From positions 192,001-256,000 of the forward strand of contig CAWCDG010000003.1 of the NCBI GenBank assembly GCA_963794325.1: a stretch of DNA of 64,000 bases, given 5' to 3'. The stretch comes from an uncultured delta proteobacterium (lineage in GTDB: Bacteria > Desulfobacterota > Binatia > Binatales > Binataceae). Positions within the stretch are counted from its first letter, which is position 1, and every line of letters starts with the position of its first letter. Below are positions 1 to 64,000 of this stretch, one piece after another. The position numbers and the translations under genes were made by a program. The notes under the pieces are model-generated. The model did no database searches. It was not told the DNA's origin and saw only the letters and a list, made by a program, of their open reading frames with translations.

Positions 1-236
1 CCATCGTCGCGTATCGCGGCGGCGTTCTCGAGTGAGCGGCCAATTTCGGTCATCGCGTCGAAGCCGTAGCTGCCTCCTTCGCCCTTGACGCGATGCGCGA
101 TGCGGCTGATCTCGGCGTAGTCGCGGCGCGTGACCGCGTCGAAAATCGTGTCGATATCGGTGCGTTTATGCGCCAGAAATCCCGGGATCAGGTCGCTGAG
201 ATCCTGATCAACTTCCACAATTACTCGGTCCGGCAT
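1..236 (-). CDS. Hpt (histidine phosphotransfer) domain protein, 3' end outside window
   Basis: Manual translation MPDRVIVEVDQDLSDLIPGFLAHKRTDIDTIFDAVTRRDYAEISRIAHRVKGEGGSYGFDAMTEIGRSLE has the Hpt H-x-x-K-G motif; start overlaps the end of the hybrid kinase, RBS GGAGG upstream. Confidence 0.85.
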   Translation of the reverse strand, partial: MPDRVIVEVDQDLSDLIPGFLAHKRTDIDTIFDAVTRRDYAEISRIAHRVKGEGGSYGFDAMTEIGRSLENAAAIRDD

Positions 237-3200
237 GTTTCCTCCTTGAGCCTTGTAACCTCAGTCGGTTCGTCATCCAGCATGTTCCCTTCTATTGCGT
301 CGCGAATTCCCTCGAGCAGCGTCGATTTTTTGACCGGCTTGGTTATGTGCGCGTCGCATCCCGCCGCCTTGCTGCGATTCACCGCTTCTTCGAGCGCCGA
401 TGCGGTAAGCGCCACGATGGGCGTGCGGCGGCGGCTGTTCGCCAGCTCCCAGGCTCGAATCGCCGAGGTCGCTTCGTAGCCGTCAACGTTCGGCATCTGG
501 ATGTCCATCAGCACCAGGTCGAAATTGCCGGCGACAAATTTATCGATCGCATCCTGGCCATCTTCGGCTTCGACCAGGAGGTAGGGAGTCTTTTTCAGAT
601 AGGCCCGAATCAGCGCGCGGTTATCGTTCGAATCGTCGGCCATCAGAATCTGCAATGGCCGATTGAGAATCGCCGATGACGCCGAGTGCGGGTCGATTGA
701 TAGCGACGCGGGCCGGTCCCCGCGCAGGTTGTGCGCGCCAGCGCATGCTCGCGCGACCGCCGCGAACAACTCTGCGCGTCGCACCGGCTTGACTATGTAG
801 TTGTCTATCCCGAGCGCGCGCAGGCGCGAGACCTCGCTGGTCAAGTCGCTGGTGCGCAGCATCATTACGATCTCCGGCCGTCCATGCCCCGCGGTGAAGA
901 TCTGTTCCGCGAGATTGAACCCTCGCTGCAAGGGACTCGCGATGTCGAGCAGTACGACCTGGACGTGCGATCCCTGGAGCGCCGTCATCGCGTCTGTCGG
1001 CGACGACGCCTGGATTACCTGCGCCCCTTGCCCTTCGAGCAGTTCCGCGAGGATTGCCCGGCTGTCGGCGTTGTGATCGACGACGAGTATTCTGGCGTCG
1101 CCGAGTGCCTGCGCCTGCTGGACCGGAATGCTTTTCGCAACTCCGAACTGCGCGGTGAATGAAAATGCGCTGCCTGCTCCCGGCTCGCTCGCGACCGCGA
1201 CCTCGCCATGCATCAGCGCAACCAGCCGCGAGACGATCGCCAATCCGAGCCCGCTGCCGCCGTATTTTCGTGAGGTCGAAGAGTCGGCCTGGCTGAATGC
1301 CTTGAAGAGCAGGTGGCGCTGATCGGCGGGAACACCGATTCCGGTATCGGTGACCGTGAACTTGAGCATGCCCGCGATGGTCGAGTCCGGATCGCGCCCG
1401 ACCGACACGAGGACTTGTCCATGGTGGGTGAATTTGATCGCATTGCCGACCAGGTTGATCAGGATCTGGCCGAGTCGCAGCGAATCGCCCAGCACGACCT
1501 CGGGGACCTCCGGCGCAAACCGCACGATCAGCTCGAGGCCTTTCTCATGCGCGCGAATCGCCAGCGCCTCGAGCACCTTCTCGGTCTCGTCCTTGAGATT
1601 GAATTCGACCGCCTCGAGGCTGATCCGCCCACTCTCGACCTTGGCGAGGTCCAGGATGCTGTTGATCAATGCGAGCAGGGCGTGGCCGTTGCTGATAACG
1701 GTGCTCAAGTATCGTCGCTGCTCGTCGTCGAGCGCGGTTTCCATCAACTGATCGGACATTCCGAGTATTGAGTTCATTGGCGTGCGAATCTCGTGCGACA
1801 TGCTCGACAGGAACTCCGACTTGGCGCGCGACGCCGCCAGCGCCGCCTCGCGCGCGGCGACCAGCTCGCGGTGGGTCATTTTGACATCGGCGATATTCCG
1901 ACAGATCGTGAGGCAACACATCTCGCCGTGGAGTTCCAAGTTGATCGCCGAAAGGAGCACGGGCTGCTCCGATCCATCTTTCATCCGGAAAGCCACCTCG
2001 AGGTTTCTCACTTCGTTGGTCCGGGTGAGTTGGTCGGCGAAGCGAATCATTTCGTCGGGATGGATCCACAGGTTGAGCTCGGTGAAGTGATGGCCGATGG
2101 CCTCTTCGCGCGAGTAGCCGGTGGTCTTGATAAATTCCTGGTTGACATCGAGGTAGGTTCCAGTGATGCCGCCGAGCGTCATGCTGTCGAGGTTTGCGTC
2201 GAACAGTTTGCGGAAAGTCTCTTCGCTATCACTAAGGGCTTTCACGCTCTGTTCGAGCTTGTGCGAGGCTTCCCTGGCCGCCGTCATATCGCGAATCATC
2301 GTGACGACGCAGTCTTCGCCCTCGAGTTCGACGCGGACCGCGGACACCACCGCCGGCATCACGATCCCATCGGGCTTCAGGAAATCCGCTTCCATGTTGC
2401 GGACGACGCCGCCGGATGCGATCCGATCGCGAAACTCCTGATGCTGTCGCTCGTTTGCCCAGAGCTGGCGCTTGCCGATGCGGGAATCGTCGAGATCTTT
2501 TTGCTGATAGCCGATTCGCTCAAACTGCTGGTTGAAATCGACATAAGCGTTATCTGACAGTCGGGTCACCACGATAATGTCGAGCGTCGCGTCGAAGATC
2601 TTGCGCAGCGCCGCGTGACTGGCGCGCAGGCTGGTCTCGACGCGCTTTATCTCGGTGATGTCCCTGATCATCGAGATCACGCACGGCTCACCGTTCACTT
2701 CGATGGTCGAGGCCGAGATGAGATGTGTCTCGTCGTCGGTGCCGCCCTTGCGGCGCTGCACGGTCTCCATGTTCTTGACGCGACCGGTTTGCCTGAGGGT
2801 CTCGAGAAACCGGTTCATTTGCTCTTCATGCCGCCACATCCCGAGCTCGATCACGCTGGCCTTCATCACATCGTCGCGAGTGTAACCCGCCACCTGGTAC
2901 TCGTCGTTGACGGCAATGAAACGTCCGTCGACAAGGCTATTGACCGCGATATTGTCCGGCGACGCTTCGAACATTTTCCGCAGCATCGCCTCGCTCGCCT
3001 GCAGCCGGACGTGATCGCGTTCCAGCGCAGCCGCCGCTTCCGCGCGCAGATCCATTTCGCGCCTCAGCAGACGATCATTCTGCGCCAGTGCCGCGAATTG
3101 TTCGGCCAATTTCCGCCGATAGCGGACGCTAAGCACTGCACTCAGCTGCGACAACAGCGCCCCGCTCGCGAGCACCATCCAGGCGATCCCAATACGCGGA

Positions 3201-3829
3201 TTTGGGTCCGTGGTTTGCGACGAGTACGCCAGCAACCCGATCGCTCCAATCCCCTCGAGCGCCGCCTGGCATCGCGCGCTCCACGGAAGCAGGGTCCCTG
3301 CGCCAAAGAAAAACAACAGGAGCGACGCCACCAACACGTCGCTGTCGCGGTTGACCACCGCAATCGACGCCGTGCTCGCCAATAGCGACGAAAAGAGTAT
3401 CAGCGTGATTGCCCGCCAGTTCCGCATCGCGCGCGGCGAGAGCGTTGCGACGAGTGCAGCAAGGCCGAAGGTTACGCTCGCGATGTGAAGCGGGAGAGTG
3501 ATCGCAAACGTCTGCGGATACTCCCCGCCGTCAAGCGCCGTATATCCAATTTCAAAAGCTATTATCGCGTACAGGCACGCACGCAGTACCGGCGACACCA
3601 ATTCCGGATTGTCGTCGGCGACCGCGATGATGGTCACCCTATCGTCCCGACGCTGCGCCGGGTCGATCGCGATACCACCGGTTATCGGAGCCGAGTTGCC
3701 AACTCCATTGGGCACAATGGTGCCGTTGGTTGAAAGGCGCGCGTTACCGTCGCCAATCCACTCGGCCGACGGATCTGCCTGAAGGTCCACATTTGAGTAG
3801 CAAGCAATTCCAATGCCTCTGCGGAGCAT
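221..3829 (-). CDS. Hybrid sensor histidine kinase/response regulator (membrane region, 3 PAS, HisKA, HATPase, 2 REC)
   Basis: FLSSMSHEIRTPMN H-box, NLVGNAIKFT N-box, DTGIG and GGSGLGL G-boxes, receiver motifs LMDIQMP/TKP; three PAS repeats starting S..LRK.F.A..D; true start probably somewhat downstream. Confidence 0.92.
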   Translation of the reverse strand: MLRRGIGIACYSNVDLQADPSAEWIGDGNARLSTNGTIVPNGVGNSAPITGGIAIDPAQRRDDRVTIIAVADDNPELVSPVLRACLYAIIAFEIGYTALDGGEYPQTFAITLPLHIASVTFGLAALVATLSPRAMRNWRAITLILFSSLLASTASIAVVNRDSDVLVASLLLFFFGAGTLLPWSARCQAALEGIGAIGLLAYSSQTTDPNPRIGIAWMVLASGALLSQLSAVLSVRYRRKLAEQFAALAQNDRLLRREMDLRAEAAAALERDHVRLQASEAMLRKMFEASPDNIAVNSLVDGRFIAVNDEYQVAGYTRDDVMKASVIELGMWRHEEQMNRFLETLRQTGRVKNMETVQRRKGGTDDETHLISASTIEVNGEPCVISMIRDITEIKRVETSLRASHAALRKIFDATLDIIVVTRLSDNAYVDFNQQFERIGYQQKDLDDSRIGKRQLWANERQHQEFRDRIASGGVVRNMEADFLKPDGIVMPAVVSAVRVELEGEDCVVTMIRDMTAAREASHKLEQSVKALSDSEETFRKLFDANLDSMTLGGITGTYLDVNQEFIKTTGYSREEAIGHHFTELNLWIHPDEMIRFADQLTRTNEVRNLEVAFRMKDGSEQPVLLSAINLELHGEMCCLTICRNIADVKMTHRELVAAREAALAASRAKSEFLSSMSHEIRTPMNSILGMSDQLMETALDDEQRRYLSTVISNGHALLALINSILDLAKVESGRISLEAVEFNLKDETEKVLEALAIRAHEKGLELIVRFAPEVPEVVLGDSLRLGQILINLVGNAIKFTHHGQVLVSVGRDPDSTIAGMLKFTVTDTGIGVPADQRHLLFKAFSQADSSTSRKYGGSGLGLAIVSRLVALMHGEVAVASEPGAGSAFSFTAQFGVAKSIPVQQAQALGDARILVVDHNADSRAILAELLEGQGAQVIQASSPTDAMTALQGSHVQVVLLDIASPLQRGFNLAEQIFTAGHGRPEIVMMLRTSDLTSEVSRLRALGIDNYIVKPVRRAELFAAVARACAGAHNLRGDRPASLSIDPHSASSAILNRPLQILMADDSNDNRALIRAYLKKTPYLLVEAEDGQDAIDKFVAGNFDLVLMDIQMPNVDGYEATSAIRAWELANSRRRTPIVALTASALEEAVNRSKAAGCDAHITKPVKKSTLLEGIRDAIEGNMLDDEPTEVTRLKEETCRTE

Positions 3830-3913
3830 TGCGACGATTTGCTATTGCAGCTTGGGGTTGGCTGCGGTCGTCGAATTTTTGTCGTGTCGCGCCGGGTGTC
3901 CCAAAATGCGGCG

Positions 3914-5080
3914 TCAGCGGTCGCTGCCGCCTAGCGCGGTCTCGAAATCCTCGAGCAGGTCGTCGCTCGATTCGAGGCCTACCGACAGCCGCACCAAGCC
4001 GTCGCCGATTCCGGCCCGCGCGCGCTCCGTCGCCGACATGCCCGAGTGCGAAGTCGTTGAAGGCCGCGTGATCAGAGTCTCGACGCCGCCGAGACTGGGC
4101 GCGCTGATCGGGATCGTCACGCGCTCCATGAAGCAGTCAGCCGCATCGAGGCCGCCCTCGAGCTCGAAGCTCAGCACGCCGCCGAAGCCGTCGAACAGTT
4201 CGCACGCGCGGAGGTGATTCGAATGGCTCTCGAGGCCGGGATAGTTAACCCGCGCGATTGCGCGATGCTGCTCGAGCCATCGCGCAATCTTGAGCGCGCT
4301 CTCATTCTGATGACGGACGCGCACGCCGAGCGTTTTCATCCCGCGATGCAGCAGAAAGCAAGCGTGCGGATCGAGCGTCCCGCCAAGATGGTTCAGCGTA
4401 TGGGTTATGCGCTCGACGAGGTCCGCGCGTCCGATCACGGCGCCGGCCACGATGTCGGTGTGCCCGTTGAGGTACTTGGTGCCGCTATGCAGCGAGAGAT
4501 CAAAGCCGATTTCCGCGGGACGAAAATTAATCGGGCTCGCGAAGGTGTTATCGATGATCGAGAGGAGCCCATTCCCGGCTGCGAAATCCACTGCCGCTTG
4601 CAAGTCGCTGACTTGCAGCAACGGATTGGACATCGCCTCGACGTAGATCGCCTTGGTGTTGGGACGAAGCGCCTCGCGCCATGTAGCCGGCTCGTCACCG
4701 TCGATGAAATCAACCGAGAGCCCGTAGCGCGGGAACTCCTCGACGAACAGATCGTGGGTGCCGCCGTAAACGCAGTCCTGCGCAATCAGATGTCCGCCGC
4801 CGGCGAGCACGGTGAGCAGCGTCGCCGAAATCGCCGCCATCCCGCTGCCCGCCACCAGCGCCGCCTCCGCGTTCTCGAGCGCCGCCAGCTTGGCGTGCAG
4901 CACCGCGTGATTGGGCGTGTTGTTCAGGCGGATGTAGCGCAAGTCGTGGTAGTTGGTCTGCCCCGCGTACTCGTAGGTCGAGGATTGAAAGATAGGCATC
5001 GTGACCGCGCCTGCGATCAACGGTTCCGGCTCGCCTGCATGAATCAGCTTCGTGTCGAGTCCCTTGATAAGTCGCGCCAT
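3914..5080 (-). CDS. PLP-dependent trans-sulfuration enzyme (cystathionine gamma-synthase/lyase family)
   Basis: TKLIHAG, PIFQSSTY, SGMAAI, DNTFASP, HSGTKYLNGH (PLP lysine), SLGGVETL, VRLSVGLE; ATG at 5080 preceded by GGAGG. Confidence 0.9.
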   Translation of the reverse strand: MARLIKGLDTKLIHAGEPEPLIAGAVTMPIFQSSTYEYAGQTNYHDLRYIRLNNTPNHAVLHAKLAALENAEAALVAGSGMAAISATLLTVLAGGGHLIAQDCVYGGTHDLFVEEFPRYGLSVDFIDGDEPATWREALRPNTKAIYVEAMSNPLLQVSDLQAAVDFAAGNGLLSIIDNTFASPINFRPAEIGFDLSLHSGTKYLNGHTDIVAGAVIGRADLVERITHTLNHLGGTLDPHACFLLHRGMKTLGVRVRHQNESALKIARWLEQHRAIARVNYPGLESHSNHLRACELFDGFGGVLSFELEGGLDAADCFMERVTIPISAPSLGGVETLITRPSTTSHSGMSATERARAGIGDGLVRLSVGLESSDDLLEDFETALGGSDR

Positions 5081-5116
5081 GCTGCCTCCGCAGCACGACA
5101 TTTATCACCCGGCGCG

Positions 5117-6658
5117 TCAGGGAAAATAGGTGTCGGCTGGCTTACCGTCGATGCCAGCGACGTTGCCGACGACTGGTTGCTGGCCGGGCAGGGCGTTGCG
5201 TCCGAACAGCGCCGCAGTTTGATCGCTATATAGTAGATGCCAGCGCGGGTCTTTTCTCACCACGTCGGCGCCCTTGTCGTGCACTCCCATCAGCACGTAG
5301 TCGTGGGGGTAGGCGTCGAGCAGTTTATCCGCGCCGTCCATTCCATAGAAAAAAATCGCGTAGTCGCCTTCCTGCTTGTCGGTGTAAACCAGCTCGCCGC
5401 GCGGATCGATATAGACCTTGAAAGCGTCACCCATGTGCCAGAGGACGTAGGAGCCCCATTCGAACTGGGGAAGGATATTGCCGTGAAGTTTGTGCTGCTG
5501 CATGAACGCGAGCGCGCCGGTGGGCATCGGCTTCCAGGTTCTGAGCCGATTCGAGAAGGTTCCACCGACCAGCGCAAGTGCAATCGCGCAGACGGCCAGC
5601 AGAGCCGCAGGCTCGTTCTCGCCGGCCGGCGCGGGAGGTTGGATCTCGCCTCTTCGCGCTAACGCGAGACTGGCATGACGCGCCAGGGGAATCGCGACTG
5701 CGATCACCCCGACCGCCACGTTGCGCGCGGCATAGAAGGCGGCGCCGATGAAGATCGCCGCGACTGCGATTAGCGGCGCGTCCTCGACGTGGGGAGCGAT
5801 CGCAACTGCCACGACAAAACCGCCAAACATCAGCATCGGCGCCACGTACTGAAGCAATTCCGTCGGAGAGCTCCGCCAATTGGAAAGCATCATCGTCGGC
5901 AGAGGCACCCAGTCAGCGATCACTTTTCTAATCAGCGGGTCGCCGACCGAATGCGCCACTCCGGTCCACAAGCCTACGCCGAACGGATTGATAATCGTGG
6001 CCGCCGCGCATCCGAGCGTGATCAAGGCGAGCCGCCATCCCGACGCGATGCGGCCGGCGTCGCCAAGCCATCCCTGGACGAACATGATCGCAGCTGCGAT
6101 ACCCATCGCGCCGAGGCCGACGATGTAACCGCCGTGAAAATTGGCCCACAACGCGAACATCGGAATCAGCGGCCACAGGATTGCGCGGCCGCGATAGACC
6201 TCGATCGCAAGCGCCATCATCACGAGGCTTATCATCATGAAAGTGAAGAGCTGCGGCCGAAATTGCATCTGAGTCGAGATCGCGACGGCGCTGAGAATGA
6301 GCGTGAGACGCTGTACTCGCGCTGAAGCGCGGGTCGCGGAGATCCCGACCGCCAGAGCGATGATCAAGATGCTCGAGCAGATCACTTTCAGGAGCTTCAG
6401 GCCGAAGACGCCGAGATGCGCATAGAAAAATGCCAGCGCCACCTGCGACAGCCATTCGTGATTGTGCCACACTGCCCCGGCCGCGCTGTAAGAGTAAGTG
6501 TCGAAGCGCGGGATGTGACCGGTGCGCAGAGTCGTCTGCCCGGTAAGCATATGAATCCACAGGTCGGGCTCGGCAAAATTGTCGGCCGTCGCCAGTGCGA
6601 TCGACACGATTACCGTCCATCGTGCCGCGGAAAGTAGCGAGTAGCGCTGACTCTTCAA
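5117..6658 (-). CDS. Polytopic membrane protein, probable GT-C fold glycosyltransferase
   Basis: EPDLWIHMLTG loop after TM1, RPQLFT, LWANFHGG, INPFG, C-terminal WGSYVLW...YIDPR domain; many TM segments. Confidence 0.65.
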   Translation of the reverse strand: MKSQRYSLLSAARWTVIVSIALATADNFAEPDLWIHMLTGQTTLRTGHIPRFDTYSYSAAGAVWHNHEWLSQVALAFFYAHLGVFGLKLLKVICSSILIIALAVGISATRASARVQRLTLILSAVAISTQMQFRPQLFTFMMISLVMMALAIEVYRGRAILWPLIPMFALWANFHGGYIVGLGAMGIAAAIMFVQGWLGDAGRIASGWRLALITLGCAAATIINPFGVGLWTGVAHSVGDPLIRKVIADWVPLPTMMLSNWRSSPTELLQYVAPMLMFGGFVVAVAIAPHVEDAPLIAVAAIFIGAAFYAARNVAVGVIAVAIPLARHASLALARRGEIQPPAPAGENEPAALLAVCAIALALVGGTFSNRLRTWKPMPTGALAFMQQHKLHGNILPQFEWGSYVLWHMGDAFKVYIDPRGELVYTDKQEGDYAIFFYGMDGADKLLDAYPHDYVLMGVHDKGADVVRKDPRWHLLYSDQTAALFGRNALPGQQPVVGNVAGIDGKPADTYFP

Positions 6659-6750
6659 CGACGTGCGAGTGAATCATCGGCGATGCGCTTCCGCAATAGC
6701 CCACCGCCAGCGTACTTTCACAGCCTCGATCGCGCCGGTAGTCTAATCGC

Positions 6751-8052
6751 GTGAAATCTCCCGTAATCGGCGGCGACTTGGATCCTGCGTCGAGTCCGGG
6801 CGTGGCCGGCGCGAACGGCTCCCCGCCTCCAAACCGGGAGGGGGCTTTCATCGGCGGGTTAAGAGAGGCCAGCTGGATCAATTCCGAGCGCATCCGCGTT
6901 TACGCCCGTATGCTCTGTGCGTGCTACCTGGCACTTTTCGTGGCCTGGTTGGTACTGAGGCCGGGCGGAATCCTGGCGACCTTGCAACCGGTCGGTGGCG
7001 ACTTTCCACCTTATTGGGCAGCTTCTTCGCTGGCGCTGCGCGGACATCCTGCGGCGGTGTACGATCACCGAAGCTGGACGCCGTCGAGAAAGCGGTGATG
7101 AGGGGCAAAGGTCCGGGCTTCCAGCCATTCTTGTAGTCCGCCCATATTCCTCGTGATAGTGCTCCCGCTCGCGATGCTTCCGTACAATGGCGCGCTGATC
7201 GCGTGGACGCTGGTCGGGGTGGCGGCCTATCTAATCGTAGTGCGGAAGATCGCGCCTGAACGCGATACGCTCTGGGTCGCTCTCGCATTTCCAGGCGCCC
7301 TGCTAACTATTCTCGACGGACAGAACGGCCTGATAACCGCGGCGTTGTTCGGAGGCGGATTATTGCTGCTGGAACGCCGCCCGTGGATCGCTGGCGCGCT
7401 GTTCGGACTCCTATGCTACAAGCCGCAGTTCGGTATCCTGTTACCTGTGGCTTTGGTAGCAGGGCGCCAATGGCGAGCTGCTACCGCCGCGGCGCTGGTG
7501 GTGTCCGCGTTGGTGGTACTCTCGGCCGCGTTGTTCGGGATGCAGACCTGGCGAGCGTTCATGGACGGCATCCCGTTAGCGACCCACAGCATGATGGGTC
7601 AAGGCGACGTCGGATTCGGCAAGCTTCAGAGCATCTTCGGCGCGGCGAGACAGTGGGGTGCATCGGCCGCGGTCGGTTACGCGATGCAAGCAATTGTCGG
7701 CTTGCTCACGGCGGGCGCGGTGCTCTGGATCTGGCTCAAGTCTGGCAGATTTCCAGCCAAAGCCGCGGCGTTGGTCACTGGAACCCTGCTGGTCACGCCG
7801 TATCTGCTCGACTACGACCTGGTGCTGCTGGCGCTGCCCATAGCGTGGCTGTCGTGGGACGCGATGAACTCGGGTTTCCTCCCATTGGAAAAATCGATCT
7901 TGTTTCTCATATGGTTGTTTCCACTGTTCGCCCGAGCGCTGAGCCTGCTCGCGTCGTTGCCGCTGACGCCATTGCTGCTCGCGCTGCTGATGGTTGCCAT
8001 CGTCCGGCGCAGCTCGGTGGTAACGAGTCCCGCCAGCATATCGACTGAGTAA
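6751..8052 (+). pseudogene. Glycosyltransferase family 87 / DUF2029 membrane protein, interrupted by two frameshifts (possibly sequencing errors)
   Basis: GGDFPPYWAAS...AVYD in ORF 6751-7098; frame shifts near 7068 and near 7135 (ttgtagtccgccc where F-L-Y-P-P is expected); continues with DGQNG, YKPQFG, PYLLDYDL in ORF 7153-8052. Confidence 0.75.
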
Positions 8053-8112
8053 CAACGAAGGTGCATGCAGGCGACCATGCACTATCGTGATCCTGAATCA
8101 GATTACAAACCG

Positions 8113-8848
8113 TCAAGGTTTTTTTTGCGCCACCAGCAACAGCGAGACGCCGAAAGGCACAGAGAAGTGGCCGAGCGCATACCGCTCGCTCGATGAACAC
8201 GGTTCGCAGGAGCGAATTGACAAAGCCGGAGTGGGCGCGGAGGTCGTGCTCATGCTGCGGGCTCGATTTGCGCAAACGGCCCAGCAGACGTCCCGCCGCG
8301 ATCACCGGAAATAACAGGAAGTTGTAGTAACTGAGATAAGCTACGGCATAGCCGGAGCGCTCGAAAAGCGCGCGCAGATCGCTCGCTACATACCGTCGTT
8401 GGTGGTGGTGCGTGACGTCATGCGAGCTCCACAGCCAGGAGAACGCGGGGACGGTCGCCAGCAGCCACCGCCCGGCTTAGCCGATCGCGAAGAGCGACTA
8501 GCGCTTCCTGATCGCGATCGAGATGCTCCAAAACATCGGTCATCACGAACAAATCGAAGCGGACACTCTCGAACGGAATTCGATCGGGCAGTTGGCCCGG
8601 CTCGACAATCGCGGTTCTTCTCGCGCTGGAAAATCTGCATGCCTCGAGGTCGGAGTCCATCGCGTAGACCTCGCCAAGCGAGCTAACATCGCGAGGTTGC
8701 CGCCAGTGCCGCAGCCCGGCTCGAGAATGCGGGCGCCCGTGGACAAGCCCAGGCGCGACAGTGCGCTTCCGACAATCGCCCGGCGGGAACAAAACCACCA
8801 GTGACTGTCTTCAACTCGCGCCATCAGCGGATAGAGATTGGAGTCCAC
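8113..8848 (-). pseudogene. Class I SAM-dependent methyltransferase, multiple frameshifts
   Basis: Fragments in different frames: EDSHWWF..RR, ILEPGCGTGGN, DVLEHLD, VPAFSWLWSSHDVTHHHQRRY, PFGVSLLLVAQKKP*. Confidence 0.75.
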
Positions 8849-8851
8849 GCG

Positions 8852-9816
8852 TCAGGTGCGATTTTCGTACTGATCGAAGCCGTGCGTCTCGCGCAAAAGA
8901 TAGAGGGGACGGTGTTTGACCTCGGTGTAGACCCGGCCCAGATATTCGCCGATGACGCCCAGAGTGATGAGTTGAATGCCGGCCAGAAACAACACGACCA
9001 CCATCAACGAGGTGTAGCCGGGAACGTCGATTCCGCGCACCAGCTTGAGCAGCGCGAGAAAAATTGCGTAGGTAAAGGCGAGCAATGAGATGACGACTCA
9101 CGTAGCTGCAGATCTCCAGCGACAACGAAGAACAAGCGACCCAGAGTGCACAATTCCAATGCGGCAGTCCTCCACGGCTCGGCCGGCAGCGCGCCTTCGT
9201 CAAAGCGAATCGATCGCGAAGCCGAGCAGGCGAACAGTCCTTTCATGAATCGCAACGTTGGGGAGCCGTAGCAGCGCATGACCACGCCGGTCAGCAGACG
9301 GAAATCTCCCGCGTTGGGCGGAATCGGAACCTCGGACACGGCGTCAAACAGACGATAGAACACGCTGGCGGTGAGCCGCTTGACGAGTCCGTCGCCAGGC
9401 CGCGCATGCCGGGTTGCATACACCACATCGTAGCCAAGGCGCCACTGCGCCATCATCTCTTCGATCAGCTCGGGGGGATCCTGCAAGTCACAGTCAATCG
9501 GGATGATTGCCGCGCCGCAGCTATGCTCCATGCCTGCGCTGAGCGCCACTTCTTTGCCGAAGTTGCGAGAGAGGCTTAAGATTTTGATCCGAGGGTCCTG
9601 GACCCGCTGTTCGAGCAGGCGGGCTAGCGTCTCATCCGTGCTCCCATCATCGACGCAGATCACTTCGTAGCTGACCGCCAACCCTTCGAGCACCGCGAGC
9701 AGCCGCCGGAAGAACTCATCGAGGTTGGCGGCCTCGCTATGAATCGGGCCTACGATCGAGAGTTTGACCCCCGATTCTCCCAACTGCTTTGCGGATGTGG
9801 ATCTGTTGCGCCGCAA
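8852..9816 (-). pseudogene. GtrB/YfdH-like GT2 polyprenol-phosphate glycosyltransferase, disrupted by several small deletions
   Basis: VDDGSTD, LSRNFGKEVALSAG, DCDLQDPP, GDFRLL, RFMKGLF, then in another frame PGYTSLM...GVIGEYLGRVYTEVKHRPLY. Confidence 0.8.
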
Positions 9817-9889
9817 AGTCCTGATCGGTATTCACACTGTTATACAATGAGTCCCCGCTTAGCTCCTCGCTTTCAACGTGCCGATTGGC

Positions 9890-9905
9890 AGCACTTAGTA
9901 TGCCA
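9890..9905 (-). promoter_or_regulatory. Possible sigma-54 promoter upstream of the GtrB-like gene
   Basis: Minus strand TGGCATACTAAGTGCT fits GG-N10-GC (-24/-12) and points toward the gtrB-like start about 75-120 bp away. Confidence 0.3.
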
Positions 9906-10048
9906 GAATTGCCGCCACTAAAAAGCCATCTGAAATTTTACCGGCTTACTTCGAAGCTCGTCATGTCCGGGTTGTTGCATCGACGCAACAGACTCTCTAA
10001 GTCCGCCGCGCGCTTTCGCCTGCTCCACCTCGTCTGTAATCTGATCGC

Positions 10049-11191
10049 GTGAAAGCTCTGGTAATCGGCGGCGGTATAATCGGCAGTTCGGTCGCGTGGC
10101 GGCTCGCGTCTGAAGGCGTACAGGTCAGCGTTTTCGAGCGTGGCCGTCTCGGCCTCGAAGCCTCGTGGGCGGCGGCTGGATTAATCGGACCGCAAGCCGA
10201 GGCGCACGAGCCCGGCGCGTTTTTCGATCTTGCGCTTGCCGGCAAGCGCTCCTTCGACGCCATCGTCGATCGCCTCACCGCCGAGAGCGGCGTCGATCCC
10301 GAGTACGACGACCACGGCGTGCTCTACGTCGCCTTCGACGATGCGGCGCGCGCCGAGCTCCAGTCGCGCGCACGATGGCAGCGTGCGGCCGGTGGCAACG
10401 TCGAGGAGCTGTCCCCGCGCGAGGCCTTTAGACTCGCGCCGGTGCTCTCGGAAAAGATCATCTTCGCGCTGCACATGCCTAGCAACCGGCGCGTCGAGAA
10501 TCGCAAGCTCACCCTTGCCTATATCAACGCCGCCACCAACGCCGGCGCCGAGTTCCGCGAGGGCGCGCGCGTCAATTCGATCGCAATCGAAGGTGGGCGC
10601 GCGACTGGCCTGCGGCTGGCAGATGGATCGCTCGAGACCGGCGACGTCATCATCAACGCGGCCGGCGCATGGGCCGGCGACATTCGCGGACTCGAGGACG
10701 ATCGCCTTCACTTCTACCCGGTCCGCGGACAAATCCTATGCTTCGACGCGCGCCCCGGGCTGGTCGGCCCTTCGCTGTTTTCCGCATCCGGCATAGTGGT
10801 TCCGCGGCGCGACGGCCGCATCCTCGCCGGCTCGATTTTCGAGGAGGCCGGCTTCAACAAATCCGTCACACTCGACGGGATGGAACGGATACTGCGCGCG
10901 GTGCGCGCGATGGTCCCGTCGATTGCCTCGATTCCTTTCCGCGAGGCATGGGCAGGACTGCGCCCGGCGAGTGACGACTTGCTCCCAGTGCTGGGCCCGT
11001 CGCCGACGGTCGCCAACGTCCTCTACGCCGCCGGCCACTTCCGCAGCGGCATCCTGCTGTCCGCATTAACCGGAGAAGTGATCGCCGATCTGGTCAAGCA
11101 GCGCACGCCTTCGATCGATCTGACACCATTCTCACCGGCGCGCTTCCGCAACGGCACCGCACGACCGGTGAAACTCGCCGACATGATATGA
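10049..11191 (+). CDS. thiO: Glycine oxidase ThiO (FAD-dependent DAO family)
   Basis: VIGGGIIG, EASWAAAGLI, PVRGQI, WAGLRP, GHFRSGILLS. Confidence 0.85.
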   Translation: MKALVIGGGIIGSSVAWRLASEGVQVSVFERGRLGLEASWAAAGLIGPQAEAHEPGAFFDLALAGKRSFDAIVDRLTAESGVDPEYDDHGVLYVAFDDAARAELQSRARWQRAAGGNVEELSPREAFRLAPVLSEKIIFALHMPSNRRVENRKLTLAYINAATNAGAEFREGARVNSIAIEGGRATGLRLADGSLETGDVIINAAGAWAGDIRGLEDDRLHFYPVRGQILCFDARPGLVGPSLFSASGIVVPRRDGRILAGSIFEEAGFNKSVTLDGMERILRAVRAMVPSIASIPFREAWAGLRPASDDLLPVLGPSPTVANVLYAAGHFRSGILLSALTGEVIADLVKQRTPSIDLTPFSPARFRNGTARPVKLADMI

Positions 11192-11556
11192 GCCGCATCA
11201 TCGCACTCGGATTAATCCGCGATTTATTCTTTCGCGCGAAAATCGACGCAGTCGCCGCTGCGCTCGGTGCCGAGGTCGAATACGCGTCGTCGCTCGACGC
11301 TGTCGCCCCACGATGTGCCGCGACGCATCCCGCGATCATCTTCACCGATCTCTCCGACAGCGCATTTCCCGCCCTTGAAACTCTGACGCAAATCCGCGCC
11401 GCAGCACCGCACGTTCGGGTGATCGGATTCGCGTCGCACGTCGATCTGAAATCTCTCAAGGCGGCCCGCGAGTCCGGCTACGATTTGACACTCTCCCGCA
11501 GCGAATTCACCGCCCAACTCCCGATCATGCTGAAAGCATCCGCTTCTTCAATCTGA
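11188..11556 (+). CDS. Atypical stand-alone receiver-like protein
   Basis: CheY-like pattern DLFF..KI / IFTDL / GFASHVD / LSRS; ATGA overlap with thiO. Confidence 0.6.
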   Translation: MSRIIALGLIRDLFFRAKIDAVAAALGAEVEYASSLDAVAPRCAATHPAIIFTDLSDSAFPALETLTQIRAAAPHVRVIGFASHVDLKSLKAARESGYDLTLSRSEFTAQLPIMLKASASSI

Positions 11557-11572
11557 CTGTTAGTTCCCGCGA

Positions 11573-12376
11573 CTACACGCGCCGTGCGACGAACCGTGCC
11601 TGAGCTATCTTGCCCGCGCGCGCCATCTCGTGGAGAAAGCGAAACCCATCGACCAGTGTCTCCAGGAGTTCCGCGCGGAACGCGAGGGTTCGCAACACGT
11701 CATAAGTGAGTTGCATCTCGATCATCTTGAGGTACAAGTCGAAATGCGAAGCGAACCGCCTAGTGTCTTCCGCGACGCGCACCTCGCAGCCGCTTGCCGT
11801 CAGCAGCTTGGCGTAGCCTGCAATATCCTCGACGTTCGCGATCGTCATCATCCCAAGGAAGCGCTGCGCCTCGGCGTCGTTCAGTCCCGCCGGCCCTTCA
11901 ACCCAGTCCGTGAACGCGATCACGCCTCCGGGGCGAACGATGCGTGCCGTCTCCGCAATCAACCTTGGCTTGTCAGCGACGTAGCACCACGCATCCTCGC
12001 TCCATACGAAATCCGCGCTGGCCGAGGGCAGGCCGCTCTGACAGGCGTCAGCGTGCACTAACCGGATCGTATCGTCCAGACCTTCTTCATGAGTCAGCCG
12101 CCGCCCGCGCTCGACCACGGCCTCGGTCGCATCGACGCCCACTATCGACGCGACGCCTCGGAAGCGAACCAGGAAACGCATTCCAGCGCCGTTGCAGCAG
12201 CAGAGATCGACCCCGCTCGATCCGGCCGCGATTCCCGCCCGTTCGGCCAGATCAATCGACGCTTTCATTCCTCCGATGTGAAGTTGCTGTCCAAACACCA
12301 GTTGCATGAAATCGCCCTGCGTACCGCTGTACACCGCGACGACATCCGCCAACCCGACACCTCTAATGGACTTCAC
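11573..12376 (-). CDS. Class I SAM-dependent methyltransferase (sarcosine/dimethylglycine-MT-like), Cys-rich motif I
   Basis: QLHIGG, VDLCCCNGAG, GVDAT, ADA, DFVWSEDAWCY, VRPGG..AFTDW; GTGA overlap with arsM stop. Confidence 0.8.
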   Translation of the reverse strand: MKSIRGVGLADVVAVYSGTQGDFMQLVFGQQLHIGGMKASIDLAERAGIAAGSSGVDLCCCNGAGMRFLVRFRGVASIVGVDATEAVVERGRRLTHEEGLDDTIRLVHADACQSGLPSASADFVWSEDAWCYVADKPRLIAETARIVRPGGVIAFTDWVEGPAGLNDAEAQRFLGMMTIANVEDIAGYAKLLTASGCEVRVAEDTRRFASHFDLYLKMIEMQLTYDVLRTLAFRAELLETLVDGFRFLHEMARAGKIAQARFVARRV

Positions 12377-13176
12377 GGCTTGCGCGCTCGCACGAATGCG
12401 CTCATGAACTTGCCGTCCGCCATCTGGACGATTCTCTCCACGCTTTTGTTGTCCCCGAACAATGCCTTCGCGTCAGCCGCGGTGTAGATTCGCGTCGGCT
12501 CGACGTCGATCTGTTCGAATCCCGCCGCCCCGAGCTTCGCGCGATACTCGGATTCCTCCAGTGCGCCCGCGATACATCCGGCCCACAACTCGACGCTGCG
12601 GCGGACGTCCGCCGGCATCTCGCCGCGCACCACGATATCCGAAACTGCGAATCGCCCGCCCGGCTTGAGCACCCGGAAAGCCTCGCGCAGCACCCGGTCC
12701 TTGTCGGTCGATAGATTGACCACGCAGTTCGAGATAATCACATCGACGGAATTTTCCGGCAGCGGAATATACTCGATCTCGCCTTTCAGAAATTCGACAT
12801 TCTGGACGCCCGCTTTGCGCTGGTTGTCGCGTGCGAGTGCGAGCATCTCGTCGGTCATGTCCAGTCCGTAGGCCTTGCCGGTTGGTCCTACTCTCCGCGC
12901 CGAGAGGATCACGTCGATCCCGCCGCCCGATCCAAGATCGAGCACCGTCTCGCCCGGCTTCAGCTCGGCAAGTGCGGTCGGATTCCCGCATCCGAGCGAT
13001 GCTGCAAGCGCCGCGGCTGGGATCGACTCTTTCTCTCCGTCGGCGTAGAGATTCGACGTGATCGGGTTGATCGCAGGTGCCGCGGTACCGCAGCACGCGC
13101 CGCCCTGGTTTGCGACACGAGTCGCCGCTTGCGCGTACTCCTTCCTGACCGTCTCCCTTATCGATTCATTGCTCAT
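12373..13176 (-). CDS. arsM: Arsenite S-adenosylmethionine methyltransferase
   Basis: N-terminal ACCG, SLGCGNPTALA, LDLGSGGGID, ISNCVVNLS, WAGCIAGAL (conserved ArsM cysteines); RBS GGAGGT before ATG 13176. Confidence 0.93.
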   Translation of the reverse strand: MSNESIRETVRKEYAQAATRVANQGGACCGTAAPAINPITSNLYADGEKESIPAAALAASLGCGNPTALAELKPGETVLDLGSGGGIDVILSARRVGPTGKAYGLDMTDEMLALARDNQRKAGVQNVEFLKGEIEYIPLPENSVDVIISNCVVNLSTDKDRVLREAFRVLKPGGRFAVSDIVVRGEMPADVRRSVELWAGCIAGALEESEYRAKLGAAGFEQIDVEPTRIYTAADAKALFGDNKSVERIVQMADGKFMSAFVRARKP

Positions 13177-13201
13177 GGTAACCTCCAATATTTCGATCCA
13201 G

Positions 13202-13756
13202 TTAGATTGATGCATTCCGCGCGATTGCATTCGAAGAAGGCGTCAGCGCGAGACGTCGATGCCATCGATTCAGAGCGTTGAGTATCAGCGGGACTCCGAT
13301 CGCGCTGGGTATTAGCCAGTACGCAACGTGCGGAAGATCCCTCCACAGCGGCAGGTTCTTACCGTTATCCACGTAAAACGCGGTGAACATCAGAATGTAC
13401 GACACGCCCATCCCGCTAACATGAAAGTCGACCCATCGATGCCACAACTGTCGCCGCGCGAGACGACCGACGTGAGCCGCCGCAAAGGAAAGTGCGCCGA
13501 GAATAAACAGGTAATAGTCCTGAGCCCATCGCATCGCGGCCAGCATCGACGCGGTCGCAAACAGCGCGCAGAGGCTCCAGTAGTACAAAGTCCCGGATCG
13601 CGGATGCCGCCCGCGGCGTTTTGTACTCAGCATGGCGACGACTCCGAGAACCACGCACTCCAGGCCGAGCAGGACGTGAATACTCAACACACCGATGAAG
13701 ACCGGAGAGTCCGACGGCAGCGGGAATCCACCGAATGTTTTCAAGGTGGCGTCCAT
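13202..13756 (-). CDS. DUF2306-like membrane protein in ars operon
   Basis: Five TM segments with H..G, KRRGRH..SG..Y, H..GMG.SY..M.TAF.VDN motifs; ATG immediately after arsR stop. Confidence 0.65.
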   Translation of the reverse strand: MDATLKTFGGFPLPSDSPVFIGVLSIHVLLGLECVVLGVVAMLSTKRRGRHPRSGTLYYWSLCALFATASMLAAMRWAQDYYLFILGALSFAAAHVGRLARRQLWHRWVDFHVSGMGVSYILMFTAFYVDNGKNLPLWRDLPHVAYWLIPSAIGVPLILNALNRWHRRLALTPSSNAIARNASI

Positions 13757-13757
13757 T

Positions 13758-14087
13758 TCACTTCTTGCCACTGGCGGAGCGCCTGGGCGCCGCGCCGAGA
13801 GTCGTGTGAAGCTCGGCGCAGCAGTCTTCGGTCATGAACCGGATGAGTTTCGCAGTCTTGGCCCAATCGATTGCGTAATAGATAAATCGTCCCGAGCGAC
13901 GCGCCGTCAGCAGACCGCATCGCGTTAATGCATCGAGGTGATGTGATAACGTTGAACCCGGCATCCGGACGCGGCGCTTGATCTCGTCGACGCATTTCCC
14001 CTGCGGCCCGGCCCGGACCAGCAGCCGAAAGATCTCGAGGCGGTCCTTCTGCCCGAGCGCGTTAAATTGTTCGACGTAAGCTTTCAC
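13758..14087 (-). CDS. arsR: ArsR/SmtB family repressor with C-terminal Cys pair
   Basis: ALGQKDRLEIFRLLVRAGPQG, STLSHHL..L...GL, GRFIYY, C-terminal LIRFMTEDCC. Confidence 0.9.
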   Translation of the reverse strand: MKAYVEQFNALGQKDRLEIFRLLVRAGPQGKCVDEIKRRVRMPGSTLSHHLDALTRCGLLTARRSGRFIYYAIDWAKTAKLIRFMTEDCCAELHTTLGAAPRRSASGKK

Positions 14088-14089
14088 TA

Positions 14090-14109
14090 CGACAATACTA
14101 GTATTGTCG
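14090..14109. promoter_or_regulatory. Perfect 20-bp palindrome, probable ArsR operator overlapping the -10 box
   Basis: CGACAATACTAGTATTGTCG is self-complementary, ends 2 bp from the arsR GTG and contains TAGTAT 7 nt upstream of the start codon. Confidence 0.8.
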
Positions 14110-14431
14110 AAATGATTACAGCAAGAGCCTTCGGCACTGGTTCCAGTTAACGAGGAATCGCTATCTTAAGGGATAGAAAAACATATCGCTGACAAAATCG
14201 CGCGCCGCTGCCGGCAGCTGACTCTCCGAAGCATCGGGTGTCGCTTGCTTCAATCAGCCAGTCGTTCAAAATATAAGAGTTGCTCAGAGAGTGACGTCCG
14301 GTTCGCGCTTCCTGAAGGATCGAACCGGGCGGCGGAGGAGGCGTCCGCGCCGCTGGGCGCGTGGAGTCGTGGACGGCTTCGCCCCCGATTCTGCTGATGG
14401 AATCGCCCGGGAGGGCCATGGAGTCATTGGT

Positions 14432-15850
14432 GTGAAGGCTCAGACCGCTTTGGGATCAATTGCGTTGATGGTGTGTGCGCTGGTGACCATGGTGCCCTCG
14501 ACGGCGTTCGCAGGGCCAGCCAATAACAAACAAGGTCCGCCACCCAGCTTCCCGGTCAACCTCGACGGCTTCGGCGCGCCATTACCAGCCATTGCGAGAA
14601 GCACTTCAGATCTGGGAATTTTCGCCAACGCGCAGCTCAACTTCAAACACATAATCACCCTGCCGGAACTGGGACCGATCTTCGACGGCACCACCTGTGC
14701 TGCATGCCATTCGCAACCGACTACAGGCGGCGGCGGCTTATTTATCGACGAGGTGCGGGTGCGCAACAACCCGTCCGGCGAGCCGGTGCACATCTTTGCC
14801 GTCGATAACATGCTCCGCAACGGCCCGCAGACCCAAGCCGGCATACCAATCTTTCCAGCCGGGATTTCGGCGGAGCCAATCGGATGCCAAATCTCGTCTC
14901 CGGGATGCCAACTGTCGCCCTGCCAGCAGGAAGAGGCAACCAAGACTACGTTCAGTGGCGACCTGCCGACTTGCGATCCGTCCAGCGCCGACTTCGCAAG
15001 CGGCGGCAACTGTGTGAGCGGGCGGGCCGCGCTGCCGCTGTTCGGCGACGGCCTGGTCGAGGCGGTATCGGATCAGACGCTGAGCCAGTTGGCCGCCAGC
15101 GAGCCTTCGTCGGTTCGGGGCGTTATCAAGATGGTTACCGAGAATTTCCTGACCGTTCCACACGTCGGGCGTTTCGGGTGGAAAGACGATCACGGGTTGC
15201 TGCGCGGGTTTGCCGGCGATGCATCCCTGAACGAAATCGGTGTGACCAACCCCGACAACCAAACTGAGAACAGCACTTGCGCGCTTGGCGTGACGCAGTT
15301 CGGCGTCACGCTGGAGGACACCGGCGTCGAAGACACCCCCGGTCCCGACGGTCGCGCCGATATCGACCGGTTTACGGACTTCATCCGTGGGCTCCAGCCG
15401 CCGCCGACGCTTCCGCAGAATGCCTCCGCAAATAACGGCGAGAAACTGTTCAATCAAATTGGATGCGCTGGATGTCATACGCCGACGCTCACGACAGCCT
15501 CCAACCCGACGTCATTCATCCCGCCGTCAACTGGCGGCACACCGATGAGCAAGGGGTATATCCAGGCTCTGTCGCACCAAACCTTTCACCCTTATGCCGA
15601 CTTTCTGTTGCATGACATGGGTTCGCTCGGCGACGGAATAACTTCCGGAACGGCGGGGCCGACGATGATGCGCACGGCGCCGCTATGGGGTGTTCGCGCC
15701 AAGTCGGAGTTGTTGCACGACGGCCGCGCCACCAGCTTGCCGATGGCGATTTCACTGCATGACGGCCAGGGAAAAGCAGCGTCGGAAGCATTCCAGGCGC
15801 TCTCGACATCGCAGCAGCAGGACGTAATCAATTTTCTGAACACGCTCTAG
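14432..15850 (+). CDS. Secreted di-haem c protein (di-haem oxidoreductase DHOR/DUF1111 family)
   Basis: Signal peptide; LGPIFDGTTCAACH and IGCAGCH haem motifs; GRFGWK, DFLLHDMG, RTAPLWG, LLHDGRA. Confidence 0.85.
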   Translation: MKAQTALGSIALMVCALVTMVPSTAFAGPANNKQGPPPSFPVNLDGFGAPLPAIARSTSDLGIFANAQLNFKHIITLPELGPIFDGTTCAACHSQPTTGGGGLFIDEVRVRNNPSGEPVHIFAVDNMLRNGPQTQAGIPIFPAGISAEPIGCQISSPGCQLSPCQQEEATKTTFSGDLPTCDPSSADFASGGNCVSGRAALPLFGDGLVEAVSDQTLSQLAASEPSSVRGVIKMVTENFLTVPHVGRFGWKDDHGLLRGFAGDASLNEIGVTNPDNQTENSTCALGVTQFGVTLEDTGVEDTPGPDGRADIDRFTDFIRGLQPPPTLPQNASANNGEKLFNQIGCAGCHTPTLTTASNPTSFIPPSTGGTPMSKGYIQALSHQTFHPYADFLLHDMGSLGDGITSGTAGPTMMRTAPLWGVRAKSELLHDGRATSLPMAISLHDGQGKAASEAFQALSTSQQQDVINFLNTL

Positions 15851-15933
15851 GCGTAGAAGGGACTGCCGGAGGTTGTAATTCACGCTGCCGCGATCGCGCC
15901 TCGATGATAAGCTGATCCTCGAGGTAACCTGGA

Positions 15934-16722
15934 TTGCGCAACGAGGTCGGGCCGCTGACAACCCTCGAGAAGGTCGGCCTGGCGTTCACGATGACGTGGG
16001 CGGCCGGCTTCGTCGATCTCGTCGGTTACGTCTCCCTTTACGGTCTCTATACCTCACACATGACCGGTAACACGGTTGGGATGGCGCGGCACGTGTCGGA
16101 ACTGGATTGGGTGGGAGTTGTGCGTCGCGGATGGCCGATCGTGACGTTCGTCTTCGGGCTGATGCTCGGCGCGTTCATCTACGAGGCGGAGAAGCGCCGC
16201 AGCATTCAAGTGCCCTTTCCACCCGCCATCGCGCTCGAAGCATTGTTGATCGCGGTCTTCATCGCATGCGGCAGCGGAGCCCATTTCAAAGCCGACATTC
16301 CGCCTCAACCGGCCGGCAGGTTCTTCGTGATGGTGGCGCTGCTGGCGGTTCCGATGGGCATTCAGAACGTGGTGATCAGAAAGGTCGGCGGAATAAACGT
16401 GTACACGACATTCGTCACCGGCACGCTCGTGAAATTCGCCGAGAACCTGTCCGAATATCTCTTTTGGTTCCGCGATCGAACTCACGGCCGTCTGCGCTCG
16501 CGCATCTTGAAGGTGCTAAGAGTCTCACCCCGGCAGGTTACCGCCCAGCGCGCCGCGTTGACGCTTGGCTTTTGGATAATCTACCTGATTGGAGCGGTAT
16601 GCGGCGGCCTTTCGATCCAGCAATGGCGCCTGCTGGCGATGCTGGCACCGTTCGCACTGCTAGTGCTGATCGCACTGTACGGAGCTTTCCGCCCGTTCCT
16701 TGCCCTGCACGAAGAATGGTGA
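15934..16722 (+). CDS. YoaK/DUF1275 family membrane protein
   Basis: AGFVD, TSHMTGN, MGIQN, TTFVTG motifs. Confidence 0.85.
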   Translation: MRNEVGPLTTLEKVGLAFTMTWAAGFVDLVGYVSLYGLYTSHMTGNTVGMARHVSELDWVGVVRRGWPIVTFVFGLMLGAFIYEAEKRRSIQVPFPPAIALEALLIAVFIACGSGAHFKADIPPQPAGRFFVMVALLAVPMGIQNVVIRKVGGINVYTTFVTGTLVKFAENLSEYLFWFRDRTHGRLRSRILKVLRVSPRQVTAQRAALTLGFWIIYLIGAVCGGLSIQQWRLLAMLAPFALLVLIALYGAFRPFLALHEEW

Positions 16723-16801
16723 CCGCTCCCGAGCCTCCTGCCAGTCCCCTGTCAGCATGTCTTTTTCGTGCGATCGCTCCCAAGTGTTATAGTCTCCCGT
16801 C

Positions 16802-19800
16802 ATGCCCACTGCGCTCGACGATTTCCATCCCAGTGTTCGCGCATGGTTCGAGCGGCGCTTCGATGCGCCGTCGCGCGCGCAGGAGCTCGGCTGGCCGGTT
16901 ATCGGCGCCGCAAACGATGCAGTCGGGTACGACGTTTTGCTTTGCGCGCCGACTGGCAGCGGCAAGACGCTCGCCGCCTTCATGTGGGCGATCAACGGTC
17001 TCGTGCTCGACGCCGCGAGCGATCAGCTCCGTGACGAAGTCTCAGTCCTTTACGTTTCCCCGCTGAAGGCGCTCGCCAACGACATCCGCCTCAATCTCGA
17101 GGAGCCGCTCAACGGCGTCCGCGACGTCGGCGCCGAGTCGGGCCTGGATCTCTCGCGCATCCGCGCCGGCCTTCGCACCGGCGACACCTCTGCGAGCGAG
17201 CGCACTGCGATGCTCCGTCGGCCGCCGCATATTCTCGTCACGACCCCCGAGTCGCTGTTTATCCTGCTGACCTCGCCCAAGTTCCGCGAGAAGCTCGCCG
17301 GTGTCCGCCACGTGATCGTCGATGAGCTCCACGCGCTCGCGGGCAACAAGCGCGGTGCACATCTCGCGCTGACGCTGGAGCGTCTCGAACGCTTCGTGAG
17401 CAGTCGTGGGAATGCGCGCCCGAATCGAATCGGCTTGTCGGCCACCTTGAATCCAATCGAAAAGCTTGCGGGATTCCTGGCCGGCTACGATGTAGCCAGC
17501 GACAACTCGCGCACGCCGCGTCCAATCAAAATAGTTCGCGCTGACGACCGCGTTCGCGCGATGGATCTCCAGGTCATCGCGCCGGGGCCCGAGCTTGGGC
17601 CGCTGGCCACCCATCCGCATTGGGAGGCGATGTACGACGAAGTCGCGCGCCTCATCGGCGAGCATCGCACGACCCTCGTGTTCACGCTGAGCCGCCGCCA
17701 TGCGGAGCGCGTCGCCATCAATCTGCAGAAGCGGCTCGGGGCTGACGCCGTGATGGCGCATCATGGCAGCCTCGCTCGCAGTGAGCGATTACTTGCCGAG
17801 CAACGCCTCAAGCGCGGCGAGTTGAAAGCGATCGTCGCGACCGCTTCGCTCGAACTCGGCATCGACGTCGGCGCGGTCGATCTCGTCTGCCAGCTCGATA
17901 CGCCCAAATCCATTTCAGCCGCGATTCAGCGCATCGGCCGCTCCGGACACAGCCTCGGCGCCACCCCCAAGGGCCGCTTCTTCGCGCTCACCACCGACGA
18001 CTTGCTCGAATGCGGTGCTGCGGTGCGCGCGATTCGCCATGGCCATCTCGACGAAGTGGAAATCCCGATGGGATGCATCGATATTGTCGCGCAGCAAATC
18101 GTCGCAATCGCCGCTGAGGATGAGGAAATCTCCGAGGCCGATCTCCTACGCGTTATCCGCCGTGCATACAACTTCGCCGATCTCGACGCCGCCAAACTGC
18201 GTCATCTCCTCGAACAGCTCTCCGCCGAATTGCCCGAGCGGATAATGGGTGCGGCGCCGAAAATTTTCTTCGATCGTGTCAACGCTCGCGTCCGCCCGCG
18301 CCGCTCCGCACGATTGTCGGTGATCACTTCCGGCGGAACGATTCCCGAAGCGGGCAACTACGATGTCGTGATCGAATCCGAAGGACGCAAAGTCGGCGAC
18401 GTCGAAGAGGACTTTGCGCAGGAGTCGTCGCGCGGCGACGTTTTTTCGCTGGGCTCGATGCCCTGGCAGATTCAGCGCATCTCGCGCGGACGCCTGATGG
18501 TCGAGCCGGCGCCCGGGATGGCGCCGACGCTGCCGTTCTGGATCACCGAGGCGGGCGGCCGCTCGCCTGCGATGTCGGCCGAGATAAGCGATCTGCGCCA
18601 CGAGATTTGGAATCGCATCCAGCGCAACGAATCAGCCGAAGACTGGCTGATGACCGAATGCGCGATGAGCGAGCGTGCGGCCACGCAAGCCGCCGACTAC
18701 GTACGTCGCGGAGTCGAGGCGCTCACTGCGATTCCCGACGCGAAGACCGTCGTCATCGAGCGCTTCTTCGACGGCCTCGGCGGTACCCAAATCGTCATCC
18801 ACACGCCGTTCGGTATCCGCTTGAACCGCGGCCTTGGCCTCGCGATTCGAAAGCGCCTGTGCCAGTCGTTCGATTTCGAAATCCAGGCGTCCGCGATCGA
18901 CGATGGCGTGCTGCTCGCGCTGAATTCGCGCCACAGTTTTCCGCTCGACACTCTCTTCAGCATGTTGAAGGCGCGCAACGCTCGCGACGTGCTCGTGCAG
19001 GCTCTGCTGGCGGCGCCGATGTTCGAAGTGCGCTTCCGTCATGTCGCGACCCGCGCGCTTGCGGTCATGCGCTCGTCGCGCGGCAAGAGAGTTCCCGCGT
19101 GGATTCAGCGCCTGCGCTCGCAGGAGCTTTTGTCGTCGATTTTTCCCGGGCAGCAAGCATGCTTCGAGAACCGTCCGGGCGCGATCGAGCTGCCGGACCA
19201 TTTCGTGATCGACGAAACGATCCGCGAGTGCCTCGAGGAATCCACCGATTTGCCGCGCACGATTCAACTGCTTGAGGGAATCGAGAGCGGCGCGATTCGC
19301 ACTGTCGCGGTCGATGCGATCGCGCCATCGGTGTTTGCGCATCGCTTGTTGCTCGCGTGGGACTACTCGTTCCTCGACGACGGCGAGCGCGCCAATCGCC
19401 GCTCGCGCACGGTCACGATGAATCGTGGCATGGCCGAGGACGTTTTCCGCAAAGAGGATCTTTCCGATTTGCTCTCGGCCGATGCGGTCGAAAGCGTCGT
19501 TGCCGAAGTCACGGGCCGCGCCGCTGGACGCAAGCCGCGATCGCGCGACGAGCTGTTCGAACTGATCAAGGCGCACGGCTCGCTGACCTTGTCCGAGATC
19601 GAAGAACGGGTAGACGAGGGTGCGCGCGCGATGATCACTGAGCTGGACGCGGAGGGCAGGCTCGCGCGGGTCAGCGTCAGCAGTCGAATCAGTCGAAAGA
19701 ATTATTGCAACCGAAGATCAACCGCTCTTCGCTGCTGCGTATGCAAGTGCTTCGACCGAGAGAGACGCGGCGCGTATCGAACTCGTCCGGCGCGCAATGA

Positions 19801-21293
19801 AAACCTGCGGACCGACCACCGCCGCTGAAGTCGCGGCGCGATTGCGTCTCAGGGAATCGGACGTCGAGCAAAATCTCGCTTCACTGGAGGGGCAGGGCGC
19901 AATCTTCCGCGGACACTTCACGCGCTCCGACAGTATTCAGTGGTGCGACCGCTACAACCTCGAGCGCATCCATCGGATGACCTTGGCGCGCGTGCGCGCC
20001 GAAATCGAGCCGTGCGCCGATCACGAGTACGCTAGTTTCCGCCTGCGATGGATGCATGTCGGCAGCACTGAGCTTCCCGCCGATCAGACCGGCGTGGCAA
20101 CGGTGCTCGATCAGCTTTCGGGAATCGCCGCGACCCCGGATCTCTGGGAGCATGCGATCCTGCCCGCGCGAATCGCCGGCTATCGTCCCGAGATGCTCGA
20201 CCTGGTTTGCATGAGCGGCCAGATGAAATGGGTCAGCGTGCCGGGAGAGAGCGTCGAAGATACGCCTCCAGTGAGCATCCCGTCGCGAGTCACCTTTATC
20301 CCGCGCAAGGCCAGCCTCTTCGTGCAGGGCAACGAATCCGCGGCTGAAGACCCGAAGGAACAAGCAGTGTTGGAGGCTCTGGGAGCCGCCGGAGCGCAAT
20401 ACCTCGACGAGATTGCCGAGCGCGCGAACGTCTCCGAGCGCGACGCGCTGTCCGCGCTCTGGCAGATGGCCGCGGCAGGACGCGTCAGCAACGACAACTT
20501 CGCGCCGCTCCGGATGTTCTCGGACGACCGCGGCGCCGAGCGCGCGCTCGAGTCCGTCGCGCGCCGCCCGACGAGTCGCCACGACGCCGCGGTCCGCGCG
20601 CGCCTCAAGTCCAGCCTCGCCGGCCGCTGGTCTCTAATCCGCGCCGCTGAAACTCCAGTTGTTGGCGCCGACGAAACCCGCGAGCTCGCGCTCAAGCTGC
20701 TCGAACGTAACGGAATTCTCGCACGCGAAATGCTCACTCTCGAATCGACGCACATCTCGTGGAGCGAAATCTCATTTGCGCTTAGACGGCTCGAATACGG
20801 CGGCGCGATTCGCCGCGGATGGTTCGTGCGCTCGCTTTCCGGCGAGCAGTACGCGCTGCCGGAAGCCGTCGAGATGCTGCACACCGCGCGCACTCTGATT
20901 CCCGCGCGCGAGAAGCCCGTGGCTCTAAGCGCGATCGATCCCGCCAACCCGTACGGTGCGCTCATCCCCGGATGCGGCATCGCACGCGAGGCCGGCAACG
21001 TGATCGTGCTGCGCGCGGGCCGCGTCATCGCCGGATTGCAGGGACGCGCGATGATCACCGGTAGCGACAACGAAAGCGCAGTTGACGACGAGAGTTTCGG
21101 CGCAGCAGTCGCCGCTCTCATGACGTTAAAGCCGCGTATCACCCTTGATTCAATCGACAGCGTCGCCGCGCTCGAATCGCCGCGAGTGGGAATCCTTGCC
21201 GCGATGCGCTTCCATTCCGATGGCCGCTCGCTCGTTTTCGACGGACTGCACGGTCCGGCGCCCGCGAAATCAAAGCGTGCAAATCTAAAGTGA
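16802..21293 (+). CDS. lhr: Lhr family DEAD/DEAH helicase, split by one frameshift near 19685 (ORFs 16802-19828 and 19797-21293)
   Basis: APTGSGKT, SPLKALAND, TTPESL, DELH, GLSAT, HHGSL, QRIGRSGH; C-terminal ORF with LAGRWSL, G.IRRGWF...GEQYALP, DPANPYG. Confidence 0.88.
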
Positions 21294-21419
21294 TACTTGA
21301 GGACTCTTTTTTCAGTACTAAGGCCGCGCTCCGTTGTCGCGCGCGGATCGCAGAAGCTTGAGTTCCTGAGATTGCGTTTTGCCGGTTGATTGGGCGCGCT
21401 CGCGCGCTATTCTGGACGC

Positions 21420-24181
21420 ATGACGACCAACAGTTTTGGTGCTCGTTCGACGCTTACCGTCGATGGCAAGAGCTACACGATCTACAAGATCGACGCGCTC
21501 GAAAAGCATGGGTTCTCGCTGGCGCGGATGCCGTATTCGATCAAGGTGATGATCGAGAATGTGTTGCGGCGCGAGGACGGAGTGATCGTGACGAAGGGTC
21601 AGATCGAAGCGCTGGCGCGATGGAACGGCAAGGGCGGCGAGCGTGAAGTCTCGTTCATGCCGGCGCGCGTGCTGCTGCAGGATTTCACCGGAGTGCCGGT
21701 GGTCGCGGATCTCGCCGTGATGCGCGACGCGATCAAGAAGCTCGGCGGCAATCCCGATAAGATAAGTCCCCTGCAGCCGGTCGATCTGGTGATCGATCAC
21801 TCGGTGCAGGTCGATTCTTTCGGCACCCGCAACGCGTTCGCGGCGAATGCGCAATTGGAGTTCGATCGCAATCAGGAGCGCTATCTGTTCCTGCGATGGG
21901 GGCAGGGCGCCTTCGACAATTTCCGCGTCGTGCCTCCCGACACCGGAATCGTTCACCAGGTGAATCTCGAATATCTCGCGCCGGTGGTGTTCGCGTCGGA
22001 AAAAGGCGAGGCGTACCCCGACACGGTTATCGGCACCGATTCGCATACGACGATGATCAACGGGCTCGGCGTCGTGGGATGGGGTGTCGGCGGAATCGAG
22101 GCCGAAGCTGCGATGCTCGGGCGCTCGATGCCGATGCTGATTCCCGAGGTGATCGGATTTCGTCTGGCGGGCAGCCTGCGTCCCGGCGCGACCGCGACCG
22201 ACCTGGTGCTGACCGTCACCCAGATGCTGCGCAAGAAGGGCGTCGTCGGCAAGTTCGTCGAGTATTTCGGGCCGGGACTCGCGTCGTTGCCGGTCGCGGA
22301 TCGCGCGACGCTCGGCAATATGTCGCCCGAGTACGGCGCGACGATGGGATATTTTCCGGTCGACGAACAGACCCTCACTTACCTGCGGCTGACGGGACGC
22401 AGCGACAGCCAGATCAAATTGATCGAGGCGTACTGCAAGGCGCAGGGCCTGTTCAATTCGCCCGACGCGCCCGAGCCAAAATTTTCCGACACGCTCGAAC
22501 TCGATCTCGGCACCGTCGTTCCGAGCATGGCGGGCCCGCGCCGTCCGCAGGATCGAGTCGCGCTGACAGCGGCCAAGGGTGATTTCCGCCGCGAGCTCGG
22601 CAAGGAATTTGAGGAGCATCCGGGTGTCGATCGCGAAGAGCTGGCGAAGTGGGTCGCTGAAGGCGGCAACGGCGCGATGGCAGACGAAGGGACAATCCTT
22701 CATTCGAAGCTCGGTCATATCGCGCGCAAGGTCGAAGTGCATTCCGAGATGGGGAACTTTCCCTTGACGCACGGCGCGATCGTGATCGCGGCTATCACCA
22801 GCTGCACCAACACCTCGAATCCGTCGGTGATGCTCGCGGCAGGGATTCTCGCGAAGAAAGCGGTCGCGCGCGGCCTGACCGTCAAGCCGTGGGTCAAGAC
22901 CAGCCTCGCGCCGGGATCGAAGGTCGTCACGCAGTACCTCAAACGCGCGGGATTGACCGAGTCGCTCGAGAAATTGCGCTTCAACCTGGTCGGTTACGGA
23001 TGCACGACGTGTATCGGCAACAGCGGGCCGGTTGACGAGGCGATCGCGGGCGCGATCAAGCAGGGCAACCTGGTCGCGTGCGCGATTCTGAGCGGCAATC
23101 GCAATTTCGAGGGGCGCATCAATCCGGCGGTGCGCTTCAACTACCTCGCGTCGCCGCCGCTGGTGGTCGCATACGCGATTGCCGGCACGATGGATATCGA
23201 CGTCGAGCATCAACCGCTCGGCACCGGTTCCGACGGGCGTCCGGTTTTTCTGCGCGACATCTGGCCGTCGCAGGAGGAAGTCGCGTCGGCGGTGACCGGC
23301 TCGGTGCACGCCGAGATGTTCAAGAGCGAGTACGGGCAGGTGTTCGAAGGCGACGAGCGATGGAAGAGCCTCAAGGTTCCTGAGGGCAATCTGTTCCGCT
23401 GGGCCGAGGATTCGCTGTACGTCAAGGCGCCGCCGTTTTTTGAGGGCGTGACTGCCAAGGTGGGAGAGTTCACGGACATCAACGGCGCGCGCGCGCTGGC
23501 GGTGCTCGGCGACAGCGTGACGACCGATCACATTTCGCCGGCGGGCTCGATCGCGCCGGACAGTCCTGCCGGCAAATATCTGATCGAGCATGGCGTACAG
23601 CCCAAGGATTTCAATTCGTACGGCGCGCGGCGCGGGAATCATGAAGTGATGATGCGCGGGACGCTCGCGAATATCCGGCTAAAGAACCTGATGGTGCCGG
23701 GCGTCGAAGGCGGCTTCACTGCCCATCAGCCGGACGGCGATAAGATGACGATCTTCGACGCGTCGGAGCGCTATCGCAAGGAAGGCGTTCCGCTAATCGT
23801 GATCGCGGGTAAGGAATACGGCACCGGCTCGTCGCGCGATTGGGCCGCCAAAGGCGTGCAACTGCTCGGCGTGCGCGCGGTGATCGCGGAGAATTTCGAA
23901 CGAATCCATCGCAGCAACTTGATTGGGATGGGCGTGCTCGCGCTCGAGTTCAAGCCCGGCGAGAATCGGAAGAACTTGGGCTTACCGGCAAGGAAGTGTT
24001 TTCGATCACCGGATTGAAACTGGGAATCAAGCCGCGGCAGACGTTGAAGGTGCGCGGGGAGTTGGCTGGCAAGACGACCGAGTTCGAGGTGACGATGCGC
24101 GCGGATACGCCGGAGGAAGTCGAGTACGTCCGGCACGGCGGCATCCTGCCGTTCGTTCTGCGCGAACTGATTCGCGCGTGA
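21420..24181 (+). CDS. acnA: Aconitate hydratase A, one frameshift near 23982 (probable sequencing error)
   Basis: RVLLQDFTGVP, GTDSHT, AAITSCTNTSNP, GYGCTTCIGNSG, GSSRDWAAKG; C-terminus LTGKEVF...YVRHGGILPFVLR continues in another frame (ORF 23840-24181). Confidence 0.93.
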
Positions 24182-24190
24182 GCTCTGGTT

Positions 24191-24382
24191 CCCTCCCCGA
24201 CTGGGGGGAGGGTTAGGGTGGAGGACAATTGTGCGGCGCGATTGTCTGTTGCGCCGCACATTCTGATCTCAGGCAGATTTGGTAGCCCCGCCACTCGAAC
24301 GAATTCGAAGAACCTAACCCCTAACCCCTTCCCGAGCGGGAAGGGGCCGGAGACGAAGGGAGCCTTCCCAGGGAAGGGGAAC
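24191..24382. repeat. Inverted doublet of hairpin + G-rich-tail repeats (REP/REPIN-like)
   Basis: CCCTCCCC-GACT-GGGGGGAGGG-TTAGGGTGGAGG (24191-24224) faces AACCTAACCCCTAA-CCCCTTCCCG-AG-CGGGAAGGGG (24311-24346); internal hairpin TGTGCGGCGC...GCGCCGCACA; further partial CCTTCCCAGGGAAGGGG. Confidence 0.75.
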
Positions 24383-24401
24383 AATCGCGCTTGGAGAGCT
24401 G

Positions 24402-24707
24402 CTACTGCATGTGACCGGCGGCGGCGCCGGAGAGAGTCGAGATGCTTGGGGCGCCGGCCGCGGTGTGGGGCGGCTTCAAAGCGGGGTCGTCGCTGGAGAC
24501 GCACTTGTAGAATGGCTGCACCGTCTTCAATTGCGCCTTGCAGGCTTCTTCGGACTTCAACGTCTTGAACTTGAGCCATTGGGACAACGGCGCCGCGGTG
24601 TTCATCTTGTAGTCGCCCGACGCGTCCTTGACCGGCGGCATAACTGGCGGCGGAAGCATCAGGAACCAGCTAATCAACAACAACGGGGCTGCATAGCATT
24701 TTCGCAT
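24402..24707 (-). CDS. Small secreted hypothetical protein
   Basis: Hydrophobic N-terminus, WFLMLPP...APLSQW, two Cys. Confidence 0.55.
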   Translation of the reverse strand: MRKCYAAPLLLISWFLMLPPPVMPPVKDASGDYKMNTAAPLSQWLKFKTLKSEEACKAQLKTVQPFYKCVSSDDPALKPPHTAAGAPSISTLSGAAAGHMQ

Positions 24708-24758
24708 GCCAATCAGTTACAGATTTTCTCGCCCGAATGCGATAGATGCGCGAGCATT

Positions 24759-25844
24759 TCACGCCGGCTGCGGTGCGATCGTATCGAGGCGGACCGACGC
24801 GCCGCTTTTGCGCGTCGCGTAGCGGCTTAGCAGTCGCACGACCGCAGGCGTGACTTCGTCGATCGCCTCGCGGCGGAAGCCGACGAATTCGGGACCGCGC
24901 ACCCGCATCATTCCCATCATCGAGAGCCGCAGCAGCGCCGCGACCGCCTGGCAGTAGCGGAAGCGCTCGAAGTCCATCGGCGCCATCGCATGGTAGAGCG
25001 GCATGTACAGCGCCGCGAAGCTCGCGCGAAGCCCGTTGCCGACAAGGTTGTCACGCATCCATCGCGGACGCTCCATCGCCGACGACGACAGAATCACCGC
25101 CGTCATCGCAGCGTCGAGGTGACGATCGCCAACGTCGGTATTCACCCAGTCGATCACGCCGGTCACGCGCACGCCTTGCACCATCACGTTGAGCGGATGG
25201 TAGTCCATGTGCACCAGTGAATCCGGGCTGCGGCGGAATTTGGGGGCGCGCTCGGTGACCAGATTCAGCGCCTCGCGAAGACCGGGCAGCGGGCCGGTCT
25301 CGACCCGATTGGCGATGATCGCGAGGACCCGATCGAGCAACGGCGATGCAGCGGTAGCCTCACCGATTGGCGCATATGCGCGCGGAATCTCGCGCAGGCC
25401 CGCACTGGCCGGATCGAGTTTGTGGAGTCGCGACTGGGTGCGGACGAACGAAAAAAATGCCATCGAAAAAGTCTTGAACGCATTCGGAAAGCTGCGGACC
25501 GCGAACAACTGGCCGCCCGCCAGCTTCTGCATGATGAGGAACGGTGCGCCGAGCGCGCCATGGTCACTCTCGAAAACGTACGGCCGCGGGACCGGATAAT
25601 CGGCGGCGAACAGTCGATCGATAGTGGTGTGTTCGCGAGTGCCCTTCGCGTCGGCGACGGAGCCCTGGTAGAAGCGCAAAACCATCGGCACGCCTGCGGG
25701 GATCGCCGCGAACCGTTGTGACGGCGCTTCGAGCGTGAATTCGAAGACTGTGGTTTCCCATCCGCTGGCAAGCACGCTCAAGCGCGCGACCGGCGCGCCG
25801 AGATAGGAAGATAGACGTTGTGCAATGTCGCCAAGGTCAAGCAT
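24759..25844 (-). CDS. Aminoglycoside/choline-kinase-like phosphotransferase family protein
   Basis: GWET, PVPRP, PFLIM, LVHMDYHPLNVM, GVIDW. Confidence 0.85.
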   Translation of the reverse strand: MLDLGDIAQRLSSYLGAPVARLSVLASGWETTVFEFTLEAPSQRFAAIPAGVPMVLRFYQGSVADAKGTREHTTIDRLFAADYPVPRPYVFESDHGALGAPFLIMQKLAGGQLFAVRSFPNAFKTFSMAFFSFVRTQSRLHKLDPASAGLREIPRAYAPIGEATAASPLLDRVLAIIANRVETGPLPGLREALNLVTERAPKFRRSPDSLVHMDYHPLNVMVQGVRVTGVIDWVNTDVGDRHLDAAMTAVILSSSAMERPRWMRDNLVGNGLRASFAALYMPLYHAMAPMDFERFRYCQAVAALLRLSMMGMMRVRGPEFVGFRREAIDEVTPAVVRLLSRYATRKSGASVRLDTIAPQPA

Positions 25845-25945
25845 TAGATCGATGCGCGCCGAAAATCCGCGCGAACCGCAGCGTAGTACACACGGAAATC
25901 GGGCGCAATTGAACTGACACGCGTGTCAGGTGCGGGGTGATGCGG

Positions 25946-27121
25946 CTAGTGCAGCGGATTGATGAAATGCTGCTCCGTTCCCGTGTTCGGTGGCGGCTCT
26001 GTCGACGGTTGAGACTCGGGCGCCATCTGCAATGTTTCGTTCGGGAGCGTCTGGCCGTTCTTCTGGTAATGCTCCTGCACCATCGACGAGAGCAATGGGC
26101 CGCTGCGATCGGTCAGATCGATTGAAACTTCGACCGACAGTCCCAGGCGCAACGGTTTGTCTTCCGGGCGCGGTCCGTCGATCACAATCTTGACCGGCAC
26201 GCGCTGCACGACCTTGACCCAGTTGCCGGTCGCATTCTCGGGCGGCAGCAGCGAGAACGCCGCGCCGGTGCCCATGCTGATCGAATCGACGTGCCCCTTA
26301 TACGTGTAACCTGGATAGATGTCGGCGACGATTTCCGCCTTCTGCCCGACGCGCACGTCGGTCAGCTGGGTCTCCTTGAAATTCGCGGTGAGGTACAGCT
26401 TGCCCAGCGGGACGATCGCCAGCAAAGGCTCTCCGACTTGCACGCGATTCCCGACATGGGCCGTCTTGTGAGTGACGACGCCGGTAAACGGCGCGGTGAG
26501 CCTGGTGTAGCTAAGATCGAGCTTGGCGGCTTCCAGAGCGGCTTCGGCCTGCTTGACGATTGGACGATCATAGCGCGACTGATCGTCGGTTTGGGTTCCG
26601 AGCGCGGCCTGCGCCTGGGTCAATTGATGCTGTGCCAGCGCTTCATCGGCCTGCGCGATACGCAGTCCGGTGTTGGCCTGATCGTATTGCTCGGCCGAGA
26701 CAACACCTTGCTCCTTCAACGATTTGGCGCGCTCATAATCGATGTTCGCCTGCTTGAGCTGCGACTGCACCAGCGACACGCCCGATCGCGCCGCCTGCAC
26801 TCCCGCGTATAGCTCATCGACCGATTGCCGGGCGCGCTCGAGCTGGGCCTGCGCCTGTTGGATCCTGACTTCGAAGTCGCGCGGATCGAGGGTCAATAAC
26901 AACTGCCCTTCCTTAATCGTCCAATTATCCTCGACGTAAACGTTGGTGACGGTGCCCGCGACGCGCGAGGACACCAGCGCGACGGTGCCGTCAACATAGG
27001 CGTCGTCGGTGCTGACGTGACTCTCGAGGTAGCTGTAGTAGTGATAAGCGGGAATCGCAGCGGCGGCGATTGCGATGATCACGACGGCCAAAACTACCCG
27101 GCGCACGAGCTGCGAGTTCAT
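25946..27121 (-). CDS. HlyD/EmrA family membrane fusion protein
   Basis: STDDAYV, ANFKETQL, TGAAFSLLPPENATGNWVKVVQRVPV. Confidence 0.92.
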   Translation of the reverse strand: MNSQLVRRVVLAVVIIAIAAAAIPAYHYYSYLESHVSTDDAYVDGTVALVSSRVAGTVTNVYVEDNWTIKEGQLLLTLDPRDFEVRIQQAQAQLERARQSVDELYAGVQAARSGVSLVQSQLKQANIDYERAKSLKEQGVVSAEQYDQANTGLRIAQADEALAQHQLTQAQAALGTQTDDQSRYDRPIVKQAEAALEAAKLDLSYTRLTAPFTGVVTHKTAHVGNRVQVGEPLLAIVPLGKLYLTANFKETQLTDVRVGQKAEIVADIYPGYTYKGHVDSISMGTGAAFSLLPPENATGNWVKVVQRVPVKIVIDGPRPEDKPLRLGLSVEVSIDLTDRSGPLLSSMVQEHYQKNGQTLPNETLQMAPESQPSTEPPPNTGTEQHFINPLH

Positions 27122-27287
27122 AGGATCGTTTCAGATGCGGTGAGATCGAGGTGCTTTGTCGAGTCGCTCACTTGCTTCTGAGGCTAACTATGATGATTAC
27201 AGGAAGCTGTCAAACGTAGCGAGTCGATTGAGGACTGCGGGCGGATTACCCAGCGGACGCGCGCGCTGACTCAACCCATCACGCGAG

Positions 27288-27974
27288 TCATGGCTGGCGG
27301 ATCGTCAGGTTGGGACCCTTGCTAAACGTCGGCACGACCACCAATCCGTCGAGCGTCATGTTAGCGGTGAAAGTGGTGTGGTTGTTAGGTCCAAAGAACG
27401 TAGCGTCCACTTTACCGTTGGGGGTGTCGAAGACTATCAGAGTCGGCGCGCGTGACTGGATTATGAATCCGGTATTGATGTCCTCGACCAGCGCCTGGTA
27501 TCGCACCTTGAACGGACCGCTCAGGAATATTCGGAGATCGGGGAGCGCCGCCGACGGCACCGCGGTCTGCATACCAACCTGCACTGTTACGGTGCCAAAA
27601 GGCGCCATCGTCTCCTGAAGATCCTTGATGTGATTGCCGGTAATTATCTCGGCGCTCAGCAGGTTGTTGTCGGCGCTCGTCTTGGTAACCGTCAACTGCG
27701 CTTCATTCGAAGGAGGGTTGCAGATCGAGATGCTGAGCGGGACATTTCCCTGGAACGTCCAGTACGAGCGGGCATCCGATATAGTCGCAGTGAACGGTGT
27801 CCCGGTCGTGCCAAGGATTTGGTACGACGGCAGCTTCGGACCGTTCGGAGTGTTGCCGACGCTCCCGGAAAATCCAGTCTGGTTGTTGCAGGCCGCGACG
27901 CCAACCGCGATCGCCGCACCGATTAGGCTCATCGACAGAGTTCCCACGAAATGTCGCATCTTCCGCCTCGTCAT
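27288..27974 (-). CDS. Hypothetical lipoprotein
   Basis: Basic N-terminus, hydrophobic stretch, lipobox VAA-C; beta-rich body; starts 5 nt after the upstream gene's stop. Confidence 0.6.
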   Translation of the reverse strand: MTRRKMRHFVGTLSMSLIGAAIAVGVAACNNQTGFSGSVGNTPNGPKLPSYQILGTTGTPFTATISDARSYWTFQGNVPLSISICNPPSNEAQLTVTKTSADNNLLSAEIITGNHIKDLQETMAPFGTVTVQVGMQTAVPSAALPDLRIFLSGPFKVRYQALVEDINTGFIIQSRAPTLIVFDTPNGKVDATFFGPNNHTTFTANMTLDGLVVVPTFSKGPNLTIRQP

Positions 27975-27979
27975 CACGG

Positions 27980-30274
27980 TCACGGTATCGGCACGGACAT
28001 GTTGTTGCAGAGGCCGGGGCAACCGCCGCCAGGGTTCGAACAGGTGGTCGGGCACTTTAGACTTGGCGTCGAAGTCGCGGTAGCCGTTGCGCCAGTCGGA
28101 GTCGCAGTAGGCGTGGGCGAGCCAGACGGGGTCGGTGCCGGGCCGTTGACCACCGGGGCCGGTGGAATCGTCACCGGGATGAGGCCGCCATCAGGTGACG
28201 ATGTGGGCATCGCAGTCGGCGTCACGTCTGCTAAGGGCGTCGGCAACTGAAACCGTTGCACGTCGTAAGTGTCGGCAGGGGCGCAGAACGAATAGTTGCT
28301 GCTGGCGTCAGGATTCGGCGCCTGATTTAGTACCAGGCTATTCGTCAACTGCACATCCTGCATCGACACAGGGTCCTGCTTCGACAGAATCACCGACGTG
28401 CCGAGATTGGCGTTCGCGACCGACCCCGTGATGCTGCCGTGGCCGACACAGTTGATCGGATCCGCGACAGAAAAATCTGCGTTCGCAGTGGTATTGCACA
28501 TTCCCGGGCCGGTCGGCGGCGCCGGCGCTGCAACGTCCGATAGCACCACGATGTTGTGGCCTTGATAAGGATCTGCGATGCCCTGGTAGAAATCAATCGT
28601 GCTGGCAAACAGATCAAGCGCGGAGAGCGGAACGGTAGCGGAGGTTGGAACATTCAGTGAAAAATTAATGCAGGAAAACAGTGGATTTCCCGGGCAGGTG
28701 CCGACGTTTGAGTTCGTGACCTTAATCGGCATCGGGAGCGCGCTTTCAATCTTGTTGGTTGTGGAATCCTCGGCAAAAACCTCGACCGAGGTGGTCTGCC
28801 CCGGGTTGGGCGGCGTGATCGGGATACTGCCCGTTATCAACCCGGTGTTCATCATCAGCTTGCAGACGGAGAAGGTATTGCCCTGATCGGTGCTGCATGC
28901 ACCGCCGCTTTTCTTGCCACCGCCACCCGGCTTTACGAGGACGATTTGATCGTCGTAGCCGGGCGCTGTGATCTTCATCACGTAGCTGTTCTTCGCGATT
29001 ATCGGAACGTTGGAGAATTGTGGGGGAGCCGTGAGCGTTCCCGGCAACGGGAAGGCGCCGGCGTTGTCGGTATTCGCCGTGGCGACTGTCACGCATTGTT
29101 CGGGGGTCATTGAACAGTCAGCGCCGCTGTTGCTATCCGGCGGAATCAACAATTGCAGCGTCGCGCCGACAATCGGGTTGCCGGTGCAAATATCCTTGAC
29201 CGAACCGGTTATATTCCCAAGCGTCTGATTTCCGGTGACGGTGAAGTCGAGGGCTTTAGCCTGTAGCTGGCCCGGATATACCGGCAATAACCGCTCCGCG
29301 TCGTAAGTATCTGCTCCGCCAGCTACTGCGAGGTCGTAAAGAGTTCCAAACCCGGGCGACGTGGCTCCGTTGGCCGCGGGAAGCGCGAACGTAAAACATC
29401 CTCCCGGGGAAGGAGGGCAATTCGTTTTCGTGATCGGGTTCATGATTCCGCTCTGCACCGGACTGGTGGCAATTGCCGTATTGGTCCCGATCGATTCGGC
29501 GGTCACCGACAATTTGCGGACTTTTACAGTTGTACCGGTTCCGGTGCCGGTGCCTGATTTGACGGTTATCGATCCGGTAACCGTGGCGAGCAATGGATTC
29601 CCGAGCACCGCGCCATTTGGAACCGACTGCATGGTGATCGTTGCGAGGAATGCGCCGCCCGGATTGACCGGCATCTGATTGACCATCACCGTTAGTTGCA
29701 GAACCAGAATCCCCAGGTTGTTGTTGCCCGCCGAGATCAGACCAGTGCTGCTGGTGTCCGTCACCAGGATGACGTTGCCGTTATTCAACGCGATCGGGTA
29801 ATTGATACAGCCTTCGAGGCGGCCGAACGCTTGCGGACAGTTGGGGATCAAGAAGCCGGGATTGTTCGGGTCGAGCAGAATCTCGGCCGTGCGGTAGGTA
29901 TTCTTCTTCACGTCGGAGGTGTTGAAGAGCTGGGGGATGTTCTGCGAGGCGTTGAGATCGATCTGCAACTCCGCAGTCCCGCTCTTGTTTCCAATCCCCG
30001 GGGGAGTTGGAATTTTTTGCCAGCCGCCACCACTTGGCGCCGCATTCGCTTTCGGATTGATGCGCACCGCCTGCACGTTGAGTAGAACGCTTTGGAAGGC
30101 CAGCGGATGACCTTGTGAGTCGGTCGGCGGCGAGCCCACAAATCCAACTTCGACCCGCGCATTCTTGGCGGCGTCCGCCGGAAGGGCTGTAGCCACGATC
30201 GCGCAAAACATCAGAATGAGGGGTACAGTCAGACGGCGGACAGTCCGATACACAAAAAAATCTTTCACTAACAA
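27980..30274 (-). CDS. Large secreted Cys-rich beta-sandwich protein (DUF4382-like N-terminus, carboxypeptidase-regulatory-like repeats, Pro/Thr linker)
   Basis: Signal peptide ending ADA; FQSVLLNVQAVRI...IDL; GNITGSVKD..TG.PIVGAT, GSITGSV; PTPSGSPTPTATPT linker; C-terminal CPTTC...CPGLC. Confidence 0.65.
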   Translation of the reverse strand: MLVKDFFVYRTVRRLTVPLILMFCAIVATALPADAAKNARVEVGFVGSPPTDSQGHPLAFQSVLLNVQAVRINPKANAAPSGGGWQKIPTPPGIGNKSGTAELQIDLNASQNIPQLFNTSDVKKNTYRTAEILLDPNNPGFLIPNCPQAFGRLEGCINYPIALNNGNVILVTDTSSTGLISAGNNNLGILVLQLTVMVNQMPVNPGGAFLATITMQSVPNGAVLGNPLLATVTGSITVKSGTGTGTGTTVKVRKLSVTAESIGTNTAIATSPVQSGIMNPITKTNCPPSPGGCFTFALPAANGATSPGFGTLYDLAVAGGADTYDAERLLPVYPGQLQAKALDFTVTGNQTLGNITGSVKDICTGNPIVGATLQLLIPPDSNSGADCSMTPEQCVTVATANTDNAGAFPLPGTLTAPPQFSNVPIIAKNSYVMKITAPGYDDQIVLVKPGGGGKKSGGACSTDQGNTFSVCKLMMNTGLITGSIPITPPNPGQTTSVEVFAEDSTTNKIESALPMPIKVTNSNVGTCPGNPLFSCINFSLNVPTSATVPLSALDLFASTIDFYQGIADPYQGHNIVVLSDVAAPAPPTGPGMCNTTANADFSVADPINCVGHGSITGSVANANLGTSVILSKQDPVSMQDVQLTNSLVLNQAPNPDASSNYSFCAPADTYDVQRFQLPTPLADVTPTAMPTSSPDGGLIPVTIPPAPVVNGPAPTPSGSPTPTATPTGATATATSTPSLKCPTTCSNPGGGCPGLCNNMSVPIP

Positions 30275-30417
30275 TCCATCAATGAAGAATTTGGTCAGGG
30301 TTTGGGATAACCTAATGGAGGAGCGAAGGCAAGAATACGATTGCTCGTTTGAACGTCAAATAGATCGCGGAGCTTGACTGATCGCCTTCCTAATCCGGAG
30401 AATTACTACTGCCCTCG

Positions 30418-32067
30418 ATGAAATCGTCGACTCGAAACTTCGGCCGCTGTCTGTTTACGCTTTTTTTCCTGTTCGGTTTCGCTTTTCAGGTTTCAACCGC
30501 GAACGCGAGCCTGAAAATCACCACCGGAAACCCGGGCCTCGAGCATTTTGACGCCGACGGCGGCGTCCAGCTCGACTTCGGTCTGACCGATCAGAACGGC
30601 AATCCGGTCGGCAATCTTCGCCCCGACAACGTGAAAGTTTTCGAGGACGGCAAGGAAGCCAAGATTCTGGATTTTCGCGGCGTCGGCCAGGGCCGTCCCG
30701 TCGATATCGTATTCGTGCTCGATGTCACCGAGTCGATGCAGCCATATATCGACGCAGTCAAGCAGAACGTGATCTCGTTCGCGCAGGACCTGCAATCCAA
30801 TAGCCGCGACTACCGCCTCGGCCTGGTGACCTTCGAGGACTACGTGGTCTCGGCGTACCCGGACTGTAACTGCGCCTATCGCGATTCGTTTACCTCCGAC
30901 GTCAAGCAGTTCACCGATTGGGTCGGCACCCTGCACGCCGGCGGTGGCGGCGACATCCCCGAAGATCAGCTCGACGCGCTCTCCTATGCGGCCAAGTTTC
31001 CGTTCCGCCCCGAGGCCGAGGGCATCATCATCATCGTCACCGATGCGCCGCCTCATCATGACGGCGACGGGTCGGCCGACTCCGCGCATGACCAGGCCTT
31101 CTGGGACCATCACACTAAAGGTGTGCAGGTGACGGATCTAACGGGCACCAAGGTCGCCGACCAGCTCAAGAAGAACGGGCTCACTCTGTATGCGGTGGTG
31201 CCGCCGCCCTTCATCGCGCCCGAGTACCAGGAAATCGTCGATGCGACCCACGGCCGCTCGTACAACATCATCACCGAGGAGGGCCGCTTCCCTTCGCTGG
31301 TGCGCGAAATCGGCCACTCGATCGCGACCGAGTATTCGCTGACCTATCGAACCCCGCGTCCAATCGAGGACGGCACCAATCGTAGCGTCCAACTCAAGAT
31401 TGACTACAACAGCGAGACCGGCGAAGCCGACACGGCGTACCAGGTCCGCGGCCTCGGCGGCGCGGCGATCAACGTCCCCGAAGATGAAGGCACGCCCGGC
31501 GGGAACTCGACCGGCACGGGGCTAAAGCAGTTCTCATTCAGTTGGTGGAACGGAGCTGTGCCGTTGATTGCGATCCTCGGGCTGTTCGGGTTGTCGCGAA
31601 TGAGATTCGGGCTCCCGGCCGACGAACTCAAGGCGATTGTCGCAGCGCAAGGTGCACCGTCGATTCGGATGCCGCCTGCGGCCCCGCCAGCGGCACGCAC
31701 TGCGCAACGCGCGCCCAATCGACCGATGCCTTCGCAATCACCGGCTACCGCGCCTCGCGGCGCTGGAAATACGCAAGGCGCACGCCTGGTCGCCGTCGAT
31801 CGAATCGATCCGGTACCGGCCGAATACTCGCTGATGAAGGACGAGATCTCGATCGGGCGCGGCGAGGACAACGACGTCGTCATCCCGCACGCGAGCGTGT
31901 CGCGACAGCACGCGCGCCTGATGCGCCGTGACGGCGGCTTCGAGCTGATGGATCTGAACTCGACCAACGGCAGCTACGTCGAAGACCGCCAAATCCACGG
32001 CTCCGTCTTCTTAAGCTCGGGAAGCCAGGTGCGCCTCGGCGACATCCGCTTCGTCCTGCAACTGTAG
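30418..32067 (+). CDS. Membrane-anchored VWA domain + FHA domain protein
   Basis: Signal peptide; DIVFVLDVTESM MIDAS, GGGGDIPE, VTDAPPH; TM helix; Pro-rich linker; IGRGEDNDVVI...VSRQHA...DLNSTNGSYV FHA. Confidence 0.88.
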   Translation: MKSSTRNFGRCLFTLFFLFGFAFQVSTANASLKITTGNPGLEHFDADGGVQLDFGLTDQNGNPVGNLRPDNVKVFEDGKEAKILDFRGVGQGRPVDIVFVLDVTESMQPYIDAVKQNVISFAQDLQSNSRDYRLGLVTFEDYVVSAYPDCNCAYRDSFTSDVKQFTDWVGTLHAGGGGDIPEDQLDALSYAAKFPFRPEAEGIIIIVTDAPPHHDGDGSADSAHDQAFWDHHTKGVQVTDLTGTKVADQLKKNGLTLYAVVPPPFIAPEYQEIVDATHGRSYNIITEEGRFPSLVREIGHSIATEYSLTYRTPRPIEDGTNRSVQLKIDYNSETGEADTAYQVRGLGGAAINVPEDEGTPGGNSTGTGLKQFSFSWWNGAVPLIAILGLFGLSRMRFGLPADELKAIVAAQGAPSIRMPPAAPPAARTAQRAPNRPMPSQSPATAPRGAGNTQGARLVAVDRIDPVPAEYSLMKDEISIGRGEDNDVVIPHASVSRQHARLMRRDGGFELMDLNSTNGSYVEDRQIHGSVFLSSGSQVRLGDIRFVLQL

Positions 32068-32070
32068 CTA

Positions 32071-32091
32071 GTAGGGCGGCCCGCCCCACTA
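32071..32091. repeat. Solo REP-like half site between convergent genes
   Basis: GGCCCGCCCCACTA is the exact reverse complement of TAGTGGGGCGGGCC at 52583-52596. Confidence 0.5.
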
Positions 32092-32102
32092 TCAATACCC
32101 GA

Positions 32103-33467
32103 TCAGTGGCCCGCCCTTTCCAGCGCTTGCGGCGCGAGGAATGAGTTGTCCACCGTTCCCATGTCGATATACCAGCATTCGCGATCGGGCGCGGTCGCGC
32201 CGGGCATATAGACGACCGAACTCGCACCGGTCTGGAGATCTTCGTCCACCAGCCCCACCTGGAATATCCGCTTATATGGATAGATGGCGATTTTCGCGTC
32301 GGGCACCGGGCGGTCGCGATAAGTGTCGAAGGTCGCGATCGTCTTCCATAGCTTGCCATCGCGATCGTACTGATCCGACGCCGTGATGAACCATCCTTCG
32401 GAATCGATATAGAAGATGCGCTTGGGGATGCTCATATCCTGGCCCGGCTTCGCATCCGCCTCGATCACATACAAATGCCGCATCTCCCAGTTTTCCGGGC
32501 AAATTGTTTTGCCGCCATCGTACGGGCATTGCACCTCTGGCGAGTGGTCGGCGTGCACCGATGCCAGCATCTCCTTCTCACCGAGGAACCGGTAATTAAA
32601 ATCTTCGATCTTTGCTGAGAACCCGAAATACGAATCCGGATCGAGTGTGTTCGCGAAAGGGGCGGATCCACTGCCTCCGCCCGCGCCGCCGGCTCCCCCC
32701 GCCACGCTTCCGCCTCCACCGCCTCCGCCACCGCCAAATCCCGGCAGCGACCCGATACTGTCCGAGAGCTCGTTGGACCCCTCACGACGCAGGTGGCGCG
32801 TCGCGGGATTGTACACCCAGACGTTGTCGTCGATTTTTGGATCGATATGCCGCTGCCGCACCATCCCGTAACCGCGCAGCGACGACGGCTCCATGAACGG
32901 ATAAAAGCCGAAACGATAACGAATCCCGCTGGCGACGCCGTCGGGATCGGTTGGTATCGGCGGCACTTCGATACGGCCGATATTGTTGTAGAATGCGAAG
33001 TGCCCCACCGTGTAATAGCTAAGCGGCGTGCCGGTGGCGTGCTTCTCGAAGGTGGCGACCTCGGGAAAGCGCATGTCGATGTCGTCGCTGTAAAGCGGCC
33101 GGAAGCTGAAATTCCACATCACCTTGGTCGCCATCTGCGGATCGTTCGGATCGAGCAGCGGGAACGGCTGCCCCGCGACGTAACCCTTGAGCGTGCCGTT
33201 GGGCAGCAGCTGAACCTGGGGCGAGTACTTCTCGGTCGCGGTTTTGAACGGCGGCGGCCAGTCGAGCTTGTCGCTCGGCACGATCCGGAGCTGCATGCCC
33301 TCGCGCACCAATATGTAATTGCCCGGGCTGAGCAGGTCGATGACCTTTTCCGCATTGTCCTTGGTGATCACATCGCCCGGCTTGACCGCGGCCTGCGCCG
33401 GCGCGAGCGCGCACAGCATCGCCGCCAACAATGTCCCACTCACGATTCGCAACGGTAGCAATTGCAT
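32103..33467 (-). CDS. DUF1329 family secreted protein
   Basis: VKPGDVITKDNA, ATEKY, GQPFP...DP..A.KVMWN, WVYNP..R..RR, YDRDGKLWK. Confidence 0.8.
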   Translation of the reverse strand: MQLLPLRIVSGTLLAAMLCALAPAQAAVKPGDVITKDNAEKVIDLLSPGNYILVREGMQLRIVPSDKLDWPPPFKTATEKYSPQVQLLPNGTLKGYVAGQPFPLLDPNDPQMATKVMWNFSFRPLYSDDIDMRFPEVATFEKHATGTPLSYYTVGHFAFYNNIGRIEVPPIPTDPDGVASGIRYRFGFYPFMEPSSLRGYGMVRQRHIDPKIDDNVWVYNPATRHLRREGSNELSDSIGSLPGFGGGGGGGGGSVAGGAGGAGGGSGSAPFANTLDPDSYFGFSAKIEDFNYRFLGEKEMLASVHADHSPEVQCPYDGGKTICPENWEMRHLYVIEADAKPGQDMSIPKRIFYIDSEGWFITASDQYDRDGKLWKTIATFDTYRDRPVPDAKIAIYPYKRIFQVGLVDEDLQTGASSVVYMPGATAPDRECWYIDMGTVDNSFLAPQALERAGH

Positions 33468-33589
33468 ACGACTCCTTATAATTCGTCGGCGCCAATCAGG
33501 GGCGCGATGCGGCGCCTATCTTACAGTAGTTAGGCTGGTATCGAAAATATCTCTTGATTGGCCCTCCACCCGCTCCCTATGATCGAGTC

Positions 33590-34039
33590 ATGGTGACACA
33601 TGCTATTTCAAGGACATTTATTTTCGCGATCGCGCTTGTGGCGATCGTGTGTATCGCAGCTCGGGCTGACGCGCAGATGCGCCCGATGATGATTCCGCTA
33701 ACCACCACGATGGTTATCACCAAGCCGGCGCCCGGCGAGATCTACGGGAACAAGCAGGTAGTTACGATGGGCGTAAGCGGAAAGACCTACAAGTTCGTGC
33801 TCAACGACGCCTACGTCGACGATCCGCGAGGCATCATCCGTTGGCCGGACATCTGGCAGTTGGTCAGGCAGTACAAGCCGAACTTCAACGTCACCGGATT
33901 GGGCGAGGACACGTTTGCGAAAATGAAGCCCGGCGAGACTTTGACGGTGCGCGGGATGTTCTCCGGCAACAACCAGACCTACGAAGTGATGGGCACAGAA
34001 CCCGGCGGCGGCACTTTCGCCCCCGGCCAACACTACTAG
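33590..34039 (+). CDS. Secreted hypothetical protein
   Basis: Signal peptide ending ADA; promoter TTGATT-N18-TATGAT 6 nt before ATG. Confidence 0.6.
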   Translation: MVTHAISRTFIFAIALVAIVCIAARADAQMRPMMIPLTTTMVITKPAPGEIYGNKQVVTMGVSGKTYKFVLNDAYVDDPRGIIRWPDIWQLVRQYKPNFNVTGLGEDTFAKMKPGETLTVRGMFSGNNQTYEVMGTEPGGGTFAPGQHY

Positions 34040-34124
34040 AGTGTAGTCGTCAAGCAGCTCGCTGCTTGATAATCCGGGCGACGACTCCGGGCTTTAGGTC
34101 TTTCCGAGCCATCTTGAGATCGTA

Positions 34125-34217
34125 GGCGAGATGTTGAAGGAAGAGTTTTTAGCCGAATATGGCGTGTCGCAAAATCAGCTCGCGAAGACAATTGGCATAT
34201 CTCCGAATCGGATCGCC
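34125..34217 (+). pseudogene. HigA-type antitoxin (HTH) remnant
   Basis: Manual translation GEMLKEEFLAEYGVSQNQLAKTIGISPNRIA matches the HigA N-terminus; truncated where the SRPBCC gene ends. Confidence 0.7.
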
Positions 34218-34220
34218 TTC

Positions 34221-34679
34221 TTAACTCCCCATAATCACCGCTAGCTCGCGCTCCCGATACTCGAAAATCTGCGCGAGGCTCCGCGCGACGAACAGATGAT
34301 ACGCAATCTCGCCGAGCGGCCCCAGCGGCATCGCATACTCGACGCGATCTTTCACTTCCGTCGCGCCGCCGCCGACATCCCTGAAGAAATGGCTATGACG
34401 CCACAATGCGTACGGCCCTTTCTCCTGCACATCGACAAACTTCTTCGGCGGTTCGACGATCTCAATCCGCGTCTGCCAATGGACCGGCACGCCATACAGC
34501 CGAATCTGGTAATCGATCAGCGTCCCGGGATGCATGACTTCAGGCGGCGTCGAGAGAAATTTGAATTGCAGAAACTTCGGCGTCAGCCGCTTCAGATTGC
34601 GCGCATCGGAGAAAAATCTGAAGGTCTCGGCAATCGGCCGAGGCACAATCTGCGTGCGCTCGAGCGTGCGAACTTTCAC
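34221..34679 (-). CDS. SRPBCC family protein
   Basis: F.FFSDARNL..LTP, W.TRI....PP..FVD.Q.KGPY..W.H.H.F, D.VEY..P.G.LG. Confidence 0.85.
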   Translation of the reverse strand: MKVRTLERTQIVPRPIAETFRFFSDARNLKRLTPKFLQFKFLSTPPEVMHPGTLIDYQIRLYGVPVHWQTRIEIVEPPKKFVDVQEKGPYALWRHSHFFRDVGGGATEVKDRVEYAMPLGPLGEIAYHLFVARSLAQIFEYRERELAVIMGS

Positions 34680-34788
34680 GTGGTCGAGCGTATTGGATTC
34701 GACGCGGTGAATCACCAGACCGCCGCGCCGAACGGTAGTGCCCTGATTTGAATACTAGAATGACAAACTACGGTGAGGTATCGGAGGG

Positions 34789-35178
34789 TTATATAAGGCT
34801 GAGCAGGACAAAGATTATGCCGATGGTCGCGACGTTCCAGACTATCGAGCGGACCAGCGGGACGCCGAAGGCGTAGAGCGGCACGTAGGCCACACGGCCC
34901 CAGAAATAGAGTTGCGCGCCCCACGCGGTCATCCAGTTGTGGCGGCCAATGACGTTGGCAACCAGGATCGCCGCGACGAATAGCGGAAAGGTTTCCCTGA
35001 AATTGCTCAACGCGCGTTCGAGCCGCGCGGCGACGCCGGTGAGCGGCGGCATCGCCTGATCACGCGCGCTGGCCGCCCACCGGTATCCGTACTGGACGCT
35101 GGTAGCGTGCGCGCTCAGGACGATTTGTACCAAGCCGAGCGCAGCACTCAACGCGAGCATCTGAAGTTCGATGGTCAT
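34789..35178 (-). CDS. MAPEG family protein
   Basis: R.ERALSNFRETFPLF, GAQLYFWGRVAYVPLY..GVP..RS..W. Confidence 0.85.
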   Translation of the reverse strand: MTIELQMLALSAALGLVQIVLSAHATSVQYGYRWAASARDQAMPPLTGVAARLERALSNFRETFPLFVAAILVANVIGRHNWMTAWGAQLYFWGRVAYVPLYAFGVPLVRSIVWNVATIGIIFVLLSLI

Positions 35179-35337
35179 GATTTCAGTGCGGTATTTTGCC
35201 GCGTCCTTTTTCAGAGAGTAATGCTCTCGATTCAAATTAGGACAGTACCCGCCGAACCTCACAAGTTGTGCCGCTATCCGCGCGTAGTGTAACTTTGTAG
35301 GCTCAAATAAAGGAAAAAGCAGCACAAAATCGGGTAA

Positions 35338-37035
35338 ATGAAAAAACTTACGGGAGCACAAATCGTTATCGAGAGCCTCATCGCCGAAGGCGTCGATGTA
35401 ATCTTCGGCTATCCCGGCGGCGCCATCCTGCCGACTTACGACGCGCTACTCGACTCAAAAATCAAGCACGTTCTGGTCCGTCACGAACAGGGCGCGACAC
35501 ACATGGCCGAGGGCTATGCCCGCGTCAGCGGACGCCCCGGCGTCGTGCTGGTTACCTCAGGCCCTGGCGCGACCAACACCGTCACCGGAATCGCCGACGC
35601 GTACATGGACTCGACTCCGATGGTAGTCCTGTCGGGTCAGGTTCCCACCACGATGATTGGCAACGACGCTTTCCAGGAAGCCGACTTCGTCGGTATCACG
35701 CGGCCGTGCACCAAGCACAATTTCCTCGTCAAGAACGTCAAGGACATCTCGCGCATCATCAAGGAAGCATTTTATATCGCCGGTAGCGGACGTCCCGGTC
35801 CGGTCGTCGTCGATTTGCCCAAGGACGTGCAGCAGGCCGAGCACACTTTTCATCTCTCCGAGAAAGTTGAGCTGCGCGGCTACAAGCCGACGATTCGCGG
35901 CAATCCCCGGCAAATCGAGCGCGCGATCGAAGCGATCGAGAAAAGTTCGACACCGCTCTTCTACGTCGGCGGAGGCGTGCAGTGGTCCGGCGCGGCGTCC
36001 GAATTGCGCGAACTGGTGCGAGGACTGGGGATTCCAATCACCGAGACGCTGATGGGACTCGGATCCTTCCCGGCTTCCGACCCGTTGCGGCTCGGGATGC
36101 TCGGGATGCATGGTTCGTACGGTACCAACACCGCGGTCTGTAACACCGACTGCCTGATCGCGGTAGGCGCGCGCTTCGACGATCGCGTCACCGGCAAGAT
36201 TTCCGAATTCGCACCGAAGGCCGAAACCATCATCCATATCGACATCGACCCGTCGTCCATTTCGAAGAACGTCAAGGTGGATGTTCCGATCGTCGGCGAT
36301 ATCAAGTCCGTACTCACAGACATGCTGACCCAGATCAAAGGCCGCGAGAGTATCGGAAAGCGCCGCGCCGAGTGGTCGAAATGGCATCAGCAGATTCTCC
36401 AGTGGCAGAAGGAGAAGCCGCTCTACGAGAACGGCAATCGCGGCGAGAGCGTCTCACCGCTCGACGTCATCGCCGAGATGCACAACATCACCAAGGGCGA
36501 CTGCATAATCGCGACTGACGTCGGACAGCATCAGATGTGGGTGGCGCAGATGTTCCCCTTCGAGAATCCGCGCTCGTGGCTGACCTCCGGCGGCTTGGGC
36601 ACGATGGGCTACGGATTGCCCGCGGGAATCGGTGCGACCTTCGCCGCGCCCGACAAGAAAGTAGTGGTCGTCAGTGGCGACGGCTCGATCCAGATGAACA
36701 TCCAGGAGCTGGGTACCGCCGTTCAATATAATGTGGATATCAAAGTAATCATCCTGAATAACTACTTCCTCGGGATGGTTCGCCAATGGCAGGAGAAGTT
36801 CTACGCCGAGCGGTATTCCTACTCCGCGATGTCGGTGCCGAATTTCGTCAAGCTGGCCGACGCGTACGGCATGCACGGCTTCCGGATCGAAAAGGCGAAG
36901 GATCTCGTCGCGACGATGAAAGAAGCATTCGCGACCCCCGGACCGGTGCTCATCGACGTCGTGATCCCGAAGGAAGAAGCCGTGATGCCGATGATTCCTC
37001 CGGGCGGCGCGATGTCCGAAATGCTCTTCGCCTGA
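35338..37035 (+). CDS. ilvB: Biosynthetic acetolactate synthase large subunit
   Basis: FGYPGGAILP, RHEQGA, TSGPGATN, DVGQHQMW, SGGLGTMGYGLP, GDGS..MN TPP motif, GMVRQWQ. Confidence 0.95.
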   Translation: MKKLTGAQIVIESLIAEGVDVIFGYPGGAILPTYDALLDSKIKHVLVRHEQGATHMAEGYARVSGRPGVVLVTSGPGATNTVTGIADAYMDSTPMVVLSGQVPTTMIGNDAFQEADFVGITRPCTKHNFLVKNVKDISRIIKEAFYIAGSGRPGPVVVDLPKDVQQAEHTFHLSEKVELRGYKPTIRGNPRQIERAIEAIEKSSTPLFYVGGGVQWSGAASELRELVRGLGIPITETLMGLGSFPASDPLRLGMLGMHGSYGTNTAVCNTDCLIAVGARFDDRVTGKISEFAPKAETIIHIDIDPSSISKNVKVDVPIVGDIKSVLTDMLTQIKGRESIGKRRAEWSKWHQQILQWQKEKPLYENGNRGESVSPLDVIAEMHNITKGDCIIATDVGQHQMWVAQMFPFENPRSWLTSGGLGTMGYGLPAGIGATFAAPDKKVVVVSGDGSIQMNIQELGTAVQYNVDIKVIILNNYFLGMVRQWQEKFYAERYSYSAMSVPNFVKLADAYGMHGFRIEKAKDLVATMKEAFATPGPVLIDVVIPKEEAVMPMIPPGGAMSEMLFA

Positions 37036-37052
37036 ACTAACGAGGTGCACAT

Positions 37053-37598
37053 ATGGCCGCGCGCGTACCTTATCTGAATCGCGAGGATCTACCCGAAGCC
37101 GACCGCGTCATCTTTGACAACCTCGCCGCCGAGCGCGGCGGCACCGTCGGCAACATCTTCCGCGCACTGGCGCATACGCCAAACCTGCTGCGCCGCTTCT
37201 GCCAGATAGGCAGTGAGCTTCGCAACAAAACAGAGCTCGATCCAAAGCTCCGCGAACTCGCCATCTGCACCGTAGGACGCCTCACCGATGCGCAGTACGA
37301 GTTCGTACATCACTGGAACCTCGCGCGGCGCGTCGGCGTCTCCCGCGAACAGCTCGAAGCACTTGCCGACTGGGAAAAATCTCCGACCTTCAACGACCAC
37401 GAGCGCGTCGTGATCCGTTACGCCGTCGAGGCGACCAACAACGTCCGCGTCACCGACGCCACCTGGAACGCGCTGAAGGCATTCCTCGACACACGCCGCA
37501 TCATGGAACTGGTCCAGAACGTCGCCTTCTACAACATGGTGGTGCGCGTGCTGGTCCCGGTCGGCGTCGAGTTGGAGCCCGGCACCACAAAGCAATAA
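37053..37598 (+). CDS. Carboxymuconolactone decarboxylase/AhpD family protein
   Basis: MARVPY, NIFRALAH.P, LRELAI..V, YEF.HH, FYNMV.R.L. Confidence 0.8.
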   Translation: MAARVPYLNREDLPEADRVIFDNLAAERGGTVGNIFRALAHTPNLLRRFCQIGSELRNKTELDPKLRELAICTVGRLTDAQYEFVHHWNLARRVGVSREQLEALADWEKSPTFNDHERVVIRYAVEATNNVRVTDATWNALKAFLDTRRIMELVQNVAFYNMVVRVLVPVGVELEPGTTKQ

Positions 37599-37695
37599 CC
37601 GCGCGCCACTTTTTTATTTGACATCGCGGTTGAGCGAATGCGACTTTTTTCGCAGTTGCGCTGATTCGACCTGTCAGTCGACGGGAGGTTGAGCC

Positions 37696-39393
37696 ATGGC
37701 GGAATTCGATGTTGTCATTCGCGATGGAATGGTGGTGGACGGAACGCGGATGCCGCGCTTTCGCGGCGACGTCGGGATCAAGGACGGTCGAATCGCCAAG
37801 ATCGGCCGGCTGCGTTCCACCGACGCCGCGAAGACCATCGACGCGTCGGGACTGATCGTCGCGCCCGGCTTCGTCGATCTGCACACCCACTACGACGCGC
37901 AACTGTTCTGGGATCCCTACTGCTCGATCTCGAGCTGGCACGGCGTCACCTCGGTCGTAATCGGCAACTGCGGGTTCGGCTTCGCCCCGGTGCGTCCCGA
38001 GAGCCGCGAGCGCGCGATGCTCACGATGACGCGCGTCGAAGCGATTCCATACGCATCGATGAAGGCCGGGATGCCGTGGGATTGGACCACGTTCCCCGAA
38101 TTTCTCGACAGCATCGATCGCCGTCCCAAGGCGGTGAACATCCTGCCGTACGTTCCGGTCTCGCCGCTGCTGACGTGGGTGATGGGTCTGGAAGCGGCCA
38201 AGACGCGGCCGCCCACCGAAGAGGAGACGCGCGAGATTTGCCGCCTGCTCGACGAGGCGATGGACGCCGGCGCATGCGGATGGTCCGCCCAGCGCCTCGA
38301 CCCGAAAGGTCCCGCATGCGTGCAGCGCGACTTCGACGGCACGCCGATGGTCAGCGACCTGATGGCCGACGAAACCTGCCTCGCGCTGGCGCGGGTGCTC
38401 GGCCGGCGCAACGAAGGCTTCATCCAGATGACGCTGGTGAGCGCCGATCCGATGCACGACCTGAATCACTTCGAGCAGCTGGCCGAGCTTAGCGGACGGC
38501 CGGTGCTCTACAACGTCGTGCAGCCTCGCGACCAGCATCCTTATGTGCATCGCGGGCAAATGCAGTGGCTCGAGAGTTGTCGCAAGCGCGGGCTTCCCGT
38601 GTATGGGCAAGCGGTCACCAGCGACACCGGGATGCTGTTCACGTTCATCGACTGGAACCTGTTCGACGATTCCCATGCGTGGTGTGACGCCACCACCGGC
38701 ACCAGTGCGGAGCGGATGGCGAAGCTGGCGGACCCTGCCCGGCGCGACGCGCTCCGGGTCAGTCTGCCGCGGGTCATCACCGAGGAGTTCGATCAGATTT
38801 TCGTCGTGCAGGTCGCGCGCGGCGACATGAAGGAATACGAAGGGCTCACGCTGCGCGAATTCGCCGCTCGGACCGGCAAGCATCCGGTGGACGCGATGCT
38901 CGATCTGGCGGTCGCTGACGAGCTTCGCACCGAGTTTTACGCGCCGGGACCCAATAAGAACATGGATTTCATGAAGGAGATGATCGACGATCCATACCTG
39001 ATTCCCGGGGTTTCAGACGGCGGCGCGCATACAAAATTCTTTACCGGCGGACAGTACCCGACTGAATTTCTCGCGTGGCTCGTGCGCGAGTACCAGATGC
39101 TGAGCCTCGAAGATGCGCACTGGCGACTGAGCGCGCTGCCCGCGATGTGCGCGGGATTCAGCGACCGCGGAGTGCTCCGCGAAGGCGCGCCCGCCGACGT
39201 TGTGATCTACGACTACGACAAACTCGCGATGCGCCCGGTCGAAATCGCCCACGACTTCCCCGGTGGCGAATGGCGTCGCGTGCGCAAGGCGGACGGATAC
39301 AGGTACATAATCGTCAACGGAGAGATCACGATGCGCGACGGCGAAGAGACGGGCGCGTCGGCGGGAAGGCTGCTGCGCCACGGCAAAGCCTGA
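37696..39393 (+). CDS. N-acyl-D-amino-acid deacylase family amidohydrolase
   Basis: VAPGFVDLHTHYDAQ, HGVTSVVIGNCG, SDGGAH, DRG.L.EG..AD. Confidence 0.88.
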   Translation: MAEFDVVIRDGMVVDGTRMPRFRGDVGIKDGRIAKIGRLRSTDAAKTIDASGLIVAPGFVDLHTHYDAQLFWDPYCSISSWHGVTSVVIGNCGFGFAPVRPESRERAMLTMTRVEAIPYASMKAGMPWDWTTFPEFLDSIDRRPKAVNILPYVPVSPLLTWVMGLEAAKTRPPTEEETREICRLLDEAMDAGACGWSAQRLDPKGPACVQRDFDGTPMVSDLMADETCLALARVLGRRNEGFIQMTLVSADPMHDLNHFEQLAELSGRPVLYNVVQPRDQHPYVHRGQMQWLESCRKRGLPVYGQAVTSDTGMLFTFIDWNLFDDSHAWCDATTGTSAERMAKLADPARRDALRVSLPRVITEEFDQIFVVQVARGDMKEYEGLTLREFAARTGKHPVDAMLDLAVADELRTEFYAPGPNKNMDFMKEMIDDPYLIPGVSDGGAHTKFFTGGQYPTEFLAWLVREYQMLSLEDAHWRLSALPAMCAGFSDRGVLREGAPADVVIYDYDKLAMRPVEIAHDFPGGEWRRVRKADGYRYIIVNGEITMRDGEETGASAGRLLRHGKA

Positions 39394-39411
39394 AGCAGCG
39401 CGAATTCGTCG

Positions 39412-40077
39412 ATGGTCAAGACGTTCAATTTTTTCAAGCGCAAGCCCGGCCTCAGCGTCGAGGACTTCCGCAACTACTGGCTGAACGAACACGCCGCGAT
39501 AATTCGCGCGATCCCCGAGATACGGAAATACTTCGCGTCGATCACGCTGCCGTCGGCCTACCGCAATCGCGAGCCATTGTACGACGGAATCTCCGAGGCG
39601 TGGTTCGAGGACGAAACCGTGATTCGCGCTACCGCCGATTCGGCACCGCGCCGCGCCGCGCACGCCGACGACGCGAAGTTCGTCGATATGTCAAAGGTCG
39701 GCGCGATCATCGTCGACGAAATCATCCAGAAAGAGGGAACGCTCGCCGACGGCGCAGTGAAAATGTTCTCGCTGCTAACGCGCAAGCCCGGCACCGACGT
39801 CGCCACGTTCCAGACATACTGGCGAACGCATCACGGCCCGCTCGCCGCGAAAATTCCGCAGGCACGCCGCTACGTGCAATGTCACGTGAGGACATCCTCA
39901 TATGATGGCGGCAAGACGCCGCGCTACGACGGCGTCGCAGAGCTGTGGTTCCACAATTTTGATTCGGTGCGCGATTCCGGCAACACCGAAGAGTATCGCG
40001 CGGTGAAAATCGACGAGCCGAAATTCCTCGCGCTCCCGTTTCCATTCATAATCGCCTCCGAACACCGAATCGTGTGA
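39412..40077 (+). CDS. EthD domain protein (tandem repeat)
   Basis: Two RKPG....F..YW...H...YDG..E.WF units. Confidence 0.85.
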   Translation: MVKTFNFFKRKPGLSVEDFRNYWLNEHAAIIRAIPEIRKYFASITLPSAYRNREPLYDGISEAWFEDETVIRATADSAPRRAAHADDAKFVDMSKVGAIIVDEIIQKEGTLADGAVKMFSLLTRKPGTDVATFQTYWRTHHGPLAAKIPQARRYVQCHVRTSSYDGGKTPRYDGVAELWFHNFDSVRDSGNTEEYRAVKIDEPKFLALPFPFIIASEHRIV

Positions 40078-40436
40078 CACTCGCGCACCCAGATTTCTAC
40101 GAACAGGGAATCGATCTCTTCAATGAGGGCCGCTTCTTCGAATGCCACGAAGCATGGGAGGAAATCTGGAAGCGCTCCGAGGGTGAGGTCAAACTCTTCT
40201 ACCAGGGATTGATTCAAGCCGCCGTCGCAATTCTCCACGCCCAGCGCGGAAACCTCGAAGGCGCACGATCGCTATACGAGAAAGCGTCGGCCAAGCTCGA
40301 CAAGATTCCGCACGAGCACATGGGCCTCGCAGTAGGCGAACTGCGAATCGAGCTGCGCGAGTTTATAGAAATCGCAACCCGCGCCGACGGCAGCGCGCTG
40401 CCAAATCCGCCGCACTTGCGACGGCTCCCAAAATGA
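40074..40436 (+). CDS. DUF309 domain protein
   Basis: GIDLFNEGRFFECHEAWEEIW...FYQGLIQAAVA..H..RGN..GA. Confidence 0.85.
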   Translation: MTLAHPDFYEQGIDLFNEGRFFECHEAWEEIWKRSEGEVKLFYQGLIQAAVAILHAQRGNLEGARSLYEKASAKLDKIPHEHMGLAVGELRIELREFIEIATRADGSALPNPPHLRRLPK

Positions 40437-40448
40437 ACCGCCCGAATT

Positions 40449-41026
40449 ACCTCTCCCGCGGCTGGCGACTCTGCCGACAGCCGCAAACCAGGAGAGGTCG
40501 TCCGACGATACTATCGTCGGAGGGGTGAGGGCGCTCGTATCGAGCACAATGCGAGCAGCTCGCCTGCACCGAGGCGCGACCTCACCCTTTACGAGAGGTA
40601 TACTGCGAACGATGCGAACGAAACCGCCCACCGATCCCATAATTCTCGATCGCGCCCGCCATATGCGGCGAGAAATGACCGAAGCTGAGCGTAAACTCTG
40701 GAGCATTCTCCGAAATCGGGCTCTGGTCGGCGTCAAGTTCAGGCGACAAATGCCGATAGGGAATTATATCGCGGACTTTTGCTGCGTTGACCATCGGTTG
40801 ATCGTGGAATTAGACGGCGAGCAACATGCCGAGCAAGAAGCCGCGGACGAATCCAGGAGTCGTTTTTTGGCCAAAGAGGGATTTCGGGTGCTGCGCTTTT
40901 GGAATGACCAGGTGCTGAGTGGCTCGGATTTTGTGGCGGCGGAAATACTTGCGGCTATCACTAATGACGAGCGGGCGCCCTCACCCGTCGCGCGAGGCGC
41001 ACGACGACCTCTCCGGGGGGAGAGGT
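40449..41026. mobile_element. Putative nuclease-carrying REP-like element: DUF559 gene between inverted hairpin + GGGTGAGGG repeats
   Basis: Left 40449-40538 ACCTCTCC...GGAGAGGTCGTC-hairpin-GGGTGAGGGCGC; right 40967-41026 is the same design on the opposite strand. Confidence 0.55.
40612..40972 (+). CDS. DUF559 (Vsr-like PD-(D/E)XK) endonuclease domain; no stop codon, in frame with tilS
   Basis: RARHMRREMTEAERKLWSILR...KFRRQ.PIG.YIADF...LIVELDGEQH...D..R..FL...GFRVLRFWN. Confidence 0.88.
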
Positions 41027-41046
41027 GTAAGAGTAATCTCGTCACA

Positions 41047-42453
41047 ATGCTTCGGAACCCTGAAAAGAAGGTAATCGGCGCGATCGAGGCCGCTCTCCTG
41101 CGCGCGGGTGCGCGTCGCGGCTCGGCCATTCTCGTCGGATTCTCCGGCGGTGCAGATTCCGTCGCGCTGACCTGCGCGATGCTCGAGCTTCGCGGCCATC
41201 TGGGACTCCGCATCGTGGCCGCGCATCTAAACCATCGGATCCGCGGTGATGAGGCCGACCGCGACGAGGAATTCGTGCGGCGGATGTGTGCACGGCTCGC
41301 GATTGAGTTGACCGTCGAGCGTGCCGATGGGCTGGACGCCTCGACCTCTACCGCGAACCTCGAGGAACGCGCCCGCGATGCCAGGCGCGAGTTTCTGCTG
41401 CGCGTTGCCGACCGCGTTCATGCCGATTTTGTAGCGCTCGGACACCATCGCGACGATCAGGCTGAGACTGTGTTGATGCGATTGATGCGCGGTAGTGGCG
41501 CGGCTGGCCTGTCGGCGATGGCCGAACGTGGGCCGGGACGCCTTATTCGCCCGATGTTGTCGGTGTCGCGCGCCGAGATTCGTGAATATCTCGAAGCTCG
41601 TGCGATTCCATTCGTTGAAGATTCGTCTAATGCGTCGCTGGACATTCTGCGCAACCGGATTCGGGTCGAGCTGCTGCCATTGCTCGAGCGCGAGTACGCG
41701 CCGGGCTTCAGCGGGCGGCTGTTCGAATTGGCGAGCGAGATGCGCTCGCTCGACGAGTTGGTCACCGCAATTGCCGCGCGCGAACTGGACGCGATGCGCG
41801 CCCATGGCGATGCGCTCGACGTTTCCGGCTTCGCCGTTGTGAATCGCGCGGTGCAGGCGGTCGTGATTCGGCTGTTTCTTGCCGAGCGAATCGGATCGTT
41901 GCGTAAAATCTCGCGCGCGCATGTCGAGAGCGTGCTTCATCTTATTGTCGAAGGCGGCCCCAGCGATTCGATCGACCTTCCGGGCGGCTGGCTCGCCAGG
42001 CGCGAGTACAATTTTCTTCGGTTGATGAATGTCCGAGAGCGCGCGGCTGCCGACATATCGTTTTCCGTTCCGATCGCCGCCGATGGTGTCACAATCGTCG
42101 ATGCAGCGGGCTTCAAGTTCGAGTCTTCGACGATTGCCGCAGCCGACGCCTCGATGCCCGATAGTCCATCTGTCGCGATGTTCGACGCCGCGAAAATCGC
42201 CGACGCAGGTTTGATCGCGCGCAATTTTATGGAGGGCGACCGGATTCATCCGATGGGCATGCGCGGTACGCGCAAGGTCCACGACGTGTTCGTCGATCGG
42301 AAACTGCCGCAGGCGTCACGCGGCCGCTTCCCGGTCGTCACGCTGGCCGGCGAAATCGTGTGGCTCCCCGGACTCGCACGCGCTGAATGCGCCCGCGTCA
42401 CCAAGGCCACCGAAACCATACTGCGCGTTGAGGCGTCTGAAATCGCCGCTTAG
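41047..42453 (+). CDS. tilS: tRNA(Ile)-lysidine synthetase
   Basis: SGGADS PP-loop, HLNHRIRG, EERAR, GHHRDDQAET, IRPML, EDSSN...RNRIR; upstream of ftsH. Confidence 0.93.
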   Translation: MLRNPEKKVIGAIEAALLRAGARRGSAILVGFSGGADSVALTCAMLELRGHLGLRIVAAHLNHRIRGDEADRDEEFVRRMCARLAIELTVERADGLDASTSTANLEERARDARREFLLRVADRVHADFVALGHHRDDQAETVLMRLMRGSGAAGLSAMAERGPGRLIRPMLSVSRAEIREYLEARAIPFVEDSSNASLDILRNRIRVELLPLLEREYAPGFSGRLFELASEMRSLDELVTAIAARELDAMRAHGDALDVSGFAVVNRAVQAVVIRLFLAERIGSLRKISRAHVESVLHLIVEGGPSDSIDLPGGWLARREYNFLRLMNVRERAAADISFSVPIAADGVTIVDAAGFKFESSTIAAADASMPDSPSVAMFDAAKIADAGLIARNFMEGDRIHPMGMRGTRKVHDVFVDRKLPQASRGRFPVVTLAGEIVWLPGLARAECARVTKATETILRVEASEIAA

Positions 42454-42503
42454 CGCATTCCACATTGCGCGCGCATTAACCAGCGTGATACTTTTTTAAT
42501 AGC

Positions 42504-44432
<1,929 letters not shown>

Positions 44433-44523
44433 TCGTCTCGCGCGCGTAGGCGCGCCGCTCCGATCGATTCGATTTCGCGCAGCGAGTTGGTGGCCGCGCG
44501 GGTGAGGTGTGGGTGCGGATGCG

Positions 44524-45486
44524 ATGCGACAGTCGCGGATTCAATCCAAATCTTCATCCAGTGATCGCGGTGGATCCAAACAGACGCCGCGATCGTCGTA
44601 TTCAGATCTCAAGCTGGCAGACGGGCGGGTAATCCGGTTCCCTGCCGTGATGGGCGTGCTCAACGTGACGCCCGACTCTTTCTCCGACGGCGGACGGTAT
44701 CTGGAGGCCGACCGCGCCGTCGATCACGCGCTCGCGATGGAAGCGGCGGGCGCCGACATTGTCGATATTGGCGGGGAGTCGTCGCGCCCCGTTGGCGCAC
44801 TAGAGGTTCCCGTCGAAGTCGAGCTTGCGCGCGTCACGCCGGTTCTCGAGCGCCTCGGCAAGCGGCTCAAAGTGCCAATCTCGATTGACACCCGCCGGGC
44901 CGAGGTGGCGCGCGTAGCGCTCGAATCGGGTGCCGCGATAATCAACGACATCACCGCCCTCGAGCACGACCCCGAAATGGCGCCGCTCGCGGCGCGAACG
45001 AAATGCGCTGTAGTGCTGATGCATATGCGCGGCGGTCCCGCAGATCATATCAAGTTCGCGCACTACGACGACGTCGTCCGCGAAGTCGCCGAGTACCTCG
45101 AAGCAGGCGCGAGATTTGCCGCCGCGGCAGGGGTCGCGCGCTCGCGAATTATCCTCGATCCGGGACTAGGTTTCGCCAAGAACGCGCAGCATAATCTGAG
45201 GTTGCTGGCCGACTTGCCCGTCCTCTGTGCGCTCGGCTATCCGGTATTAGTAGGAGCGTCGCGCAAGACTTTCGTGTCTCGACTCTCGGTCGGCACCGCC
45301 GCTGTCGGCACCGCCGCGGGGGCGGGCGAGCGAGAGCTGGAATTCGGCACCGCGGCTGCGAACGCGATTGCGATTGCGGCTGGCGCGTCGATAGTACGCG
45401 TGCACGACGTTGGCGCGGCCGTCGCCGTGGTCCGGATGGCGGCGGCAATAGCGGGACGAGATCAACGGTTCAATCGCGATGCATAG
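44524..45486 (+). CDS. folP: Dihydropteroate synthase
   Basis: MGVLNVTPDSFSDGG, DIGGESSRP, SIDT, DPGLGFAK, GASRK, RVHDV. Confidence 0.95.
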   Translation: MRQSRIQSKSSSSDRGGSKQTPRSSYSDLKLADGRVIRFPAVMGVLNVTPDSFSDGGRYLEADRAVDHALAMEAAGADIVDIGGESSRPVGALEVPVEVELARVTPVLERLGKRLKVPISIDTRRAEVARVALESGAAIINDITALEHDPEMAPLAARTKCAVVLMHMRGGPADHIKFAHYDDVVREVAEYLEAGARFAAAAGVARSRIILDPGLGFAKNAQHNLRLLADLPVLCALGYPVLVGASRKTFVSRLSVGTAAVGTAAGAGERELEFGTAAANAIAIAAGASIVRVHDVGAAVAVVRMAAAIAGRDQRFNRDA

Positions 45487-46231
45487 TTACATACCAATGA
45501 TACCGCAGCCGCGATGGCAGGACGTGCTCGACATCCTGATCGTCGCATACGTGATCTACCGGATCGCGATGCTCATTCGCGGCACGCGCACGATGCAGAT
45601 GGTGCTGGGGCTGGTGATCGTGGGCGGCGCGTTCGTCGCGTCGCAAGTGCTCGGACTGTTCACCCTGAACTGGCTGCTGAATAATTTTCTCGGCTCGTTG
45701 TTCGTAATCCTGGTGGTAATATTCCAGGCGGACATTCGCCGCGCGCTGACCCGGGTCGGTGCGCAATCGTTTCTCGGCCGCAATGCGGCGACCGCCACCC
45801 CTGCCGAGGAAATAGCGACCGCGGCGGCATGGTGCTCGGCCCGCCGTGTCGGTGCTTTGATTGTGATCGAGCAGGACGACGGGCTGGGCGAGTTCGTCGA
45901 GAGCGGCAGAATCGTCGATGCCAGGGTTTCGCCGGAATTGCTCGAAACAATTTTCATGAATGGCTCGCCGTTGCATGATGGCGCGGTGATAATTAACGGT
46001 GACCGTGTGCTTGCGGCGGCGTGTCTGCTGCCGCTCTCGCAGAATCCCAATGTGAGCCTGTCGCTCGGCACGCGGCATCGCGCGGCGATCGGATTGAGCG
46101 AGGACAGCGACGCGGTGGTGCTGGTGGTTTCCGAGGAGAGCGGAATGATTTCACTGGCGCGCGGCGGCGTGCTGAGCCGTGGACTGGAACCGGCCGAAGT
46201 TTTGTCCACCCTGAGGAAGCTGCCGGGTTAG
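45479..46231 (+). CDS. cdaA: Diadenylate cyclase CdaA
   Basis: Three TMs, PLHDGA, GTRHRAAIG, VSEE. Confidence 0.95.
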   Translation: MHSYIPMIPQPRWQDVLDILIVAYVIYRIAMLIRGTRTMQMVLGLVIVGGAFVASQVLGLFTLNWLLNNFLGSLFVILVVIFQADIRRALTRVGAQSFLGRNAATATPAEEIATAAAWCSARRVGALIVIEQDDGLGEFVESGRIVDARVSPELLETIFMNGSPLHDGAVIINGDRVLAAACLLPLSQNPNVSLSLGTRHRAAIGLSEDSDAVVLVVSEESGMISLARGGVLSRGLEPAEVLSTLRKLPG

Positions 46232-46241
46232 GAGCGATAGA

Positions 46242-47240
46242 GTGGAGATCGACGGACGACGCGCGATGAGGATGAGCAATTTCAAATATCTATCCGCAAT
46301 CTCGCGCCGGCTCCGCGACAGCAACATCGGTCTGCGCGTCCTGGCCGTGGCGCTTGCGGTCGGGCTCTGGATCTTCGTCAACGCGGGCGAGCGCGGCGCG
46401 GTCGAGTCGCTGACCGTGCCTATCAGCTATGCTTCGCTGCCGCCGGGGATGGTGATCGTGAACAATCCGCCGACCCAGGTGAAGATCGATGTCACCGGCC
46501 CGCGCACGCTGCTGTCGCTGCTGGATCCCCAGCGCCTCACCCTCAAGGTCGATCTGCGCAGCTTTGCGGCCGGACAATCCGATTTCAAAATTTATCCCGG
46601 GATGTTCAACGTCGGACGAAACACGTCGGTGACGAGCATCTCGCCGGACCAATTGTCGCTTGATATCGATCAACAGGTTACGCGCGACGTGCCCGTCCAT
46701 CTCGCGGTTCAGGACCGGGTCGCGCCCGGCTACGCGATTTCATCGGTGGATATTACGCCGTCAAGCGTTACTATCGTCGGCCCCAGCCGCTATGTGGCGC
46801 CGCTCACGTCGGTCAGCACCGAGCCGTTCGATCTCAAGGGACTTACTTCTGAAACCACCCGTTCAGTTGAGATCGTTCCTCCCGATCCGTCGCTTGGATT
46901 GTCCACCGGCCACGTCGAGGCCAAGGTAAATGTCGCCGAGGCGATCGCTGATCGCGAGTTTCATCCGGACGTCGAGGTCAAGGACAGCGGCTTCAAGTAC
47001 CGCGTCGTCCCCAAGCAGGCGACGCTGACGATTCGCGGCCCCGCGGTGAAGCTGGCCGGCCTCGCGCCGAAGGGGCTCGCCTACGTTGACGCCAACGGAC
47101 TCGCGCCGGGCTCGCATGAATTGCCGCTGCAGGTGACGCTGCCGGACGGAATGCAGTTGGTGCGCCAGTCGCCCGACAAGGTTAGACTGCGTATGTATCA
47201 CGAGAAGCTGTCCACCACCTCTGATGAGCACCCATCGTAA
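46242..47240 (+). CDS. cdaR: YbbR-like CdaA regulator CdaR
   Basis: LAVGLWIFV anchor, repeated V...GP YbbR units; between cdaA and glmM. Confidence 0.85.
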   Translation: MEIDGRRAMRMSNFKYLSAISRRLRDSNIGLRVLAVALAVGLWIFVNAGERGAVESLTVPISYASLPPGMVIVNNPPTQVKIDVTGPRTLLSLLDPQRLTLKVDLRSFAAGQSDFKIYPGMFNVGRNTSVTSISPDQLSLDIDQQVTRDVPVHLAVQDRVAPGYAISSVDITPSSVTIVGPSRYVAPLTSVSTEPFDLKGLTSETTRSVEIVPPDPSLGLSTGHVEAKVNVAEAIADREFHPDVEVKDSGFKYRVVPKQATLTIRGPAVKLAGLAPKGLAYVDANGLAPGSHELPLQVTLPDGMQLVRQSPDKVRLRMYHEKLSTTSDEHPS

Positions 47241-48588
47241 ACTTTTCGGCACCGACGGCGTCCGCGGCGTCGCCAACCTCGAGCCGATTACCTCGGAGAC
47301 GGCGCTCAAGCTCGGCCGCGCGCTCGCGCACGTCTTCCGCAATACCACCGGGCGTCACCGCAGAATTCTGATCGGCAAGGATACGCGGCTGTCGGGATAC
47401 ATGCTCGAGACCGCGATGGAATCCGGGATCTGCTCGATGGGCGTGGACGTATGGCTGGTTGGCCCGCTGCCGACGCCCGCAATCGCGTTCCTGACCCGCA
47501 GCATGCGCGCCGACGCCGGCATCGTCATATCGGCCTCGCACAATCCTTTCCAGGACAACGGAATCAAGTTTTTCTCGAGCGAGGGATTCAAACTGGACGA
47601 CGAGACCGAGCGCCGAATCGAAGCGCTGGTGTTCGACGAAGCGGAGATCGAGAAGAATCGCGCGCGCCCCGACGACATCGGCAAGGCGACGCGAATCGAC
47701 GACGCGCTCGGCCGCTACCAGGTGTTTCTCAAGTCGTGCCTGCCGCGCTCGGTGGTATTCGACGGCCTCAAGGTCGCGATCGATTGCGCCAACGGCGCGG
47801 CCTACAAGGTCGGTCCCGAGGCGCTCGAAGAGCTCGGCGCCGAGGTCGTCACGATCGGCGTCGATCCCGACGGTAAAAATATAAATCTGAATTGCGGCGC
47901 GATGCATCTTGAGGCGATCCGGGAAACCGTTCTGCGCGAGCACTGCAACGTCGGTATCGCGCTCGACGGCGACGGCGATCGCGTGATGCTTATCGACGAG
48001 CGCGGCGAAGTATGGGACGGCGACGACGTGATGGCGCTGCTCGGACGCAAGCTCGCCGCCGAAGGCCGGCTCCACGGCAACGCTGTCGTCGCCACCGTGA
48101 TGAGCAATTTCGGACTCGAGCTTGCGCTGCGCGACGCGGGTGTGCGGCTGATTCGCACCGAGGTCGGCGACCCCTCGGTCGCGCGCGAGATGCGCCTGAA
48201 CTCGTACAACCTCGGCGGCGAGCAATCGGGCCACGTCATCTTCATGGATCACTCGACCACCGGCGACGGCCTGATAAGCGCGCTGCTGGTCCTCGCGCAA
48301 CTGGTCGACAGCGGCCGAACCCTCAGCGAGCTTCGCGCGATGCGCCGCGTGCCGCAGGTGCTCGAAAACGTCCGCGTTAAAAATCGCATGCCGCTGGCTG
48401 AGATGCCCGACGTGCAGCGAATAATGGCCGACGCCGAAGAGCGCCTGGCTGGCACCGGCCGCCTCCTGGTCCGCTATTCCGGCACCGAAATGCTCGCCCG
48501 CGTGATGGTCGAAGGCGAAGACGCCGCCCAAATCAAAACGCTCGCGCAAGAAATCGGCGCCGCCATCCAGAAACACGCCGGCGCCTGA
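47224..48588 (+). CDS. glmM: Phosphoglucosamine mutase
   Basis: FGTDGVRG, ISASHNP, DGDGDR, GGEQSGH, RYSGTE. Confidence 0.97.
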   Translation: MSTHRKLFGTDGVRGVANLEPITSETALKLGRALAHVFRNTTGRHRRILIGKDTRLSGYMLETAMESGICSMGVDVWLVGPLPTPAIAFLTRSMRADAGIVISASHNPFQDNGIKFFSSEGFKLDDETERRIEALVFDEAEIEKNRARPDDIGKATRIDDALGRYQVFLKSCLPRSVVFDGLKVAIDCANGAAYKVGPEALEELGAEVVTIGVDPDGKNINLNCGAMHLEAIRETVLREHCNVGIALDGDGDRVMLIDERGEVWDGDDVMALLGRKLAAEGRLHGNAVVATVMSNFGLELALRDAGVRLIRTEVGDPSVAREMRLNSYNLGGEQSGHVIFMDHSTTGDGLISALLVLAQLVDSGRTLSELRAMRRVPQVLENVRVKNRMPLAEMPDVQRIMADAEERLAGTGRLLVRYSGTEMLARVMVEGEDAAQIKTLAQEIGAAIQKHAGA

Positions 48589-48595
48589 TACTGGG

Positions 48596-48625
48596 TGCAG
48601 AGCTTGTCCTGAGCGAAGCCGAAGG
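48596..48625. repeat. Small interspersed repeat unit (AGCTTGTCCTGAGCGAAGCCGAAGG)
   Basis: Resembles the widespread GC-rich intergenic repeat that reads LRLRSGQA / FGFAQDK; single copy in window. Confidence 0.45.
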
Positions 48626-48648
48626 AGGTCACCCCTGCCCAAGGAAGT

Positions 48649-48671
48649 GTGAAACCCACGGCGGGTTTCAC
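48649..48671. terminator. Hairpin between convergent glmM and pdxJ
   Basis: GTGAAACCC-ACGGC-GGGTTTCAC stem-loop. Confidence 0.45.
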
Positions 48672-48693
48672 GTTCAATAAAATGATTCCCCGC

Positions 48694-49449
48694 TCACTTT
48701 CGTTTCGCGCGCTTCACCTCGGTCGGCTTCGATCCCAGCGCCTTCAGATACGCCTTCACCGTTCGCGTGAGACCCATATAGAGCGCGTCCGAAATCAGCG
48801 CATGCCCGATTGAAACTTCCTGCAACCCTTTCACTGCCTTCACGTAGGTCGGAAGATTCTTGAGATCGAGGTCATGCCCCGCATTCACGCCGAGCCCGAT
48901 CTTCCGCGCCAAGCGCGCAGTCTCGCGATGCGCCGCGAGTATCGTTTTGCCGGCGGACGTGCCGAACGCATGCGCATACGGCCCGGTGTACAACTCGATT
49001 CGATCGGCTCCGAATTTTCGCGCGAGCTCGATCTGCTCGGCGTCAGTCTCGAGAAAAAGACTGGTGCGGATGCCTGCGTCGCGAAACCTCGCGAGCACCT
49101 CGCGCAACCAATCAGCCGCGCCACCCTTCAGGTTCCATCCCGCGCTCGAGGTCAGCACACCAGGCGGGTCGGGCACCAGCGTCACCTGCGTCGGCCGCAC
49201 CCGCATCACCAGGTCGATAAACTCCTCGCCCGGATATCCCTCGATGTTGAACTCGACCGTCAGCATCGCGGCGAGATCGAACACGTCCTGAAATGTGATG
49301 TGCCGGGCGTCGGGTCGCGGATGAACGGTTATCCCCTGGCATCCCGCGGCAATACAGGTGCGAGCCGCCTCGACGACGTTCGGAATATCTCCACCCCGCG
49401 CATTCCTGAGCGTCGCAATTTTATTGACGTTAACGCTAAGCCGAATCAT
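48694..49449 (-). CDS. pdxJ: Pyridoxine 5'-phosphate synthase
   Basis: LSVNVNKIATLRNARG, GITVHPRPDARHI, FNIEG, IELYTG, VNAGHDL, EVSIGHAL. Confidence 0.95.
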   Translation of the reverse strand: MIRLSVNVNKIATLRNARGGDIPNVVEAARTCIAAGCQGITVHPRPDARHITFQDVFDLAAMLTVEFNIEGYPGEEFIDLVMRVRPTQVTLVPDPPGVLTSSAGWNLKGGAADWLREVLARFRDAGIRTSLFLETDAEQIELARKFGADRIELYTGPYAHAFGTSAGKTILAAHRETARLARKIGLGVNAGHDLDLKNLPTYVKAVKGLQEVSIGHALISDALYMGLTRTVKAYLKALGSKPTEVKRAKRK

Positions 49450-49528
49450 CCGGCTCAACGTTACCAGACCCCCACCGCTCATTCACGGGTAGTGTGCATG
49501 GTGTAATATTTTGTTGGGTTATCTGATC

Positions 49529-51082
49529 ATGATCCTCCTCGACGCCGTCCAAAGCCGCGAACTCGACCGAATCAGCCAGGATAAGTACGGGATACCGTCA
49601 GACTCGCTGATGACGCGCGCCGGCGAGGCGGTTGCCGACGCTCTCGTCGAGCGGTTTCCCGAGGCTGCCACCGACGTGCTTGTCGTCGCGGGCAAGGGCA
49701 ACAACGGCGGCGACGGATTCGTGGCGGGACGGCGTCTCATTCAGGACGGCTTCGCGGTGCGCGCGGTCCTGCTCGGCCGCGCAGCGGACTTGAAAACAGA
49801 TGCGGCCCGCGCGCACGCGGATTTCCGCACTGCCGGCGGCAAAGTGATCGAGGCAGTTGGAGAGTCGGCTCTCGAAACCGCGCTGGGCAAGAAGCCGAGC
49901 GCTGCCATCGACGCGATTTTCGGCTCCGGACTGAATGCCGAGGTGAAAGACGCACCGCGCCGCGCGATCGAGATTGTGAATGCATTTGAATTGCCCATCG
50001 TCGCTGTCGATATCGCGTCAGGAGTCAATTCGGATACCGGCGCTATTATGGGCGTCGCGATTCGAGCTTCGCTCACCGTGACGTTCGGCTTCGCCAAGTT
50101 CGGCCACGTTTCGTATCCGGGCGCGGGACAAACCGGCGAAGTGCGAGTTGCCGATATCGGTTTCGCACCGCATGCGATTGACGAGATAGCACCGCGCGGC
50201 CGATTCCTCGAGCGCGCGGACTTGCAGCATCTGATTCGCCCGCGGCCGGAGAATTCGCACAAGGGCATGTATGGGCATCCTCTCGTGATCGCCGGCGCTC
50301 GCGGCAAATCCGGCGCCGTACTGCTCGCATCGCGGGCCGCGCTGAGGACCGGCGCCGGCCTGGTCACCGCCGCGATGCCGGAATCGATCCAGCCGATCGT
50401 CGCGTCGGGTCAGGCCGAGCTGATGACGGAACCGATTGCCGATCGCGACGGGCATTTTGACGGCGCCCACGCACCCGATGCGTTGAAGATGATCCTCGAC
50501 GGTAAGAACGCGCTGATCGTCGGTCCGGGAATCGGCGTTACAGATGATACGAAGCGACTCATCGAATGGCTCATTTCCGACGCTTCCGAGCGCGATCGCC
50601 CGATGCTTATCGACGCGGACGGGTTGAACGCGCTCGCCGCGATCGGTTGCGAGTCTTTGAAGCGCGCGCGCGGTCCCGTCGTTCTGACGCCTCATCCGGG
50701 AGAAGCCTCGCGCCTGCTCGGAATTCCCACTACGGCTATCAACGCCGATCGCGTCTCGGCAGCACGTAGGCTTGCAGAGCGGACAGGAGCGACTGTGCTG
50801 ATTAAAGGCGCTCGCTCGGTTATCGCATCTCCCGACGGCGACATCTATATCAACTCGACCGGAAATCCTGGCATGGCCACGCCGGGAATGGGCGATGCGC
50901 TGTCGGGAATCGTCGGCGCGATGCTCGGACAACATATGAGCCCGCTCGACGCTCTCGCGTTCGGCGTCTTTCTCCACGGCTGCGCGGCAGACCGGGTCGC
51001 TCAGCGTATCGGACGCATCGGCTACATCGCCGGCGACCTCATCGACGAGCTGCCCGCCGCTCTGGAAGCGCTATCGAAGTAG
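49529..51082 (+). CDS. nnr: Bifunctional NAD(P)H-hydrate epimerase/dehydratase
   Basis: GKGNNGGDG, DAIFGSG, SHKG.YG, GPGIG, DADG, TPHPGEA, GMGD.LSG. Confidence 0.93.
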   Translation: MILLDAVQSRELDRISQDKYGIPSDSLMTRAGEAVADALVERFPEAATDVLVVAGKGNNGGDGFVAGRRLIQDGFAVRAVLLGRAADLKTDAARAHADFRTAGGKVIEAVGESALETALGKKPSAAIDAIFGSGLNAEVKDAPRRAIEIVNAFELPIVAVDIASGVNSDTGAIMGVAIRASLTVTFGFAKFGHVSYPGAGQTGEVRVADIGFAPHAIDEIAPRGRFLERADLQHLIRPRPENSHKGMYGHPLVIAGARGKSGAVLLASRAALRTGAGLVTAAMPESIQPIVASGQAELMTEPIADRDGHFDGAHAPDALKMILDGKNALIVGPGIGVTDDTKRLIEWLISDASERDRPMLIDADGLNALAAIGCESLKRARGPVVLTPHPGEASRLLGIPTTAINADRVSAARRLAERTGATVLIKGARSVIASPDGDIYINSTGNPGMATPGMGDALSGIVGAMLGQHMSPLDALAFGVFLHGCAADRVAQRIGRIGYIAGDLIDELPAALEALSK

Positions 51083-51112
51083 TAGAGCTATTTTGATAAC
51101 TGAGTAATCGCG

Positions 51113-51616
51113 ATGCCTAATGCCGCAACAGACTCGGGCGCGACCGTGGTCACGATGGTGATCGAAAGCCGCTCGCCGCACGAGACCAAGTCGTGGGGAC
51201 GGCGGCTTGCCTCTCTGCTCGAAGGCGGGGAACTGCTCGGATTGATCGGTGACCTCGGCGCGGGCAAGACCGTCTTCATCAAAGGCCTTGCGAGCGGACT
51301 AAGCCTGCGCGAGGAAGACATCCTGAGTCCGACCTTCACGATGATCCAAGAGCATCACGGCCGCTTCCCGCTTTATCACATCGATCTCTACCGCCTCGAA
51401 GAGGCGACCCTCGACGACCTCGGCCTCCGCGAATACCTGTTCTCCGCAGGCGTCGCCGCCGTGGAATGGTTCGAGCGCCTGCGCGACAGCGCCGAGATGG
51501 AATTCCTGTCAGTGCGAATCAGCTATGCCGGCGCCAACCTCCGCCGCATCGAATTCAGCGCCGTGGATTCCCGCCACGCACAAATAATTTCCAAGTTGAA
51601 ACGCAGCTTCGCCTGA
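51113..51616 (+). CDS. tsaE: tRNA threonylcarbamoyladenosine biosynthesis ATPase TsaE
   Basis: GDLGAGKT, SPTF, HIDLYRL, VEW. Confidence 0.95.
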   Translation: MPNAATDSGATVVTMVIESRSPHETKSWGRRLASLLEGGELLGLIGDLGAGKTVFIKGLASGLSLREEDILSPTFTMIQEHHGRFPLYHIDLYRLEEATLDDLGLREYLFSAGVAAVEWFERLRDSAEMEFLSVRISYAGANLRRIEFSAVDSRHAQIISKLKRSFA

Positions 51617-51663
51617 GTCGTCGCAGAAGTGCCTAAGAAGCGGTTCCTGAAATGAAATTCCGG

Positions 51664-51700
51664 TTCCCCTTCCCGTTCGGGAAGGGGTTAGGGGTTAGGT
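51664..51700. repeat. Hairpin + (TTAGGGG) tail repeat, same family as 24311-24346
   Basis: CCCCTTCCCG-TT-CGGGAAGGGG-TTAGGGGTTAGGT; supplies the last codons and stop of the cupin gene. Confidence 0.8.
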
Positions 51701-52023
51701 TGCTTGCTCATCTCTCGACGCACTGGATAGTCCACGACAATCGCCCGCCCATCCGTGATCGCTCTCACAAAATGCTTTGTCTCCGGCGGCACGATCGCGA
51801 CGAACCCCGGACCCGCGATTTGCGTCTTACCGCCAATCTTAACTTCGAGCTGCCCTTCAATCACGTTCCAGACTTCCTCATTCGCATGCGAGTGCTCATG
51901 AATCGTTGACCCGGCCTCGAACACATAGTGCCCGAAGGTCATGCTCTCCGAATCGAAGTATTTGCCCTTCCATCCGGGGAGCCGCTCGATTGTCTTCAAC
52001 TTGTTAGTGTCGATGAAAGGCAT
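51688..52023 (-). CDS. Cupin domain protein
   Basis: HEHSHANEE...VIEGQLE...G....GPG....VPP...H. Confidence 0.85.
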   Translation of the reverse strand: MPFIDTNKLKTIERLPGWKGKYFDSESMTFGHYVFEAGSTIHEHSHANEEVWNVIEGQLEVKIGGKTQIAGPGFVAIVPPETKHFVRAITDGRAIVVDYPVRREMSKQPNP

Positions 52024-52139
52024 CTTCTTCTCTCCGCTTGAGGCCGGAATTCATGGCTGATATCTAAACAACCGCCGCCCAAGGCGAAAGTTACGCTAGC
52101 ACACGCAAATCCCGCGGTAAGATGGAACGGAGAATCCAA

Positions 52140-52673
52140 ATGAGAAAGGTTGTGCTCGCAATCGTCGCGATGTTCCTGATGCTCGGCTTGTGCTCAGCCG
52201 CGCCGACCCACGCACAGCCCGGGCCTCCGCCGGACCACGAGGGACCTCCGCCCCCGCCGGACCACGGGGGACCGCCGCCTCCGAGTTACCGGGATCGCCT
52301 CCGCGACCGGGCACACCGGGAATGCGAATTGGAACACCATGAGTGTGAGAGAAACTGGCACAACGTCTGCGACATGCAGCATGACCGCTGCGAAGCCTCC
52401 CATCAGGATTGTGAGGACGCCGCCAAAGCCGGCGAGGTCTCCCACGAGGTTTGCGAGCGACAGCACCGCAACTGTGACGAACAACATCACAGCTGCGACG
52501 ATCAGGTTCATGGATGTGAGTCGCTACATCGGGAGTGCGAGGATCGAGTCAGAGGAGCTGTACGATTGATCGAACCACGAAGTAGTGGGGCGGGCCGCCG
52601 TGCCCGCCATCGACGCGTGGGCGTCCGCGTCCACGCTTACCGAGGAATGACTCTGGGTGTGGCCGCACTTTGA
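52140..52673 (+). CDS. Secreted His/Cys heptad-repeat protein (true end may be 52569)
   Basis: RBS GGAG; signal peptide; GPPPDH repeats; about 10 H-x-x-C-[ED]-x-x units. Confidence 0.65.
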   Translation: MRKVVLAIVAMFLMLGLCSAAPTHAQPGPPPDHEGPPPPPDHGGPPPPSYRDRLRDRAHRECELEHHECERNWHNVCDMQHDRCEASHQDCEDAAKAGEVSHEVCERQHRNCDEQHHSCDDQVHGCESLHRECEDRVRGAVRLIEPRSSGAGRRARHRRVGVRVHAYRGMTLGVAAL

Positions 52674-52709
52674 GGAGGCGGCCCCCGGGCACATAGGCCC
52701 GCCCCACTG
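52582..52709. repeat. REPIN-like inverted pair
   Basis: AGTGGGGCGGGCC-GCC-GTGCCCG at the left and its inverted partner CGGGCAC-ATA-GGCCCGCCCCACT at the right. Confidence 0.65.
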
Positions 52710-52800
52710 AAACCAGGACAATACGCGCCCGCGATGGCCGCTGGCGTGACGGATCGGCTATGGTCAGTTGAAGATTTGATCGTGCAAGGGCACTAACGCA

Positions 52801-53007
52801 ATGCTGACCTTTCGCTTTATCGAATCCAAGAACGCAATCGAGGTCGAATTTGACAACGCAGGTATGGCAGCGCTTTTAGAGGAACTCGCTCTGCTGATAC
52901 ATCACCGCAATCACACCCATTTACGAACTCCGGCATTAGGCGGAAGTGAGCTATCGAGAAAGTCCGAGGTGTCGGAGGTGACGATCTACTATCGTCGTTC
53001 AAATTAG
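52801..53007 (+). CDS. Imm32-like immunity protein (short, possibly truncated)
   Basis: MLTF...IEV.FD..G...L...L..L....HTHLRTP..GG.ELS pattern. Confidence 0.55.
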   Translation: MLTFRFIESKNAIEVEFDNAGMAALLEELALLIHHRNHTHLRTPALGGSELSRKSEVSEVTIYYRRSN

Positions 53008-53100
53008 GACACTACCGCCCTCCGCAAGGGGCTGGTTTGATGCCCATTTTCCGATCATAATGCTTGATTACCCCATTTTTCGGGGTAAACGGTAACTCTG

Positions 53101-54348
53101 GTGGGATTAGTCGTTCAAAAATACGGCGGAACTTCCGTCGGCTCAATCGAGCGGATCAAGGCGGTCGCCGATCGCGTCGTAAGAGTGCGCGACGCCGGCG
53201 ATCGAATCGTCGTGGTCGTGTCCGCGATGGCCGGTGAGACCAATCGGCTGTTTGCGCTCGCATCCGAACTCAGCGAATCTCCCAGCGCCCGCGAGACCGA
53301 CGTGCTGGTCGCGACCGGCGAGCAGGTCTCAGCCGCTCTGCTCGCGATCAGGCTCCAATCGATGGGCCATCCGACGGTTTCGATTCTCGCTTTTCAGATG
53401 AATCTGACGACCGACTCGAATCACGGTCGCGCGCGAATCACGTCCGTGCAATGCGACCGCGTGATCCGCGCGCTCGACGAGGGACAGATTGTTGTCGTGG
53501 CCGGATACCAGGGCGTCAACCCAAGCGGCGATATCACAACGCTTGGCCGCGGCGCCTCGGACCTAACCGCCGTTGCGCTCGCAGCCGCTCTCAAAGCCGA
53601 CGCGTGCGAAATCTACACCGACGTGGACGGCGTCTATACCGCCGATCCCAACGTATGCCCCAAAGCAAAGAAACTCGGGCGCATCTCTTATGATGAAATG
53701 CTCGAGATGGCGGGGCTCGGCGCGAAGGTCCTGCAAACCCGTTCCGTTGAACTCGCCCGCCGCTACAACGTGCCGCTCGTCGTCCGCTCCAGCTTCGGTG
53801 AAGGGGAGGGGACATGGGTCGGACAAGAGGATCAGTCGATGGAGGACGTGCTCGTCTCGGGCGTAACGCTCGACCAGAATCAAAGCAAGATAACCGTCGC
53901 CGGTGTCGAGGATCGTCCCGGTCTCGCGGCGAAGATTTTTAGTCCGATCGCGGAGGCGGGAATCGTCGTCGATATGATTATCCAGAACGCCAGCGCCGAC
54001 GGCCGTACCGACATGACGTTTACGATCGGTCGCGAGGATCTGAAACGCGCACTGGAAATCGTCGAGCGCACGGCCCGGGAAATCGGCGCGGCCGGCGTCC
54101 GGCACAACGACCAGGTCGCCAAGGTCTCGGTGGTCGGCGTTGGAATGCGCACGCATTCGGGCGTCGCGTCCACGATGTTCAAAGTGCTGGCGGCCGAGCG
54201 AATTAATATCGAGATGATTTCGACCTCGGAGATTAAAGTCTCGGTGGTGGTCAATTCCAAATACGGCGAGCTCGCGATGCGTGCGCTGCACGACGCGTTT
54301 ATCAACGGCGACGGCGGGCATAGCGGCACGCCGCGGGAGTCAGTTTGA
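53101..54348 (+). CDS. lysC: Aspartate kinase
   Basis: VQKYGGTSV, VVSAM, TGEQVS, TTLGRGASD, YTDVDGVYTADP, two ACT domains. Confidence 0.96.
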   Translation: MGLVVQKYGGTSVGSIERIKAVADRVVRVRDAGDRIVVVVSAMAGETNRLFALASELSESPSARETDVLVATGEQVSAALLAIRLQSMGHPTVSILAFQMNLTTDSNHGRARITSVQCDRVIRALDEGQIVVVAGYQGVNPSGDITTLGRGASDLTAVALAAALKADACEIYTDVDGVYTADPNVCPKAKKLGRISYDEMLEMAGLGAKVLQTRSVELARRYNVPLVVRSSFGEGEGTWVGQEDQSMEDVLVSGVTLDQNQSKITVAGVEDRPGLAAKIFSPIAEAGIVVDMIIQNASADGRTDMTFTIGREDLKRALEIVERTAREIGAAGVRHNDQVAKVSVVGVGMRTHSGVASTMFKVLAAERINIEMISTSEIKVSVVVNSKYGELAMRALHDAFINGDGGHSGTPRESV

Positions 54349-54353
54349 GTCCG

Positions 54354-56033
54354 ATGGCGGATGCAAAACATATCCAGGTTTACGACACCACGTTGCGCGA
54401 CGGGTGCCAGTCCGAGGACGTTTCGCTGACGGTCGAAGACAAGGTCACGATTGCCGAGCGGCTCGATGATCTCGGGTTCGATTACATCGAAGGTGGATGG
54501 CCGGGCTCGAATGACCGCGACGCGGCCTTCTTCAAAGAGATCAAGAAAATCAAGATTCGCCACGCAAAGATCGCCGCCTTCGGATCGACGCGGCGTTCAG
54601 GAGTGCGCGCCTCCGCTGATCGCAATCTTCAATTGCTCTTACGCACCGGAACTCAGGTCGCGACCGTGGTCGGCAAGACCTGGGACATGCACGTGCGCGA
54701 GGCGCTCAGAATCCCGCTCAACGAAAATCTTGAGATTCTCAACGACACTATCGCCTTTCTGAAAAAGAACTTCGACGAAGCTATCTTCGACGCTGAGCAT
54801 TTCTTCGACGGCTATTTTCACAATCCCGAATACGCGATTGCCTGCTTGAAAGCCGTGGACGACGCAGGCGTAACACTGATCGCGCTGTGCGACACCAACG
54901 GCGGACGCCTGCCGCATGAAATCGAGGCTGCGGTGACGGCGGCTCGTGCCGCGGTGAATTGCCCGATCGGAATCCATTGTCACAACGACTCCGAAGTTGC
55001 GGTCGCCAACACCTTGGCTGGTGTGCATGCGGGCGCAACCCAGGTGCAGGGCACTATCAACGGCTTCGGCGAGCGATGCGGTAACGCCAACCTGGTTTCG
55101 ATCATCGCGAATCTGCAGCTCAAACTCGGCTACCATTGCGTGCCGCCCGCCAAGCTCAAGACGATGCGCGAGGTCTCGACCCTGGTGTACGAGCTTGCGA
55201 ACATCACGCCGTTCGCGCGCCAGCCGTACGTCGGCCGCAGCGCATTCGCGCACAAAGGCGGCCTGCACGTGTCCGGAATCCAGCGCAACACCGCGACCTA
55301 TGAGCACATCGATCCCGCGCTGCTCGGCAACGATCGCCGCGTCCTGCTCTCGGAGCTGTCCGGTCGCGCCAACATCACCTACAAAGCGAAAGAGTTCGGC
55401 CTTGAGATCGGCAATGCGAGCGACGACAAGATCGGCGCGCTGCTCGATGAGCTCAAGCGCCTCGAAGGCGCGGGCTACACTTTCGACGGCGCCGACGCCT
55501 CATTCGAGCTGCTCATGCTCCGCACGCTCGGTCTCGCCAGGGAGCATTTCAACTTCGTCAGCTTCCGCGTGTTCGACGACAAGTGGCATGAGGACCGCGC
55601 CCCGTTCAGCGAAGCGGTCGTCGTACTCGAAGGTCCCGACGGCGTGCGCACCCGCAACTCCGCAATCGGCAACGGCCCCGTCAACGCCCTCGATTCGGCG
55701 CTGCGTTCCGCGCTTCTGCCGTACTATCCAAATCTCGAAGCCATGCAGCTGGTCGATTACAAAGTTCGCGTGCTCGACAACGGCGCAGGCACCGAGGCGC
55801 GCGTCCGCGTGCTGATCGAATCGACCGACGGCAAGCGGCGATGGGGTACGGTCGGCCTTTCGAGCAACGTCGTCGAGGCGAGCTGGCAAGCGCTGGTTGA
55901 CTCGGTCGAATACAAGCTGCACAAGGATAATGTGAAGCCGCGCGCCAAATCGGCCGCTGGAAAAGGAAACGGAGCGCGTCCGCGGTCCGCCAAATCCGCG
56001 GAGAACAGCCACGCCGCCCATTCGAAGGCCTGA
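54354..56033 (+). CDS. cimA: Citramalate synthase
   Basis: [58 protein letters not shown]. Confidence 0.93.
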
Positions 56034-56061
56034 CGCGCGGCGGCAAAACGAGGTTCGTACC

Positions 56062-56778
56062 ATGGGTGTTCTGAGCCGAATGAAGGAAGACATCCAGTCG
56101 ATTTTCGACCGCGACCCGGCCGCGCGCAGCACTATCGAAGTGGTGCTCCTGTATCCCGGCCTGCACGCCATCTGGGCCTACCGAGTCGCACATTGGCTCT
56201 GGGAGCATAACTGCAAGCTGCTCGGACGCCTCGTAAGCGAGATCGCGCGCTTCATCACCGGAATCGAAATACATCCCGGCGCGAAAATCGGTCGCCGCTT
56301 GTTCATCGATCATGGGATGGGCATCGTGATGGGCGAGACTACGGAAATCGGCGACGACGTCCTCATCTACCAGGGCGTCACGCTCGGCGGCACCAGCACC
56401 AAAAAAGAGAAGCGCCACCCGACGCTCGAGGATCACGTGATGGTCAGCACGGGCGCGTCGGTTATCGGCCCGGTGCGAATCGGCGAAGGCAGCAGAATCG
56501 GCGCGGGCGCAGTTGTGGTGTCGTCGTGTCCGCCGTGGTCAACGGTCGTGGGAATTCCCGGCAAGGTGATTGAGGGCGACAACCCTCGCCACGACGTGAT
56601 GGAACTCGATCACGCCAAGCTGCCCGACCCGGTCGCGCGCGCGATGGGCAATCTAATCGAGAAGCTCAACCGGATGGGCGTGCGGATGGAAGAAATCGAG
56701 GAGCGTCAGGACTGCCTCGAAGACAAAGTCAGCGAGCACCTTCCGCCGACCCCCGATCGCATCGCCAACAAGGGTTAG
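56062..56778 (+). CDS. cysE: Serine O-acetyltransferase
   Basis: [23 protein letters not shown]...FIDHG.G.V.GET, KRHPT. Confidence 0.95.
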
Positions 56779-56834
56779 CTGGAAGTCGCCATCGTCGGCC
56801 ACCTCGCCTGCTTTTCGTCTGAAACATCTACGGC

Positions 56835-57449
56835 CTAACTCTGCTTGATTGTCTCGTCGATCTTTGAGGCCAGGCCCCAGGCAGCATACCTCAGAACGAG
56901 CTTCTCCGCGGACATGAGCGAAACGGCATGCCCCCCGGAGGCGATGCTGATGGGCGGAATGACACCGGTTTCGGTCTGGGATTTGCTGCTGATGAGGTCG
57001 GCCATCGTCTTGCCAGTTTGCTGATCAACGAGGGTCGCCTTCACTACTGCGGTATTTTCGGGCCTGAAGTAGAACCCGCCAGGAACAAGTCCAAGTGCGG
57101 TCGCTTCGGCCTTCTCCCCGGTTGTGCTTTGGGAGTACGACACGATGCTGCACGTTATCCGCAACGCCTTGGATGGCTGCTTTCCTTGCTCGGCGATCTC
57201 GTATCCCTTTGTGCGCAAGGCCGACTCCAACTCGTCGGTGAAGAAGCTGCTGACGTCGAAAGAGAAAGTCTTCCCTGTATCGTTCGTGACTTTTTCCACC
57301 TCGAAAACACGGTAACCGGCAAGAGATGCGCCGACTTCCACCCTGATATGTGTTAGCTGTGTTTCCGGTATGGCGCAACTTTGCAGAAAGAAGAGGAGCA
57401 GCAGACACTGCCGGGGCCAACGAAGTTTAGCTTCGACCTCTCCTCGCAT
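56835..57449 (-). CDS. Hypothetical lipoprotein (DUF4410-like)
   Basis: Lipobox LQS-C; alpha/beta body ending LVDQQTG. Confidence 0.5.
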   Translation of the reverse strand: MRGEVEAKLRWPRQCLLLLFFLQSCAIPETQLTHIRVEVGASLAGYRVFEVEKVTNDTGKTFSFDVSSFFTDELESALRTKGYEIAEQGKQPSKALRITCSIVSYSQSTTGEKAEATALGLVPGGFYFRPENTAVVKATLVDQQTGKTMADLISSKSQTETGVIPPISIASGGHAVSLMSAEKLVLRYAAWGLASKIDETIKQS

Positions 57450-57478
57450 ATGCGTCCAACCTGGCATTGCGTATACCG

Positions 57479-58498
57479 CTATTTCTTCTGATGCGGCGTG
57501 CCGATGTACGGAAACTCCTTGAGCGTGTCGCTGTGCGGCTTGAGGCCGCTGGGGGGACATTCATTCTTGGTCAGGAACGCGAGCCGGTAATCGATCACGT
57601 CGTCAGTGAAGACACGGCCGTTGGGATACTTCGCCGGCTTCGACGGATTGAAACTCATCACGTCGGGCAACGTTCCCTCTTTGTCGATCGCTGCGATCGC
57701 CTCTTCACGCGAGTAGTTGCCGGTATGTCCCATCAGATGCACGAACTGATCGATCCATCGCTTGCGATCGTTCACTGGCTCGCTCGCGTTGTATTCCAGC
57801 TTGGTATCGTCGGTGTTGAAGAAACTGCTGACTGAAGGATGGCCCGCGCGATCGACGTGAAGGAGCTTGCCGTCCTGCCGCACGCTGCATCGTCCCCAGA
57901 TATGTACCACGGGCTTCGGCGCCAGTTCGTTGGTCGGCAGCTCGATCACCGTCGAGAACACGTTGGCTGCTGTATTGGAATCCACGCCGGTCCACGGAGA
58001 CTTGCCGCCGAGATCGCGCAGATGAGGTTCGGTGAAATTCCGTTTGCCCCTGATATCGAACAGAGCCTTGATACCATCAAAATCGAAGAAGAAGGCGTCG
58101 CTGCGGCTCCCGGCGAAGAATGTGTATTCGCCCGCTTTGACGATGTTGGGCTTGGGCCCGAACGAGACCTCCGCATCGGCGACGATCTTCTTCCCAACCG
58201 CTTCGACCGAGCGCGACTCCGCGCCCTTGGCCAGAAACACGTTGAAGGTTTGCTTACCGTTTTGCGGTTTCGAGAACACGTAGCTAAAAGCGATGTCCGT
58301 CAACAAATCACCATCGTTGTCGATGTTGAGGCGGTAGATGGCGTCGGGATGGAGCGCGTCGGCGTTCGGATTTGCATTGAGGATGATCACAGTCCGCGAT
58401 GGATCGGTCGGTGACTGGAACGCGTACAGGTCGCACAGATCGAGCCGTTGATCTCCGAGCGGCGGTCCGAGACTGAGTCCAGTGAAGTGGTTTGACAT
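57479..58498 (-). CDS. DUF4331 family protein without signal peptide
   Basis: MSNH...DLCDLYAF, YRLNIDNDGD, FAGSRSDAFFFD, DRAGHP, YPNGR..TDDVID, FPY.G.PH. Confidence 0.85.
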   Translation of the reverse strand: MSNHFTGLSLGPPLGDQRLDLCDLYAFQSPTDPSRTVIILNANPNADALHPDAIYRLNIDNDGDLLTDIAFSYVFSKPQNGKQTFNVFLAKGAESRSVEAVGKKIVADAEVSFGPKPNIVKAGEYTFFAGSRSDAFFFDFDGIKALFDIRGKRNFTEPHLRDLGGKSPWTGVDSNTAANVFSTVIELPTNELAPKPVVHIWGRCSVRQDGKLLHVDRAGHPSVSSFFNTDDTKLEYNASEPVNDRKRWIDQFVHLMGHTGNYSREEAIAAIDKEGTLPDVMSFNPSKPAKYPNGRVFTDDVIDYRLAFLTKNECPPSGLKPHSDTLKEFPYIGTPHQKK

Positions 58499-58594
58499 TT
58501 CCTTTCTCCTTGGAAAATCGAAAATGTGGATGCGTTGACCTTCGAAATATTAACAACGGCGCCATTCTGTGTCGCCCGATTTTTTTTGACGACC

Positions 58595-59815
58595 TCAGAG
58601 CTTATGTCCGAAGCCCGCGCCCATCTCGTACTCATTCGGACTCTCGATTAACTTTCCACTGACGATTCGCTCGAATCCAAACGGCGTCAGATCAACCGTC
58701 GTGCTCGCACCGGTCAGAATCAACTCGGCCATCGACGCGCCAACCTGTGGCGCAGTCTTGAATCCGGTGCCGCTGAAGCCCGCCGCGACGAACAGGTGCT
58801 CGACGTTCGGCACCGGCCCCATCACGGCGCGCGCGTCCGGGCTGACGTCGTAAATGCCGGCGTGGCCGCGAGAGTAGGGCGCATCGGCCATCGCAGGAAT
58901 CCGCTTTGCGAGACGCTTACGCACCGCCCCGACAAAGTCGTCGTCGTTGCTCTCGCGAAAGTCGTCCGGATTCGCCTCCGCCTCGATCTTCCATCCACCA
59001 AGCCCGGCCAGCGTGAGATCGTCGCCATGCGGACGAAAGTAACTGCCCGCGATCGTATCTATATAGATGCAATGTTTGATTGGAGGGGGCCGTTTGAAGA
59101 ATGCAATCTGCGCACGCTCGCACTTGATACCGATCTTCAAGCCCAACGGTGCGAGCAGCGCATCAGTCCACGGTCCAGCGACGACGCATACCGCGTCGGC
59201 CTCGTGAACGCGCCCATCGCTATCGACGACTCCCGTCGCTCGACCGCCGCGATGCACGATTCGCGCAATAGCCGTATTCGTCGAGAACTCCGCGCCGTAA
59301 CCTTTCGCCGCGGCAGCGAGCGACTCCGTCGTCGCGACGGGATCGGCATAACCGCTGTGCGGCTCGAACGCAGCAAGCGCGATGTCATCGACAAATGCGT
59401 CAGGCTCGAGCTTCCGCAACTCAGCCGCAGTCACAACTTCGGTATCGACGCCGACGCGCTGGAGCATCGCGACATTCGCTCGAAGTCGCGCTGCATTTCG
59501 TTCATCAACCACGACCGCGAAACCGGTTTCGACGAAACCGCATCGCCCGCCGACGATGTCGCTCCAATTGCAGAAGTATTGATAACTCTTCCAGGCCAGC
59601 GTTGCTTCAGGCGCGAACGTATAATGCATCCTGACCAGTGCGCCCGACCGCGCCGACATCCCGGCGCAAATTCCGCCTTTGTCGAACACCCGCACGCGCG
59701 CTCCGGCGCGCGCAAGATGGAACGCGATCGAGCATCCAACCACGCCCGCGCCAATCACGATTATGCTCGCGTCCGATGCCGTGTCCGTCACGCGAAGAAC
59801 CCCGTCTTTTTCCAA
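58595..59815 (-). CDS. FAD-dependent oxidoreductase (DAO/sarcosine oxidase beta-like)
   Basis: IGAGVVG, S.RSGALVR.HY, GYADP, YDVSPD, GFSGTGFK.AP.VG. Confidence 0.85.
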   Translation of the reverse strand: MEKDGVLRVTDTASDASIIVIGAGVVGCSIAFHLARAGARVRVFDKGGICAGMSARSGALVRMHYTFAPEATLAWKSYQYFCNWSDIVGGRCGFVETGFAVVVDERNAARLRANVAMLQRVGVDTEVVTAAELRKLEPDAFVDDIALAAFEPHSGYADPVATTESLAAAAKGYGAEFSTNTAIARIVHRGGRATGVVDSDGRVHEADAVCVVAGPWTDALLAPLGLKIGIKCERAQIAFFKRPPPIKHCIYIDTIAGSYFRPHGDDLTLAGLGGWKIEAEANPDDFRESNDDDFVGAVRKRLAKRIPAMADAPYSRGHAGIYDVSPDARAVMGPVPNVEHLFVAAGFSGTGFKTAPQVGASMAELILTGASTTVDLTPFGFERIVSGKLIESPNEYEMGAGFGHKL

Positions 59816-59867
59816 TGATCAGTGTACGATAAGCTAATCGCCGCCCCCGTGGCGAACATAACTATCC

Positions 59868-61031
59868 ATGCCAATCTATCTTGATCATAACGCGGGCGCT
59901 CCTTTGCGCAGCGAAGCGGCCGCCGCGATTTCGCGCCTGCTGGCGGAGGGGCCAGGCAACCCCTCGTCGGTGCATCGCGCGGGTCAGCGCTCGCGCCGGA
60001 TGCTCGAGGCTGCGCGCGCGCAGGTTGCCGCGATTGTCAGTGCCGAGCCGCGGCAGATCGTGTTCACCAGCGGCGGCACCGAGTCGAATAATCTCGCAAT
60101 CTTCGGCGCGATCACCGCAGCATCGCGGCGGCGCAAAATTATTTCCTCCGAAATCGAGCACTCATCCATCCTTGCGCCGCTGGCGGAACTCGAGCGCCGC
60201 GGCTTCGATGTGGTGCGAATCGCGCCAGACGCCGACGGACGAATCGACTGCTCGCGCGTACTCCCTGCGCTGGACAACGAGACTGCGCTGGTCACGCTCG
60301 GATTGGCGAACTCCGAAGTCGGAACGATTCAGGACCTCGCGCCGCTCGCATTGACGTGTAAAGAATCCAGTGCGCTGTTTCACATCGACGCAGCGCAGGC
60401 GGTTGGCCGGATTCCGGTCGACGTGAACGCTCTGGGATGCGATCTGATGACGCTCAGCGGCCACAAGCTCGGCGCGCCGTCGGGCATCGGCGCGCTGTAT
60501 ATCCGCGACTTCGCAAAGTTTTCTCCAACGATTTTTGGTGGCCCGCATGAAAACGGCATGCGTGCGGGAACGCCCAATCTGCTTGGCGCAGTGGCATTCG
60601 GCGCAGCAGCCGAAGCTGCGATGAATGCGAGAGAGGCGGAGTTGGAGCGAATCGGCTCACTGACCTCCACTCTCTTGATGCGACTGCGCGAAGCGATTTC
60701 CGGCCTTCGCCTGAACGGCCCGACAGTTGGCAGGTTGCCGAACACGCTCAACCTGACGTTTCCGGGCGTGCTCGGCGAGAGCATGCTGATTGCGCTCGAT
60801 CTCGAAGGCGTCGAAGTGTCGATGGGATCGGCGTGCGCAGCCGGAGCCGTCGAGCCGTCGCACGTCCTGCGCGCGATGCGGCGTAGCGTCGCCGATGCCC
60901 GCAGCTCGCTCAGAATCAGTCTTGGATGGAGCAACACCGCGGCGGAAATCGACGCGGTCGCGACGATCATCCCGTCAGTGTGGCGACGCGTCGCCGACGC
61001 CGAACCTTTGTCTGAGGTGGCTGCGCGATGA
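59868..61031 (+). CDS. iscS: Cysteine desulfurase (IscS/NifS class V)
   Basis: YLDHNA, GNPSSVH, FTSGGTESNN, SGHK, RAGTPN, SMGSAC; coupled to mnmA. Confidence 0.88.
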   Translation: MPIYLDHNAGAPLRSEAAAAISRLLAEGPGNPSSVHRAGQRSRRMLEAARAQVAAIVSAEPRQIVFTSGGTESNNLAIFGAITAASRRRKIISSEIEHSSILAPLAELERRGFDVVRIAPDADGRIDCSRVLPALDNETALVTLGLANSEVGTIQDLAPLALTCKESSALFHIDAAQAVGRIPVDVNALGCDLMTLSGHKLGAPSGIGALYIRDFAKFSPTIFGGPHENGMRAGTPNLLGAVAFGAAAEAAMNAREAELERIGSLTSTLLMRLREAISGLRLNGPTVGRLPNTLNLTFPGVLGESMLIALDLEGVEVSMGSACAAGAVEPSHVLRAMRRSVADARSSLRISLGWSNTAAEIDAVATIIPSVWRRVADAEPLSEVAAR

Positions 61032-62125
61032 AGCCGCGAGTGCTGGTCGCGATGTCGGGCGGCGTGGACAGTAGTGTCGCGGCCGCGCTTCTGCGCCAGC
61101 AGGACTACGACGTCGTCGGCGTCGCGATGCGTCTCGCGCCCGAGCCGGCCGCGCCAATCGCGAAGCGGCGGGGCACTTGCTGCTCGCATGACGACTTCGA
61201 AGATGCGCGCCGGGTGGCGGAGCGCATGGATTTCCCCTTTTACGTGATCGATTTGCGCGCCGATTTTGCCGCGCGGGTGGTCGACAACTTCGTCTCCGAA
61301 TATCTCGGCGGTCGCACGCCGAATCCGTGCGTGATGTGCAATCGCGAGATCAAGTTCGATCGCTTATGGAGCCGCGCCCGTGCATTAAATGCCGACTACG
61401 TCGCGACCGGTCATTACGCGCGGATCGAGCGCGGGGTGGACGGCAGGTTTCACCTGCTGCGCGCCGTCGACGACACCAAGGATCAGTCGTACTTCCTTTT
61501 CACACTCGGGCAGGACGAACTGGCACGAACTATTTTTCCGCTCGGCTTGATGACCAAGACTGAAGTTCGCGCACGCGCGCGCGCGTTGGGACTGTCGACC
61601 GCCGACAAGCCGGAGAGCCAGGAAATCTGCTTCGTTCCTGACGGCGACTACGCGAGCTTTGTCGAGCGGCGCAGCGATCCCGAGCAACTTCGCCCCGGCG
61701 CCATCATCGACGGTGACGGAAAGCGTCTGGCGGATCACGCCGGCGTGCATCGATTCACCGTCGGACAGCGCCGCGGCCTGGGTATCGCGGCTGGCGAGCG
61801 GCTGTACGTTCGCGAGATTCGCGCCGAGTCGGGCGAGGTCGTGGCTGGACGCCGCGATGAACTTGATTCATCGGGCCTGATCGCCAATCGAATCAGCCTG
61901 GTCGATGAATCGATCGCGGCCGGTGGCGCGCTGAGTGTCGAGGTGAAGATTCGCTATCGGCATCAAGCGATCCCCGCGACCATGCGCGTAGATTCCGATC
62001 GCCGCGCGCAGATTCGGTTCGCATCGAGCGGTCCTGCCGTGACGCCGGGACAAGCCTGCGTGTTTTACCGCGGGGACGAAGTGATCGGCGGCGGATTTAT
62101 CGAGCGCGCGATCGAGGCGAAGTGA
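61028..62125 (+). CDS. mnmA: tRNA 2-thiouridine(34) synthase MnmA
   Basis: AMSGGVDS, TPNPCVMCN, ATGHY, KDQSYFL, SQEICF, TVGQRRG, TPGQ. Confidence 0.97.
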   Translation: MKPRVLVAMSGGVDSSVAAALLRQQDYDVVGVAMRLAPEPAAPIAKRRGTCCSHDDFEDARRVAERMDFPFYVIDLRADFAARVVDNFVSEYLGGRTPNPCVMCNREIKFDRLWSRARALNADYVATGHYARIERGVDGRFHLLRAVDDTKDQSYFLFTLGQDELARTIFPLGLMTKTEVRARARALGLSTADKPESQEICFVPDGDYASFVERRSDPEQLRPGAIIDGDGKRLADHAGVHRFTVGQRRGLGIAAGERLYVREIRAESGEVVAGRRDELDSSGLIANRISLVDESIAAGGALSVEVKIRYRHQAIPATMRVDSDRRAQIRFASSGPAVTPGQACVFYRGDEVIGGGFIERAIEAK

Positions 62126-63459
62126 CGATGGCAACACGCTTCGCGATCGCAACGCTCGGATGCAAGGTGAATCAGTACGATTCCGCGATTATCGAGTCGC
62201 GTCTGCGCGGACGCGGGATGGAACGTCGCGAGTTCACCGAGCAGGCGGATGTTTATATCGTCAACACCTGCACGATTACCGATCGCGCTGACGCCGAGAG
62301 TCTGCGGATAGCGCGGCGCGCGCGTCGGCTGAATCCGAAGGCGCGAATCGTCATGACCGGATGCCTCGCACAAGCGAGTCCTGCCGTTTTGGCGAAAGCA
62401 TCGGAGGTCGATGCGGTGATCGGCCTCGGCAGGCTCGACGACCTCGAGCGCGCAGCGGCTTCAGGAGCGGGCGAGCGCGTGATGGTCACCAACCTGCGCA
62501 AAGAGAAGGCGCGGATTGAAATGGCCGCGGTCACTCTGGACGGTCATACACGCGCGTTCCTCAAGTTGCAGGAAGGGTGCGATCAGTTCTGCACCTTTTG
62601 TATCGTACCGTTTTCGCGGGGCACGTCGCGCAGCGTCGAGCCGCGCCGCGTGATGGCGGCGCTCGACGATCTTCACGCGCGCGGCTTCAAGGAAGTCGTT
62701 CTCAGCGGCGTCCATCTCGGCGGCTATGGCAAGGACCTCGAGCCGCCGGTCGAGCTCGAAGATTTGCTCGAGATGATCGCCGAGCGATGCCCGATTGAGC
62801 GCGTCCGGATAAGCTCGCTCGATCCCGAAGAGTTGAGCGATCGGATCGTCGAGACAATTTCGGGCAGCGCAAAATTCTGCCCGCACCTGCATCTGCCATT
62901 GCAGTCCGGTGACGACGAAACCTTGTCGCGGATGCGACGGCGTTATCAACGCGATTATTTTCGCGATCGCATCGAGCGCGTTCTGCGCGCATGGCCAGAC
63001 GCCGCGATTGGCACCGATCTGATCGTGGGGTTTCCGGGCGAGACGGAAGCGCATTTCGAGTCGTACTTTAACTTTGTCGAATCGATGCCGCTGGCATATT
63101 TTCACGTGTTTCCGTATTCAGTCCGGGCAGGGACCACGGCGGCAAAGTTTTCCGGGCGAGTGAAGCCTGCGGAGATCAAGCGGCGCGCGGCTATGATGCG
63201 CGAACTGGGCGATCGCAAGCGCGCGGAAATCGCTCGGCGGTTTGTCGGAACAACACTTAAAGTATTACTTGAAGAGCGTGGAGCGGATGGCAAGCTGCGA
63301 GGATACAGCCGCAACTACCTGCGCGTATCGACGCACGGCCCCGACGAACTGACAAATCGCGAAGTCGAGGTGGAGGCGTCAACCGTTGAAGGCACCCAAC
63401 TGGTTGGGGAGATTGTTCGGCCGTGGGCAGATCGAACTGCCTGCGGCGGAGCCTCCTGA
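62122..63459 (+). CDS. mtaB: tRNA ms2t6A37 methylthiotransferase MtaB
   Basis: TLGCKVNQYDS, VNTCT, TGC, RAFLKLQEGCDQFCTFC, HVFPYS.R.GT.A. Confidence 0.92.
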   Translation: MTMATRFAIATLGCKVNQYDSAIIESRLRGRGMERREFTEQADVYIVNTCTITDRADAESLRIARRARRLNPKARIVMTGCLAQASPAVLAKASEVDAVIGLGRLDDLERAAASGAGERVMVTNLRKEKARIEMAAVTLDGHTRAFLKLQEGCDQFCTFCIVPFSRGTSRSVEPRRVMAALDDLHARGFKEVVLSGVHLGGYGKDLEPPVELEDLLEMIAERCPIERVRISSLDPEELSDRIVETISGSAKFCPHLHLPLQSGDDETLSRMRRRYQRDYFRDRIERVLRAWPDAAIGTDLIVGFPGETEAHFESYFNFVESMPLAYFHVFPYSVRAGTTAAKFSGRVKPAEIKRRAAMMRELGDRKRAEIARRFVGTTLKVLLEERGADGKLRGYSRNYLRVSTHGPDELTNREVEVEASTVEGTQLVGEIVRPWADRTACGGAS

Positions 63460-64000
63460 AAGTCACGGCACCAAACTCGAACGCCTGCTCGGCTATGCGT
63501 TCGTGCGGCCGGATTTGCTCGAGACCGCGTTGACGCATCCGAGCGCGGCGGTCGGCAGCGACGTTCATTACGAGCGGCTCGAATTTCTTGGCGACGCGGT
63601 GCTCGATCTCGCGATTGCGGATTTGCTGATGCGCAAGTTTCCAACAGCGAAAGAAGGCCCGCTGTCCAAGCAGCGCGCGTCAATCGTAAACGCGCGCACG
63701 TTGGCTCTGAAAGCGCAGGCAATTGAACTGAACGTTATGATGCGGTTAGGCAAAGGCGAAGAAAAAAGCGGCGGGCGCGAGAAGACCTCGATCCTGGCCG
63801 CGGTGTTCGAGGCGGTGATCGGCGCGATCTACACCGACGGCGGACTTGTGCCAGCGCAGCAAGTGGTCGAGCGCCTTTTTGAAAATGATATCGGCGGCCC
63901 GTCTGCGGAGCGCGATTACAAAACCGAATTGCAGGAAATCGCGTATCGGCATTTTCACACGCAGCCAGTGTACGAACTGGTCGCTGCGGAAGGACCCGAT
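63413..64000 (+). CDS. rnc: Ribonuclease III, 3' end outside window (start uncertain)
   Basis: Manual translation LERLLGYAF...ALTHPS...YERLEFLGDAVLDL...EG.LS..RA.IVN...FEAVIGAIYTDGG...DYKTELQE. Confidence 0.92.
   Translation, partial: MFGRGQIELPAAEPPESHGTKLERLLGYAFVRPDLLETALTHPSAAVGSDVHYERLEFLGDAVLDLAIADLLMRKFPTAKEGPLSKQRASIVNARTLALKAQAIELNVMMRLGKGEEKSGGREKTSILAAVFEAVIGAIYTDGGLVPAQQVVERLFENDIGGPSAERDYKTELQEIAYRHFHTQPVYELVAAEGPD

Follow-up and report, generated by a model that had tools for sequence, protein, structure and literature searches.

To our knowledge, ArsM is usually regarded as the sole enzyme of microbial arsenic methylation, and surveys of arsM serve to predict which methylarsenicals are released by soils. 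In the arsRMC operon of Arsenicibacter rosenii, as described in the available parts of PMC11868830, an ArsR with an operator over its own promoter is followed by a true ArsM. The operon described here, from Binataceae, a family of uncultured soil bacteria, lies in a window of 64 kb (the whole stretch of DNA that was analysed) and is alike in these respects, but it adds a DUF2306-like membrane protein gene and an unrelated second methyltransferase, here named MT2, and is without arsC. The arsinothricin (ArsL/ArsM) and arsenosugar (ArsM/ArsS) pathways likewise combine ArsM, in an arsenic setting, with another SAM-dependent enzyme (available parts of PMC12159101); however, this partner is a radical SAM protein, which MT2 is not, and an adjacent radical SAM gene occurs only in a sister subfamily of MT2. 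With the phosphoethanolamine methyltransferases PfPMT and AtPMT and the sarcosine/dimethylglycine N-methyltransferase (2o57), MT2 shares the whole-length fold and the Asp after strand 4, but at 17-24% identity, and compared with the PMTs it has a Tyr with an adjoining Cys instead of the His, as well as Met and Leu at the positions of Arg and Lys. Orthologues of MT2 are found beside NF040772 reductases, activases, SelD, SelA/B and sometimes corrinoid proteins, as in the double-cubane reductase/SelD neighbourhoods of the SAO system (bioRxiv 10.1101/2022.07.06.499078) and the type 1 mlp corrinoid clusters (PMC10418091); however, the available parts of these two sources describe no class I SAM methyltransferase and no arsM link, and of the selenium cluster the genome of the window has the Sec machinery only. 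Neither the MT2 family nor its link to arsM was found in the available parts of the main texts of PMC13188914, bioRxiv 10.1101/2022.07.06.499078, PMC11868830, PMC12159101 and PMC10418091, whose supplements could list either. The literature on arsenobetaine, tetramethylarsonium, Binatota and arsenosugars, which was covered in part, gave no title on MT2, and an earlier description of the selenium cluster is possible.

The ORF listing of the window places the whole operon on the minus strand and confirms the order and positions that an earlier note on this DNA had given for the palindrome and the four genes. At its head is a putative ArsR operator (14090..14109), a perfect 20-bp palindrome, longer than any other perfect one in the window and separated by 2 nt from the GTG of arsR (13758..14087, minus strand), which encodes an ArsR/SmtB repressor of 109 aa. 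Then follow the gene for the DUF2306-like membrane protein (13202..13756, minus strand; 184 aa by the database gene call), arsM (12373..13176, minus strand; 267 aa) and MT2 (11573..12376, minus strand; 267 aa), a class I SAM methyltransferase of a family without a name, whose start overlaps the arsM stop via GTGA, as had also been noted earlier. An imperfect repeat resembling the palindrome is kept ahead of all 21 distinct arsR homologues, and the operator pattern built from the repeats of these relatives had no second match anywhere in the genome. The hexamer TAGTAT sits 7 nt ahead of the arsR start codon, a position that suggests a leaderless arsR message; consensus scans found neither a sigma-70 promoter nor a minus-strand terminator. 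The ArsR product passes the ArsR/SmtB model NF033788 (70.2 vs a cut-off of 55) and has the cysteines C32, C57 and C89-C90, of which C32 and C89-C90 are kept in 21/21 homologues. The As(III) site of the AfArsR type consists of a C-terminal Cys-Cys and a third Cys six residues further, whereas ArsRs with a two-cysteine site (SpArsR type) answer methylarsenite, MAs(III), and not As(III) (available parts of PMC11868830). Unlike AfArsR, the ArsR of the operon has the Cys-Cys without the third Cys six residues on, and a Cys at the position of AfArsR Cys102 is absent in all 21 homologues; set beside the SpArsR type, it has the Cys-Cys without Cys102 and also an extra invariant C32, which may complete a three-Cys site and restore the third ligand. 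The membrane protein matches DUF2306 (PF10067) weakly (E 0.003; 18.1, below the gathering cut-off of 31.6), yet its Atlas neighbours are named DUF2306 and many homologues bear the Pfam mark, and therefore we call it DUF2306-like; the gene is present in only some operon copies and at variable position. ArsM scores well above the cut-off of NCBIfam NF008823 (364.7 vs 263) and is, by this model, an arsenite methyltransferase. The locus is a lineage-restricted, conserved variant of arsR-arsM, that is, an arsenic-methylation operon with an added accessory enzyme and predicted ArsR control.

As the earlier note had observed, arsB, acr3, arsC and arsH are absent from the ORFs of the operon and from the scanned flanking genes, but the view that the operon is therefore biosynthetic and not a simple efflux operon is not supported. 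A second ars operon elsewhere in the genome (C4:1849795-1852237) comprises arsR, a glyoxalase-type gene that we take to be arsI-like, an arsC-like gene and acr3, in three relatives (G198, G298, G367) the methylation operon itself adjoins arsC and acr3, and most arsM genomes of Binataceae are without MT2. Because of the second operon with acr3, the absence of efflux genes is read as a division of labour and was rejected as a sign of biosynthesis; efflux of inorganic arsenic would be left to the separate acr3 operon. A radical SAM enzyme forming a C-As bond was found neither in the window operon nor among the neighbours that recur at the linked loci examined.

MT2 passes generic Pfam methyltransferase models only, none of its 22 NCBIfam matches reaches the cut-off, and its named close homologues belong to Candidatus Binatus and Binataceae, on which the assignment of the genome to Binataceae rests. 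Its structure model is confident (pLDDT 95.9) and matches phosphoethanolamine and sarcosine/dimethylglycine N-methyltransferases over the whole length with Z 30-32 and an rmsd of about 2. The top Foldseek match is a sarcosine/dimethylglycine methyltransferase, and the comparison with PDB 2o57 (TM 0.84, Z 30.3, rmsd 1.8 over 242 residues) shows the same fold. The likeness to sarcosine-dimethylglycine methyltransferases that had been pointed out before is thus right for the type of fold but does not extend to the family, since MT2 stays far below the cut-off of the sarcosine/dimethylglycine model NF041675 (52.5 vs 550). The natural-product methyltransferases AtmM, RebM and MitM score equally high against MT2, and natural products are O- and C-methylated by enzymes of this fold as well. 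MT2 is likewise below the cut-offs of the ArsM model NF008823 (34.5 vs 263) and the arsinothricin ArsM model NF040539 (30.8 vs 240), and shares 25% identity with ArsM over 116 residues. Both cysteine motifs of the earlier note, VDLCCCNGAG and EDAWCY, are present: C59-C60-C61 of motif I (12194..12202, minus strand) lies in the SAM-binding loop, and E127-D-A-W-C-Y132 (11981..11998, minus strand) follows strand 4. The CCC, whose conservation was to be checked, is indeed conserved, with the three positions kept in 116, 120 and 118 of 120 homologues. C60 and C61 each occur in 127 of 128 core sequences (a few duplicate rows included), which comprise arsM-linked, orphan and selenium-cluster copies, so that the CCC was rejected as an arsenic-specific triad; nor does it align with the cysteines of ArsM, and it is therefore no sign of arsenic chemistry. 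The Cys of ArsM after strand 4 (SNC motif) aligns to Asp128 of MT2, not to a Cys, with Cys131 three residues on. The sister subfamily has C-S-A in place of the CCC and keeps C59 alone, whereas across both the MT2 family and the sister subfamily W130 and Y132 are found in 207/207 and C131 in 205/207 sequences.

The acceptor pocket was read from a HMMER alignment of MT2 to AtPMT1 (5wp4), in which H360, Y386, R404, Y406 and K472 are, as we take it, the catalytic or phosphate-binding residues of PMTs. MT2 has Tyr132, Trp158 and Met177 at H360, Y386 and R404, as do 207/207 sequences of the family and its sister subfamily, Phe at Y406 and, in the arsM-linked copies, Leu/Ile at K472. With the His, Tyr, Arg, Tyr and Lys thus replaced, the alignment suggests a neutral, aromatic, sulfur-lined pocket that is ill-suited to a carboxylate or phosphate acceptor. 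The core catalytic residues are identical in arsM-linked and selenium-cluster MT2s. However, the arsM-linked clade described below carries W24 to F/M, M28 to F, K178 to T/M and E244 to G, and also alters E25 and other residues, at positions that are nearly fixed in other MT2s; the sister sequence to this clade (L124), from a genome without an arsM match, has kept the older residues. These pocket changes could be drift.

Of 165 Binataceae genomes searched for MT2 and arsM, 34 yielded MT2, at 42 loci, and 92 yielded arsM. When linkage is defined as MT2 following arsM on its own strand at a distance of at most 3 kb, a comparison of the coordinate tables by hand gives linkage for 32 of the 42 MT2 loci and 28 of the 34 MT2-bearing genomes, in six genera, whereas 10/42 loci lie away from arsM and a linked MT2 was not found in 64 of the 92 arsM genomes, which are incomplete. 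The survey of linkage therefore bears out the coupling of MT2 to arsM within the family, but no ars neighbours were found at the MT2 loci sampled outside it. The order arsR-arsM-MT2 survives at least five chromosomal settings and varied inserts, namely the DUF2306-like gene, a TauD dioxygenase, an alpha/beta hydrolase and a sulfite-oxidase-like pair. Across 21 linked loci MT2 has a median pairwise dN/dS of 0.17 and arsM one of 0.13 (190 and 177 of 210 pairs left after the dS filter), and MT2 is under purifying selection. A fused ArsM-MT2 frame occurs in G014 (L018) alone, lacks the last arsM residues and is probably due to a frameshift, so that a fusion was rejected; a weak search for fusions among longer proteins gave three matches, none with an ArsM-specific name. 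Searches of plasmids and of viral contigs gave no match. From the observed linkage, fold and conservation we infer, tentatively, that MT2 may finish the methylation of the ArsM products, by converting dimethylarsenite to trimethylarsine or trimethylarsine to tetramethylarsonium. Of the proposal in the earlier note that the enzyme acts on methyl-arsenic intermediates, the final methylation thus remains the best single guess, whereas the betaine-type product is not supported.

This arsenic reading has to be weighed first against the contexts of MT2 in other bacteria, where its orthologues outside Binatia stand at the head of a selenium-linked cluster. The genome scan covered the best 80 of at least 568 MT2 relatives and was ranked on a non-Binatia sequence, hence a bias towards Planctomycetota and Verrucomicrobiota; no arsM, arsR, arsC or acr3 was found in the flanks of these 80. 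Among the 76 non-Binatia loci from these best 80 of at least 568, HGD-D-family genes accompany 69, a double-cubane reductase 60, an activase 45, SelD 29, SelB 18, SelA 15 and a TGA-read-through protein 21, and 44 have at least one selenium marker; restricted to the 32 long-flank loci, the figures are 28 and 19. One double-cubane reductase that was tested passes NF040772 (415.8 vs 350), the neighbouring ABC subunits are under the SaoP/SaoA/SaoX cut-offs, and a tRNA-Sec was found in 3 of 48 scanned MT2 loci. Other Binatia families carry MT2 as an orphan, which in 7/24 distinct loci stands next to and ahead of an SMR cation pump; an SMR pump was not found beside the arsM-linked copies examined. 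Two phylum draws had MT2 in 10/301 and 18/301 genomes, with SMR beside 3 of the 10, reductase or corrinoid genes beside 13 of the 18 and no ars genes within 1.5 kb in either, so that ars genes beside core MT2 outside Binataceae amount to 0/76, 0/24, 0/10 and 0/18 loci. In the sister subfamily, sampled as the best 80 of at least 594 metagenome loci, a radical SAM/SPASM gene lies adjacent upstream in 45 loci, and TIGR04282/04283-like genes, which NCBI labels as arsenosugar biosynthesis glycosyltransferases, occur in 15 (above the cut-off in the two tested); selenium/corrinoid clusters are found in 24 of these 80 loci and an ars island in 2, which are closely related. The wider family thus recurs beside both arsenic and selenium genes. 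MT2 could accordingly still be a selenium or sulfur (perhaps tellurium) methylase, with selenide, methylselenol, dimethylselenide or a small thiol as its substrate, and would have come under ArsR for general metalloid defence and would have no arsenic-carbon activity. The selenium cluster and the shared core catalytic residues argue for this, as do the selA, selB, selD and tRNA-Sec of the host genome and the corrinoid protein and MtaA-like enzymes of the sister-subfamily clusters, a module tied to methyl-selenium metabolism in the available parts of PMC10418091. However, the host genome gave no double-cubane reductase or HGD-D match, the pocket is altered in the arsM-linked clade and a selenium role needs no tight coupling to arsM, and we therefore regard this explanation as unlikely.

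In a tree of 112 sequences (computed in quick mode and with half of the PVC loci), all 25 arsM-linked copies fall into one Binataceae clade with a support of 99, together with 8 unlinked Binataceae copies, and this clade nests among Binatia orphans and, with weaker support, selenium-cluster copies. Judged from this tree MT2 is probably of selenium-cluster ancestry, and the arsM link points to a single recruitment in Binataceae, probably with later losses or moves; since all linked copies go back to one event, the 28 linked genomes are not independent evidence. A single origin would also be expected if MT2 were a passenger, that is, if arsR-arsM had landed in a family ancestor ahead of an orphan methyltransferase whose substrate was some unrelated small molecule and the block had then been inherited or moved jointly. 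The orphan state is usual in other Binatia families, two relatives (L017, L160) have MT2 at the chromosomal site of the window but without arsR-arsM, and further genes enter and leave the operon. However, in six genera and at several sites on the chromosome MT2 is retained although the other inserts change, purifying selection acts on it, and two genomes (G251, G418) have a second MT2 copy within the same cluster, which makes a passenger quite unlikely. That MT2 performs the last step towards a betaine-type organoarsenical such as arsenobetaine, with a dimethylarsinoyl-acetate-like precursor as methyl acceptor, as might be indicated by the top Foldseek match and by the TauD-family dioxygenase that two relatives (L146, L157) have between arsM and MT2, is very improbable, as the NF041675 score is far too low, the examined pocket positions of the linked copies are without Arg or Lys, no conserved radical SAM or other operon gene could supply the carboxymethyl arm, and TauD is absent from most operon copies.

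The arsenic reading is favoured by the linkage, the purifying selection, the fold, the neutral pocket, the near-invariant Cys131 and the remodelled linked clade, and by family contexts that recur around metalloids (selenium genes, SMR pump, TIGR04282/04283-like genes). It is weakened by the one-event link, the arsM genomes without a linked MT2 and the unlinked MT2 loci, by the missing ars neighbours outside Binataceae, by an operon that tolerates unrelated inserts, by a fold that serves O- and C-methylation too, by possible drift of the pocket and by the lack of an SMR pump beside the linked copies. According to the arsenic reading, As(III) or methylarsenite would free ArsR from the palindrome, ArsM would yield mono-, di- and trimethyl As(III), and MT2 would move the methyl group of SAM directly onto the lone pair of a small neutral methylarsenical, a transfer modelled on enzymes of the same fold that act on amines. 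The ancestors of MT2 probably methylated a methyl-selenium or methyl-sulfur compound; the gene would have been taken in once, in Binataceae, and its pocket then altered. The mammalian thioether methyltransferase INMT/TEMT and the algal MTHB S-methyltransferases methylate a neutral S or Se at its lone pair to give an onium cation, and they may serve as no more than a working analogy for onium formation by MT2. The further idea that MT2 is a dedicated onium-forming metalloid methylase, which converts trimethylarsine to tetramethylarsonium and whose ancestor made trimethylselenonium or a related methyl-chalcogen onium for the double-cubane reductase, we consider improbable as it stands.

MT2 is a candidate, open to testing, for a further step in the arsenic chemistry of microbes. 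As a small, soluble and confidently folded protein, it also offers a way into the uncharacterised selenium/double-cubane cluster. If MT2 changes the end product of methylation, the reading of arsM surveys would be altered, in a family in which arsM is common (92 of the 165 genomes searched), and there would be a gene for species such as tetramethylarsonium. If MT2 indeed forms onium compounds, one gene family would join microbial arsenic and selenium methylation.

A second link to arsenic, independent of the first, is given by the sister subfamily of the methyltransferase MT2, which follows arsM in the window. At the locus L202 (1009-6780), and likewise at L210, a sister-subfamily methyltransferase lies downstream of a radical SAM/SPASM gene, both inside an ars island with acr3, an ArsP-like permease, arsR and two arsC-like genes. 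A radical SAM/SPASM and methyltransferase pair is also found beside TIGR04282/TIGR04283 glycosyltransferases at L216 (2-6798), L212, L199 and L233, and its radical SAM protein scores above the cut-off of no named family. The pair and the glycosyltransferases may form an undescribed arseno- or seleno-sugar pathway.

The selenium cluster, which harbors MT2 orthologues, contains open reading frames for a candidate selenoprotein, located at 5242-5883 in L040 and at 5225-5881 in L027. Related loci also carry a candidate of this type. These proteins have a hydrophobic anchor at the N-terminus and a YG-TGA-GGxC motif. The TGA terminates all of the cluster's candidate reading frames (28/28), about 42 conserved residues follow beyond it, and a hairpin is predicted 12-15 nt 3' of the TGA in most of them. 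No match to NCBIfam at E 0.1 and no credible match to Pfam was obtained, and the read-through protein is a candidate for an undescribed selenoprotein. The cluster SelD of L032 (4817-6541) has a C-terminal CMD/AhpD domain and an N-terminal extension rich in cysteine. In L167 (2666-12778) and L078 (6001-8430), SelD, double-cubane reductase, activase, methyltransferase, corrinoid protein, MtaA-like enzymes, corrinoid reactivase and HGD-D genes form a single run. L123 (4001-8899) has two MT2 copies in one cluster, and between them lies a gene pair that encodes a sulfite-oxidase-like molybdoenzyme together with a cytochrome c.

In the window, a di-haem oxidoreductase gene (DHOR, PF06537; 14291-15850) is divergent from arsR, and it lies near the ars operon in only a few relatives. 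Several genes (6751-9816 and 16802-21293), which from their translations we take to be glycosyltransferase-like, methyltransferase-like and, in one case, helicase-like, appear split by frame changes, possibly assembly errors. The same genome has a second ars operon (contig C4, 1849795-1852237), whose ArsR contains a CC and a later cysteine. Since the ArsR of the window differs from it in its cysteines, the arsenicals sensed may not be the same for both operons.
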